From assembly GCF_046119375.1 (NCBI RefSeq), contig NW_027362762.1, forward strand, positions 516,646,001 through 516,710,000: a stretch of DNA of 64,000 bases. The letters are read 5' to 3'. Below are positions 1 through 64,000 of the stretch, piece after piece; position 1 is the stretch's first letter, and each line of letters begins with the position of its first letter. The notes beneath the pieces are model-generated. The model worked only from the letters and a program-made list of their open reading frames with translations. It was not told the DNA's origin and searched no databases. Made by a program: the position numbers and the translations under genes. Origin of the DNA: Phyllobates terribilis (Eukaryota).

Positions 1-1
1 T

Positions 2-138
2 GCCAGCAACGAAGGGCTGGGCGCTGTCCTAAGTCAGAAGCAGAATGGCCAAGAAAAGGTGATCGCATACGCAAGCAGGAAGCTCCGCCCGACCGAGAGG
101 AACCCAGAGAACTACAGCAGCTTTAAGTTGGAGTTCTT
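2..138 (+). pseudogene. Gypsy/Ty3 pol fragment (RNase H), truncated at junction with CR1
   Basis: Translates ASNEGLGAVLSQKQNGQEKVIAYASRKLRPTERNPENYSSFKLEF, the DASxxGLGAVLSQ...AYASR...ERNY...LE motif of Gypsy RT-associated RNase H. Confidence 0.9.
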
Positions 139-171
139 TTTCTGGCCTTTTGCTTCCCTTCCCACATTGTT

Positions 172-1138
172 CTAGTTTAAAGCTTTTCTGATGAGTGTAG
201 CAAGGCGACTTCCAAATACATGTTTTCCAGTCTTCGTAAGGTGCACCCCATCTCTAGCAAGTAGTCCATCGTATAGGTAATTCATTCCGTGATCCAGAAA
301 TCCAAATCCTTGTTGACGGCACCATCGACGTAGCCAGTTGTTCACCTGTAGAATCTTATTCCACCTCATTGTTCCATGGCCATCCACTGGGAGGATGGAT
401 GAGAAGACCACCTGCGCTCCCAATTCTTTCACTTTCTTGCCTAAGTCTTCAAAGTCACTGCAGATGGTTTCCAGGTCCTTTCTTGCGGTGTCATTTGTCC
501 CCACATGTATTAGCAGGAATGGGTAGTGATCTGTAGGTCTGAAGAGTCTTGATATCCTGTCAGACACATCTTTAATTTTTGCTCCTGGAAGACAGCACAT
601 TTCTCTTGAGGTTATGTCTGGTCTGCAGATAGCGGCCTCTGTTCCTCTTAACAGGGAATCCCCCATGACCACCACTCTCCGTTTTTTCTTCACAACATTC
701 TTCTTTCTCCATCCAGGAGGATTCTGAGGGCTTACAAGGTTATTCATTGCTGGCAAAGTCTTATTTTGCTGTATTTCTTCATGGTTCTCCTGCGTGAGAG
801 CCTGGTACTGGTTCCTGAGCAGTATGGGTGCTGACTGCCTCTCGATCCTCCTGCTTCTGTGGGTCACATGCTTCCATTCCTCTGTTTCATCAGGTGCAGT
901 TCGAATTTCTTCTCTTTCTGAATCATGAAGAGATAATTCTGCTCTGTCTAAGAACTCTTCACCTTCCTTAATGATTAATGATCAAGGTAGTTAACCTCTC
1001 TTCTAGATTTCGCAACTTTTCCTCCAACAGGGACACAAGCTTGCATTTCTGGCATGTGAAGTTTGGCTTTTCCACTGGCAAGTCTGTGAACATGTAGCAG
1101 GATATGCAGCTCACCAAATGGCTCCTGGACTCTTCCAT
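172..1138 (-). pseudogene. CR1-type LINE ORF1 (Cys-rich N-terminus + coiled coil + SGNH esterase-like domain), frameshifted
   Basis: ATG at 1138, then CISC...CQKC and a coiled coil. C-terminal ORF has GDSLLRG, HVGTND and DGVHL (SGNH blocks). A 7-bp tandem duplication TAATGAT (969-975/976-982) splits the ORF; removing it gives one continuous frame. Confidence 0.9.
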
Positions 1139-1217
1139 GTTCTTATTGTTAATGTTCTGAAAACAGTGAAAAAAGCTAAAAAAAAAAGCTTTAAAATGCA
1201 CGCGCCGGTAGGCGCGC

Positions 1218-3687
1218 GGTTTACCAATGTCCTCATTTCAGCTCCAACAGCCAAAATCCAGTGTTCTTTGAGCTCGCGGAGACTCTTCACTTACCCCAAA
1301 ATGCAGTGGGAATATGCAAATTATCTCCTCAGGACTCCTCCCCTGGTTTGCCGATGTCCTCTTTTCAGCTCCAACAGCCAAAATCCAGTGTTCTTTGAGC
1401 TCGCGGAGACTCTTCACTTACCCCAAAATGCAGTGGGAATATGCAAATTATCTCCTCAGGACTCCTCCCATGGTTTGCCGATGTCCTCTTTTCAGCTCCA
1501 ACAGCTAAAATCCAGTGTTCTTTGAGCTCCCGGAGACTCTTCACTTACCCCAAAATGCAGTGGGAATATGCAAATTATCTCCTCAGGACTCCTCCCCTGG
1601 TTTGCCGATGTCCTCTTTTCAGCTCCAGCAGCCAAAATCCAGTGTTCTTTGAGCTCGCGGAGACTCTTCACTTACCCCAAAATGCAGTGGGAATATGCAA
1701 ATTATCTCCTCAGGACTCCTCCCATGGTTTGCCGATGTCCTCTTTTCAGCTCCAACAGCCAAAATCCAGTGTTCTTTGAGCTCCCGGAGACTCTTCACTT
1801 ACCCCAAAATGCAGTGGGAATATGCAAATTATCTCCTCAGGACTCCTCCCCTGGTTTGCCGATGTCCTCTTTTCAGCTCCAGCAGCCAAAATCCAGTGTT
1901 CTTTGAGCTCGCGGAGACTCTTCACTTACCCCAAAATGCAGTGGGAATATGCAAATTATCTCCTCAGAACTCCTCCCCTGGTTTGCCGATGTCCTCTTTT
2001 CAGCTCCAGCAGCCAAAATCCAGTGTTCTTTGAGCTCGCGGAGACTCTTCACTTACCCCAAAATGCAGTGGGAATATGCAAATTATCTCCTCAGGACTCC
2101 TCCCCTGGTTTGCCGATGTCCTCTTTTCAGCTCCAGCAGCCAAAATCCAGTGTTCTTTGAGCTCGCGGAGACTCTTCACTTACCCCAAAATGCAGTGGGA
2201 ATATGCAAATTATCTCCTCAGGACTCCTCCCCTGGTTTGCCGATGTCCTCTTTTCAGCTCCAGCAGCCAAAATCCAGTGTTCTTTGAGCTCGCGGAGACT
2301 CTTCACTTACCCCAAAATGCAGTGGGAATATGCAAATTATCTCCTCAGGACTCCTCCCCTGGTTTGCCAATGTCCTCTTTTCAGCTCCAGCAGCCAAAAT
2401 CCAGTGTTCTTTGAGCTCGCGGAGACTCTTCACTTACCCCAAAATGCAGTGGGAATATGCAAATTATCTCCTCAGGACTCCTCCCCTGGTTTGCCGATGT
2501 CCTCTTTTCAGCTCCAGCAGCCAAAATTCAGTGTTCTTTGAGCTCGCGGAGACTCTTCACTTACCCCAAAATGCAGTGGGAATATGCAAATTATCTCCTC
2601 AGGACTCCTCCCCTGGTTTGCCGATGTCCTCTTTTCAGCTCCAGCAGCCAAAATCCAGTGTTCTTTGAGCTCGCGGAGACTCTTCACTTACCCCAAAATG
2701 CAGTGGGAATATGCAAATTATCTCCTCAGGACTCCTCCCCTGGTTTGCCGATGTCCTCTTTTCAGCTCCAGCAGCCAAAATCCAGTGTTCTTTGAGCTCG
2801 CGGAGACTCTTCACTTACCCCAAAATGCAGTGGGAATATGCAAATTATCTCCTCAGGACTCCTCCCCTGGTTTGCCGATGTCCTCTTTTCAGCTCCAGCA
2901 GCCAAAATCCAGTGTTCTTTGAGCTCGCGGAGACTCTTCACTTACCCCAAAATGCAGTGGGAATATGCAAATTATCTCCTCAGGACTCCTCCCCTGGTTT
3001 GCCGATGTCCTCTTTTCAGCTCCAGCAGCCAAAATCCAGTGTTCTTTGAGCTCGCGGAAACTCTTCACTTACCCCAAAATGCAGTGGGAATATGCAAATT
3101 ATCTCCTCAGGACTCCTCCCCTGGTTTGCCGATGTCCTCTTTTCAGCTCCAGCAGCCAAAATCCAGTGTTCTTTGAGCTCGCGGAGACTCTTCACTTACC
3201 CCAAAATGCAGTGGGAATATGCAAATTATCTCCTCAGGACTCCTCCCCTGGTTTGCCGATGTCCTCTTTTCAGCTCCAGCAGCCAAAATCCAGTGTTCTT
3301 TGAGCTCGCGGAGACTCTTCACTTACCCCAAAATGCAGTGGGAATATGCAAATTATCTCCTCAGGACTCCTCCCCTGGTTTGCCGATGTCCTCTTTTCAG
3401 CTCCAACAGCCAAAATCCAGTGTTCTTTGAGCTCGCGGAGACTCTTCACTTACCCCAAAATGCAGTGGGAATATGCAAATTATCTCCTCAGGACTCCTCC
3501 CCTGGTTTGCCGATGTCCTCTTTTCAGCTCCAACAGCCAAAATCCAGTGTTCTTTGAGCTCGCGGAGACTCTTCACTTACCCCAAAATGCAGTGGGAATA
3601 TGCAAATTATCTCCTCAGGACTCCTCACTTACCCCAAAATGCAGTGGGAATATGCAAATTATCTCCTCAGGACTCCTCCCCTGGTTT
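1218..3687 (-). repeat. Tandem array of 127-bp monomers (about 19.5 copies) directly upstream of CR1 ORF1; probable LINE 5' UTR/promoter
   Basis: ATGCAAAT recurs every 127 bp from 1314 to 3600, plus a 52-bp truncated unit (3652). Copies are near-identical. The array abuts the ORF1 leader and ends abruptly at Gypsy integrase sequence. Confidence 0.95.
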
Positions 3688-4613
3688 ACATCATCATCGA
3701 CCTGCTGAAGACCATACCACTTGAGGAGAGAAATCAGTGGCCAGACCTACTACCTGACCTAGTGGATCTGTACAACCACATACCCGTGAGTTCCATCAAT
3801 TGTACTCCGGCATACCTTATGCATGCATGACCTGGGAAGTTGCCCTTGGATCTGGAGCTTGGTGTAGTAGAACCAGAAGTGGATGTGACCACTGAGGACT
3901 GGGACACAACCAGACAAGAGCAGTACAGAAGGGTACAAGCCTGTGTCGAGGACAGTCTCACTCGGGTGAGGGATAAGCAGGAGGCCCACTGCAACAAAAG
4001 TGCTCCCGCAGGGCCTTTCACACCTGGTGAAATAGTATTTTAAAGGAAAAGAAGGAACCACAAACTTGATGACCAGTGGGAGAAAGAACCCTACACTGTG
4101 CTGAAGTCAAGATTTGATAATAAGAAGACCTGCATAATTAGTAGAGATGGAGGAAGAACGTCCGCGACAGTATCCAGGGACCATCTAAAGTTGTGTCCAA
4201 ATCTACTGAAGCCCCAGGAAGGAGTGCCTCTCACAGTACCGGAGGAGCCTAAAGAAGCAGTGATACACACTGATTTAGGAGATTTCCCGGCAGATTGGCC
4301 CCAACTAGGAGGAGCAGTAATCATCCCTGTACTCACCTTCTACCCAGAGCAAGAAGACCCTATAAGTGCTGCAGAAGAGCCTGCTCAAGAAGAGTCCCCA
4401 GAAGAAGGATCCCCGGTTGGAGCAGAGCAAGCAGGCCCAGCCAATGGTATGCTTGCTAGTCCAGTAGAGAGGTCAATGCAGTCTTGTAGCCCCTCCACAC
4501 CTAGTCTTAACACATTGGGAGGTAGTGCACCTATTAGTGCTTCACGCATCCCAGGCCCACGCAGATCAACACGTAGCACGAGAGGTCAACCCCCTGTCAG
4601 ATACACTGAGTAA
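3688..4613 (+). pseudogene. Gypsy pol integrase C-terminal region with in-frame stops
   Basis: IIIDLLKTIPLEERNQWPDLLPDLVDLYNH...TPAYLM*..LPLDL, then a GPF-type motif (GPFTPGEIV) and terminal RRSTRSTRGQPPVRY. Stops at 3828-3830 and 4041-4043. Confidence 0.85.
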
Positions 4614-5010
4614 AATAGGTAAAACTCTGATAGTGTAAATAGTTACCCCTGGGGTATTGTATATTATTGTACTGTATTTGTCATGCATATGTATATTATT
4701 TTGTGCTTTGCTTTATTACTGAACAGTTCAAGTGATCTGGACACTTTGCCTAAGGACTTCCTTATTTATCTAAGAACTCCGTGGCTGAGGACTGTGTGCA
4801 GCCCAAAAACTATTTATTGCATATAATTGCGCTTCCTGGAGTGCCCCCTTTAGGTGACCCAGAAGGAAAACCTGTCTGGCGTGGCTCTAACGGAGGTCCA
4901 ACGCAGGATCTCCATGCCCTGCAGCCACCCCAGGGCCTACGTTGAGGGTTTGCCATTGTTATTTTAAAATGTACTTCAGCCCGGGAGTGCTGAGCTTTGC
5001 TAGGGGGGAA

Positions 5011-6138
5011 TGTGGCGCTCAGCTGCGCTGGGAGCCACAGATCCTAGGGGGTGTATTAAAGGATTCCTCCACAAGAGGCCCCCATAAGCATTCACACACC
5101 CCCACCTTCCACCTCAGACCACCAGAGGGAGCCCGTTAGGGATATAAATAGGGAAGGTGGAGCTAGGCAGTTAGTTAGTCTGGAATCGACAGTGAGTCAA
5201 GCCTGTTGAGAGAGTTCCCGCAGAAGATGAGCCTGAGAGAGGTCAGCCTGCAGAGGAGCCCAGTCCAGACTCAGGAACTCAAGTACGTGAGCCCAAGGCG
5301 TGCCGACGCCTGTAAGAGCGGTGAAGAGCGGCAAGCTGCCGTTAGTGTGAGTAGCCTAGTGAGGGCCCGAGCGCGGCCGAAGGCGAGTGGAAAGTGAGTA
5401 GCAGTGGGGGCAGAGGAGCTTACCCAGCTCACCGCGAAACATATACCGGACACCGGGTCCGAGCTTACCGGGATCTCTACGACCCAGTAAGGCATAACCG
5501 GAATCCCTGGAGAATTACAGGTCCCAGGATCACCAGAGAGCTGATACGTAGCAGAGCCAGGAGACACATAGGCCCCGTAAGCTGGGAGCGTGCACTCCAA
5601 GAGAAGGCCCTACCACAACGTCAGCCGGTGCAGGACAGAGACAGAGTTAGGCCTAGCTTTAGGCAGGTCAGAAACTTACTACGCAGAGGCAAGAAGCAGG
5701 AGGCCCTATACCCGCTCATTGGGGAGGATCCTGATATGCACCCTTCACCCTACAGTGCTCCGGGATGTGCCTGAATTACCACCAGTAAAAGGTACCGAAG
5801 TGACTATCGTGTCCGTCCCTGTTCTTGCTCTGACCAGGCTGGGTCTCGCCTGTCCTGCATCCCCCTCTCCATACACTGCCCTGAGGCCTAGCTCCACCTG
5901 TGGGGAGCTATACCATCAAGCTGCCTTATCACCGGCCTCAGCGGACTGCCGCAGCGCTGGTGATTCTCACCAGAAACCACAGGTGGCGTCACGAACTTCC
6001 ATAAAATTAGCAAACCAAACCACCCTTTTTAAAAGAGAGGCCCAGAGTACGGGCCCGGGAGCCGACCACCACGACATCCCCAAGGTCAGGCAAATGGCCC
6101 GGGTACCGAGTCGTCCCCATCCCCCTGGGCTAGTCACA
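5011..6138 (+). mobile_element. 3' LTR of the Gypsy element (TGTGG...GTCACA), preceded by a polypurine tract
   Basis: PPT AGGGGGGAA (5002-5010) is immediately followed by TGTGG. Terminal GTCACA at 6133-6138. Homologous to the LTR at 62839. The right boundary could alternatively be CCACA at 5981. Confidence 0.75.
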
Positions 6139-6590
6139 TGGTACCCCCCATCCCCCAACACTGGTATGTATGGTACCCAATCCCTTATCCTGGTATGCAT
6201 GGCTTTCTCATCCCCAATCCTGGTATGTATGGCCCCCTCATCCCTATCCTGGTATGCATGGTACTCCTCATCCCCCAAACCTGGTATGCATGGTACCCCT
6301 ATCCCCCAATCCTGGTATGCATGGTAACCTTCATCTCCCAATCCTGGTATGCGTGGTACCCCTCATCCCCCAATCCTGGTATGCATGGTCCCCTCACTCC
6401 CAATCCTGGTATGCATGGTCCCCTCATCCCCCAATCCTGGTATGCATGGCACCCCTCACCCCCCAATCCTGGTATGCATGGTACCCCTTACCACTCAATC
6501 CTGGTATGTATGATACCCCTCATCCCCCAATCCTGGTATGTGTGGCCGCCTCACCCCCCAATCCTGGTATGCATGGTACCCCTCATCCCT
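6139..6590. repeat. Minisatellite, about 31-32 bp unit (TGGTACCCCTCATCCCCCAATCCTGGTATGCA), roughly 14 copies
   Basis: Direct reading of repeated CAATCCTGGTATGCATGGTACCCC units. Confidence 0.9.
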
Positions 6591-7234
6591 TTCACGCTGC
6601 ACACATACAAAAAAAAAACACTTATACTCACCTTTCTTCCCTGTGCTCCAGCGCTGCTGTGTCCTGTTCTGCCGGAGGCCGGGGAAGGAGTGTGGCGCCG
6701 AAACACGCATGAGCCCATACCGTGCCGTCTGGCACCATTTTGCTGAAGACACACTGCAAATGTGTCTTCAGTAAAATGGCACCGCACAGCGCTATGCGCA
6801 TACGATGCGCCGATTTTGACGCCTTCACTCCGCCCCTGGTCTCCGGCCAGAAGAGAGGCACCGCGGCAACGCTCCTCACCGTCAGGTAAGTATGTAAGTA
6901 TGGCGCCGAAGATCGCGGTATGCGTTCAGTGTCTACGCATACCGCGATCTCCGGCGCCATACACTCCTCTTACCTGTAACGGCTCCATGCGTTCTTCTGT
7001 CTGAAGCCAGACTGCGCAGGCGTGTCGCGCTTGCGCAGTCTATAGAGGCTTCAGACAGAGGGACGCTTGTAGCGTTATATTATAGATACACAGAGGTGTA
7101 ATGTGGAATTGTTAATAAACTCCTAAACATGAAATTACAACACCAAGAAGGAAAAGTTATGAAAATATAGAAATCACGGGATTAATAGACATGTTGATGA
7201 TAAGCAAATGATGAATGAAATAGAGCACGTTAAA

Positions 7235-8390
7235 TAATAATGAAAGGCCACATAGGCTGCAACACCATTAAGCAAGAGGCACCACTAACCAAACAACACC
7301 ATGATGACCAAGGAGATCTCCAAACAAGTCTAGAACAAAGTTGTTGAGAAGTACAAGTCAGAGTTGGGTTACAAAAAAATATCCAATTCTCTGATGATCC
7401 CCTGGAGCACAATCAAATCCATTATCATCAAATGGAAAGAACATGGTACCACAACAAACCTGCCAAGAGAGGGCTGCCCACCAAAACGCTCAGCCCGGGC
7501 ATGGAGGGTATTAATCAGAGAGGCAGCACAGAGACCAAAAGATAACCCTGAAGGAGCTGAAGAGTTCCCAAGCAAAGGCTGGAGTATCTGTCCATACGAC
7601 CACAATAAGCCGTACATTCCACAGAGGTGTAAGACTCGTTTTGAGTTTGCCAAAAAACATGTGGGAGACTCCCCAAATGTATGGAGGAATGTGCTGTGAT
7701 CAGATGAGACCAAAATTTAACTTTTTGGCCACCAAGGTAAAGACTATGTATGGCGCCAAACCAACACAGCTCATCACCCCAAGAACACCATCCTCACACT
7801 GAAACTTGATGGTGGCAGCATTTTGCTATGGGGATAATTTTCTTCAACAGGGACAGGGAAAATGGTCCAAGTCAACTGGAAGATGAATGGTGCGAAATAC
7901 AGGGATATTCTTAAGCAAAACCTGTTCCAGTCTGTCAGTGATTTGAGACTGGGACGAGGTTCAGCTTCAAACAAAACAGTGACCCAGAGTATACTGCTAA
8001 AGCAACACTCGAGTGGTTAGAGGGGAAACGTGTAAATGTTTTGGCGTGGCCTAGTCAAAGCCCAGACCTTTATCCAATTGAGAATCTGTGGTCAGACTTG
8101 AAGACTGCTGTTCACTAGAGGAAACCCTCTAACTTGAAGGAGTTGGAGCAGTTTTGCCTTGAGGAATGGGCAAAAATCTCAATGGCAAGATGTGGAAAGC
8201 TCATAGAGACTTATCCAAAGTGACTTGCAGTTGTAATTGCCACAAAAGGAGTCTCTACAAAGTACTGACTTTAGGGGGGTGAATAGTTATGCACACTGAA
8301 GATTTTAGTTATAAAAACAGTGAAATTTCAGGTTATGAGGTAGCAAAACATGAAAAATGCCAAAGGGGTAAATACTTTCGCAAGCCACTG
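7235..8390 (+). mobile_element. Decayed Tc1 element, left end missing
   Basis: Broken transposase (MGYKKIS...KEHGTTTNLPREG, WPSQSPDL). Right TIR ...TTTCGCAAGCCACTG followed by TA. Same family as 21142-22790. Confidence 0.85.
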
Positions 8391-8642
8391 TACATACTAT
8401 TTTATACATGTTTGTTATTCCTTTTTGATGTGCGCCCTCTCCTCACTTGTTTGTATGCTCACTGCACACCAAGTCTTTTTGATTAATAAAGTTATACCTT
8501 TTTATGACTTGATACATTGACTTATTTATCGGAGAGGGGGGAGGTTTTGTTCTTTTGGTTTTGTGTTTTATTACCAATTAGTACGGTATAATCATATATA
8601 CTCTAGCATGGTACTTTTTACTTCAATACCATTTTTAGTATA

Positions 8643-9030
8643 AGGCGTCGTTCACACTTTCAGTTTTTGGTTAGTATTCTTCCTCAGTATTTGTCAGCCA
8701 AAACCAGGAGAGGAACAATCAGAGAAAAGGTATAATAGAAACAAGTCCACCAATTCTGACTTTGTTACCCACTCCTGGTTTTAGCTTACAAATACTGATG
8801 TGAAATACTGACCAAATACTGATTAGGCTACGGCCCCACTATCAGTATTTGGTCAGTATTTTTCTTCAGTATTTGTAAGCTAAAACCAGGAATGGATGAT
8901 AAATGCAGAATTGGTGACTTGTTTCTATTATACCTTTTCTCTGTTTGTTCCTCCATTGGTTTTGGCTCCCACTCCTGAGAAAAAATACTGACCAAATACT
9001 GACCAAATACTGATAGTGGGACCATAGCCT
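8643..9030. mobile_element. Nested palindromic MITEs, Harbinger/PIF-like (GGC... termini, TAA/TTA flanks)
   Basis: Repeated CAGTATTTGGTCAG / CTGACCAAATACTG inverted motifs; GGCTACGGCCCCACTATCAG...CTGATAGTGGGACCATAGCC flanked by TTA. Related copies near 10920-11250 and 56543-56670. Confidence 0.6.
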
Positions 9031-9796
9031 TATGAGTATATATTAATCACCCGTGATTCCCTTGACCTTTTTTCTTTAGACAACTGGCGTACCACTGGTT
9101 CCACAATTATGGTAATCCATTCTGTACTGCATTTGAAATTGAACATTACATACCAAGCCTAAGGAATCAAAGTCTACACGAACTATCAGAGCCAGATGTC
9201 CAACTACAGGTGTGCCATTGACCTCATGTCACCACTCTCATGAGCCACCAGAAGAAACATAACCTGCAAGTCATTGGATTTACCTGTATAATATATCTGA
9301 GCTGGTATCTATCATTATATACTCACTGTTTAGGTGTAATATTGGACTCAGCTCAGTGTTTGTTGTTTATGTATTGAAACATTGGAATACTAGGTTTCGT
9401 TCAGAATGGAAGCATTATTTAGTTGCTTCTCTATATGATGGTAACATGGTTATGGTATGGCAGTATTATTTGTCTGTTATATAGTTGTATTTCTGGTAAT
9501 ATTGAGATTTATATATCTTTGGCGGCATCGAGACATCCAAGCAACAAGCTGGCGGGGAGGGGCAAGGTCTAGAAGTTGCCCTGGAGCCCATACAACTAGT
9601 TACTCTTCTGCTAGCAACTGAACTGAAGTGAGAACACCAGAGCAACAAAGTCATAGATGAGAGGCCCATAATATTTTAGTTATAGCCTCTTATAATACAT
9701 ATTATTCTTAATATTAGAAGTCTATAAGGACGCAGTATGTACAATGATCTCTATATGTGTAGTGTGGTTGATGAGATGTGTTCAGCAAAGAGTTTA

Positions 9797-9802
<6 letters not shown>

Positions 9803-9833
<31 letters not shown>
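9803..9833. repeat. (TA)n microsatellite
   Basis: Uninterrupted TA run. Confidence 0.95.
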
Positions 9834-9835
<2 letters not shown>

Positions 9836-12776
9836 GATTATCTATCCATATGGGTCACTATGACTTTTGGATAGCCAACCACCATAGCTATGGATTAGTA
9901 ATTTCTAATATCGTCCTCCACAATATGGCACATTGCCTTAAAGTTATGATTGAATGAGAACACTATTGATGTCTTGTGGCATGTTAGAACATCAAACATA
10001 TTTCAGATGAATTTCAGACATCCTATTATGCTTGGTCCCTTTATGTTGTGGGAAATGGAATCCCGTCTTGAGTTTGAGCTAGGCATCTGTCCTGTCTCAT
10101 GTTTATACACTGATGCATGGTATATTTTGCTTGTTTCCAGCTTGCGGTTTTGTATACATTTCTCTCTTGTTACATGATGACACAATGGGAGTGCCCTATT
10201 CCCCATTCTGGTAGCGACAATGCAGTTTAAAATTCTTGTCATGCTTCTGCTGCCGGCAATGCCAAGTGTTTATTTTCCTTCCTTACCGCTCCAGTTACTG
10301 TAAATGTTATTGAACAGAATCTCGAAAGGAAGGTCTTTAGTTTCATTAGAAGTTGGCCCCTTTAACTACTTAGTGTACACGCTAACATGTAAGACCAACG
10401 ACTGCGGTGGTGGGGAACATCTCCTAGATGAAGATCAGTTTTTCCCTTATTTGGCCATAACTATTCATTTTATATTCTCATATCCCTCCACATAATTGTT
10501 CTCATATCTTTCCATATAAACAATTCTAGTGCAGCCAGTGTGGCCTATCAAATGGCCTAAAAAATGCCCAAAAAAAAAATAGAAAACATTCCAACATACC
10601 TTAACATTTTGGAACCCCGATGTCTGTCGTTCAGGTTGCCCAATGCATGCTGGATTATCTATATTAGTTCATTAATTCAGCAGGTTTAGCCTACATTGGT
10701 GGAGGCCCAACACCTGCCAACCTGCCGATCAGCTGATTGAAAGGTCCAGGGGACCTTGAGCTCTACTAGCTAAGAAAATTTACTATTTTAAGCATTCTTT
10801 TCTTAATTTGGCAGCCCATTGCTTTTCAGAGCTGGGATCCTGGGTTTTAATCCTACAAAGCAAAACATTTGCTTGGAGTTTGAATATTGATATCCATATC
10901 CTTGGGTTTTCCACCTTTAGGCCATGTTCACGTTTTCAGTATTTGGTCTGTATCTCGCATTAGCATTTGTAAGCCAAAACCAAGAGTGGGTGAGAAATAC
11001 AGAAGTGGTGACATATTTCTATTATACTCTTTTTCTGGTTGTTCCACTCCTGGTTTTGGCTTACAAATACTGATGTAAGTTTTATTGGGGAAGGGTAGCC
11101 TTTCCCTCTTCCATACGCCCTTCCCCCCTCATACCTACCCTGGTTTTATAGTATGTATTTTGTTTTCCTGTTGTTAAAAAATTAAAAATTTTAATAAAAA
11201 TACTTGAACAACAAACCCTGATGTAGAATACTGATGTGTGAATGTGGCCTTGCTGAAGCAGTCCTCTTTCCAGAATCAGGGCAATCAGTAGGCATATTGT
11301 CAAATACAACTTTCAGTGGTGATGACGTGAAACGGGTGTTTTCTATTTTGCAAGATTTTAAAAAAGAGAATTTTCATCAGTTAAGTAATATTTTAATACA
11401 TTTGTTCCTACTCACATCTGTAGTTGTAGAAAATACAACACAAATTAAAAACAGAAAGCAAATGACTATTTGTTAGTCTGCAATGCTTCCTGCAGAAAGT
11501 AAACAATCTTCTCCCAATCTGTCAGGGAAAACAGGAGCCTGTCTTCTAATCCCCACTAAAGGGGATACGTCATCAGACACGGGCCTTTTTTTAAAACTGG
11601 ATTTTATGTTACGTATTTTAAAAAGATGTTTTATAATGAGTTTTTATTAACATCACAATCTACAGTATATTAAAAAAAATCAGAAATCTAGCAATTTTCA
11701 CACTGCCACTGGACTTAATATTACAGACATAGAAAATGACAATGGCACCTCCATAGGATTAGTAAATCTGCAACATTCGATAAAACGGATACCTGTGTTA
11801 CGTTTATAAAATGTCCCATACACCTAATAAATCTATGCGCTGGAAAACACAATGAAATGACTAATCTGTGCACCCAGGACCCTAAGTGAGAAGGAAGTCA
11901 TCCCCTTATCCTATGGATTGGGGATAACGTCCAAACTTGGTACAGACCCATAAATCAGGAAAGGATACTTGTAGGCTAGCACAAGTACCACATAGCATTA
12001 TACTGCCACCATTTCAAACTCACCCCTTATTCTTTCCTCCTTTGTGGACTTCTTTCCATCCCTATCACCTAGTATTACATCTACAGTGCCTGCTCCTCAT
12101 TCCTTATCCCCTCTCTTGGGCCACTCGGTCTCTGCATTCTGCTCAGTTTTCCTGTAGCTTCCTATACAAGTGTCTCTGCTATCTACTTCAGTCCTCTGCT
12201 TGCTTTCTTACCACGCTTACCTGCATTGTTCCTGGTCTCCTCTTGCAGGCCGAATCCATCTTATCCATGTCTCGTCCTGCAGCAGACTCCTCACCAATAG
12301 AGGCAAAAGAAGGAGGCAAAGAGAACGATCAGCTCCATGCAGGAGATCATCATCAGCGTATTCAGTGAAGCAGTGTTGTGCAGAGCAACCCACTAAGGAG
12401 CGGCCCACCGAGGAATCTGCCAGGTGAGACAGATTGTCAGTCTGGGCTTGGGTACAAGGCAGTTAACATTATATAACAATTTACCCTCGGCTATGGACAT
12501 TTTCTTAATAAAATCATCCCTTCTCCAGTCTGGGATTATCTGGTGTACCCCTAAAAACGTAGTTTGCCTTATATCACCCTTGTGTGTTTTAGTAGGATGA
12601 CGTGATAGTGAATCATTTAAAAATCCCTTATTTATAACTCAAAATTGTTCCCCTACCCGTATGTATAATGTTCTCTTGGTCGGACCTTGTAGAACTTGCC
12701 TTTTGACTGACATGAAATAGAGACTTTAATAATAAATTTGGTCTTACTCTCTAGGTTGACTTCTTTGATATATTGG

Positions 12777-13351
12777 TGTCACGGGTGTATCAGGTGTAAT
12801 AGACAGTCGCTCTGGATCTGGTTACGGAAGCTCACTGCGCTTGGCATTGCAGATACCTTCTTAATCCTATTTCCTTTAAGACCCAGAGACGAACTCCCTC
12901 CTGCTGCTGATTGGCGCACCTTTGCATGGAAGTTAAAAACTCTCAGTTTGCTCCAGGCAATTGCCAGTGATACTTCTATGTTCTTTTGTGAATGCTTGGA
13001 TCACTAGCTGTTGGCTGGCGGCGCCCTTGGAGGACAGTTGGCGTTACTCCTCTTGTGACTGCTCAATCTAAGTTAAACCCCCTTTGTTTGTCTACCTTGT
13101 TGTCTTTAGTTTGTAATGGGACCTGACCAGTGCACACCCCTCCCCCTACCTATCTAGGGCCAAGTTCTAGGGATATACAGGGTTTAGGGTCCTGCTTGGC
13201 AATTTGTGTGGAGCCAATATAGGGAAGTTAGGGTAGGCAGGGTGTTATTAGATCTGCCTAGGGGTCTCCACTCCCCCTTTCCCTAGTGTTTGGGTTTCCT
13301 CCCCCTCTTTCCTTCGTGCTACACTTAGTCTTTCCCACATCTTGTGTGACA
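12777..13351. mobile_element. Solo LTR, about 575 bp
   Basis: TGTCAC...GTGACA inverted termini; flanking 5-mers ATTGG / TTTGG (5-bp TSD with one mismatch). Confidence 0.7.
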
Positions 13352-15376
13352 TTTGGTTGTTACATTGTGTGGTGATTTCACATGTGCCACATTAAACACA
13401 CGGTGGAATGTTGGGTAATTTATTTAAATATTGTGTGTATTTGTGGTGACTTTTTCCTTGGTAGTTGGAGCTACAGAATTACCAATAGTCCTTGCCTATT
13501 TATAGAGGTTTCTCAAGCTGTTTATATGCACTGGCTCCCATTATTCTGCTCTGTAATTGTGTTCCATACACTTCCACACTGTAATCTGTATGGGATTGTG
13601 TTATCCTAAGAGCACAGATTATTCATTTAACTGTATATATGGTTTTCCAGCGCATACATTTATTAGGTATAGGCCTAATATTAGGCTAATACTTCCTGTT
13701 CTTTTCAACAGCTACATTGTCTTAAACAACAATAGAGTTTAATGAGTTTCACTTTGTGTATTGAAGAACTGAAATAATTTAACTTTTTGATGACATTCTA
13801 ATTTTGTGCGAAGCACCTGTAGAAGTGTAATTTGTCATTGTAATCCTGTCTGTGATGATAATGAGACTGTTGAAAAGTGTTCTATAAAGACCAGGAAACA
13901 TGTGTTAATGCTAGGCCTAGTGGCCAGTGTTAAAATTGCAAGATCTCTGTTTTTGTTTTTTTAATACAGAAAATGAAATGGAAAATTGAAAAAAAAAATT
14001 AAAATATACCTTTGCCATAAAAACCTGATTTAAACACTGGGTCGTTTTCTAATGACAGATTCCCTTTAAAAATAACTGAGTGATTCGGGCTTGACTAAAG
14101 GGGTGATGCACCTCTATTAGGGGCACAGAAGACGTCATTAGATGAAAACTTTAGAGAATGATTATTCAACAACCACTGAGCGGATTCATTCACAGCAGGC
14201 ATCAGATTAATCAGCATCACAGCACCATTATGGCCACGGCTTTACTTTATAGTGCTAAATCCTGCTGACAGGTTCTTTTTAAACTAAACTTTTTGCAGGA
14301 CACCTTTTTCATCAGTGCTACTACTACCAGATCTACTTGAATGTGGCTTTCAAATAGTAGTGCTATCAATGTGTCCACACAGAGTTGCTTCCCTTTAAGG
14401 AGTTTCTAAACCTTACGATACTGATGACCTATCCTCAAGATAGGCCATCAATATCAGATCTGTGAGAGACCAACATCTGGCATCTCCTCCAAACAGCTTT
14501 TTGCAATATCAGCTGTGGTCAGATATGAGAATACAGAGCCATTACAGCACAACACTATTTATTGGCCATGGTCAGATGCTCAAGTAAATAGAAACTGAGC
14601 TGTAGTACCCAAGAATGGTCACCATATAGTGTGCATGCCATGCTGTTTCGGCTCTCTCCTCCGTGGACATCCAGCCATCTTGGAAACAGCAACAACAGAT
14701 CAGTGGGGGTCCTAACCTGCCACTCCCACAAAAGCTAAGAAAAATTCATTTATATAGAATTTTAGATTTTACTGCTTTTAGAAAATAATTATTTTTCTGT
14801 TAGTGAAGCTGTATTAAAGTTACTTTTTTATGTGGTACCATCAGTACAATTTAATTACTTGGCTTTTCAGTGTCCGTCAGAGGTCTACGTTCGGAGGATC
14901 ACCTGATACATACCTCTAATAAACCCACTGTACAGGCGTGCTTTGGTATTCTGCTGCCTATAGGCTATGTTATACAGCAGAAAAAGAGTATACTGACAAA
15001 TTCCAGTTTGACAGAGGCCATTCTTCAGGTCATACCAAGAGCTGTAATTTTACATAATACACAAAAAAAACTATCATATAGTCAAAGTTACCGGAACTTG
15101 ATAATTGATATGTCTATTGAGCTCAATTCTGGTACCATATTGATTTACTACACTTCCAGTTTTGAACTGGATTGGCGAGGGTCCACCACTGACTCTGAGG
15201 TCCACTGTTCAGCTACATGCAGATATTATATTACTCTATTTTACAAATGTTTCTAATGTTTCTATATAATAATCAACTGGGTAGATTGTTGAATAAATGA
15301 TGAGATGCTGCTATCGTCTGTACATAATGGATCAAATGTATTGGGTCAACTACTGCTTATGTCAGGGAGTACGGGC

Positions 15377-18300
15377 TGTAGCACTGAGATTAATTGCTGC
15401 AGTGATTAAACATGGGAAAAAGGTTCTAGAACACAATACCCACCGACTTATAGTCATGGGTACACAAGTCTGAGGTCCAGAGCACTCTGGAAGAGGTTTT
15501 CATCCAGGATATCTCTGTACTTGGCCGCATTCATGTCCTGGCGCCATACTTAACGGGGGAGCCACAAAAGGCCTACTATGATTTGGCTTTACAGAACTCC
15601 AAAGAATATGAAAAATTGAAAACAGAAAGTTTGGCTCGCTTAGGGGTGACAATGTCTGTCGGGGTACAACGGGTCCACCGCTGGGCATATCACCGTGACA
15701 AACCCCCCACTCACAAATGTTTGATCTTCTGCACCTCATCCAAAAGTGGTTACAGCCGGAGTCCTCTACCCCAGCATAGATGGTGGATGCGAGTTGTAAT
15801 GGACCGGTTCGTCCACTCCCTTCCGAGCCTGATGCAGACTTGGGTTGCCCAGGGAGATCCTAAGAACGCCGATGACTTGGTTGGACTGGTCGAAAGCTAT
15901 CAGGGGGGTCGACGGGTCCGTGGGGAGGCAACCCATTCCATACTAGTTGCCGGAGGTTAAAAAGGGGGCGGGGCATCCAAGGGGGCGGCAGAGGTCATGC
16001 CAAGGCCCTCATCAAGGGATGTAATTTGCTGGAGATGTTACGGTCCAGGTCATACAGCTGCCCATTGTCCCTTGACCACTAAGCAAATGCACTGTGGCAT
16101 GGGACACCGGTGTTCGTTTTACGCATATCCAGCTTGCAGTGTGGACTATTCACCCGGTAAGGGACTCCAAACTTGTCCTGTCAAAGTGAATGGCCTGCAA
16201 ATGACTGGACTACTAGACTCAGGGAGTTTGGTAACCCTCGTGAGTGACACACTCCCGCTCTAATTGATTCCTGGAAAGAAGGTGGGCGTCCACTGCATTC
16301 ATGAGGATGCTAAAAACTATCCAGTGGACAGAGTGGTCATTGAGAAGGCCCAAGGTACTGAGTTCCATGAGGTCGGCGAGGTTCTGGATTTGTTGCACCC
16401 AATCATCATAGGCCGGGAATTTGTGTTGTTTTGGGACTTGTGGGGGAGGGGCGGAGACCTGGATTACTCGGGTAAGAAACGGGTTGGCCCTAAAAAAATC
16501 TCCCCAACCCCAGAATCTGATGGGTTTCCCTTCTGCATAAGGGGAAAAGAGGAGAAAGTAATATTCCCTGAGGCAGACATTCCTGAGATAGGGGTGACCA
16601 GAGAAAATTTGGGGTTCACCCAACATAGAGATCTATCGCTAAAAGAAGCATTCAAAAAAGTAACTATCATAAACGGCATAGCACAGGATTCAGGGGCTGA
16701 CACCAGGTTTCCCTATTATATGTTGAGTGGGGACTTATTGTACAGAGTTAATAAAGTGAGGGAAGAGTTGTTGGTACCTGCACCCTATAGACAAAGGGTG
16801 TTGGATAAAGCCCATTCACATGTCTTAGGTGACCATCTGAGGGTGGACAAAACTCAAAACCGAGTCAGAGGTTCTATTGGCCAAGATGTCACAGAGAAAT
16901 CCTAAGATATTGGAAGTCCTTTCCCACCTGCCAGTTAACTGCTACCACCTCTCTCTTCCAAAATCCTCTCATGCCAATATCCATCAAGGCAGGGCAACAG
17001 AGGGGTCCCGTTGAACTTCCATGTGGGCTGGACAAGCCAGAAGGGGACACTGAGGATGTCACAGTGGCAGAGACACTGTCACCAGCCCAGAAACAACAGT
17101 GCCGATAACTACTTCAGCGGAACGGGGACCTGTTCTCGGAGTTGCCAGGACGTACGCAGGTGGTTGAACATGAAACCCTGATGGAAACACATATACTGAT
17201 GCCTGCGGGAGAGTTGGGTTTCTGCAACAACCACAGGAAACTAAATGTGATGTCGAAATGTGATGTGTATCCAATGCCATGCATTGATCTCGTGGAGAAG
17301 CAACCAGATACATCACCACCCTGGACCTAAAGAAAGGTTACTCCCAAATCCTTCTCTCTCAAAGTCCAAAGGAGAAGAGGGCCTCTTCTACACCTGATGG
17401 TTGCTTCCAGTATACCAGAATTCCGTTCGGGCTGCAAGGAGCCCCAGCTACATTCTGGAGAGCCATAGACCGGACCCTAGCCCCTCACAAAAAGTATGCT
17501 GCAGCTTACCTCGACGATATTATGATATTCAGCCCGGATTGGGAAGTCATCTGCAGAAAGTCCAAGCCGTTTACCATAAACCCAAAGAGGTGTACCTTCG
17601 AGAAAAAGAAGGGAAAATACCTGGGCTACATCGCTGGAAGAAGCAAAGTAAAGCCACAAGTAAATAAGGTGGAGGCAGTCCAAAGTTGGCCGAAACTGGT
17701 CTCCAAAGAACAACTTCAGGCATTTCTGGGAATGGCGAGACACCATCAGCCGGGTATCCCGAATTTTGTCATGATAGCAGCACCCCTGACCGACCTTCTT
17801 AACCCCTTTACACCCGAAGCTGGTTTGCACGTTAATGACCAGGCCAATTTTTACAATTCTGACCACTGTCAATTTATGAGGTAATAACTCTGGAACGCTT
17901 CAATGGATAGCCACTGATTCTGAGACTGTTTTTTCATGACATATTGTACTTCATGATAGTGGTAAAATGTCTTCGATATGGCTTGCATTACTTTGTAAAA
18001 AATCTGAAATTTGACAAAAATTTAGAAAATTTTACAATTTTCAAACTTTGAGTTTTCATGCCCTTAAATCAGAGAGATATGTCACACAACATAGTTAATA
18101 AATAACATTTCCTACATTTCTACTTTACATCAGCACAATTTTGGAACCAAATTTTTTTTTGTTAGGAAGTTATAAGGGTTAAGTTGACCAGCGATTTCTA
18201 ATTTTTCCAACAAAATTGACAAAACCATTTTTTTAGGGACCACATCACATTTGAAGTGACTTTGAGGGACCTTTATGACAGAAAAACCCAAAAGTGTCAC

Positions 18301-20833
18301 CATTCTAAAAACGGAACCCCTCAAGGTGCTCAACACCACATTCAAAAAGTTTATTAACCCTTCAGGCGCTTCACAGGAATTTTTGGAATGTGGAAGAAAA
18401 CAATGAACATTTAACTTTTTTTCACAAAAATTTTACTTTAGATCCAAATTTTTTTATTTTTGCAAGGGTAACAGGTAAAAATTAACCTCAAAATTTGTTG
18501 TGCAAATTCTTCTGAGCACGCCAATACCCCATATGTGTGGAAAAACCACTGTTTGGGCACACGGCAGGGCTCGGAAGGGAAAGAGCGCCATTTGACTTTT
18601 TGAATGTAAAATTTGCTTGAATAATTAGCAGACACCATGTTGCGTTTGGGGAGCCTCTGATTTGCCTAAATAGTGGAAATACCCCACAAGTGACCCCATT
18701 TTGGAAAATAGACCCATCAAGGAACTTACCTAGATGTGTGGTGAGTACCCTGAACCCCAAGGTGCTTCACAGAAGTTTATAACGTCAAGCCATAAAAATA
18801 AAAAAATCAAACTTTTTCCACAAAAATGATCTCTTAGCCCCAAATTTTTGTTTACACAATGGTAAGAGGAAAAAAATGACCCCAAAAACTGTTGTTCAAT
18901 TTTTCCTTGCGCTCAACACTAGTCGCCATATCGTCATTTTTTTTTTTTACTTTTGAAAAAATCCCAACCCTAACACTAACCCCAACCCTAGCACTAACCC
19001 CAACTCTAACCCTAACACAACCCTAACCCTACCACTAACCGTAAATCTAATCCTAGAGTTTATTTTTTACGCCGTTCCTCGTGCGGTGTACGTGAATAGA
19101 CGACTTTATTCTTCAGGTCGGTGGGATTACAGCGATACCAGATTCATATCGGGTTTTTATGTTTGGCAGCTGTCACACACTAAAAGACGCTTTTTTTTGC
19201 ATATTTCGGTAGACTCAATCATGTAAGGGCTTGTGTTTTGCAGGACAAGTTGACATTTTTATTGTTACCTTTTTCGGGCATGTGACATTTTTTGATCGCT
19301 TTCTATTCCAATTTTTGGAAGGCAGAAAAAACAAAAAGCAACAATTCAGAAATTTTTTTGGGGGGGTTTTGATCTCGTTTTATTCCATTTTTAGTTTGGC
19401 GGTATGATGATAAAGCATCATTTATTTTTTTTACCATGTTCACTAAAGGGGTTAACTAGTGGGACATTTTTATAAGTCAGGTCGTTCCGGATGCAACGAT
19501 ACCAAATATGTGTACTTTTATTGTTTTTTGTTTGTTTTTTTCAGAATAATATTTTTTTTATGGGTACAGTATATATATATATTTTTTTTGCATTATTTTT
19601 TCATTTTTTTTTTTATATTTTTACAATTTTTTTTTCACTTTCTGACACTTTTACCCTTTGTCCCAATATGGGACTTTCATTTTTTATAGGCTGATGGCTT
19701 TGCATAGCATAGGGATGCAGCAGCATCCTTGTGCTATACAGGCTGTCAGCCCTGCAGGCACAAGTTAGATGGATCGTGCACTGCGCATGATCTATCTAAC
19801 TTCCTGATGCCTGGTGACCCGGATGTCATCATGGCGACATCATGGCGACATCGGGTCACCATGGTAACGATCGGGACCCCGTGCACTCAGCGCAGTGTCT
19901 CCGATCCAAGGCAAGAGGGGCTCTCTTACCTTTGCCTGCTCCCACAATGCTGAAATCGACTTAGATCACAGCATTTATGGGGTTAGTGTACCGGGAGCGA
20001 TGCCTGACTGCTCATGGCACATAGTCTCGGGTGTCAGCTGACTCTAACAGTGGCGATTGCACCCGCACAGCCTCTGTGCGGGCACGATTGGTAAGGCATA
20101 ATAATACGTACCTGATCATTAAGGCACAGGTACGTATTATTACACCTGATGTCAGAAAGGGATTAAGAGCACGAAGACGTCAATGGCCAAATGGTCTCTT
20201 GAAGAAGAAATGGCATTCCAAGAGTTGAAACTCAGGGATACAGGACTTCATCTTTCATGTGAACACAGGCCCGGGAAGCTGCATAGTAACGCAGATGCCA
20301 GTTTGGACTCCCCTGTTTGGTGACTGAAGGTGCCAAAACCTACAGCTTTGGGCAAAGGGGGGAAAATGTGACAAAGTCACAGGCAAAGTACTGGAGGGGA
20401 GATATGTAGCACTGAGATTAATAGCTGCAGTAATTATACATAGGAAAAAGGTTCCAGCACACGAGTGGGTTAATCAGCTATCTTAGTGCTAGGGTGATTA
20501 AACACCTGTAGAACGGGAGGAACTCAGAGGACAAAATCACAGCCTTTCAGAGCATTTGGAGTAGGGTGGGCCTGGAGGTGAAAGCTCTGAGCTGTTTTGG
20601 TTATATGAAGGAAAGACAAACCTGGTGGAATTGTTTGCTCCTGAAGCGGGTTACAAGGACTGTGCCATACGTTATAGTTATGGTTTGTTCTTCCTGTTAG
20701 GCCAAGAAAGCCATGTTTGTTTTTGCTAACATTGCTGTAGTTTATGCAGTGCTCTTAAAAACTCAGCAGAAGATTTAAAGAGACAGTGTTCCTGTGTACC
20801 TCTAAGTGCAACTAAGTGAGTAGATCTACCACA
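15377..20833 (+). mobile_element. Decayed Gmr1-like Gypsy retrotransposon (SCAN-like gag, CCHC knuckle, protease, integrase before RT/RNase H)
   Basis: Matching LTR starts TGTAGCACTGAGATTAAT at 15377 and 20405; 4-bp TSD GGGC on both sides. Gag LAPYLTGEPQKAYYDL...KWLQPE...DRFVHSLP...WVAQGDP; CWRCYGPGHTAAHC; LLDSGSLVTLV; integrase HSHVLGDHL...PTCQ at about 16800-16940 precedes RT AYLDD at about 17505-17520. Many frameshifts and deletions. Confidence 0.85.
17803..20162. mobile_element. Non-autonomous TTAA-targeting (piggyBac-like) element nested in the Gmr1-like RT
   Basis: TTAA|CCCCTTTACACC...GTCAGAAAGGGA|TTAA. Excision restores the RT frame PLTDLLK-STKTSMAKWSLEEEMAFQELK. No transposase ORF. 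Confidence 0.85.
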
Positions 20834-21141
20834 GGGCTTACTCCTGTACAGGGGCCTATCAGGGAATTCCCCTGTTTTCCTGTGGGCCAGTCCAATCCTT
20901 TACACTTCTGTAATTATATTTATGAACTAAGTTTGCTTTTTTCAGAAAAAAAAGGAAAGCGATTTGTCTGATCTCTACTATTAGCAATGTAATATCCAAA
21001 AAACAGACCAACTTTCAAGGCACTGCTGCTTGGCTGGAATGATGAACAGAAGATTGTTGTCTAGATGCTATTGTTCTTTCTTAAAATGTATTCATCCAAC
21101 ACATTTTAGATCTGAACAATCTCCTTCATCAGGTCCATGTA

Positions 21142-22790
21142 CAGTGGCTTGCCAAAGTACAGTATTCCCCCTCCTTGGCATTTTTTGTTTTGCTACCTCA
21201 CAACCTGGAATTTCACTGTTTTTTTTTGAGGGTTTGCATCAGTTCATGTAAAGAACATGTCTACAACTGTGAACATTTGGTTTTCTTTTTATTGAGAATG
21301 AAAACAACAAATAGGACAAAATAACTGAAAACTTCAGTGTGTATAACTATTCTCCCCCCTAAAGTCAGTACTTTGTAGAGCCTCCTTTGGCGGCAATTAC
21401 AGCTGCAAGTCGCTTTGGATAAGTCTCTATGCGCTTTCCACATCTTGCCACTGGGATTTTTGCCCATTCCTCAAGGTAAAACTGCTCCAGCTCTTTCAAG
21501 TTTGCTGATCACCAGAGGAAACCATCTATCTTCAAGTCTGAACACAGATTCTCAATTGGATTAAGGTCTGGGCTTTGACTAGGCCACTCCAAAACATTTA
21601 AAAATTTCCCCTTAAACCACTTGAGTTTTGCTTTAGCAGTATGCTTTAGATCATTGTCTTGTTGGAAGGTGAACCTACGTCCCAGTCTCAAATCACTAAC
21701 AGACTGAAATAGATTTTGCTCAAGACTATCCCTGTATTTCTTGTATTTCATCCATCTTCCTCTCGACTCAACGCAGACCATTTTCCCTGTCCCTGCAGCC
21801 GAAAAACATCCCCAAAACATGATGCTGCCACCACGTTTCACTATGAGGATGGTGTTCTTGGGGTGATGCGCTGTGCTTGTTTGGCACCAGCCATAGCATT
21901 TACCTTGATGGCCAAGAAGTTAAATTTTTGTCTCATCTGACCACAGCCCTTTCCTCCATACATTTGGGGAGTCTACCACATGTCTATTAGCAAACTCAAA
22001 ACTAGCCTTACAATTTTTGTGTGTAGGTAAAGGCTTTTTTCTCCCCACTCTTCCATAAAGGCCACCTCTATGGAGTGTACGGCTTATTGTGGTTGTATGG
22101 ACAGATATTCCAGTCTCTGCTGGGGAACTCTGCAGTCCCTTCAGGGTTACCTTTCGTCTCTCTGCTGCCTCTCTGATTAATGCCCTCCTTGCCCGATCTG
22201 AGAGTTTTGATGGGTGGCCCTCTCTTGGCAGGTTTGTTGTGGTGCCATGTTCTTTCCATTTGATGATAATGGATTTGATGGTGCTCCGAGGGATCATCAG
22301 AGATTGGGATATTTTTTTATAACCCAACCCTTACTTATACCTCGACAACTTTATGGCTGACTTGTTTGGAGATTTCCTTGGTCTTCATGGTGTTGTTTGG
22401 TTAGTGGTGCCTCTTGACTAATGGTGTTGCAGCCTCTGTGGCCTTTCAGAAAAGGTAAAGTATATACTGACGGACCATGTGACACTTAGATTGCACACAG
22501 GTGGACTTCCTTTCAATAAGCATGTGACTTATGAAGGTAATTGATTGCACCAGAAATTTTTAGGAACTTCATAGCAAAAGGGGAGAATACATATGCACAT
22601 GCCAATTTTTAGTTATTTGATCCCATAAATTTAATTTATGCCTATATTTTTCTCACTTCACTTCTCCAAATTAGGCTATTTAGTGCTCATGCATCACACA
22701 CAAATCGGATTACAAAAATATTTAAACACAGGTTGCAATGTAACAAAATAGGTAAAAACCAAGGAGGGTGAATATTTTCGCAAGCCGTTG
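21142..22790 (-). mobile_element. Full-length decayed Tc1 (DD34E type)
   Basis: TA-flanked TIRs CAGTGGCTTGCCAAAGT / TTTTCGCAAGCCGTTG. Transposase in pieces 21920-22327 and 21509-21841 (WSDETKI, QQDNDLKH, SPDLNPIE). Confidence 0.9.
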
Positions 22791-22804
22791 TATACATGTA
22801 TGTA

Positions 22805-24367
22805 CAGTCATGGCCAAAAGTTTTGAGAATGACACCAAAATTATATTTTCACATGATCTGCTGGCCTCTGGTTTTTATTAGTGTTGACTGATGTTTATAT
22901 CACATACAGAAATATAATTGCAATCATATTATGAGTACCAATAGGTTATATTGACAGTTAGAATGAGTTAATGCAGCAAGTCAATATTTGCAGTGTTGCC
23001 CCTTCTTCAAGACCTCTGTAATTCTCCCTGGCATGCTCTCAATCAACTTTTGGACCAAATCCTGACTGATAGCAGTCCATTCTTGCATAATCAATGCTTG
23101 CATTTTGCCAGAATTTGTTGGTTTTCGTTTGTCCACCCGTCTCTTGATGATTGACCACAAGTTCTCAATGGGATTAAGATCTGGGGAGTTTCCAGGCCAT
23201 AGACCCAAAATCTCTATGTTTTGTTCCATGAGCCATTTTGTTATCACCTTTGCTTTATAGCAAGGTGCTCCATCATGCTGGAAAAGGCATTGTTGGGCGC
23301 CAAACTGCTCTTGGACGGTTGGGAGAAGTTGCTCTTGGAGGACATTCTGGTACCATTCTTTATTCATGGCTGTGTTTTTAGGCAAGACTGTGAGTGAGCC
23401 GATTCCCTTGGCTGAGAAGCAACCCCACACATGAATGGTTTCAGGATGCTTTACAGTTGGCATGAGACAAGACTGGTGGTAGCGCTCACCTCTTCTCCGA
23501 ATAAGCTGTTTTCCAGATGTCCCAAACAATCGAAAAGGGGATTCATCAGAGAAAATGACTTTGCCACAGTCCTCAGCAGTCCACTCCCTGTACCTTTTGC
23601 AGAATATCAGTCGGTCCCTGATGTTTTTTCTGGAGAGAAGTGGCTTCTTTGCTGCCCTCCTTGAAACCAGCCCTTGCTCAAAGAGTCTCCACCTCACAGT
23701 GCGTGCAGAAGCACTCACACCAGCCTGCTGCCATTCCTGAGCAAGCTCGGCACTGCTGGTAGTCCGATCCCGCAGCTGAAACAGTTTTAAGATACGGTCC
23801 TGGTGCTTGCTGGTCTTTCTTGGGCGCCCTGGAGCCTTTTTGACAACAATGGAAGCTCCCTCCTTGAAGTTCTTGATGATGCGATAGATTGTTGACTGAG
23901 GTGCAATCTTTGTAGCTGCGATACTCTTCCCTGTTAGGCCATTTTTGTGCAGTGCAATGATGGCTGCACGTGTTTCTTTAGAGATAACCATGGTTAACTG
24001 AAGAGAAACAATGATACCAAGAACCAGCCTCCTTTTAAAGTGTCCAGTGATGTCATTCTTACTTAATCATGACTGATTGATCGCCAGCCCTGTCCTCATC
24101 AACACCCACACCTGTGTTAATGGATCAATCACTAAAACGATGTTAGCTGCTGCTTTTAAGGCAGGACTGCAATGATGTTGAAATGTGTTTTGGGGGTTAA
24201 AGTTCATTTTCTGGGCAAATATTGACTTTGCAAGTACAGTAATTGCTGTTAAGCTGATCACTCTTTGACATTCAGGAGTATATGCAAATTGCCATTACAA
24301 AAAATGAAGCAGTAAACTTTGGAAAAATTACTATTTGTCTCATTCTCAATACTTTTGGCCATGACTG
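22805..24367 (-). mobile_element. Tc1/mariner DD35E (Traveler-type) element, copy 1
   Basis: TA|CAGTCATGGCCAAAAGT...ACTTTTGGCCATGACTG|TA, about 28-30 bp TIRs, single open ORF. Confidence 0.95.
22981..23991 (-). CDS. DD35E transposase, 336 aa, open reading frame
   Basis: HTH region, GRPRKT, FSDES, QHDGAPC, then 35 residues to the E of SPDLNPIE (counted). Confidence 0.85.
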   Translation of the reverse strand: MVISKETRAAIIALHKNGLTGKSIAATKIAPQSTIYRIIKNFKEGASIVVKKAPGRPRKTSKHQDRILKLFQLRDRTTSSAELAQEWQQAGVSASARTVRWRLFEQGLVSRRAAKKPLLSRKNIRDRLIFCKRYREWTAEDCGKVIFSDESPFRLFGTSGKQLIRRRGERYHQSCLMPTVKHPETIHVWGCFSAKGIGSLTVLPKNTAMNKEWYQNVLQEQLLPTVQEQFGAQQCLFQHDGAPCYKAKVITKWLMEQNIEILGLWPGNSPDLNPIENLWSIIKRRVDKRKPTNSGKMQALIMQEWTAISQDLVQKLIESMPGRITEVLKKGQHCKY

Positions 24368-26659
24368 TAGAGTGAACCTGTCATGTCAAAAAACACTATT
24401 AAAATGCAGATATGGGGTTATTCTGAAGGCTAATCGTGTTTTGAAGCCATGCGGCTGCCGCACTAGAAGCCCGGCTGAGGAAATAAATGTTATTCCTCCG
24501 GTCAGCCTCGGACTTTCAGTAATAAATGCGCAGCTTCAGTCACTGCTCAGTACATAGTGAGAAGCGGCTGTGACCTTGTCCCCAGAACTGACAGACGGCA
24601 CAGCAGTACCTTAGTGCTAAGACAGCTGTCAGTCAGTGCTGGGGCCGCCATTCACTATACTGTACCCACTGTACTGAGCGGTGACTGAAGCCGCATCTTT
24701 GTGACTGAAAGCCAGGAGGAATAAAGGTTGCCAGGAGGAATAAAGTTCATTTCTTCCCGGCAGGCAGGCTTTCAGTGTGGCGGTCGCATGGATTCAGGCT
24801 GCTATTACCCTGCAGATTAACCACATATCTGCAGGTTAATAGCATTTTTTAACATGACAGTTCCCTTTAATCTCTCCTATAAAGTAGGAGATTTTTCCAT
24901 TTCTACTTTCTCTAGATATGCTCCTGACTGAAGTGCCCTGGGTTTTCTGTGCGGCTGTATGCATGAAAAAGGGGATTACAGTCCAGCTATGTTGATGACA
25001 GTTGAAGAAATTTCATCCACATGTGTAAGTTTTAGGCAAGGAAATAGAGGCACAGTGCAGGTTTTAAGACCGAATGCATGTCAATTTCACTATAGACTTC
25101 ACTCTACAATCTGGTGGTATGAAATTCATGGTGAATTCTGCATGTTACACTGCACCGCAGGTCAATTTGCTTGTGGATATTTATTCTAATCCCATCCACT
25201 TGGCTAGTACTATACTTTCTGTCCCGTTATGGACTTTTATTATATTGACAAGCTTCTACCAACACTATGTGCCAGAATGCTGAACTGAATTGTTACACTA
25301 TAACCTGTTTTGGTTTTCTTATGTTTTGTTTATATTATTTTGTATTTGGAAAAGCTGGAAAGTTCATTATTCAGGAGCAAACTATATGGGATTTACACAC
25401 CTAAAGGCTTTTCATTTACTAAGATTTGACAACAGGGACATCTACTGGCTGAAAAGGTGCAATGCTCATATTCAGTGGGTTGCGAGAAATAAAAAAAACG
25501 ACTAAATCCACTTTTAGGGCTTTGTAACATTTCTAATGTTTTTTTTCTGCCAGTTTGTTAATCCTGTAGGGAAAAATGTCATTAAAAACACACCCAGAGC
25601 ATGATTTGCCCTAATAAAAACAAAACCTTCACAAAGATTTTGCAAAAATGTTCCAATTTATGTGCAACCTGCAAAAGGATGTGTGTATGAAAACATCATA
25701 AAACGAACTGATCTACAGTGAAATGGATAATTGCCAATATGAACATTTCCGCAATATAGTCTATACTTTGCTTTGTGTACCCGATCTATACCATAGCGTA
25801 ACCAACCACCCAATTTTTAAAAATGATAATGCCAGTCACCGCAAGAAGCATAGTCACATAGCTGTGCGCATCTATTCATATGGCAATGACCTAAACATGT
25901 TTCAGATATTACATATACAGTATAAACGTAATATAAAGTACTGCGGAATAAGTTAGCGCTATAGAAATAAAAATTATTATTATTATTATTAAATGTGCTG
26001 CAGTAAAAATCTTCCCATAGGTTGTCAAATCATTATCTTCTGTTTCCTACATGATCATATCTGCATGTGATCACAGGGACTGCATGGCAGCCAGAGTTTT
26101 CCCTCCCTATATACGTGTATGGGATGGAAGAAAGCCCCTGTGCAATAGCAGTATATGGGCCATTTAATGTCCAATAATGTGCCTCTGACAGAAGCGGTTT
26201 GCTGCTTTGGGGGTGTATGTGGGCCCCCTTCATCTATTGGGCCCCTTTACATAGGTTGTACTAATGATATGTTTGAACCTGCTGTCAGGGCTGGTATTAG
26301 ACAAAGTGGGGCCCTTGGCAAAAGTCTAAAGCAGGGCCCCAAAAGCTAATGTTGCACCATCACACAGAAAGATTTTGGTTATATTTACGTGCGCTGAGTT
26401 CAGGTCATTAGACAAGCGTTATCAATAATATTGAAGTCGTTCGGCTCTAGTTTCCCAACCTCATTACACCGGCTGAGGAAGAATGATGGGCACAGATCAA
26501 TCATTAATAGATCAATCTGTCCCCATACACCTCATGTTATCCGCAGCACATCTGCAGTTTTCACAGGGCGATGTGCTGCTGAGAACAATGATTTTTGTTC
26601 CGGCATAAACAATCCAATTCATCGATGAATAGGCAGCATTTTACTTGTTTAGTATAATA

Positions 26660-27290
26660 CACCCAATAGTCCTCCATATAGCATAATGCACCCCCCATAA
26701 TCCTCCATATAGTATAATGCACACCCCTATAGTCCTCCATATAGTATAATGCACACCCCATAGTCCTCCATATAGTATAATTCACACCCCATAGTCCTCT
26801 ATATTGTATAATGCACACCTCATAGTCCTCCATATAGTACAATGCACTCCCTATAGTATAATGCACCTCATAGTCCTTCATGTAGTATAATGCATGCCCC
26901 ATAGTCCTCCATATAGTATAATGCACCCCATAGTCCTCGATAGAATAGAATGCAGCCCCCATATAGTACATATAGTATAATGCACCCCATAGTCCTTGAT
27001 AAAGTATAATGCAGCTCCCATATTGTACACATAGTATAATGCATATGCCATAAGCCTTGATAAGAGTATAATGCAGCCCTTATACAGTACATATAGTATA
27101 ATGAACACCCCATAGTACTTGATAGAGTATAATGCAGCCCCCATATAGTATAATGCAAAGCACATAGTCCTGGATAGAGTATCATGTAGCCCCCATATAG
27201 TACATACAGTATAATACACAGGCTATAGACCTTGATAGGGTAAAATGCAACCCTCATATAGTATAATGCAGCTCCCATATAGTACATATA
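26660..27290. repeat. Minisatellite, about 31-bp unit (CCCATAGTCCTCCATATAGTATAATGCACAC-like); resumes at 29272-29445
   Basis: Repeated TATAGTATAATGCA core on both sides of the nested Tc1 hybrid. Confidence 0.9.
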
Positions 27291-28365
27291 CAGTCATGGC
27301 CAAAAGTTTTGAGAATGACACCAAAATTATATTTTCACATGATCTGCTGGCCTCTGGTTTTTATTAGTGTTTGTCTGATGTTTATATCACATACAGAAAT
27401 ATAATTGCAATCATATTATGAGTACCAATAGGTTATATTGACAGAATGAGTTAATGCAGCAAGTCAATATTTGCAGTGTTGCCCCTTCTTCTTCAAGACC
27501 TCTGTAATTCTCCCTGGCATGCTCTCAAACAACTTTTGGACAAAATCCTGACTGATAGCAGTCCATTCTTGCATAATTAATGCTTACATTTTGCCAGAAT
27601 TTGTTGGTTTTTGTTTGTCCACCCGTCTCTTGATGATTGACCACAAGTTCTCAATGGGATTAAGATCTGGGGAGTTTCCAGGCCATGGACCCAAAATCTC
27701 TATGTTTTGTTCCATGAGCCATTTAGTTATCACCTTTGCTTTATGGCAAGGTGCTCCATCATGCTGGAAAAGGCATTGTTGGGCGCCAAACTGCTCTTGG
27801 ACGGTTGGGAGAAGTTGCTCTTGGAGGACATTCTGGTACCATTCTTTATTCATGGTTGTGCTTTTAGGCAAGACTGTGAGTGAGCCGATTCCCTTGGCTG
27901 AGAAGCAACCCCACACATGAATGGCTTCAGGATGCTTTACAGTTGGCATGAGACAAGACTGGTGGTAGCGCTCACCTCTTCTTCTCCGAATAAGCTGTTT
28001 TCCAGATGTCCCAAACAATCGAAAAGGGGATTCATCAGAGAAAATGACTTTGCCCCAGTCCTCAGCAGTCCACTCCCTGTACCTTTTGCAGAATATCAGT
28101 CGGTCCCTGATGTTTTTTTCTGGAGAGAAGTGGCTTCTTTGCTGCCCTCCTTGAAACCAGCCCTTGCTCAAAGAGTCTCCGCCTCACAGTGCGTGCAGAA
28201 GCACTCACACCAGCCTGCTGCCATTCCTGAGCAAGCTCGGCACTGCTGGTAGTCCGATCCCGCAGCTGAAACAGTTTTAAGATACGGTCCTGGCGCTTGC
28301 TGGTCTTTCTTGGACGCCCTGGAGCCTTTTTGACAACAATGGAAGCTCCCTCCTTGAAGTTCTTG
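27291..28365 (-). mobile_element. DD35E Traveler-type copy 2, lacking its 5' end (starts at codon KNFKE)
   Basis: Near-identical to copies 1 and 3. One TIR at 27291. Frameshift in an A-run; ORF pieces 28062-28397 and 27584-28171. Confidence 0.9.
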
Positions 28366-29271
28366 CTGTGCGGCCCTCCAAAGAAATGCCATCCCACACC
28401 ATTACTGACCCACTGCCAAACCGGTCATGCTGAAGGATGTTGCAGGCAGCAGATCGCTCTCCACGGCGTCTCCAGACTCTGTCACGTCTGTCACATGTGC
28501 TCAATGTGACCCTGCTTTCATCTGTGAAGAGCACAGGGCGCCAGTGGCGACTTTGCCAATCCTGGTGTTCTGTGGCAAATGCAAAGCGTCCTGCACAGTG
28601 TTGGGCTGTGAGCACAACCCCCATCTGTGGACGTCTGACCCTCATACCACCCTCATGGAGTCGGTTTCTAACAGTTTGTGCAGACACATGCACATTTGTG
28701 GCCTGCTGGAGGTCAATTTGCAGGGCTCTGGCAGTGCTCCTCCTGTTCCTCATTGCACAAAGGCGGAGGTAGCGGTCCTGCTGCTGGGTTGTTGCCCTCC
28801 TACGACCCCCTCCACGTCTCCTGGTGCACTGGCCTGTCTCCTGGTAGCGTCTCCAGCCTCTGGACACTACGCTGACAGACACAGCAAACCTTCTTGCCAC
28901 AGCTCGCATTGATGTGCCATCCGGGATGAGCTGCACTACCTGAGCAACTTCTGTGGGTTGTAGAGTCCGTCTCATGCTACCACGAGTGTGAAAGCACAAC
29001 CAACATTCAAAAGTGAGCAAAACATCAGCCAGAAAGCATTGGTACTGAGATGTGGTCTGTGGTCCCCACCTGCAGAACCACTCCTTTATTGAATAGGTCT
29101 TGATAATTGCCAATAATTTCCATCTATTGTCTATTCCATTTGCACAACAGCATGTGAAATTGATTGTCAATCAGTGTTGCTTCCTAAGTGGACAGTTTGA
29201 TTTCACAGAAGTTTGATTTACTTGGAGTTATATTCTGTTGCTTAAGTATTCCCTTTATTTTTTGAGCAGTG
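28366..29271 (-). mobile_element. 5' half of a different Tc1 family, fused to Traveler copy 2
   Basis: TIR CACTGCTCAAAAAATAAAGGG flanked by TA at 29272. [16 protein letters not shown]...VLFTDESR...[15 protein letters not shown] stops abruptly at the junction. Confidence 0.9.
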
Positions 29272-32200
29272 TATAATGCAGCCCCCATATAATATAATTC
29301 AGACCTTATATGGTATAATTGAGCCCCATATGTTATAATGCAGACCCATAGAGTATTACGCAGCCCCATATAGTATAATGCAGCCCCCATATAGTATAAT
29401 GAAGCCCCCATATAGTATAATGCAGCCCCTGTATAATATAATACTCACCACGTAGTCCTCTAGTATTTTGGCACCACGTACAGATTAAAAAAAATACAAA
29501 ATTCACCTTTCTGTTATGAATCGTGGTTCTGTGCTCCAACCTGGCAATGGAGCAGGTCCGGTGCTAAGCTACTCCGGTCGCAAGCACTGCCATTGTCCTG
29601 ACCCTAGAGGCAGAGTTACTACACGTGCAGGGAAACTGTTCCAATCTTGTGGAGCATTGCGTTCTGATGTTATGGGATGTGTGAGGATGCGGAACGATGT
29701 GTCCTTCACGGATTTCTCTGGCCGGGGAAGATGGGACACTGTCTTCCCTGGTTGCCAGGCAACACAGGATGCTGTTTTTTCTAGTAATAAGCACTGGAGG
29801 GATTTTGTCTAGTCTGCTGTTGAAGCTAGCAGGGAGTGGCTGTTTGAGGATGATTGGGAGGTAATCAACACCTGATCATTAAGCGGGCTGTTTATTGTAG
29901 ATCCCTATGTGCCTGGTGGTGAGTGGTGCTAGCATTAGTCTTGTTATCTTTTCAGGGGTTTTCTCATTTTCTCTTCTGGTTTTACTGGGGTTCTTGCAGA
30001 GGTACTCATCTGGTTCTTTACTAGGCACCAGCCACATCACCAGACACCAGCTGTCCAGCAACAGGGGGCCTGGGAGCTGGAATTTTTTTCTTGTTTTTTG
30101 CATTGATTCCACGTGTGACCACACATTGTTCCTGACGTCGACACGCTGAAATCCGTGGAGGGTGACCTGACTTCCATTTGTTCTCTATTGCTATACACGC
30201 CCTGGGAAGGGCTCTGCCAAAGTCCACCTTCCATTTACTGGGACCTGGGTGAAGAGTATTCCTGGCCCTCAAGTGCTCGCTTAGCTGGGCAGCTTGTGCC
30301 AAGTGCGTCTGTGGCTGCGCCTTTGCTGGTTTGGTGCCAGACTTGCTGGGTCCCTCTGCGAAGCACATAACACGCTCCCCGTGGCTGAGACGTGAGTCGC
30401 AGAGGGGGAATGATAGGAGAGGACGCGCCATCATTGCTTTCAACTGTATCAGCATTAAGATGCTGATACAGTTGAATGTGCGATGCCGGGCGCAGGGCAG
30501 GAGGCGGCGCTGGCACCGGGCCCCCCTTACACACAGGCCTCATAGCGGCCAACTGGTCTGCCACTATTAGCGGTACGCCACTGGCTGAGGCCCCTGGGAG
30601 GGTGGTGGGAGGGCGGGGGCCCAAAGCAAAAATCTAGTTGGCCCTGCCTGCTGTACGGGGGGGCTTTGTATATAGCCTTTCATGCAGCAGCCATGTAACT
30701 TTTCCACTTCCATCATATAAAGCAGCACGGTACTTCTACAGTAGCAGATCTATTACCTCTGTAGTGTTCAAATGAGAGGACAACCGCGAAAGCTGAGCAG
30801 AAGGTCAAACAGATGGAGCGTCCAGTAACTGACCGTAAACAAAAATGTCAAATAACTGATTTAATTACATTTTCATCCTAATGCAAAACTCTAAATCTGC
30901 TGTCTGAATTGGAAACTTCTGACAAACCAGTGACAAGCTGCTATTACTGGAGGTTTCTGCTGCCCGTTCTGACCTCAGTATGCTGCTTGTTAGCTTATGG
31001 TAACATACGCAATGGGTAATGGCAGCAAAATAGGAAACATTTTAGCCTATATTTTGTCACTTTTCATTGGATCATGTATGAATAGAAATGAAAGCAAAAG
31101 TTTAAAGGGAATCTGTCACCAGATTTTTGCTACCCCTTCTGAGAGCAGCATGATGTAGGGGTAGAGACCCTGATTCCCTCATTATTTCAAAACTGCGGTA
31201 AGAAGTCCAGTAATCAGTGTTTTATCTGCTGCAGATCTATCAGTTCTCTGAATGCTAAGCTCTGTATAACCCTGCCCCCATATCATTGATTGCCAGCTAC
31301 CTGTGTACACTGTGCATAGGCAGTAAGCTGTTAATCCGTGGGTTTATACAGCACTCATAAATATAGAGGGCTACACGGCAGCATGTTTATTAGTCCTCTA
31401 GTGATAAAACACTGATTTTATAAAAACTACAGCTAGCATCATAGTGACACATTGCTGTTATTAGGGTCTCTGTCTCTAAATTATGCTGCGCTCAGATGAG
31501 GCATCAAAAACCTGGTGAAAGATTTCCTTCAAGAGGTTTTATTAAATCCATTCTAAGAACAAGAGTAGGGCATATGTCAGCAAATATGTTCTTCAAACAG
31601 AAATCTCCTGATGTCTGCAACCTCCATCCAACTTCATGGAGTTTAAGCTTTCAGTGTTTGCCAGGTTCTCCTTCGGCCTTTATAGGAAACAAATGAAAGT
31701 CAGTCAAATGCCTTAAGCAGTAGAGATCCCAAAACTAGTATCCATGTGGATGGAATCTGTTCCACCGCTTGCCTTTGTTTATGTAACTCTCACTTTTATG
31801 CCTAGCCAAGCCCAGGGTCTGTCGCAGTAAATTTGTAACTGGACTCTGTTTTGTCCGTGTTAGCAGTGTGCATAACATGTATGTAGTTATCTCATCCCTG
31901 GATGTTCTACTGCCTTTAAGGGATTCTATGGTTTTATATAAATGACTTAAATAAGCAAATGCACGTCAATGGTAAATATAACTGAAAAATGTAATGTCCA
32001 ATAAGCATTCATCTATAGTATTCCCACAGCTGTATGAGTTAATTGAGAAGTAGCACAAAAATGGCATAGCTTTTACGTTGCCCAAATCTCTGACGTATCT
32101 TCATGGTTTCAGCTCTTTAGCAGCTGCCAACAATGGCAGCCTTGGCTGTGTCCATCTTTCTATCTTCTTCAACTTTGTGAAAAATGAATATGTTCTCACT

Positions 32201-32825
32201 CATTTAATAGAGAAGTCTACTATTCATTCCATAACTGCTTGCTGTATATAACAGATTCAGCTATTGTATATGGAGGAGTCAGTCTAAGTTAAATACTTGT
32301 CACAAAGATTTGTTTGCCATTTTACTGAAAAAAATACTATGTTGGAGAAATTACCCTGAATCTACCCCAAGTTATAGATGTAAATGTACTATCATGGAGC
32401 TGTAGCATTCCTTTCTTATTGCAAGGACTCATTTGTGCAATGATCAAATTAAAATGATTTTTATATTAATATGGTCTAAACTCATATAGTCCTCTTAATT
32501 GTAAATTAACTTAGTAGTAAAGAACCTCAGGTCCATGGGCTGTTTATGATCTGCGCTGTCATATGGACCGGCTCTGGGACAGACTCCCAGTGGACCACAG
32601 TGCCGTTTTTTCCAGCTGACTGTCTTTTAATTCTTCCGTAGAATGTGCACCATACGCACAGTGTTCTCTACTGGCTGGCAAATCTGTACATGCAACGCTG
32701 GATTATGTCCGACGCTGGCCAGTGTAAGTATGCTGCAGTCGTAGTGTCTCTATTTGATGTATACAGCAGTCTCAGTGTATCCTATGTGATGTAAACACAA
32801 GTCTCAGTGTCTCCTATATGATGTA

Positions 32826-34392
32826 CAGTCATGGCCAAAAGTTTTGAGAATGACACCAAAATTATATTTTCACATGATCTGCTGGCCTCTGGTTTTTATT
32901 AGTGTTTGTCTGATGTTATATCACATACAGAAATATAATTGCAATCATATTATGAGTACCAATAGGTTATATTGACAGTTAGAATGAGTTAATGCAGCAA
33001 GTCAATATTTGCAGTGTTGCCCCTTCTTCTTCAAGACCTCTGTAATTCTCCCTGGCATGCTCTCAATCAACTTTTGGACCAAATCCTGACTGATAGCAGT
33101 TCATTCTTGCATAATCAATGCTTGCATTTTGCCAGAATTTGTTGGTTTTTGTTTGTCCACCCGTCTCTTGATGATTGACCACAAGTTCTCAATGGGATTA
33201 AAATCTGGGGAGTTTCCAGGCCATGGACCCAAAATCTCTATGTTTTGTTCCATGAGCCATTTTGTTATCACCTTTGCTTTATAGCAAGGTGCTCCATCAT
33301 GCTGGAAAAGGCATTGTTGGGCGCCAAACTGCTCTTGGACGGTTGGGAGAAGTTGCTCTTGGAGGACATTCTGGTACCATTCTTTATTCATGGCTGTGTT
33401 TTTAGGCAAGACTGTGAGTGAGCCGATTCCCTTGGCTGAGAAGCAACCCCACACATGAATGGTTTCAGAATGCTTTACAGTTAGCATGAGACAAGACTGG
33501 TGGTAGCGCTCACCTCTTCTTCTCCGAATAAGCTGTTTTCCAGATGTCCCAAACAATCGAAAAGGGGATTCATCAGAGAAAATGACTTTGCCACAGTCCT
33601 CAGCAGTCCACTCCCTGTACCTTTTGCAGAATATCAGTCGGTCCCTGATGTTTTTTCTGGAGAGAAGTGGCTTCTTTGCTGCCCTCCTTGAAACCAGCCC
33701 TTGCTCAAAGAGTCTCCGCCTCACAGTGCGTGCAGAAGCACTCACACCAGCCTGCTGCCATTCCTGAGCAAGCTCGGCACTGCTGGTAGTCCGATCCCGC
33801 AGCTGAAACAGTTTTAAGATACGGTCCTGGCGCTTGCTGGTCTTTCTTGGGCGCCCTGGAGCCTTTTTGACAACAATGGAAGCTCTCTCCTTGAAGTTCT
33901 TGATGATGCGATAGATTGTTGACTGAGGTGCAATCTTTGTAGCTGCGATACTCTTCCCTGTTAGGCCATTTTTGTGCAGTGCAATGATGGCTGCACGTGT
34001 TTCTTTAGAGATAACCATGGTTAACTGAAGAGAAACAATGATACCAAGAACCAGCCTCCTTTTAAAGTGTCCAGTGATGTCATTCTTACTTAATCATGAC
34101 TGATTGATCGCCAGCCCTGTCCTCATCAACACCCACACCTGTGTTAATGGATCAATCACTAAAACGATGTTAGCTGCTCCTTTTAAGGCAGGACTGCAAT
34201 GATGTTGAAATGTGTTTTGGGGGTTAAAGTTCATTTTCTGGTCAAATATTGACTTTCCAAGTACAGTAATTGCTGTTAAGCTGATCACTCTGACATTCAG
34301 GAGTATATGCAAATTGCCATTACAAAAAATGAAGCAGTAAACTTTGGAAAAATTACTATTTGTCTCATTCTCAATACTTTTGGCCATGACTG
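32826..34392 (-). mobile_element. DD35E Traveler-type copy 3, premature stop near the C-terminus
   Basis: TA-flanked TIRs. The 305-aa ORF 33101-34018 ends at TGA where copy 1 has TGG. Inserted in a GTGTATCCTATGTGATGTATA-type minisatellite (about 32750-32825 and 34393-34560). Confidence 0.95.
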
Positions 34393-37300
34393 TATATACA
34401 CCAGTCTAAGTGTAACCCTTGTGATGTATACAGCAGGGTGTTAGTGTATCCTATGAGATATATACAACAGGGCCTCTATGTATCTGTATCCTATGTGATG
34501 TATAAAGCAGGGTTTTGGTATATCTTATGTGATGTATATACAACAGTATGTTATATTTATAAAGTCATTGTATCCTATTATTTATACATTTTTATTCTGG
34601 TGCATATGTATGCAGTAAACAATAGTCACATCACTATTCTCATTTTATTCATTATACTATTTTTGCATTTTTTTTGTCATCTTAATTATCATTGCATATG
34701 TGTATACAGGGATGTGCGTTTATACATCTCTCTTATATCTACCTTCGTATATTTTAATTATATACACCCACTTCTTTAATGCGTTTTTTTTTTTAAACAG
34801 CTTTTTCTTGCTATGGAAAACATCTTACAGCATTGCCAAGCTGAATGTCGTGGAAAAAATATGGGATGGAGTGAATAAGATGTAGCCAGTATAGATTTTA
34901 GTCGGCAGTCATGGATAAACAGATGACCTGAGGCCATGTGGGTGGACTTCAGGTTTTGGAAATAAAGATTATTATGTGGTATGGTTCAGTTGATGATCAT
35001 ATAACTTGTGACTCCAGAATGTGTAATATTGCCATGTCTGGTGTGGAGCCTCTAATATCCATTTTATTCCGTAACATAAATAACACTGGTATACATCAAT
35101 TTTGGTGACGCAGAATAGCAGCTGATCTTTGTAATTTTTTGTGTATTGAACCAAATATCATATCCATTTATTCCAGTCTTGGTTTTTCACACATGTTGTT
35201 CTGGTTTTCGATAACAGCGCAATTCAGCTTGCGTTTATCGAGTACAAGACGAACATCATATGACAGTTTGGGCACCACCAGTCTGCAGGATATGTGTTCA
35301 GAATAGACAGTGGACAAAAGATAAGAGGGGAAAAAAAAAGGCTCAGATTTGGTGTTCCAAAGGCCTAGCTAGAAACTCAAAACCATGGCTGCTACTTTTA
35401 CATGAAAAAAAAAAGGCACTGGCTTTATATTCAATGAAGTCCCTAAATCTCCCCTCAGCACTAATAAGGCCGCTTACTCACTGAGTCTTTTTCCTCCAGA
35501 AAAATGGCACCTGCACAGTAGCGTCTGTTACTTGCCAATAGATGCTATTGCGCTAGCGCCGCCATTTTACTGGAGGAAAAAGAAATTTGCCTGAATCAAT
35601 ATGGTGCCTCCGGCCACGCTTGTGCAGTAGCATCTCTCGGCAAACGAGCTGCTACTGCGCATGCGTGGGCGGTGGGGCTGTTTTGCTACATGTAAATTTC
35701 TAGATTTCTACCACATTTACACAGCAGTATTTAAGATAGGAGGCAGGTCAGTGAAGGCACACAGTGACCTGTCAGAAGCCATACAGTGGAATACATAAGC
35801 AGAGCACCACATAAAGCACCTCCCCAAAGGCCTTTCCGTAGCACGAGCATATTCTCAGGAATGAAAATAAAGATTAAAAAAAGAACCACAGCACACTTTT
35901 CATCAACAAAAGGTATCATTTTATTCAGTGTAATGTCACCCACCTGGCAGTGTATGTGGTTTACTGAGCACAATCCTGCTGACAGGTGCGCTTTAAGGGG
36001 AAATATTTAAAATGGTCTATCTGCTTGAGTGACGATTGTATAGGACTTCTAGTTGGACACCACAGCCATCACTCGATCAGAGCACTTAACTCAAAGAGCT
36101 GAGAGCAATTCTGCCTTAAGAACTTCTTTCAGAGCAATTGCAGAAGCAGTGTGTGCCAGAATTAAACTTAAATTTTTCTCATTAAAACCATTATTTCCAG
36201 AATCAAAAAAGTTATCCCACACATCCATAGTACAGCGGTCCTGGATCCTCATCTTAAATGAATCAGAGATGCACATGCTCCACTCCATTCATTGTCTCTG
36301 GGACTGCTGGAAATAGCCCAGTGCTGTACTATGCTTTCACCAACAGTCCCATAGACAATGAATGAAGTTGGAGGTCAAGCTTGCCTACCTCAGCTCCAGT
36401 TAAGGCAGGGTTCTTCACAGCCTGATTTCTGGGATCATTGGGGATCTAACCATTATGGGTAGGGGATAAAGGGTTATTCCCAGAATCAACTCAGCTTTAC
36501 CTACTGCCAATCTACCATTTTTCTGAAAGTGAAGCTCTCTATAACACCGCCCACACCACTGATAATGATTATGCTCAATGTACAAAGCTGCCAATCAATC
36601 ACTGGTGGGGGACAGGGTAATAAGGAGCTCATGAATATGGAGGACTACATAGCAATAGACATAACAGTTATTTTATCATAACTACCACAAGCCACCCAGT
36701 AAGTGACACAAGGCTGGAATCAGGGTCTATGTCTCTACATTATGCTGCTCTCATATTAAGTGGCAAAAACCTGGTGACATTCCTTTTAAACACAGCTCCA
36801 TATCCTGCCAAATCGCATACAGCTCCAGTTAAAACTACTGACAAACTGTCTTTAAATCAGCTTATTCAGCATATGACTGTAGAAGGTTTAGATTGCAAAT
36901 GCAACATTACGCTGAATGGAAGGTTTTCAATGTCCTTATAGTCCATGCCACATACCATTCAAGCTCTGTATGGAAAAAAAACATGGTAATATTTTAACAT
37001 AATTAACTAAATATACAGAAGTGAAAACTCTAATTCCAAATAGCATCTGACCCAGCGGGAAAGCCATTTACACTTTGCCTAAGCACACAATTTCTAGCTA
37101 ACTGCCAAAGCAGCAGAAAATAGATAATAAAACTACCTTTTACTTTCTAGCGGGTTTTATGAGATTTCTAGAGCAGGGCTTCAAGCTTTTTCTACTGGGA
37201 CCTAAGCAGACAGATCAAAATGATGTATGTTCCTCACCAGCTGCAGTGAAAGTCAATACCAAAATAGCTTTATTTTTTCATGTGTTTTTTTCCTGCATGA

Positions 37301-37485
37301 AAATGCTGACCATGGCCAGAAAACAGCAGTGAAAATTATGAACGTTTCATGCATTTTTGCTGCTAACCCATTTTAATCTCAATGTGGAAAAACTTTAAAA
37401 AATGCACCATAGGTCAAATAAAAAAATTAAAAAAGTGTGAATGAGATTTTAGAAATCTCATTCATTTTTCAGTTAGTTACTGTAA

Positions 37486-37814
37486 GGCTGTGTGCCCACG
37501 ATGCGTTTTTGGTGCGTATTTGCAGTGCGGAAACGCTCCAGAAACGCATTGCATACCTTATCCCATGACATTCTGCAAGTTCTGTGCACATGGACAGGAT
37601 TTTTTCTGCGCAGATTTTACTCGCAGAAAAAATACGGACATGACCAATTCTTGTGCGTTTCGGCATGCGTATTTGTCTGTACAATGCATTGGAAAAACGC
37701 ATGGCAAATATGCATGCAAATACGCGTCAAAAACCGCATGCGTTTTTCTGCCAAGGAGATGTAGAAATGCTCAGGAAAATTTCGGCTTCATTTCTGCATC
37801 GTGGGCACTAAGCC
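37486..37814. mobile_element. Harbinger/PIF-like MITE; related copy at 50220-50868
   Basis: TAA|GGCTGTGTGCCCACGATGC...GCATCGTGGGCACTAAGCC|TTA. Confidence 0.7.
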
Positions 37815-38421
37815 TTAAACATTTTTTTTTCCCCCACAAGAAACAAAACGGATCAAAGAAGCTAAGTGTGAACAAGCCCATTTTCCTTTTTTGGTTGATG
37901 AACACAATAACATAAGAAAAATATAAGTGAACTATATTGCTAGAGATTGCAGCAGTCATAGAAAGGGCAATGCAGCATATCATCTACGAAAACTGCCTCA
38001 TCAACAACTCGCTGGTGAGGCCAACCTCATAGTTTGAGAAAAACTGATCTAGAGGAAGAACAGGAAGAAAAAAGATCCTAGTTACTTACCGGTAACGGGA
38101 TTTTACAGAGCCCATGACAGCACCACCTGAGAGAGGGTATCCGCCCACCAAGGACAGGAACCTACTGAATAAAAAGGCGGTACCTCTCCTCCGCATCAGT
38201 TTTTTGTTTCAGAGCATGAGAGGGCCTCCGAAGACAGGTTAATACATAACCACCACCTCAACATATGTACTAAACACCTTAAAAAAAGTGCACACCACAG
38301 TGATAAAGGGGAGGGAATTAATAGGGTGCTGTCATGGGCTCTGTAAAATCCCGTTACCGGTAAGTAACTAGGATCTTTTCCCCTTCTCCCATGACAGCAC
38401 CACCTGAGAGATTTATAGAGA

Positions 38422-39705
38422 TTAAATACCAGAGGGAGGGATCACCGCTTGCAACACCCTTCTACCAAAGGACAGATCAGTAGAAGAGGAAAGGTCAAGA
38501 CGGTAATGTTTGTAAAATGTAGCAGGGGATGACCAAGTTGCCGCCTTACATATAATGTCGATGGGCACATCCGCCTTCTCAGCCCAGGAAGCAGCTACCG
38601 CTCTGGTGGAATGGGCCTTCAGGTTCTCAGGAACCGGCAGATTGCTAGAAGAGTAGGCTAAGGTAATAGTATCCCTGACCCATCTAGCTATGGTCCCCCT
38701 TGTAACCTTAAGTCCTTTCCTAGCCCCCTGAAAGGATATAAATAAAGCGTCACTCTTTCTCCAGGCTTTTGTCACTTCCAAATACTGGACTAACACCCTC
38801 CTAACATCTAAGGTGTGAAGCTTATATTCCTCAGAATCCCTAGGATTAGGATAGAAGGAAGGGAGAGTGATTACTTGCGTCCTATGGAACTTGGAGGCTA
38901 CCTTTGGAAGATAGGCCGGGTCTGGTCTTAAGATTACTCTATCCATACATACTTGAGTGAATGGATGGTTAATGGATAGTGCGTGTAAGTCACTGACTCT
39001 ACGAGCTGATGTCAGGGCCACCAATAGCGCAGTCTTTAAAGTTAAGATTTTTTCTGAAACCTTCTCTAAGGGCTCGAAGGGAGGTTTGGTTAATGCTTCC
39101 AGAACTAAATTAAGGTCCCAAGGAGGCATTCTTGGAACAGGAATAGGTCTGGATCTATGACAGGCTTTAATAAATCTAATGATCCATCTATTTGCTGCCA
39201 AGTCATAATTATACAGTGCCCCCAGAGCAGATACCTGTACCTTAAGAGTACTGGTGGCTAGTCCCATGTTTAACCCCTTCTGGAGGAATTCTAGTATGGC
39301 CTCAATAGGAACCCTCCCTTTGGCAGACTGACCCGAGGTAGACAAGAACTTAGCCCAGGTTCTACCATAGATTCTAGTTGTTATCGGCTTTCTACTTGCT
39401 AGAAGGGTAGTAACAAGATCTGGAGAAAACCCCCTTTGCGTCAATAGCGACCTCTCAAAATCCAAGCCGTCAAATGCAGGCCCGCTCTTTGGGGATGACA
39501 GACTGGGCCCTGCCTGAGGAGATCCGGGATGTCCGGAAGAACCCATGGATCTGCTTGGGACATTCTCTTCATCCAAGTGAACCATGGTCTCTTGGGCCAG
39601 AACGGGGCGATCAATATAACCCTCGCCCGTTCCTCTCGGATCTTCCTCGGGATAGTAGGGATCAGTACTAAAGGGGGAAAGGCATAAGCTAGAGTGAAAT
39701 CCCAC
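38422..39705 (-). CDS. DIRS tyrosine recombinase (C-terminal part of ORF3)
   Basis: SARRVSDL (R), AHSTRA (HxxR), ATWSS...FYKHY (catalytic Y). Confidence 0.9.
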   Translation of the reverse strand: MGFHSSLCLSPFSTDPYYPEEDPRGTGEGYIDRPVLAQETMVHLDEENVPSRSMGSSGHPGSPQAGPSLSSPKSGPAFDGLDFERSLLTQRGFSPDLVTTLLASRKPITTRIYGRTWAKFLSTSGQSAKGRVPIEAILEFLQKGLNMGLATSTLKVQVSALGALYNYDLAANRWIIRFIKACHRSRPIPVPRMPPWDLNLVLEALTKPPFEPLEKVSEKILTLKTALLVALTSARRVSDLHALSINHPFTQVCMDRVILRPDPAYLPKVASKFHRTQVITLPSFYPNPRDSEEYKLHTLDVRRVLVQYLEVTKAWRKSDALFISFQGARKGLKVTRGTIARWVRDTITLAYSSSNLPVPENLKAHSTRAVAASWAEKADVPIDIICKAATWSSPATFYKHYRLDLSSSTDLSFGRRVLQAVIPPSGI

Positions 39706-41504
39706 TGAATCTGCAGCGCGTCAACCGCAAACGCCCCCTCTTTTGGATTCAGGGAGCAAAAGGTTTCGGTCTTCCGATTGTGTCTGTTTGCAAACAGATC
39801 TATCTGGGGCTGTCCCCACCGATCCACAATCTGCTGAAAAACGGCTGGATTCAACTCCCACTCTCCTTGTTTCAAGATGTGACGACTCAAGAAATCGGCC
39901 TTTATGTTCTCTTCCCCTTTTATATGCAGTGCCGAGAGCGTAACCAGCCGACTCTCGGCAAACCTGAAGATCTGATCCGCTATTAACATCAGAGGGAGAG
40001 ACCTGGTACCCCCCTGATGATTGATGTAGGCGACTGTTGATCTGTTGTCTGACATTATCCTGACGTGAGGACCCTGAAGAACAGAACTGAATTCTTTTAG
40101 CGCGTTTCTGGCTGCCAACAGCTCTTTCATGTTGGAAGAGAGGCTTGTCTCGCTGTCCGACCAGAGGCCTTGTACAGAACGATCCCTTAGGTGAGCTCCC
40201 CAACCTTCCGCACTTGCGTCTGTTGTAATTGTATCCGACACCTGGAAGGTCCAAGGAACCCCCAAAGATAGGTTGACCGGAGATGTCCACCAGTCCAGGG
40301 AGTTGATCACAACATCTGGAAGAGATATTTTCCCATTCAGGCGACCTTTGAGCCGCCTGTCCGCTGCCAGAATCTCCTGTTGAAGACATCTGGAATGGTG
40401 CTGGGCCCACTGAACCGCCGGAATGCAAGACGTCATTGTACCCAACAGAGACATTGCACTCCTCAGGGTGATGGTCGGATTGCTGACAATCTGAGATGTT
40501 AGGGATCTGATCTTCAGTTTCTTTTCCTCTGGCAGAAGACAGGTTTGGTTTTCCGAGTCCAGAATGAGACCCAGGAAAGACTGAACCCTCTTTGGTTCCA
40601 GCCTTGACTTCTCCAGATTTAACAGCCAACCTAGGCATCTTAGACTGGCCATGACGTCCGCCAGGGCTAGAGCACAGAGTTGACTTGATCTGCCCACTAC
40701 TAAGAAGTCGTCCAGATAAGGGATGACTAAAATATCTCTTTCCCTCAAGTGCGCTGTGACCTCCAGAATGATTTTTGTGAAGACTCTCGGCGCCATGGAA
40801 ATGCCAAAGGGAAGAGCTGCGAACTGAAAATGCCTTACGTGCCTGCCGAATTGTACAGCTACTCTTAGAAACTGTTGATGATCTGGCAAAATCGGGACGT
40901 GGTAGTAGGCGTCCTTCAGATCGAGGACGCACATAAAACAGTCCGGAAATAACATCTTTATGGCTGATTTTATTGTTTCCATCTTGAAAGGCCTGTAGAT
41001 TAAATGGTCGTTCAGTCTCTTTAAGTTCGCAATGGTCCTGAAGGAGCCGTCCGGCTTCTTTATTAGGAAGAGGGTCGAATAGAATCCTCTTCCTTGCTCG
41101 GGTGCAGGTGTTTCCACCAGAACTCCTTTCCTGAGCAGAGAGAGAACTTCCTGCTGTAAGGCTATCTGTTCCACTAAACCTCTGGGGGCTGATATTTTGA
41201 CAGTGTTCTTGGGCCTGCTCTTGAACTCTAGTGTGAGCCCCCTCCTGATTATCCCTAAGATCCAAGAATTGGATGAAATTTTCTTCCAGGCAGGCAGGAA
41301 GTGGGACAATCTTCCTCCCACCTGGGGGGAACTGTCACTTAGGGGCTTTCTTATTCTCGGAGGAGGGACCCCCAAACATGAAGCCTCTGCTATACGGCTT
41401 TCGGTCTTTCCAGCTACCTTGGTCTCTGGGAGCTTTACTGCGGCTGTATTTTCTCTTCCGAAAGGAACTGTTAAATCGGGAACCAGACACCGTGGGAAAT
41501 CCAT
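39441..41504 (-). CDS. DIRS RT / RNase H / methyltransferase-like ORF2, 687 aa, intact
   Basis: LDLKDAYYH, LPFG, PYLDD; TTDASAEGWG, ELLA, SDN, ADFLSR; C-terminal IDLFA...AYAFPP (MT-like). Confidence 0.95.
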   Translation of the reverse strand: MDFPRCLVPDLTVPFGRENTAAVKLPETKVAGKTESRIAEASCLGVPPPRIRKPLSDSSPQVGGRLSHFLPAWKKISSNSWILGIIRRGLTLEFKSRPKNTVKISAPRGLVEQIALQQEVLSLLRKGVLVETPAPEQGRGFYSTLFLIKKPDGSFRTIANLKRLNDHLIYRPFKMETIKSAIKMLFPDCFMCVLDLKDAYYHVPILPDHQQFLRVAVQFGRHVRHFQFAALPFGISMAPRVFTKIILEVTAHLRERDILVIPYLDDFLVVGRSSQLCALALADVMASLRCLGWLLNLEKSRLEPKRVQSFLGLILDSENQTCLLPEEKKLKIRSLTSQIVSNPTITLRSAMSLLGTMTSCIPAVQWAQHHSRCLQQEILAADRRLKGRLNGKISLPDVVINSLDWWTSPVNLSLGVPWTFQVSDTITTDASAEGWGAHLRDRSVQGLWSDSETSLSSNMKELLAARNALKEFSSVLQGPHVRIMSDNRSTVAYINHQGGTRSLPLMLIADQIFRFAESRLVTLSALHIKGEENIKADFLSRHILKQGEWELNPAVFQQIVDRWGQPQIDLFANRHNRKTETFCSLNPKEGAFAVDALQIQWDFTLAYAFPPLVLIPTIPRKIREERARVILIAPFWPKRPWFTWMKRMSQADPWVLPDIPDLLRQGPVCHPQRAGLHLTAWILRGRY

Positions 41505-43051
41505 GTTTTTTGTCTGCGGCTTTATCTAGGATGTCATCTAGACCTTTGCCGAACAAGAAGTCCCCCTCACAAGGGATTGAGCACAGTTTAGACTTTGACT
41601 GCACATCTCCTGGCCAGCTCTTGAGCCATAGCGCCCTACGGGCTGCATTAGAGAGGTTTGCAGACCGGGCAGCCAGCCTAACTGAATCTGCCGATGCATC
41701 TGCCAGGAATGCAGCCGCTCCCTGCACAAGAGGAAGGTCTGATAGAATTTTCTCCCTGGACACATTCCCCCTGATCTGGTCTTCCAATTGTTGAAGCCAG
41801 ATCATCATAGATCTAGCAGTGCAGGTCGCTGCTACTGCCGGTTTAAGGGCCCCTGCTGACGACTCCCAGGTTTGCTTAAGGAAGGACTCCGCTTTTTTAT
41901 CCAGCGGGTCTTTTAAGGCTCCTAAATCCTCAAAGGGCAGAGTGGATTTTTTTGAAGATTTTGAAATGGCCACGTCAATCTTAGGGGTTTGTCCCATTTA
42001 GCCGCATCCTCATCCTCAAAGGGGTACCTCCGCTTGGAGGATGACGGCAGCTGACCCTCTCCGGTTTCTTCCATTCCCTTTCTATCAGAGATTTAATCCT
42101 GTCATTGACCGGGAATGAGCGTCTCCTCCTTTGGTCTAAGCCCCCGAACATAACATCCTGGACTGTTCTGGGCACTTTGGTATCGGTAATACCCATAGTC
42201 CCTCTGACGGCTTTAACTAGTCTCTCAGTATTATCAACCGAAAAACAAGGTCTGCCCCCCCCATTATCATCCGAAGACTCCGATGACGATGAGGAGTGAT
42301 TAGAGGAGGAAGGCAGTTCTCTCGTAAAACGGGACTCCACTGATTCCTCTGATTCTGAAGAAACTAGTTTTCGCTTCTTCTTTTTGAGTGAGGTTAAGCC
42401 TCTTAAAGACTCTCTGACCTCTGTCTGGATTAGATCCTTTAATTCTAAAGAAAACCTGGGGGACTCCTCTGCAATGGTTTTCTGAATACAGTCTGAGCAT
42501 AGGTTTTTGGCATAGGAGGTGGGAAGACCGATTTTGCATAAAGCACACTCCCTGTTTTTATTTTTAGCACTACACTTCTTCGCCTCCTGCCCCAAGAAAT
42601 AAAAGGAGAAGAAGGAGGAAAAGAGAGAGAGAGAAGAGCACATTATTCAAGGTGAGACTGTCACGAAGATCACTCACCACACTGCCGTTCAGACTAGGGT
42701 ACCGGAGGCGGTGGTTGCCGTTCACATGAGGGCTCCCATCTGGCGGAGGTGGACTGACGAAGTCTTTTCTGACCAGTCTTGCCGGAACTCGTACGCCCCT
42801 CACTGCTGTGACTTTGTCGATGGGAAGATTCCCGTTCCATTTGTTTGAGCTGCTTGCGCTGCTTTGATGGCTGTGGCTGCTGCTGTACTTCCTGTGGCGG
42901 TGACAGCTGCTGCCCAGGTGACTGCGGTTCCTCATTCATCATGGCGGGGATGCAGACACCGCCATCCTGATTGCTCCCCATCCTTAAAAGCAGTAGGGCT
43001 CCACCTCCTTTAGGCTCCTCCCCTTCCGGCAGCGTGCTCATCTCTCTTTTT
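41335..43051 (-). pseudogene. DIRS gag ORF1 (Cys-rich CALC...CSDC motif), with a putative intron and two 1-nt frameshifts
   Basis: Pieces 42694-43051, 41981-42586 and 41335-41997. EWKKPE...KRRYPF...W...PKIDVAI...LKDPLDKK...RRALWLKSW...PCEG..LFG is typical DIRS1 gag. Confidence 0.8.
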
Positions 43052-43079
43052 CCTTTTTTTTTTTTTTTTTTTTTTTTAA

Positions 43080-43500
43080 TTTTAGCCAGCTGGCGCGCTA
43101 CCCGCAGATCCACCTGCTTCTGCGCATGCGCAGCCCAGCGGCACCCGGCGCGCTTGCAGCGGGATGACAGCTTCCCACCCGCGCATGCGCAGACCCGGTT
43201 TCCGGCGCACTCCGTGATAGGGCGCGTCAGCACCCCGCGCGTGCGCAGCCCGGACTTCCGGCGCGCTCCGTCAGAGGGTGCGACGCGACCCCCACGTGCG
43301 CAGCCCGGAAGACCTGCCGGCCGGCGCGCTCAGTTCATCTTTGCGAGGCGCAGACCCGGCCGCAGGCCCCGGCGCACGCGGGGAGGCATCCGAAGGAAAA
43401 CAGCACCTCCTCCCCACACGCAGACCCGGGCAGCAGCCAGACGGGCTGGGAACAGGGACCATCTGCTGCTTCCACGGCCTCCAGGCCGCACCGTCCATAA
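43080..43500 (-). promoter_or_regulatory. CpG-rich 5' leader of DIRS with repeated NRF1-like and ETS-like motifs
   Basis: TGCGCATGCGCA at 43121, GCGCATGCGC at 43181, GCGCGTGCGC at 43237; ACTTCCGG near 43254; CCGGAAG near 43305. Confidence 0.5.
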
Positions 43501-43775
43501 TCCAGGTACGTGAGGTACCACCTGGTGAGGCTCCCATCAGGGACAGGAACCAAAAACTGATGCGGAGGAGAGGTACCGCCTTTTTATTCAGTAGGTTCCT
43601 GTCCTTGGTGGGCGGATACCCTCTCTCAGGTGGTGCTGTCATGGGAGAAGGGGAAAAACATCATTTCATTAAGTTTTAATTAGGCTGGTCTGGCAGGAAA
43701 TGCCATTTGGACCTGGATCTGCTAAATTAAATACCATCATACATATACTCTGTGGTTTACCTGAGGTTTATGAAA

Positions 43776-44205
43776 AATCATGGAATCATAGAATGTTAGA
43801 GCTGGATGGGACCTCCAGTGTCATCTGGTCCAACCCCCTGCTCAATGCAGGATTCACTAAATCATCTCAGACAGATGTCTGTCCAGCCTCTGTTTGAAGA
43901 CGTCCATTGAAGGGGAACTCACCACCTCTCGTTGCCGCCTGTTCCACTCATTGATCACCCTGTCAAAAAGTTTTTTCTAATATCTAATCTATATCTTCTC
44001 CCTTTCAGTTTCATTCCATTGCGTCTCGTGTTTCCACGTTTCCATGTGCAAGTGAGAATAAGGATGATTCCTCTACATTGTGACATCCCTTCAGAAATTT
44101 ATAAACAGCTAGTAAGTCTCCTCTTCGCCTTCATTTTTGCAAGCTACACATTCCCAGATCCTTTAACTGTTCTTTGTACGACAGTTTGCAGTCCGCTCAG
44201 CATCC
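43776..44205 (-). mobile_element. 5'-truncated CR1 LINE (end of ORF2 + 3' UTR)
   Basis: Minus strand gives (S)YKEQLKDLGMCSLQK*RRRGDLLAVYKFLKG and ends in the CR1-type TTCTATGATTCCATGATT tail. Confidence 0.85.
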
Positions 44206-44498
44206 AGCGCATAGACTACGTCCTGCCCATGGATTGTAACAGCTCATTTACATAATAAATTTGGATTTCTCTTGAGTAAGATATCGGACCACAGATAATC
44301 AAGGTATCATTTTATTAATTTTTCTTTTAACTACATGTCCATATAGACCACTTAGAAGGGTTGACCCTACTGACAGATTACCCTTAAACTATCATTTACA
44401 AGCATGTCAAATCACAAAAAAAAAAGAACCACCACTTTGTGATGATACACCTTGGGTTATTAAACAGTGATTTTTAAAAAAATACATTGTGTGGCCAC

Positions 44499-44758
44499 TA
44501 GGAATGAGAGAGCATGTTCAAATACACAGCTATCCGTGCGTGCTTGGGTTCGGATAGAGGAGCCAGCGTGCTCGAGTCAAATGCGCGGGTAGCAGCGGCC
44601 GCCTGTATCGTGACTGATCGCATGTTTAGCAGCAGTATATCAGCCACAATACATGCGGCCGCAGCTACCCGAGCATTTGACTCGAGCACGCCGACTCCTC
44701 AATCTGAATCAGACCACGCTCAGAAATCTCCATATCCGAGCATGCGCGCTCATCCCTA
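44499..44758. mobile_element. hAT-type MITE
   Basis: TAGGAATGAG...CTCATCCCTA termini; 8-bp TSD GTGGCCAC/GTGGCCAT; long internal palindrome. Confidence 0.8.
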
Positions 44759-45138
44759 GTGGCCATGTTATTTATGGATCGAAAATTCGAAACTCTTCTT
44801 CCATGTCAGTTAAGCATTGGTTTTAAAAGTACCAGTAACTGTAATATAAAATCTACATCAGTCTTTTTGATCCTTTATTCTTCACCGGTATTCAGAGGGA
44901 CCAAACTTTTACAGAAGTCCCTCAGTGACAACTAAAAAGCTGCACAAAGGCAGAAATACAGTCAAAATAAGCAATATTCACTCATCCACTTTATCCAGTG
45001 CTGCATCTCCCATTGGGCTTCTGCTTATATCAACTGCAGCCGCCACATCTCATATACCCCACGTGACAGCTGCTGCCCATCAACTGTCAGCAATACAGGG
45101 CACAAGATTGGGGAAAATGGGGATGCAGCATGGGAGTA

Positions 45139-46768
45139 CAGTTAGGTCCATATATATTTGGACAGACAACATTTTTTCTAATTTTGGTTCTAGACATTAC
45201 CACAATGAATTTTAAACAAAACAATTCAGATGCAGTTGAAGTTCAGACTTTCAGCTTTCATTTGATGGTATCCACATTAAAATTGGATGAAGGGTTTAGG
45301 AGTTTCAGCTCCTTAACATGTGTCACCCTGGTTTTAAAGGGACCAAAAGTAATTGGACAATTGACTCCAAGGCTATTTCATGGACAGGTGTGGGCAATCC
45401 CTTTGTTGTGTCATTTTCAATTAAGCAGATAAAAGGCCTGGAGTTGATTTGAGGTGTGGTGTTTGCATTTGGAAGGTTTTGCTGTGAGGTAAACATGCGG
45501 ACAAAGGAGCTCTCTATGCAGGTGAAACAAGCCATCCTTAAGCTGCAAAAACAGAAAAAACCCATCCGAGAAATTGCTACAATATTAGGAGTTTGGTACA
45601 TCTTGAGAAAGAAAGAAAGCACTGGTGAACTCATCAATGCAAAAAGACCTGGGCGCCCACGGAAGACAACAGTGGTGGATGATCGCAGAATAATCTCCAT
45701 GGTGAAGAGAAACCCCTTCACAACAACCAACCAAGTGAACAACACTCTCCAGGAGGTAGGCATATCAATATCCAAATCTACCATAAAGAGAAGACTGTAT
45801 GAAAGTAAATACAGAGGGTTCACTGCACGGTGCAAGCCACTCATAAGCATCAAGAATAAAAAGGCTAGACTGGACTTTGCTAAAAAAAACATCTAAAAAA
45901 GCCAGCACAGTTCTGGAAGAACATTCTTTGGACAGATGAAACCAAGATCAACCTCTACCAGAATGATGGAAAGAGAAAAGTATGGCGAAGGCGTGGTACA
46001 GCTCATGATCCAAAGCATACCACATCATCTGTAAAACACGGCGGAGGCAGTGTGATGGCTTGGGCATGCATGGCTGCCAGTGGCACTGGGTCACTAGTGT
46101 TTATTGATGATGTGACACAGGACAGAAGCAGCCGAATGAATTCTGATGTATTTAGAGCCATACTGTGTGCGCAGATCCAGCCAAATGCAGCCAAACTGAT
46201 TGGTCGTCGTTTCATACTACAGATGGACAATGACCCAAAACATAAAGCCAAAGCAACCCAGGAGTTTATTAAAGCAAAGAAGTGGAATATTCTTGAATGG
46301 CCAAGTCAGTCACTTGATCTCAACCCAATTGAGCATGCATTTCACTTGTTAAAGACTAAACTTCAGACAGAAAGGCCCACAAACAAACAGCAACTGAAAA
46401 CCACCGCAGTGAAGGCCTGGCAGAGCATCAAAAAGGAGGAAACAGCGTCTGGTGATGTCCATGAGTTCCAGACTTCAGGCAGTCATTGCCAACAAAGGGT
46501 TTTCAACCAAGTACTAGAAATGAACATTTTATTTACAATTATTTAATCTGTCCAATTACTTTTGGTCCCGTTAAAAACAGTGGCACATGTTAAGGAGCTG
46601 AAACTCCTAAACCCTTCATCCAATTTTAATGTGGATACCCTCAAATGAAAGCTGAAAGTCTGAACTTCAACTGCATCTGAATTGTTTTGTTTAAAATTCA
46701 TTGTGGTAATGTCTAGAACCAAAATTAGAAAAATGTTGTCGCTGTCCAAATATATATGGACCTAACTG
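45139..46768 (+). mobile_element. Tc1 DD34E element with long (about 230 bp) TIRs, frameshifted; lies 77 nt downstream of the ADPRS stop
   Basis: TA|CAGTTAGGTCCATATATATTTGG...CCAAATATATATGGACCTAACTG|TA; WTDETK, MDNDPKH, 34 residues to E. Confidence 0.95.
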
Positions 46769-46845
46769 TATACATTTACTTACAATAGCAGCATTGCTGC
46801 TTGTGTGCAGTGTATATATGAATCAAGATAACCTCTTTAGATCAT

Positions 46846-47144
46846 TCAGGATGGAAGTCGAGAGCTGTATAATTCCCACAGTTGTTTACCCCAGTGCTCT
46901 GCATCTTTGTACCCCTCAGAATTCTTTTTCCATATTTCAGGGACCTGATCTTCTCCGTGGTAAGCACCTGCAATAGCTCCAGCCATGGTTGCAATAGTAT
47001 CAGTGTCTCCACCTAGTGAGATGCAGAATATGACAGTCCTTTCTAAGCTGTTCATCTCTTTGGGAAGATCTTCCACTGGGTCCATACAGCGCAGGAATGA
47101 ATAGATCGCAGTGGGTACGGATTCTAAAGCAGCAATACCATGAC
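46846..47144 (-). CDS. ADPRS: ADP-ribosylserine hydrolase ARH3, last coding exon
   Basis: AG acceptor at 47146-47145. (G)HGIAALESVPTAIYSFLRC...SLGGDTDTIATMAGAIAGAYHG...*, containing the GDTDT metal-binding motif. Confidence 0.95.
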
Positions 47145-48550
47145 CTTGGGAACATATAAATCGAGAATTAAACATACTGCATACATGGTTGAGATGTTTC
47201 TCCATTTCTTACCATTACCTAATATTTATACATTGTCATTTGCAATCAAGCACGCTTTCCGCATGGTTTTCTATAATAAAATTTCTCCTGGTACGATCTT
47301 TGTAGTGCTGAATGACATCCAGAAGATAACTGCACCGACTACACTATTCCTCTCACTGCCCACAAGAGCATAATTGCATCATATTTTTTACATTACCACT
47401 GTTATGGAGATTTGTGATAACTGTATTTGAGGGATCATCTTGCTGTCACTTACATTCACACTTAAAGGGGTTTTCCATGAACAAAAGTTGATTTTCAAAT
47501 CAATAGAGTAATAATAAGTTCCACAAATGGATGTGATTAAATAAAATGTTCCTGTGCTGAGATAATCTTATAAATGTGCCCCTGCTGTGTACTGTGCAAT
47601 GGCTGTGTCTGACCGTGCAGGGACATGGTCTGATCATACCACAGCTCCTGGACAGAAAAAAAGTATACAGACATTACAGCAGAGGATCGCAACTGATTGA
47701 TTCTTTGAAGCAAATCATCATTTAAAAACAAGCAGGGAAATGTTTTACCCCACAAAAAGAATCAGCTGCGATGCACAGTACATAGCAGGAGCACATTTAT
47801 AAGATTAAATAAAATGTTCCTGTGCTGAGATAAACATATCCAATTGTGGAAATTATTACTCCAACTTTTGTTCGTGCGAAAACCCTATTAAAATATACTT
47901 TAAACCAAGGAAGCACAACTTTATTTTTTGATCCAAAAGGCCACACAGTTACATGCAGAGATCACACTACATATTTTACAGAGGGGGTAAAAATACTTTT
48001 CTTAGCAATTTTGAACAATATTTTTAGCCGGGAGGTAATTTGCGTTATTTTATAATTATAGTACATACATATAAGTAATGCTAAGACATAATAACAGTGC
48101 TTCCAAGCATGAATAGAGTTGAAGGGAATCTGTAAAAAAAAAAAAGTTTTTGCTAGCTTATCTGCGAGCAGCATAATGTAGGGGAAGAGACCCCGATTCC
48201 AGAGATGCATCACTTACAATCAAACTGCTGCCCTAGTAAAGTATCACAAGTTTTCTCAGCTGTAGATGTAGCACAGCTCAGAAAGCGGACTATGCCCGAA
48301 CCACTGGTTAGCAGCTTTCTATGTACAGTGAATAGTGACAGTAATCTGCTAATCAGTGCTGGAGGCGGGGTTTGTCCAGGAGACACGGACAACTAGTTCA
48401 GAAGTGAGAATCTCCTACTGATAAAATACTGATTGTATTGGAACAGCACACAGCCTAATAAAGGATGCATCGCTGAAATCAGGTTCTCTGTCCTTACCTC
48501 AGGATGCCCTCAGATCACATAGAAAAAACCTGCTGACACATTCCCTTTAA

Positions 48551-48977
48551 AGTGGTTGTCCACTACTAGAACAACCCCTTCTTGACCTAAAGGTTTGGAC
48601 TCGATAAAATAAAAAAAGCTTATACTCTCCTCCCGTGCCGATGCCGTTCCAGAGTTGTCGGCACTCGCTGTCCTGGGGCTCTCGTCTGGTTGTTGTGACA
48701 CATGAGACCGGTGCCCAATCAGCGCTGTTGTCATTGTCCCCGCCTTCGTATGAATTGAACATGAAGAGGAAGTCTGGGCTGCAGCTGATCTAGGACTTCC
48801 TCTTCATGTTTAATTCGTAGAAAGGCGGGGACAATGACAACAGCGCTGATTGGGCGACGTATGTCGCAAAACCGTATGTGAGCCCCGAGACCCAACACCA
48901 TTGGAACAGTGTTTTATTTTAAATCGGGGCCAAACATTTAGAACAAGAAGGGGTTGTCCGAGTAGTGGACAACCCTT
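48551..48977. mobile_element. TTAA-flanked T2/Kolobok-type MITE; related copy at 62369-62813 and many similar decayed copies in the window
   Basis: TTAA|AGTGGTTGTCCACTACT...AGTAGTGGACAACCCT|TTAA with internal palindromes. Confidence 0.7.
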
Positions 48978-49651
48978 TTAAGCGGGTTGTCCAGTCAAAT
49001 TAAGTTCCTGTGGATAAGTATTAACTTGCTGATTGGTGGGTATCAGAGTTTTTCCTGTTGTCTAAAAACACTTCTGCTGTAAGCATGAACAACTGGTTAT
49101 GAGCTACAGAAAGGCGGTTGTGTGGTAATCATGTGCCTCTTTGTGCAAGTAGGTAAAACAATGTTAAAAAGCTACTGGAAAATCACACTGCAGACAGCTG
49201 AAGTTTACAGTAAGATTCTGTTTCTACTTTTAAGAGTAGAGGATTGCAGAATTAGGAAAATATGGTTTCATTAAAAATAACTGATGCCAGCCTTCTGAGC
49301 CACAGCCTGTGCCATGAGCAGATCCCACACTGCAGTAAACCGTAGCTTGTATTCTACTGATACTTGGTAGGGAATCTCTGTTCTCTGTCATCGCCACTGT
49401 GTTATTGTCAAAATGAGGAAAATATGGCAACAATGCTGAATATTATCACGTTTCACAATGACACATTGTATAGTAAGGATGCATGACATTGCGCCACTAT
49501 ACTTCTATGGGCCCGTCCTGTCCCTCTATGTAACAGTCATATGACAGGGTGATATACCATATTCATGAAGTGACGCCAACAACCAGTACATTCATCCTCC
49601 TCACCCATCACTACATCCCTCTACCCCTACCCCCCAAAAAAACCCTCTCAC

Positions 49652-49752
49652 CAAGTTCTTTCACCACATCACTGCGAGACACATTTTCTTTATCTAAAAA
49701 CTCCTTAATCTTCTTAAGTCTGTTACAGTAAGGAAACTCTCCCAGTTCCAAC
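49652..49752 (-). CDS. ADPRS: ARH3 internal exon, 101 bp
   Basis: AG/GT boundaries and phases match neighbouring exons; (E)LELGEFPYCNRLKKIKEFLDKENVSRSDVVKEL(G). Confidence 0.93.
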
Positions 49753-51317
49753 CTAAGGTGAGAATAGAATTCATTGTAGAACATTAAGAAACAATTCATG
49801 TAGGCACACAAGCATTACAAAAACCTTATTTTAGATAAAGATATAAAAAGAGATTCTCTGAGAACTCGATAAAATGGCATCGGTGATGTAATTCAAACCC
49901 CAGCCTGTCCTGTCCTGTGTCAGGAAGGGCTGCAGATTGAAGACATATAGCTCCCAATTGTTTTTTTACATTGTACATCTTCCTCTGCTGCACCTACACA
50001 GGCTAGTATTGACATGGAAACTCCTGGTCTGAATTGATTTATTTTCCTTCTACTCCTTACGCTTGGGAGAGTATATTCATACGGTCATCAGCATAAATGA
50101 GTACACCCCCTTTGAAAAGTAAGATTTTAAATCAATCTCTTACTGAACAAGAACAATTTCCAAAATGTTGACAGAGTTTCATAAAACATTTTAAACCCAT
50201 AACATGAATGTAAGGTTAAGGCTATGTGCCCACGATGCAGAAATGCTCCGGATTTTTCCTGAGCGTTTCTGCATCTCCCTGGCAGAAAAAAACGCATGCG
50301 GATTGTGCATGCGGATTGTACATGCGTTTTTCCTGCCAGGGACAAGCGGATGTGAAGCGTTCTTCACATGCATTTCCGCATGCGGGATGTCAAGTGCTTT
50401 CCAAGCGATTTTAGCATCACTTGGAAAGTGACCCGTCACTTACATCATGGCAGGTCCTTTTAGTCCACCGTGAGCTGCCGGCAAGGCAGGACGGATCGGA
50501 TAAAGACACCGGGGGCCATCAGAAGGCAAGTATAATGTTTGTTTTTTTTACAGTTTCTATGGTACCTGGGTCTGGGGGAGAGTCTCCTCTTCTCCAGACC
50601 CGGGTACCATCCGCACATTGAACCGCATGATATCTGCATGTGCATATGTAGTGATGTGGATGTCATGCAAGTCAATGGCAACGAAAACGCCGCAATTCCG
50701 CAAAATAATTGGTAGTGCTGCGAATTTTTCCGCAGTGGAAATTTCCGCAGTATGTGCACAGCACATGCGGATTATCATTGGGGAACATGGAAGACCATTT
50801 TTTAAGCATATCTGCAGCGGAATTGCCGCTGCGGAAACACTTAAAAAACACATAATGGGCACACAGCCTAATAATATAACTTCCATTGCAAAATCTTCAG
50901 TTTAATGAGTTGATGCAAAAATGAATACGCCCAACATCAAAAACTACTACATCTAGTAATTAGTAATAGAACTGATTCACTGCATCCAGTACACGCTTTC
51001 CTAACGAAAGCAGAGGAGAGGGAAAGCGTGCGGTGGATGTTGGGTTGTGACGTGCGGTGAAACCCCACCCACAGCCCATCACTCACCGTGGAGCGCGTCA
51101 CTGGGTCACACCTGGCTGCAGCCAGAACTTGACGTGATGACGACAGCGGATGTCAGAGCTGACTGCAGCCATTGGTCACGTGATGCCTGTTGAGTGGTCA
51201 GCAATAGCGCTGCTCACAGGCAATAAAGACCAAGCAAGGTATTTACAAAAAGACTTGTTTCTACAATTTAAAATTGATGGAGGCATTGTTAATATTAGCA
51301 GACAACCTCTAACTTAC

Positions 51318-51502
51318 TCCATAGCATCACTTCGAGACTTCTCATCTGCTTCAACTTCTTGCATGTTGCTCAGAAGATGTTCCAAAAAACACTCCCGACT
51401 CAGATTCCCCTGAAGAGCGTAGTGTATAGCAAGGGCCAGAAGAATGGCCCCATTGTAGCCCAGTGAGGAGGCGTGCGTCAGTTCGCCACTGATTTTAGCA
51501 TA
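51318..51502 (-). CDS. ADPRS: ARH3 internal exon, 185 bp
   Basis: tacatag|TAT...GA|gtaagt; YAKISGELTHASSLGYNGAILLALAIHYALQG...SRSDAM(E). Confidence 0.95.
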
Positions 51503-52360
51503 CTATGTAAAGAAAACAAAATGTTTTAGTGGTAGGACTTAAAAGTAGCAAGAAAATGCTAATTCTAAAGCAGAGATTTGAAGTCAAATGAGCAGCATCC
51601 TTGAACAAATACAACTAAATAGTGCGTTACTACTTCTGATATGACAACTACTGGATGATTATCCCCTTAAAGTCTACATATCCATCATGAGCACGACACT
51701 TGGCTTCATGATAGGTATGTCATGCTGATCACAATGAAACAGAAGCTGTACCATTCAATCAGCTGCAGGAGACTGACTGCTGTAATGCTAGGACTGACGT
51801 TCTCACTGATTCTAGCACTTAATCCCTTCATGTGACGATATCAATAGGGACAGTGGCACATGAGTTTGAGAAAGGTCGAGAGTTCCTTTTGTCAGTCCAA
51901 TGAAACCCACAATGTGAGTGTAGTGTGCCGATGGGTTGCTATATATGGGGAATCAGCCATACACTTCACCAATCACATCCTGCCGGAGCTGGGGACTAAT
52001 ATGTATTGCAGTGTTTTGCAGGTTTTTGTTTTTTGCTTTAAAAAGGTAACAGCTGTAAAATGAAAACCTACGTAAAATTGGTATAGTCATTATCGTATTG
52101 ACTTGCAGGATTAACTTAACCTGTTAATTAAACTGAAAAATAAAGAAGTTTAATTCTAGATTTATTTATTTTTTTTAAATTGCAGGTATATAATATAAAG
52201 TGGTGAAAAGTCAAGTGTACCAAAAACCGCTACCACTGAAAAGTCAGGGAAAAAAAAAATCCCACACAACAGCTCCTTTGATGGTAAATTGTAAAACATC
52301 GCTTTCTTTATAATAAAAAAAAAAAAAAAAAAAGGCATTTGTTTTTGTCACCATATTTAA

Positions 52361-53544
52361 CCCCTTTATGACGTGCCGTAACAGTACGACACGTCAGATC
52401 CCCCTGCTCAGCGATGGAGCCCGCACCTTTCCAGGCACATGACAGCTGATCTATACAGCTGACATGTGCCTGCAACAGCCGTGGGTGGAATCACGATCCA
52501 CCCGCAGCTGTTAACCTGTTAAATCCCGATGTCAATCTCTGACAGTGGCATTTAACTCGCACTTTCCAGAAACGCGTCGTTAGCCCCGCCCATCGGCAAC
52601 CCCATCACATGATCGCGAGTAGCCCTTGGGTTGGCATGACAATCCAGGGTCTGCAGGAGACCCCTGCGGTTGTCATTGGCAGATTGCTATGAGCACCGCC
52701 CAGCGGTCGGTGCTCCTAGCAAGTGAGCATTTCTACTACACACAGGCGATTTGATGTGTAGCACAGGCAATCAGACAAGTGCAGCTTCTAGTCTCCCATG
52801 GAGACTATTGGAGCATGCAAAAAGTTATAAAAAAAACAAAAACAAAAAAAACACATATTTGGTATCACCGAGTTCAGAATCGCCCGATCTATCAATATAA
52901 AAAAGAATTAATCTGAACAGTAAATGGCGTAATGAGAAAAAAAAAATCAAAATGCCAGAATTAAGTTTTTGTGGTTGCCGCAACATTGCAATAAAATGCA
53001 ATAACGGGCAATCAAAACATTGAATCTACCCCAAAATGGTATCAATAAAAACGGCAGCTCGGCACGCAAAAAATAAGCCCTCACCTGGCCCCAGATCCCA
53101 AAAAAATGGAGACGCTACAGGTCTTGGAAAATTACGCTTTTTTTTTCCCCCTCTCTCTCTCCAAACTTTGGATTTTTTTTTCACCACTTAAAAAAAAGAA
53201 CCTATACATGTTTGGTATCTACGAACTCGTAATGGCCTGGGAAATTGTAATTGAAGGTCAGTTTTAGCATTTAGTGAACATGGTAAAAAAAAAAAAAAAA
53301 AAAAAACACGCACACACTGTGGAATTGCACTTTTTTTTTGCAATTCACCGCATTTGGGAATTTTTTTTCCCCTTTTTCCAGTACATGATATGGTAAAACC
53401 AGTGGTGTTCTTCAAAACTACAACTTGTCCCGCAAAAAATAGGCCCTCACATGGCCATATTGACCAAAAAATAAAAAAAGTTATGGCTCTGGGAAGAAGG
53501 GGAGCAAAAAATGAAAATGCAAAAACTGCCTTGTAATTAAGGGG
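52361..53544. mobile_element. Non-autonomous TTAA (piggyBac-like) element; a related left-truncated copy lies at about 53960-55137
   Basis: TTAA|CCCCTT...AAGGGG|TTAA; the two copies share internal blocks (e.g. AAAATAAGCC, TATGGCTCT(G/T)GGAAGAAG). Confidence 0.75.
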
Positions 53545-55949
53545 TTAAGCAGTGTGAAAGAAAAGAATCCATCTTGTTTGTCTGTGGTATCCATTTTGTT
53601 CTATGTATCCTATGTAAGGGTGATCAGGTAACACTGATGGACAGGAAGGTTTCACATTTCTATTGACTCCCAATAAGGTTACTATTGGTTCATAGGTCAG
53701 AGGGAACTTCTCCTTTGTCTTTGACACTAAAAAAGGAGCCACATGTGTTAATATAAAGCAGAAGTCTTATCTAGTACACCATACTGCTGTATTGATTTCC
53801 TCGAGATCTCGAAAACATATTTTAATATTTGGAGTTCAGAAGGAATAGAATAGAGTATTTCGCTCACAACATTATATATCGTATAAAAGTCCTAAATAAA
53901 AAACAAATCTAATATTGGCATATTCCTACTGATTGATCAATGAATAAAGTTATCGTGAAGGGGTAATATGACAAACTTATGTCATATGTCGTGTCCTTGC
54001 ATTTGATATGGGCTTGCAAGCCAAGCCCGCATCTTTCTCTGGATATAACGGCTCATTTAATCAACCTTCATGTGCCTCTAACAGCTGCGGGTGGAGTGGA
54101 GCCCGCGGCTGTTAACCTGTTAAATCCTGATCTCCGACAGAGGCATTTAACCCGCACGGGCTTGCATCGTTCCACAGTACCATCGGCGCACCAGTGACAT
54201 GATTGCAGGCACCGATGGGTTGATGAAACAGCCAGGAGTCTGCTGATAACCCCCCCACGCCTGTCATTACGATGCTCCTGTGAACGCCGGCCTGTGGCTG
54301 GCTGTCATAGGAGATCGTGATTTTCTCTATAGATAGCAGTGCTGATGTACTGTTGTGTATAGCACAAGCGATCAAACGATCGCAATCTCAAGTCCCCTAA
54401 GGTGACTATTGAATAAGGGGGGAGGGTGGGGTGAGGGTGAATAGGGGGGAAAAAAAAAAAAAACAATTTTGTATTGCTGCGCTTGGCCTTTTACAATCTA
54501 TCAAAATATAAAATAAATTAATCTGATCGGTAAACAGCATAACAGAAAAAAAAATCAAAACGCCATAATTCATTTTTTTGGGCTGCCGCAAGATTGCAAT
54601 AAAGGGCGATGAAAACATTTAGTCTAACCCAAAATATTATCAGTAAAATAATCAGCTCAGGATGCAAAAAATAAGCCATGATACAGCCCCATATCCCAAA
54701 AAAGTTATAGGTCTCAGAAAACGTCGACAAAAGCATAAAAAAAAAAAAAAATTCTTACAAATTTCTCAATTTGTTTTTCATTACTTTAAAAAACAAACCA
54801 AAAAAAAACCTACACTATACATGTTTGTTATCTTTGTACTCGTAGTGACCTGGAGAATCATATTACTAGGTCAGTTTTACCATATAGTGAACATGGTAAA
54901 TAAGAAACCCAAAAAACAATTGTGAAATTGCAGTTTGTTTTGCAATTTCAACACAGTTGGAATTTTTTTCCCTTTTTCTAGTACACTATATGGTAGAATG
55001 AATGGTGTCATTCAAAAGTACAACTCGTCCCGCAAAAATACAAGCCCTCATACGTCCATACTGACAGAAAAATAAGAAGTTATGGCTCTTGGAAGAAGTG
55101 GAGGGAAAAATGCTTTCTTCCTTTAACCTCTTAAGGGTTAACCCATTTTCCCATTTTGGGTCTTTAAGATAATGTTAGTTTACAAATATTAAATTACCGA
55201 ATTAAGATCATAAGATCCACTTTTTTTTCTCCAAAATTTGGGAGGAAAATGGGGGGCGAGTCTTATGTCCGAATGTAGCTTACCGGGGAGTTGCGGTGGA
55301 GCAGGATCGTAGCAGTGCGATACTGCAAGCCCGGTATTGGTAGTTAGGCAGAGCTTTCCCGGCGGCCATTTTCCTGAAGCCATGGACCGCATGCACAGAC
55401 TGGGATCTCGGCCCAGCCAAGATCTCAACCACGCTCGGCTCGGGTGGCCATTTCCCTGTAGACCACGGTTTCAGGAAGATATCCGCCGGAAAAGAAATGC
55501 ACTCCGCTCTGCCTCACCGCTGACACCGACCCCAACAGCATCTCACCGTTTCGGCCATCGCTGGGAACCTGAGGGAGGGACCCTGCTTCCTGTGAGCCTG
55601 CTACACCACCACCGCAACCTCCCTCTGCTGGGGCACCCCTTTCTCTCACCCAGGGCCTGCAGCATAGCTCCACTTCTGTGCCACAGCCAGCTTCCTGAGG
55701 GACCATGCCTCCCGTGACCTCCACTGCACTGGCGCCGCCCCTAGGTAAGATACCTATTCGGACTGTAAGACCCCCATATTATAAAAAAAATATATTTTCC
55801 CTATTTTACACCCTAAAATTTGTGGTGTGTTCTATAGTCCAAAAAATACGGTATCCATCCATACATCTTAAAAAGTCATAGTAGTTTTTTTTTAGGAAAC
55901 AAAGCAAGAAAAGAAAATCAAGACACTATAGTATTAAACCGGTAGTAAC

Positions 55950-56157
55950 CTTTATAATATCCTGAATATTTGGAAAAGCCAGTGGAATCCCGACCACTCT
56001 CATGGCGGCTCCATTCCCAAAGGAACCTCTCCCATTGAACTGTTCCTTAGCTGGAGTGAAGACATTATGGTACTCCCCACTTTGAAGTTTTTCAAACACA
56101 TGTACCACTCCCATGCCATAGCCACGATCGGGATCATTGAAGTACTCAGTGGTGAAT
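55950..56157 (-). CDS. ADPRS: ARH3 internal exon, 208 bp
   Basis: ttttcag|A TTC...AAG|gttact; (R)FTTEYFNDPDRGYGMGVVHVFEKL...QFNGRGSFGNGAAMRVVGIPLAF...IIK. Splices in frame to the 185-bp exon. Confidence 0.95.
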
Positions 56158-58105
56158 CTGAAAAAACAGGGAATGCAAAATGTAAAAAGGGCTTACCCCC
56201 TTCAGGACAATGACAATTATTGTTTTATCATTCCTCGCCTTCAAAGCTATAATTTGTTATTTTTACATAGAAATCTTTTTAATGGCACCATTACATTTAC
56301 CATATACAGTAGCCTGTTAAAAAAAAAAAAAAAAAAATCTGTGGGGGTTTAATGGGGTTGTCCTTTTCTTAAATGCATGCATTTGGGGTCATAATTTATT
56401 TTTTTAAGTTGAGCCTAATTAAAAAATGTTGTCCTGTTTGCCCTCTATAGCCTAAGTTACACAATGTCTATTGCTGGCTGCAGAATGAGTTAACAGAGAA
56501 TACATTAGTGAGCTCCTTCTGATGGGAGGGATAGTAATTCTTAGGCTATGTCACACTATCAGTATTTGTAAGTCAAAACCAGGGGTGGTAACGTATTTCT
56601 ATACTTTTCCTCTGATTGTTCCACTCCTGATTTTGGCTTACAAATACTGATCAAATACTGTGACCGTAGCCTTAAAGCTGCATTCAGACATCTATGTTAC
56701 ACAGTCTGTGCCCGGACTGGCCATGGGTCTCCTGACTTGAACTCGACAGCCTTATAGAAATATATGGAGGCTGTAAAGTTCACGTCAGCAGACCTGTGGC
56801 CAGTCCGAACGCAGAGCATGTTACACAGACGTGTGAATGAGACAATCTGTCTTTTTCTAAGCTTCCCTCAGCTGATCTGTGAACACAGATCACAACAAAG
56901 TTGAATGTGCAGTGATACAAATGCCGCAAAATGTTTAATGAATCCTAATTGCAAAAGTTATTTTTAACCCTGAATACATACATTTAAGAAGGGGGGGGGG
57001 GGGGGATTGTCCCCATAGGTTGACAACCCCTTTATAAAAGGGGGATAAAATGCAATTTCCAATTTTTATCCAGGTTCTTTTTTTTTTTTTACAGCATTAA
57101 TGGTGCTGTAAAAGGGAGAGTATGAGAGTTTGCTCTGCAAGCCAGTATAATTGTAGAAATATCAAGCTGATCCAGTAAGGCGTTTCCGCCTGAATTCTAG
57201 TATAAAACACTTTAAAAGGGATTATTCACTACTCTGCATTCCCTTGTCAATCACCACAGTTTGGCAATATAAAATAATAACACCTAAACTCATCTACAAT
57301 GCAGGCATCATTCCATCAATATAGGTACCTGCTATCCCAGGGTTAAGTGTGACATTTTTATGTCATGCGCAGGGCTGTGGAGTCGGTGTCGGAATAAAAT
57401 GGACCAACTCCGACTCCTAAAATATATAATAAATTGGGTTCAGTAGTTCAATTCAGCTTGTCGGAATATTTTTTCATAAGAATTTGGGAAAGTTATGAAA
57501 TGTCCTATAAATGTCTGTCCTATTCCTGATCTAAGGGTCTAGACTTTTAGCTGAGATGAATCTGTACTACAGTCAATAGATCACTTAAACATGAGCCATG
57601 TATGAGGGAGTCGGAGTAGTGGAGTCGGAGTTGGTCAAGCGAGTCTAGAAGCCAATCAGCGGCTGCTTCCCTCTTGATTCCTTTGGACAAAACATACACC
57701 CAAAAGTAGTAAGAGCATGCTGCTCCAGATGTCAGATCCATCTGAAGCAAGGGGGAAGCAGCCGCTGATTGGCTGCTAGGATCGCATGACAAAATAATGT
57801 CACGCAAACCCTGTGACAGCAGGTGCTGACATCGCTGGAATGGCGACTAAACTTTAGGGGAGTATGCACCTAATCATTATGTTTCTTGTGGCTCTTAATG
57901 AATTAGATGCATCATACTAGAGCAAGCCCATTCATCAAGACTGATAAGCGCAACACCAGTGTTAATGAATCAGCTCACTCAATTTCAATAATTTTTTTGC
58001 TGAGGCTTTACAAAACTTTTGCAAAACTAAAAACACACTAGAAACACAGCAAACCTGGCTTTTTCATTTTTCAAAGCATTAACAATGTGAAATATGAGTA
58101 ACATA

Positions 58106-59740
58106 CAGTTAGGTCCATATATATTTGGACAGAGACAACATTTTTCTAATTTTGGTTCTAGACATTACCACAATGAATTTTAAACAAAACAATTCAGATG
58201 CAGTTGAAGTTCAGACTTTCAGCTTTCATTTGAGGGTATCCACATTAAAATTGGATGAAGGGTTTAGGAGTTTCAGCTCCTTAACATGTGCCACCCTGTT
58301 TTTAAAGGGACCAAAAGTAATTGGACAGATTAAATAATTGTAAATAAAATGTTCATTTCTAGTACTTGGTTGAAAACCCTTTGTTGGCAATGACTGCCTG
58401 AAGTCTTGAACTCATGGACATCACCAGACGCTGTGTTTCCTCCTTTTTGATGCTCTGCCAGGCCTTCACTGCGGTGGTTTTCAGTTGCTGTTTGTTTGTG
58501 GGCCTTTCTGTCTGAAGTTTAGTCTTTAACAAGTGAAATGCATGCTCAATTGGGTTGAGATCAGGTGACTGACTTGGCCATTCAAGAATATTCCACTTCT
58601 TTGCTTTAATAAACTCCTGGGTTGCTTTGGCTTTATGTTTTGGGTCATTGTCCATCTGTAGTATGAAACGACGACCAATCAGCTTCGCTGCATTTGGCTG
58701 GATCTGAGCACACAGTATGGCTCTGAATACATCAGAATTCATTTGGCTGCTTCTGTCCTGTGTCACATCATCAATAAACACTAGTGACCCAGTGCCACTG
58801 GCAGCCATGCATGCCCAAGCCATCACACTGCCTCCACCATGTTTTACAGATGATGTGGTATGCTTTGGATCATGAGCTGTACCACGCCTTCGCCATACTT
58901 TTCTCTTTCCATTATTCTGGTTTCATCTGTCCAAAGAATGTTCTTCCAGAACTGTGCTGGCTTTTTTAGATGTTTTTTTTAGCAAAGTCCAGTCTAGCCT
59001 TTTTATTCATGATGCTTATGAGTGGCTTGCACCGTGCAGTGAACCCTCTGTATTTACTTTCATGCAGTCTTCTCTTTATGGTAGATTTGGATATTGATAC
59101 GCCTACCTCCTGGAGAGTGTTGTTCACTTGGTTGGCTGTTGTGAAGGGGTTTCTCTTCACCATGGAGATTATTCTGCGATCATCCACCACTGTTGTCTTC
59201 CGTGGGCGCCCAGGTCTTTTTGCATTGATGAGTTCACCAGTGCTTTCTTTCTTTCTCAGGATGTACCAAACTGTAGATTTTGCCACTCCTAATATTGTAG
59301 CAATTTCTCGGATGGGTTTTTTTCTGTTTTAGCAGCTTAAGGATGGCTTGTTTCACCTGCATGGAGAGCTCCTTTGACTGCATGTTTACATCACAGCAAA
59401 ACCTTCCAAATGCAAACACCACACCTCAAATCAACTCCAGGCCTTTTATCTGCTTAATTGAGAATGACATAATGAAGGGATTGCCCACACCTGTCCATGA
59501 AATAGCCTTGGAGTCAATTGTCCAATTACTTTTGGTCCCTTTAAAGCCAGGGTGGCACATGTTAAGGAGCTGAAACTCCTAAACCCTTCATCCAATTTTA
59601 ATGTGGATACCCTCAAATGAAAGCTGAAAGTCTGAACTTCAACTGCATCTGAATTGTTTTGTTTAAAATTCATTGTGGTAATGTCTAGAACCAAAATTAG
59701 AAAAATGTTGTCTTTGTCCAAATATACATGGACCTAACTA
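58106..59740 (-). mobile_element. Second copy of the long-TIR Tc1 DD34E family, in an ADPRS intron, inverted relative to 45139-46768
   Basis: Same TIR CAGTTAGGTCCATA; ORF pieces 58966-59286 and 58359-58826; same A8 frameshift. Confidence 0.95.
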
Positions 59741-59820
59741 CTAGCTCGGACTGCTGTAGGTGAAATGATGCCCGTTAGGTTTAAAGTGGGGAGTTTTAAG
59801 TGTTTACAGTTTTTTGTATA

Positions 59821-61453
59821 CAGTACAGACCAAAAGTTTGGACACACCTTCTCATTTAAAGATATTTCTGTATTTTCATGACTATGAAAATTGTACATTC
59901 ACAATGAAGGCATCAAAACTATGAATTAACACATGTGGAATTATATACTTAACAAAAAAGTGTGAAACAACTGAAAATATATGTCTTATATTCTAGGTTC
60001 TTCAAAGTAGCCACCTTTTGCTTTGATGACTGCTTTGCACACTCTTGGCATTCTCTTGATGAGCTTCAAGAGGTAGTCACCGGAAATGGTTTTCACTTCA
60101 CAGGTGTGCCCTGTCAGGTATAATAAGTGGGATTTCTAGCCTTATAAATGGGGTTGGGACCATCAGTTGTGTTGTGCAGAAGTCTGGTGGATACACAGCT
60201 GATAGTCCTACTGAATAGACTGTCAGCTGCTTTTTTCTTGCCATAATACAAATTCTAAGTAAAGAAAAACGAGTGGCCATCATTGCTTTAAGAAATGAAG
60301 GTCAGTCAGTCCGAAAAATTGGGAAAACTTTGAAAGTGTCCCCAAGTGCAGTTGCAAAAACCATCAAGCGCTACAAAGAAACTGGCTCACATGAGGACCG
60401 CCCCAGGAAAGGAAGACCAAGAGTCACCTCTGCTTCTGAGGATAAGTTTATCCGAGTCACCAGCCTCAGAAATCGCAGGTTAACAGCAGCTCAGATTAGA
60501 GACCAGGTCAATGCCACACAGAGTTCTAGCAGCAGACACATCTCTTCAACAACTGTTAAGAGGAGACTTTGTGCAGCAGGCCTTCATGGTAAAATAGCTG
60601 CTAGGAAACCACTGCTAAGGAGAGGGCAACAAGCAGAAGAGACTTGTTTGGGCTAAAGAACACAAGGAATGGACATTAGACCAGTGGAAATCTGTGCTTT
60701 GGTCTGATGGGTCCAAATTTGAGATCTTTGGATCCAACCACCGTGTCTTTGTGCGACGCAGAAAAGGTGAACGGATGGACTCTACATGTCTGGTTCCCAC
60801 CGTGAAGCATGGAGGAGGAGGTGTGATGGTGTGGGGGTGCTTTGCTGGTGACACTGTTGGGGATTTATTCAAAATTGAAGGCATACTGAACCAGCATGGC
60901 TACCACAGCATCTTGCAGCGGCATGCTATTCCATCCGGTTTGCATTTAGTTGGACCATCATTTATTTTTTAACAGGACAATGACCCCAAACACACCTCCA
61001 GGATGTGTAAGGGCTATTTGACCAAGAAGGAGAGTGATGGGGTGCTACGCCAGATGACCTGGCCTCCACAGTCACCAGACCTGAATCCAATCGAGATGGT
61101 TTGGGGTGAGCTGGACCGCAGAGTGAAGGCAAAAGGGCCAACAAGTGCTAAGCATCTCTGGGAACTCCTTCAAGATTGTTGGAAGACCATTTCCGGTGAC
61201 TACCTCTTGAAGCTCATCAAGAGAATGCCAAGAGTGTGCAAAGCAGTCATCAAAGCAAAAGGTGGCTACTTTGAAGAACCTAGAATATAAGACATATTTT
61301 CAGTTGTTTCACACTTTTTTGTTAAGTATATAATTCCACATGTGTTAATTCATAGCTTTGATGCCTTCAGTGTGAATGTACAATTTTCAAAGTCATGAAA
61401 TTACAGCAAAATCTTTAAATGAGAAGGCGTGTCCAAACTTTTGGTCTGTCCAG
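59821..61453 (+). mobile_element. Tc1/mariner DD38E (Intruder-type) element, inactivated
   Basis: TA|CAGTACAGACCAAAAGTTTGGACAC TIR. 38 residues between the D of QDND and the E of LNPIE (counted). ATG lost, one frameshift, TAA at about 60970. Confidence 0.85.
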
Positions 61454-62838
61454 TACATGTCCATCTATACAAGCACACCACATATTTTTTGCCACCCATG
61501 GGACTGTAACATGCAATGGCTTGATTGCAGGTTCAATACACTGCAATGTTTCTCTGATAGGGCTTCATAGGAGTACAACGACAGCAGACACAGAGGTCTT
61601 CATACGACAACTCATCATCACTCTGTGATCATGTTGTGGCGGGGGGGGGTGACAAAGGGAGTTGAGACCTCTTGCTAACCAATTAAATGCAGAGGTCACA
61701 ATTGACTGCATCATCTCATCAAATTAAACTAAAGTGATCAGAGCCATCTCCGATTTCTGCAGTTACATGCGGGTGTCGTTAGAAGTTATTTAATCAGGGC
61801 ATACTTATAGGGACCACAAAGGGGTCAATTACCTGCCTGCCTCCCTCCAGTCCTCCTCATTTTACTGCCTACAACAGTAACTAAAAATATAGGTTGTCAG
61901 AATGAATATTTATCTCCTTAGAGCAGCGGTCCCCAACCTTTTTTACCTTGAGAGCCACATTTCTCTCAGAGATAATTTCGAGTCATTTGTGCAAAGAAAT
62001 CATTCATAGAGGCCATATTGCAACCAATGATGGATAACTAGTCATTGAAGTGTTCACTGGTTGTTAGATGGTCATTCCAGGCTATTGTGGGTCACAGGGC
62101 GACTGTATTTACTACATTCAGATGGCCAATGTAAAACTTGGGCTAGTCACGTCCGCAAATTGAAAATTTAACTGGTTCTGTGTGCAGCTTCCTGTGCTTG
62201 CCCACATATAGAGGACGAATGCAAAACTATCTGCCATTTACAGAACATGCACTAGTCTGGCCTGTAAATCTGACTAAACTACAGGATGCTGTGATAATTT
62301 ACACAGCACCTAGGCTAACATTTGACAGTACACAGACAGAAAATAAGTATGTTTGAATGTAGTTTTAAAAGGGGTTGTCCACTAATAGGACAACCCCTTC
62401 TGATTCTCCATGTTTGGCTCCGATAAAATAAAAACACATACTGAATTCCTGTGCCAGCGCTGTCCAGCACTTGCGTTTATGGGGCCGCTTGTTACGTCAC
62501 GTGAGCCTGGTGCCCAATCAGCGCTGGCGTTACTGTCACTACCTTCGGACATATATGTAATCAAGAGGAAGAGAGTGCTGCGGCTGACCGCTCACTTCAT
62601 CTCAATTACATACATGTCTGAAGGCAAGGACAGTGATGCCAGCACTGATTGGGCACCAGGCTCACGTTATAACAACCGCATAAGAGCCCCATGAACGCGA
62701 GTGACGACACCGCTACGGGAGGACAGTATAGGTTTTTTTTTTTTGTTTGTTTTTTTTTAAATGGGCAAAACATGGGGAATGAGAAGGTGTTGACCTAGTA
62801 GTGGACAACTCCTTTAAGGCTGAATTAAGAAATCTTTA

Positions 62839-64000
62839 TGTGGCGGCCCTGCGGGTCCAGTTGCCACGGAGGTACTGCATCTCAGCCAGAGGTGTAGTAC
62901 CCCACTCTCAGGTAAGGAGGGAGCACTACCCGGGACCAAACACTCACATCCAACACTACACCACTCCTGAGGGAAGGTCCAGATAGCTCCTAAGGGAGAG
63001 CACAGACCGGGTCCCTGTCTGGAGGGTGGAACTAAGAGGAGGTGGATGGAGGAAGTAGTTTAGGGGAGCACTGAAGGACGAGCATAAAAAGAAGGTTAGA
63101 AATATCTAGAAGTGTCCATTTTTCCTGGTTCCAGTCCTTGGAGCAGGAGTTCCAGTTCCAGAGGAGTTGAGTGGAGTTCAGTGGAGAGTTCTGTCAGAGG
63201 ACCGTGAGGAGTAAGGTCCTGACGGCAAAGGGGCCCAGTCAAAGGGGCCCAGGAGCAGAGTGAGGAGAGAACACCAGAGAAGTGAGAGGGGCTCCAGAGA
63301 TAGAAGGGATCCTAGGGGCACGGCGAGTGCGGGATACCACCCGAGCGCCCGAGTTCCCGCTGATCGTGGAGGGATCAGGCCGCAGTAGGGGAACGGCCCC
63401 AGACTAGTGGAGGACTACAAGACTCAGCTAGCAAACCGGAGGTTACAGTATCTTCACGTGCCGTAGCCAAAAGCCACACACAAAATCGCTGAAAAGGTGG
63501 CCACATAGGACAAAAGGGGACAGACAGGACGTCGCCCAACAAGGCCTGGGGCCACTGGCTCGGGACACTGTGAGGTGCAGGGCAGGAGAAAGAGAGCCAG
63601 TGCAGAGAGAGACAACCTGGGAAGGTACATAAGAAAGGGGTCCCGTTCAAGTGCACCTAAGTTATCTGAGAGTTGGCAGGATCACTTCCCCGGAGGACAC
63701 AGGACGATGTGGGCGGTTATAATCCGGCAACTGTAACCTGGAGCATCTTGATAACTGTGAGTAAATAATTAAAGACTGCACCCCGCTGTGTCCTTCACAT
63801 AATTTCTGCGTCACTTGCCGTGCACTACACCAACACCACCTACCTCATCAAGCCCTATATACTGCCCTGGGGCCTAGCTCTACCCGTGGAAAGCTGAAAC
63901 ATCATTGCTGTGTCACCAACAGCCTCAGAGGATCTGAACAGCAGCGACGGCGGCCAACTATAGCCGCATACCACGGGTGGCGTCACGAACTTTATCCCCA
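62839..64000 (+). mobile_element. Gypsy-type LTR running off the window, related to the 5011 LTR
   Basis: Starts TGTGGCGG; 63855-63992 aligns with 5870-5998, including CCAC(A/G)GGTGGCGTCACGAACTT. Confidence 0.75.

Follow-up and report, generated by a model that had tools for sequence, protein, structure and literature searches.

The window (the whole 64,000-nt stretch of Phyllobates terribilis DNA analysed here) holds, close to its first base, a 5′ fragment left by a young CR1-type LINE of this dendrobatid frog. The copy is dead because its ORF1 is frameshifted and its ORF2 has been lost. It lies on the minus strand and adjoins part of an LTR-retrotransposon on the plus strand. The features of the locus are as follows:

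1–135, plus strand: RNase H part of the pol of an LTR-retrotransposon, adjoining the CR1 fragment (Pfam RT_RNaseH_2, 1.3e-10; loose ends at 136)
136–3689, minus strand: 5′ fragment of a CR1-type LINE, with leader and ORF1 and no ORF2 (ORF1 homology, depth, loose ends, 5′ junction)
172–1138, minus strand: ORF1, with a Cys-rich N-terminus, a coiled-coil-like stretch and a GDSL/SGNH esterase (translations, Pfam, tblastn)
1139–1221, minus strand: tether of ~83 nt, non-repeated, from the last monomer to the ORF1 ATG (sequence; unique within the window)
1157–1187, minus strand: T-rich tract and acceptor-like CAG with AG at 1158/1157, 18 nt before the ORF1 ATG (sequence)
1199–1218, minus strand: GC hairpin with an 8-bp stem and a 4-nt loop, inside the proposed intron (fold; also in the relative L002)
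1218–3626, minus strand: 19 tandem 127-bp monomers, each unit with an octamer and GGG|GTAAGT (TRF, unit listing)
1289–1297, minus strand: nearest donor-like GGG|GTAAGT, with GT at 1294/1293 (agrees with the 5′ splice-site consensus at 7 consecutive positions, -1 to +6)
1314–1321, minus strand: octamer ATTTGCAT nearest ORF1, with further copies every 127 nt as far as 3607, and another at 3659
3567–3689, minus strand: 5′-most, shortened units with a 52-bp period and an internal 75-nt loss (TRF row 2, sequence)
3690–4613, plus strand: ORF pieces on the far side of the CR1 fragment (ORFs)

Homology to the family ends at 136, as judged from contig depth and loose ends, and on its 5′ side the fragment meets unrelated DNA at ~3689, as judged from the sequence and the tandem-repeat limits. 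The ORF pieces at 3690–4613 gave no match in Pfam; by appearance they belong to the C-terminal region of that same pol, a placement that we infer.

ORF1 starts with the ATG at 1138–1136 on the minus strand and is broken by a stop after 56 codons. The frame shifts near 976–982, where this copy has 4 extra bases relative to most copies. The closest protein is P0001 from Dendrobates tinctorius (~89–91% identity by protein search and tblastn), and the 172 homologues are mostly unnamed proteins of reptiles, birds and frogs. Pfam places Lipase_GDSL_2 in ORF1 (6.2e-08; 33.8 bits, cut-off 32.9). PHD_2 scores 14.6 bits (E 0.023), under its cut-off of 28, and a conserved cysteine pattern, C-x2-C...C-x2-C, is visible in the N-terminus.

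ORF2 is present neither in the CR1 copy nor elsewhere in the window; in the relatives L002–L004, an ORF2 with an APE-endonuclease domain (Exo_endo_phos) follows directly after ORF1. Because the tether reaches a depth of ~7,600, against ~4–8 for the rarest contigs, our data suggest that leader-bearing copies in the genome number on the order of 1,000, as a rough estimate. A metagenome scan with a single protein query returned no match, and one with an alignment query returned 80 distant loci of the bird/reptile type; both the octamer and GTRAGT are missing from the leaders fetched for these loci. Rfam matched no family within 1–4200.

The monomer array and its linkage to ORF1

Over 1218–3626, TRF reports a period of 127 with 19.0 copies and 98% matches. 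The initial annotation had described an octamer and a perfect GGG|GTAAGT in each 127-bp unit, in 20 copies, and recounting bore this out. The minus strand of the array region carries 20 copies of the octamer ATTTGCAT; there are 3 more in the remaining 60 kb and 0 on the plus strand. All 20 copies of GGGGTAAGT lie inside the array and on the minus strand. The positions given for the nearest GT (1294), for the AG (1158–1157) closing a polypyrimidine tract and CAG, and for the ATG at 1138 were likewise correct. The monomer had also been called free of ATG outside two variant units. This holds for the consensus monomer, but the leader carries three sense-strand ATGs rather than two, at 1725 and 1471 (CCATGGG variants) and at 1236, in a final unit that is itself a variant. 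When the ORF running through the array was used as the query of a protein search, no match was found.

Because the units are 98–99% identical, the 20 motif copies count as one independent observation. All units of the array have C at 1350, a position at which the sense strand reads T in >95% of genomic monomer contigs; since this private variant fills every unit, it shows local homogenisation of the array.

In contigs from independent runs, the sequence continues from ORF1 through the tether into the monomer. Record 15 of run X14 spans 982–1215 and joins a monomer, and record 22 of run X16 spans 982–1239. The proposed arrangement of tandem sense-oriented monomers leading through the tether into ORF1 is thus confirmed, and the array is not the free satellite that had been named beforehand as the case against it: the contigs tie array, tether and ORF1 together. 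The 5′ end of the element coincides with the monomer start AAACCAGGGG. Among the loose ends listed, 3 or 4 contig junctions to unrelated flanks fall at 1344–1349, which is the same monomer position as the 5′ end at ~3689 of the window copy; these junctions are few. What bears on the start site is a handful of 5′ junctions.

It is plausible that the array is the promoter of the LINE, for which it is a candidate, and responsiveness to Oct factors is a candidate property likewise. The monomers would form the internal RNA polymerase II promoter of the element, with transcription predicted to start at the monomer boundary AAACCAGGGG. From such a start, the units downstream would travel with the RNA, and the promoter would be rebuilt in new copies. 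The octamer is a candidate site for a POU factor.

Splice-like motifs of the leader and the search for spliced copies

The tether differs in other copies at 1176, 1178, 1192, 1200, 1207 and 1209, as seen in the contigs. Pyrimidines occupy 14 of the 16 bases preceding the acceptor-like CAG. For a spliceosomal intron, we looked for a branch point ~18–40 nt upstream of the AG without an intervening AG, and the leader acceptor offers none: an AG at 1177/1176, upstream of the acceptor-like AG, confines the branch to 1175–1162, where the only A, A1167, sits at a distance of 10 nt from the 3′ splice site. In most copies, a sense-strand C at 1200 turns a G-U pair of the hairpin into a G-C pair. The fold of the whole leader is not unusual (z = -1.5). 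When the leader was aligned to those of relatives, L002 gave the only alignment above shuffles, and L001, L003, L004 and L005 gave none; a likeness of the L005 leader to the monomer, noted by eye, was dropped, its alignment being no better than shuffles. Neither L001 nor L002 retains the acceptor at the corresponding position.

Contigs from three runs, a deep DNA run (X1; 17,358 contigs) together with X14 and X16, were compared with the window. The initial annotation had the monomer donors splicing to the acceptor before ORF1. The corresponding joint, 1295>1156, occurs in none of the 17,358 DNA contigs of X1 and in neither X14 nor X16, in a comparison that lists joints as shallow as depth 4–8. 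Because the joint is missing among the X1 contigs, we place spliced retrocopies at roughly <0.3% here, a figure that carries the roughness of the copy number and the tendency of Logan contigs to drop rare variants. Spliced RNAs therefore left no retrocopies. X14 and X16 are of uncertain kind, guessed to be RNA, and all their contigs through the acceptor are unspliced; we do not count them as RNA because their depth follows DNA copy number, tracking the DNA run within ~3-fold over the LTR pol, ORF1, the tether and the monomers. A run search matched no run on record as RNA, and X21, the one run certified as RNA, gave 0 reads on the window and so weighs neither for nor against splicing.

Five listed joints, from 1189–1221 to 1345–1351, were considered as splices and rejected, as none has GT..AG ends. 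Two joints skipping 129 nt are the ordinary junction of last monomer and tether placed on the neighbouring unit, and three joints from 1189/1199, at depth 4–6, look like rare copies with a hairpin-less tether.

With the joint missing, the branch geometry poor and the acceptor unconserved in L001 and L002, splicing that would link the monomers to the acceptor-like site ahead of ORF1 is not supported. The related proposal that such splicing yields a short ORF1 mRNA falls as well, because a splice within the 5′UTR would leave ORF2 on the RNA.

Chance was estimated against a background formed by the remainder of the window. The p-values are ~0.004–0.02 for GGTAAGT or GTAAGT in a single sense unit of 127 nt, ~0.02–0.07 for an acceptor of such quality within the tether, taken as 85 nt, ~0.003 for the octamer and ~0.07 for an ATG-free unit. 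For donor and acceptor jointly, the chance is ~1e-4 to 1e-3. At a site fixed in advance, chance would thus rarely produce the pair, but it was picked post hoc. As both donor and acceptor are strong and their joint occurrence by chance is improbable, some splicing in vivo would not be surprising.

Readings of the leader

We think it somewhat probable that the locus preserves a LINE leader with a monomer promoter, the RNA that transposes being unspliced and the splice-like motifs being little used, if at all. The unspliced state of the transposing RNA is indicated indirectly, by the missing spliced retrocopies. The donor-like GGG|GTAAGT and the acceptor-like tract would be real features of the sequence, and splicing, if used, would involve too small a share of germline transcripts for a spliced copy to be fixed. 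The donor motif may belong to the core of the promoter or be a site that binds U1 without splicing, comparable to the human L1 leader donor, which is kept owing to its overlap with a RUNX3 site (PMC5860796). Since the family history holds no trace of copied spliced RNA, the motifs are better treated as promoter or U1-binding candidates.

In a genuine leader intron, any monomer donor would be joined to the acceptor that precedes the ATG by 18 nt; an mRNA with a short leader would then serve protein production, an unspliced, promoter-carrying RNA would transpose, and the two together would act as a regulatory switch. The strength, proper orientation and low chance probability of donor and acceptor speak for it, and the intron would have a length of 138 nt + 127n with no acceptor-like sites inside the monomers. 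Exon 1 would be a normal 54–55 nt if transcription started at the monomer boundary, the consensus monomer is free of ATG, and GTGAGT stands on the sense strand of the L004 and L005 leaders. We nevertheless consider such an intron unlikely. LINE proteins act in cis, so that retrocopies would be expected from any common spliced RNA, as in human L1, where they make up ~2% of full-length L1PA1-6 (Larson et al. 2018, PMC5860796); here, no run with contigs has a spliced joint, the deep DNA run included. The only branch A that fits AG 1157 is too close, given the intervening AG, the homologous place in L001 and L002 does not retain the acceptor, a conserved hairpin sits within the supposed intron, and a splice that spares ORF2 makes no short ORF1 mRNA. 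It is very unlikely that the leader is a promoter-containing intron whose spliced RNA serves as messenger for ORF1p and ORF2p, with the intronic GC hairpin needed for packaging or reverse transcription and only unspliced RNA transposing, although a hairpin placed in this way would account for the missing spliced retrocopies.

Promoter-proximal 5′ splice sites stimulate transcription. The donors could be U1 snRNP sites that work without splicing, boosting initiation and elongation and keeping the long transcript of the LINE from being cleaved and polyadenylated too early (telescripting). Every unit has a perfect GTAAGT ~52 nt past the predicted start and on the sense strand only, spliced products were not found, the L005 leader is enriched in sense GTGAGT (3 in 614 nt, against ~0.24 expected at the window rate), and human, mouse and fly are known to use telescripting (PMC5499120). 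However, the sense strand of ORF1 has one ATTAAA and no AATAAA, so that the visible part of the element gives no clear reason for such protection, and bird-type CR1 leaders are without such motifs; we regard this role as quite improbable. It appears rather unlikely that the array grew locally like a satellite, with no promoter role, and that its splice-like motifs, perhaps with the octamer, arose by chance and were multiplied 20-fold along with the unit. The single independent observation behind the 20 copies, the post hoc choice of motifs from many possible ones and the homogenised variant at 1350 all fit this view. Against it stand the monomer arrays that accompany many copies of the family, the low joint chance, and the octamer ATTTGCAT, which recurs in the leader of L005, a distant CR1-type relative. 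A LINE also needs an internal promoter, for which the 83-nt tether shows no other candidate.

Comparison with known LINE leaders

In the literature searched, no CR1 LINE with an L1-style monomer promoter is described. For chicken CR1, Haas et al. reportedly found in 2001 that the 5′UTRs act as internal promoters and that the leaders vary by subfamily. We know of no description of tandem monomers in the chicken CR1 5′UTR. An internal promoter in the leader would thus be common to both, whereas the bird-type leaders that we fetched have neither the octamer nor GTRAGT, unlike the frog leader. ZfL2-1 of the CR1/L2 group has an ORF1p of the same type, in which a Cys-rich and coiled-coil N-terminal region precedes an SGNH/GDSL esterase (PMC3905857); the likeness stops at the ORF1 type, the paper being silent on monomer leaders and splicing. 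In U1 snRNP telescripting, 5′ splice-site motifs act unspliced (PMC5499120), and for a LINE leader array such action is purely a candidate.

The spliced retrocopies (SpIREs) of human L1 share with the frog element a LINE leader whose sense strand bears a consensus donor and acceptor and from which splicing would remove promoter sequence (PMC5860796). In contrast to the ~2% in human L1, none were seen among the contigs of the deep DNA run for the frog CR1. Splicing, if true, would mean a division of labour between messenger and template in a LINE.

The closest parallel in leader architecture is the mouse L1 5′UTR, with its A, Gf and Tf monomers and tether (PMC9022269, PMC11602158). Both elements have tandem sense-oriented 5′ monomers and a short non-monomeric tether before ORF1, and in both, the number of monomers varies among copies and each unit carries a transcription-factor site. 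The mouse unit of ~200 bp has a YY1 site, whereas the frog unit of 127 bp has an octamer, and the two belong to different LINE clades, the frog element being of the CR1 type with an esterase ORF1 and a putative promoter role for its array. If that role is true, it would offer a way to study how a LINE that is both young and abundant becomes active in a frog genome of 6 Gb, and promoters built from repeats would have arisen independently in two LINE clades.

A dead CR1-type copy, apparently inside a pol gene

The product of the open reading frame starting at 1138 (minus strand) combines a GDSL/SGNH esterase (Pfam) with a Cys-rich N-terminus and a coiled-coil-like stretch, and shares 89–90% identity with the Dendrobates tinctorius protein P0001. 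Its 172 homologues are distributed over frogs, squamates, turtles, crocodilians and birds, and the next ORF in relatives is an APE-type endonuclease. Together these features point to a LINE of the esterase-ORF1 type, an assignment made from ORF1 and the relatives' next ORF; such elements are usually named CR1 or CR1-like (PMC3905857).

This copy is dead. Its ORF1 frame is broken near 976–982, a point at which it carries four extra bases relative to most copies, and family homology ends at 136, so that ORF2 is missing.

Features flanking the CR1-type fragment
1-135 (+), RNase H of an LTR-retrotransposon pol (Pfam, 1.3e-10)
3690-4613 (+), ORF pieces resembling the end of the same pol (no Pfam match)

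The CR1 fragment lies antisense between the RNase H and the putative pol end, and the layout lacks about 1 kb of pol (the integrase core) as well as the whole of CR1 ORF2. Antisense insertion into pol followed by a single deletion would account for this arrangement. Elsewhere in the window, a 32-bp tandem repeat occupies 6137–6589 (14.6 copies, 82% matches), and an ORF at 7364–7699 (+) resembles, by eye, the N-terminal part of a Tc1-type transposase.

The monomer leader

Upstream of ORF1 lies a tandem array at 1218–3626 (minus strand) with a period of 127 bp, 19.0 copies and 98% matches. Each unit carries the octamer ATTTGCAT and, 15 nt beyond it, the donor-like motif GGG|GTAAGT; there are 20 of each, all on the minus strand, and the coordinates of the initial annotation were correct. 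That annotation had, however, confined sense ATGs to two variant units, and this copy's leader contains three (1725, 1471, 1236). The other 60 kb of the window contain just three more octamers and no further GGGGTAAGT. Since the units are 98–99% identical to each other, each motif counts as one observation, not twenty.

Further features of the leader
~3689 to the main array, 5' of it (-), shortened units of 52 bp
1221-1139 (-), non-repeated stretch (tether) of 83 nt, following the last, slightly variant unit
1199-1218 (-), GC hairpin with an 8-bp stem and a 4-nt loop, between array and ORF1
AG at 1158/1157 (-), T-rich tract plus CAG, 18 nt upstream of the ORF1 ATG (1138)

The monomer array belongs to the element. 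Its linkage to ORF1 recurs in other copies, where contigs of other sequencing runs extend out of ORF1, across the tether and on into a monomer: record 15 of X14 spans 982–1215 and is then joined to a monomer, and record 22 of X16 spans 982–1239 (both runs are of uncertain kind). In the DNA run X1 the summed depth was about 20,000 for ORF1, about 7,600 for the tether and 70,000–98,000 for the monomers, corresponding to roughly 10–30 monomers per leader-bearing copy. Contigs leave for unrelated flanks at 1344–1349, the same monomer position at which this copy starts (~3689). This shared breakpoint, with few junctions behind it, is consistent with the monomer boundary being the start site. In X14 and X16 alike, one contig of about 250 nt has a monomer ending at 1313, within the octamer, with the same foreign sequence beyond; the source is either a single truncated copy that became fixed or a chimeric transcript. 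At 1350 and its equivalents, the sense-strand base is C in every array unit but the last, whereas it is T in over 95% of the monomer contigs of three runs; the array of this copy is thus locally homogenised or derived from a minor subfamily.

A distant relative, L005 (ORF1 about 50% identical), also has the octamer ATTTGCAT in its leader; it is absent from bird-type leaders. The L005 leader (L005:150-520) additionally contains TATAAAA about 60 nt beyond the octamer and two copies of a direct repeat, GGCGCGAGCC. The GC hairpin is the sole leader feature common to a relative above shuffled controls, matching L002:31-52; ORF1 of L002 is only 57% identical, yet the GC stem is present. The stem is perfect there and in most family copies, the majority having C at sense 1200, where this copy has a G-U pair instead of G-C. 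The loop varies (TACC, TGCC, TAAC) while the stem is kept, and the hairpin may serve as an RNA cis element or as a promoter site.

Splice-like signals and their putative use

The initial annotation proposed splicing from the monomers to a site before ORF1. Judged by consensus, both signals are good. The donor has seven contiguous consensus matches (-1 to +6), and 14 of the 16 bases preceding the acceptor-like CAG are pyrimidines; no acceptor-like site lies within the monomers. Against the remainder of the window as background, a donor of this quality has a probability of 0.004–0.02 of arising by chance in a single unit, and an acceptor of this quality one of 0.02–0.07 in the tether. Two relatives have acceptor-like or donor-like motifs near the ORF1 ATG: in L003:1-75, a (TTTC)n stretch and CTCTTGCAG stand 63 nt ahead of the ATG, and L004:290-356 has TAG|GTGAGT, then CTAAC, then TAG 2 nt before its ATG, at a spacing too short for an intron.

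Contigs of X14 and X16 (guessed to be RNA), X21 (certified RNA) and X1 (DNA) were compared with window positions 1–1430. Among the runs that a search matched to this stretch, none is recorded as RNA. X21 has zero reads there and hence no bearing on splicing. All X14 and X16 contigs at the acceptor pass through it unspliced; depth in these runs tracks DNA copy number within about 3-fold over four unrelated features, so both may be DNA. The expected joint 1295>1156 is found in none of X14, X16 and X1, and the proposed splicing is not supported. Five joints were found, all from 1189–1221 to 1345–1351 and none with GT..AG ends. In two, which skip 129 nt, the ordinary junction of last monomer and tether has been placed on the neighbouring unit, and three from 1189/1199 (depth 4–6) resemble rare copies with a hairpin-less tether. 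The negative in the DNA run has weight. Because joints of depth 4–8 were reported, detection is near the single-copy level, which with the depth over the tether puts the leader-bearing copies at a number in the order of 1,000. As the proteins of a LINE copy their own encoding RNA, any common spliced RNA would be expected to leave spliced copies behind. Their share here is roughly below 0.3%, single-copy depth being inferred and contigs being able to drop rare variants.

We lean towards a reading in which the monomers, with their octamer site, would form an internal promoter, transposition would proceed through unspliced RNA, and the splice-like motifs would have no or almost no germline use. 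Retention of the donor may have some other cause, as it does in human L1, whose donor overlaps a RUNX3 site (PMC5860796). A real intron acting as a switch is unlikely. In its favour, the donor/acceptor pair is statistically improbable, exon 1 would be a normal 54–55 nt if transcription begins at the monomer boundary, and GTGAGT occurs three times in 614 nt on the L005 sense strand (about 100-nt spacing; about 0.24 expected) and once in L004. Besides the missing joint, however, an AG at 1177/1176 separates the T10 run from the proposed acceptor and confines the branch point for AG 1157 to 1175–1162. This interval contains a single A (1167), 10 nt away from the splice site, which is closer than usual. 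Neither L001 (71% ORF1 identity) nor L002 retains the acceptor at the corresponding position, and the GC hairpin shared with L002 would fall within the intron. Nor does the proposed short ORF1 mRNA follow, since removing a 5'UTR intron leaves ORF2 in place. The splice component is a hypothesis against which the evidence is indirect. That the motifs have no function at all seems about as unlikely as an intron, and so does U1 binding without splicing, serving transcription or protection from early polyadenylation (PMC5499120).

Our literature search turned up no account of monomer leaders in CR1, an element that goes unmentioned in the D. tinctorius genome paper. In mouse L1 the start site lies at a monomer boundary, as it may here (PMC9022269, PMC11602158). 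In human L1, spliced copies make up about 2% of full-length elements (PMC5860796), in contrast to roughly less than 0.3% in this frog CR1-type family.
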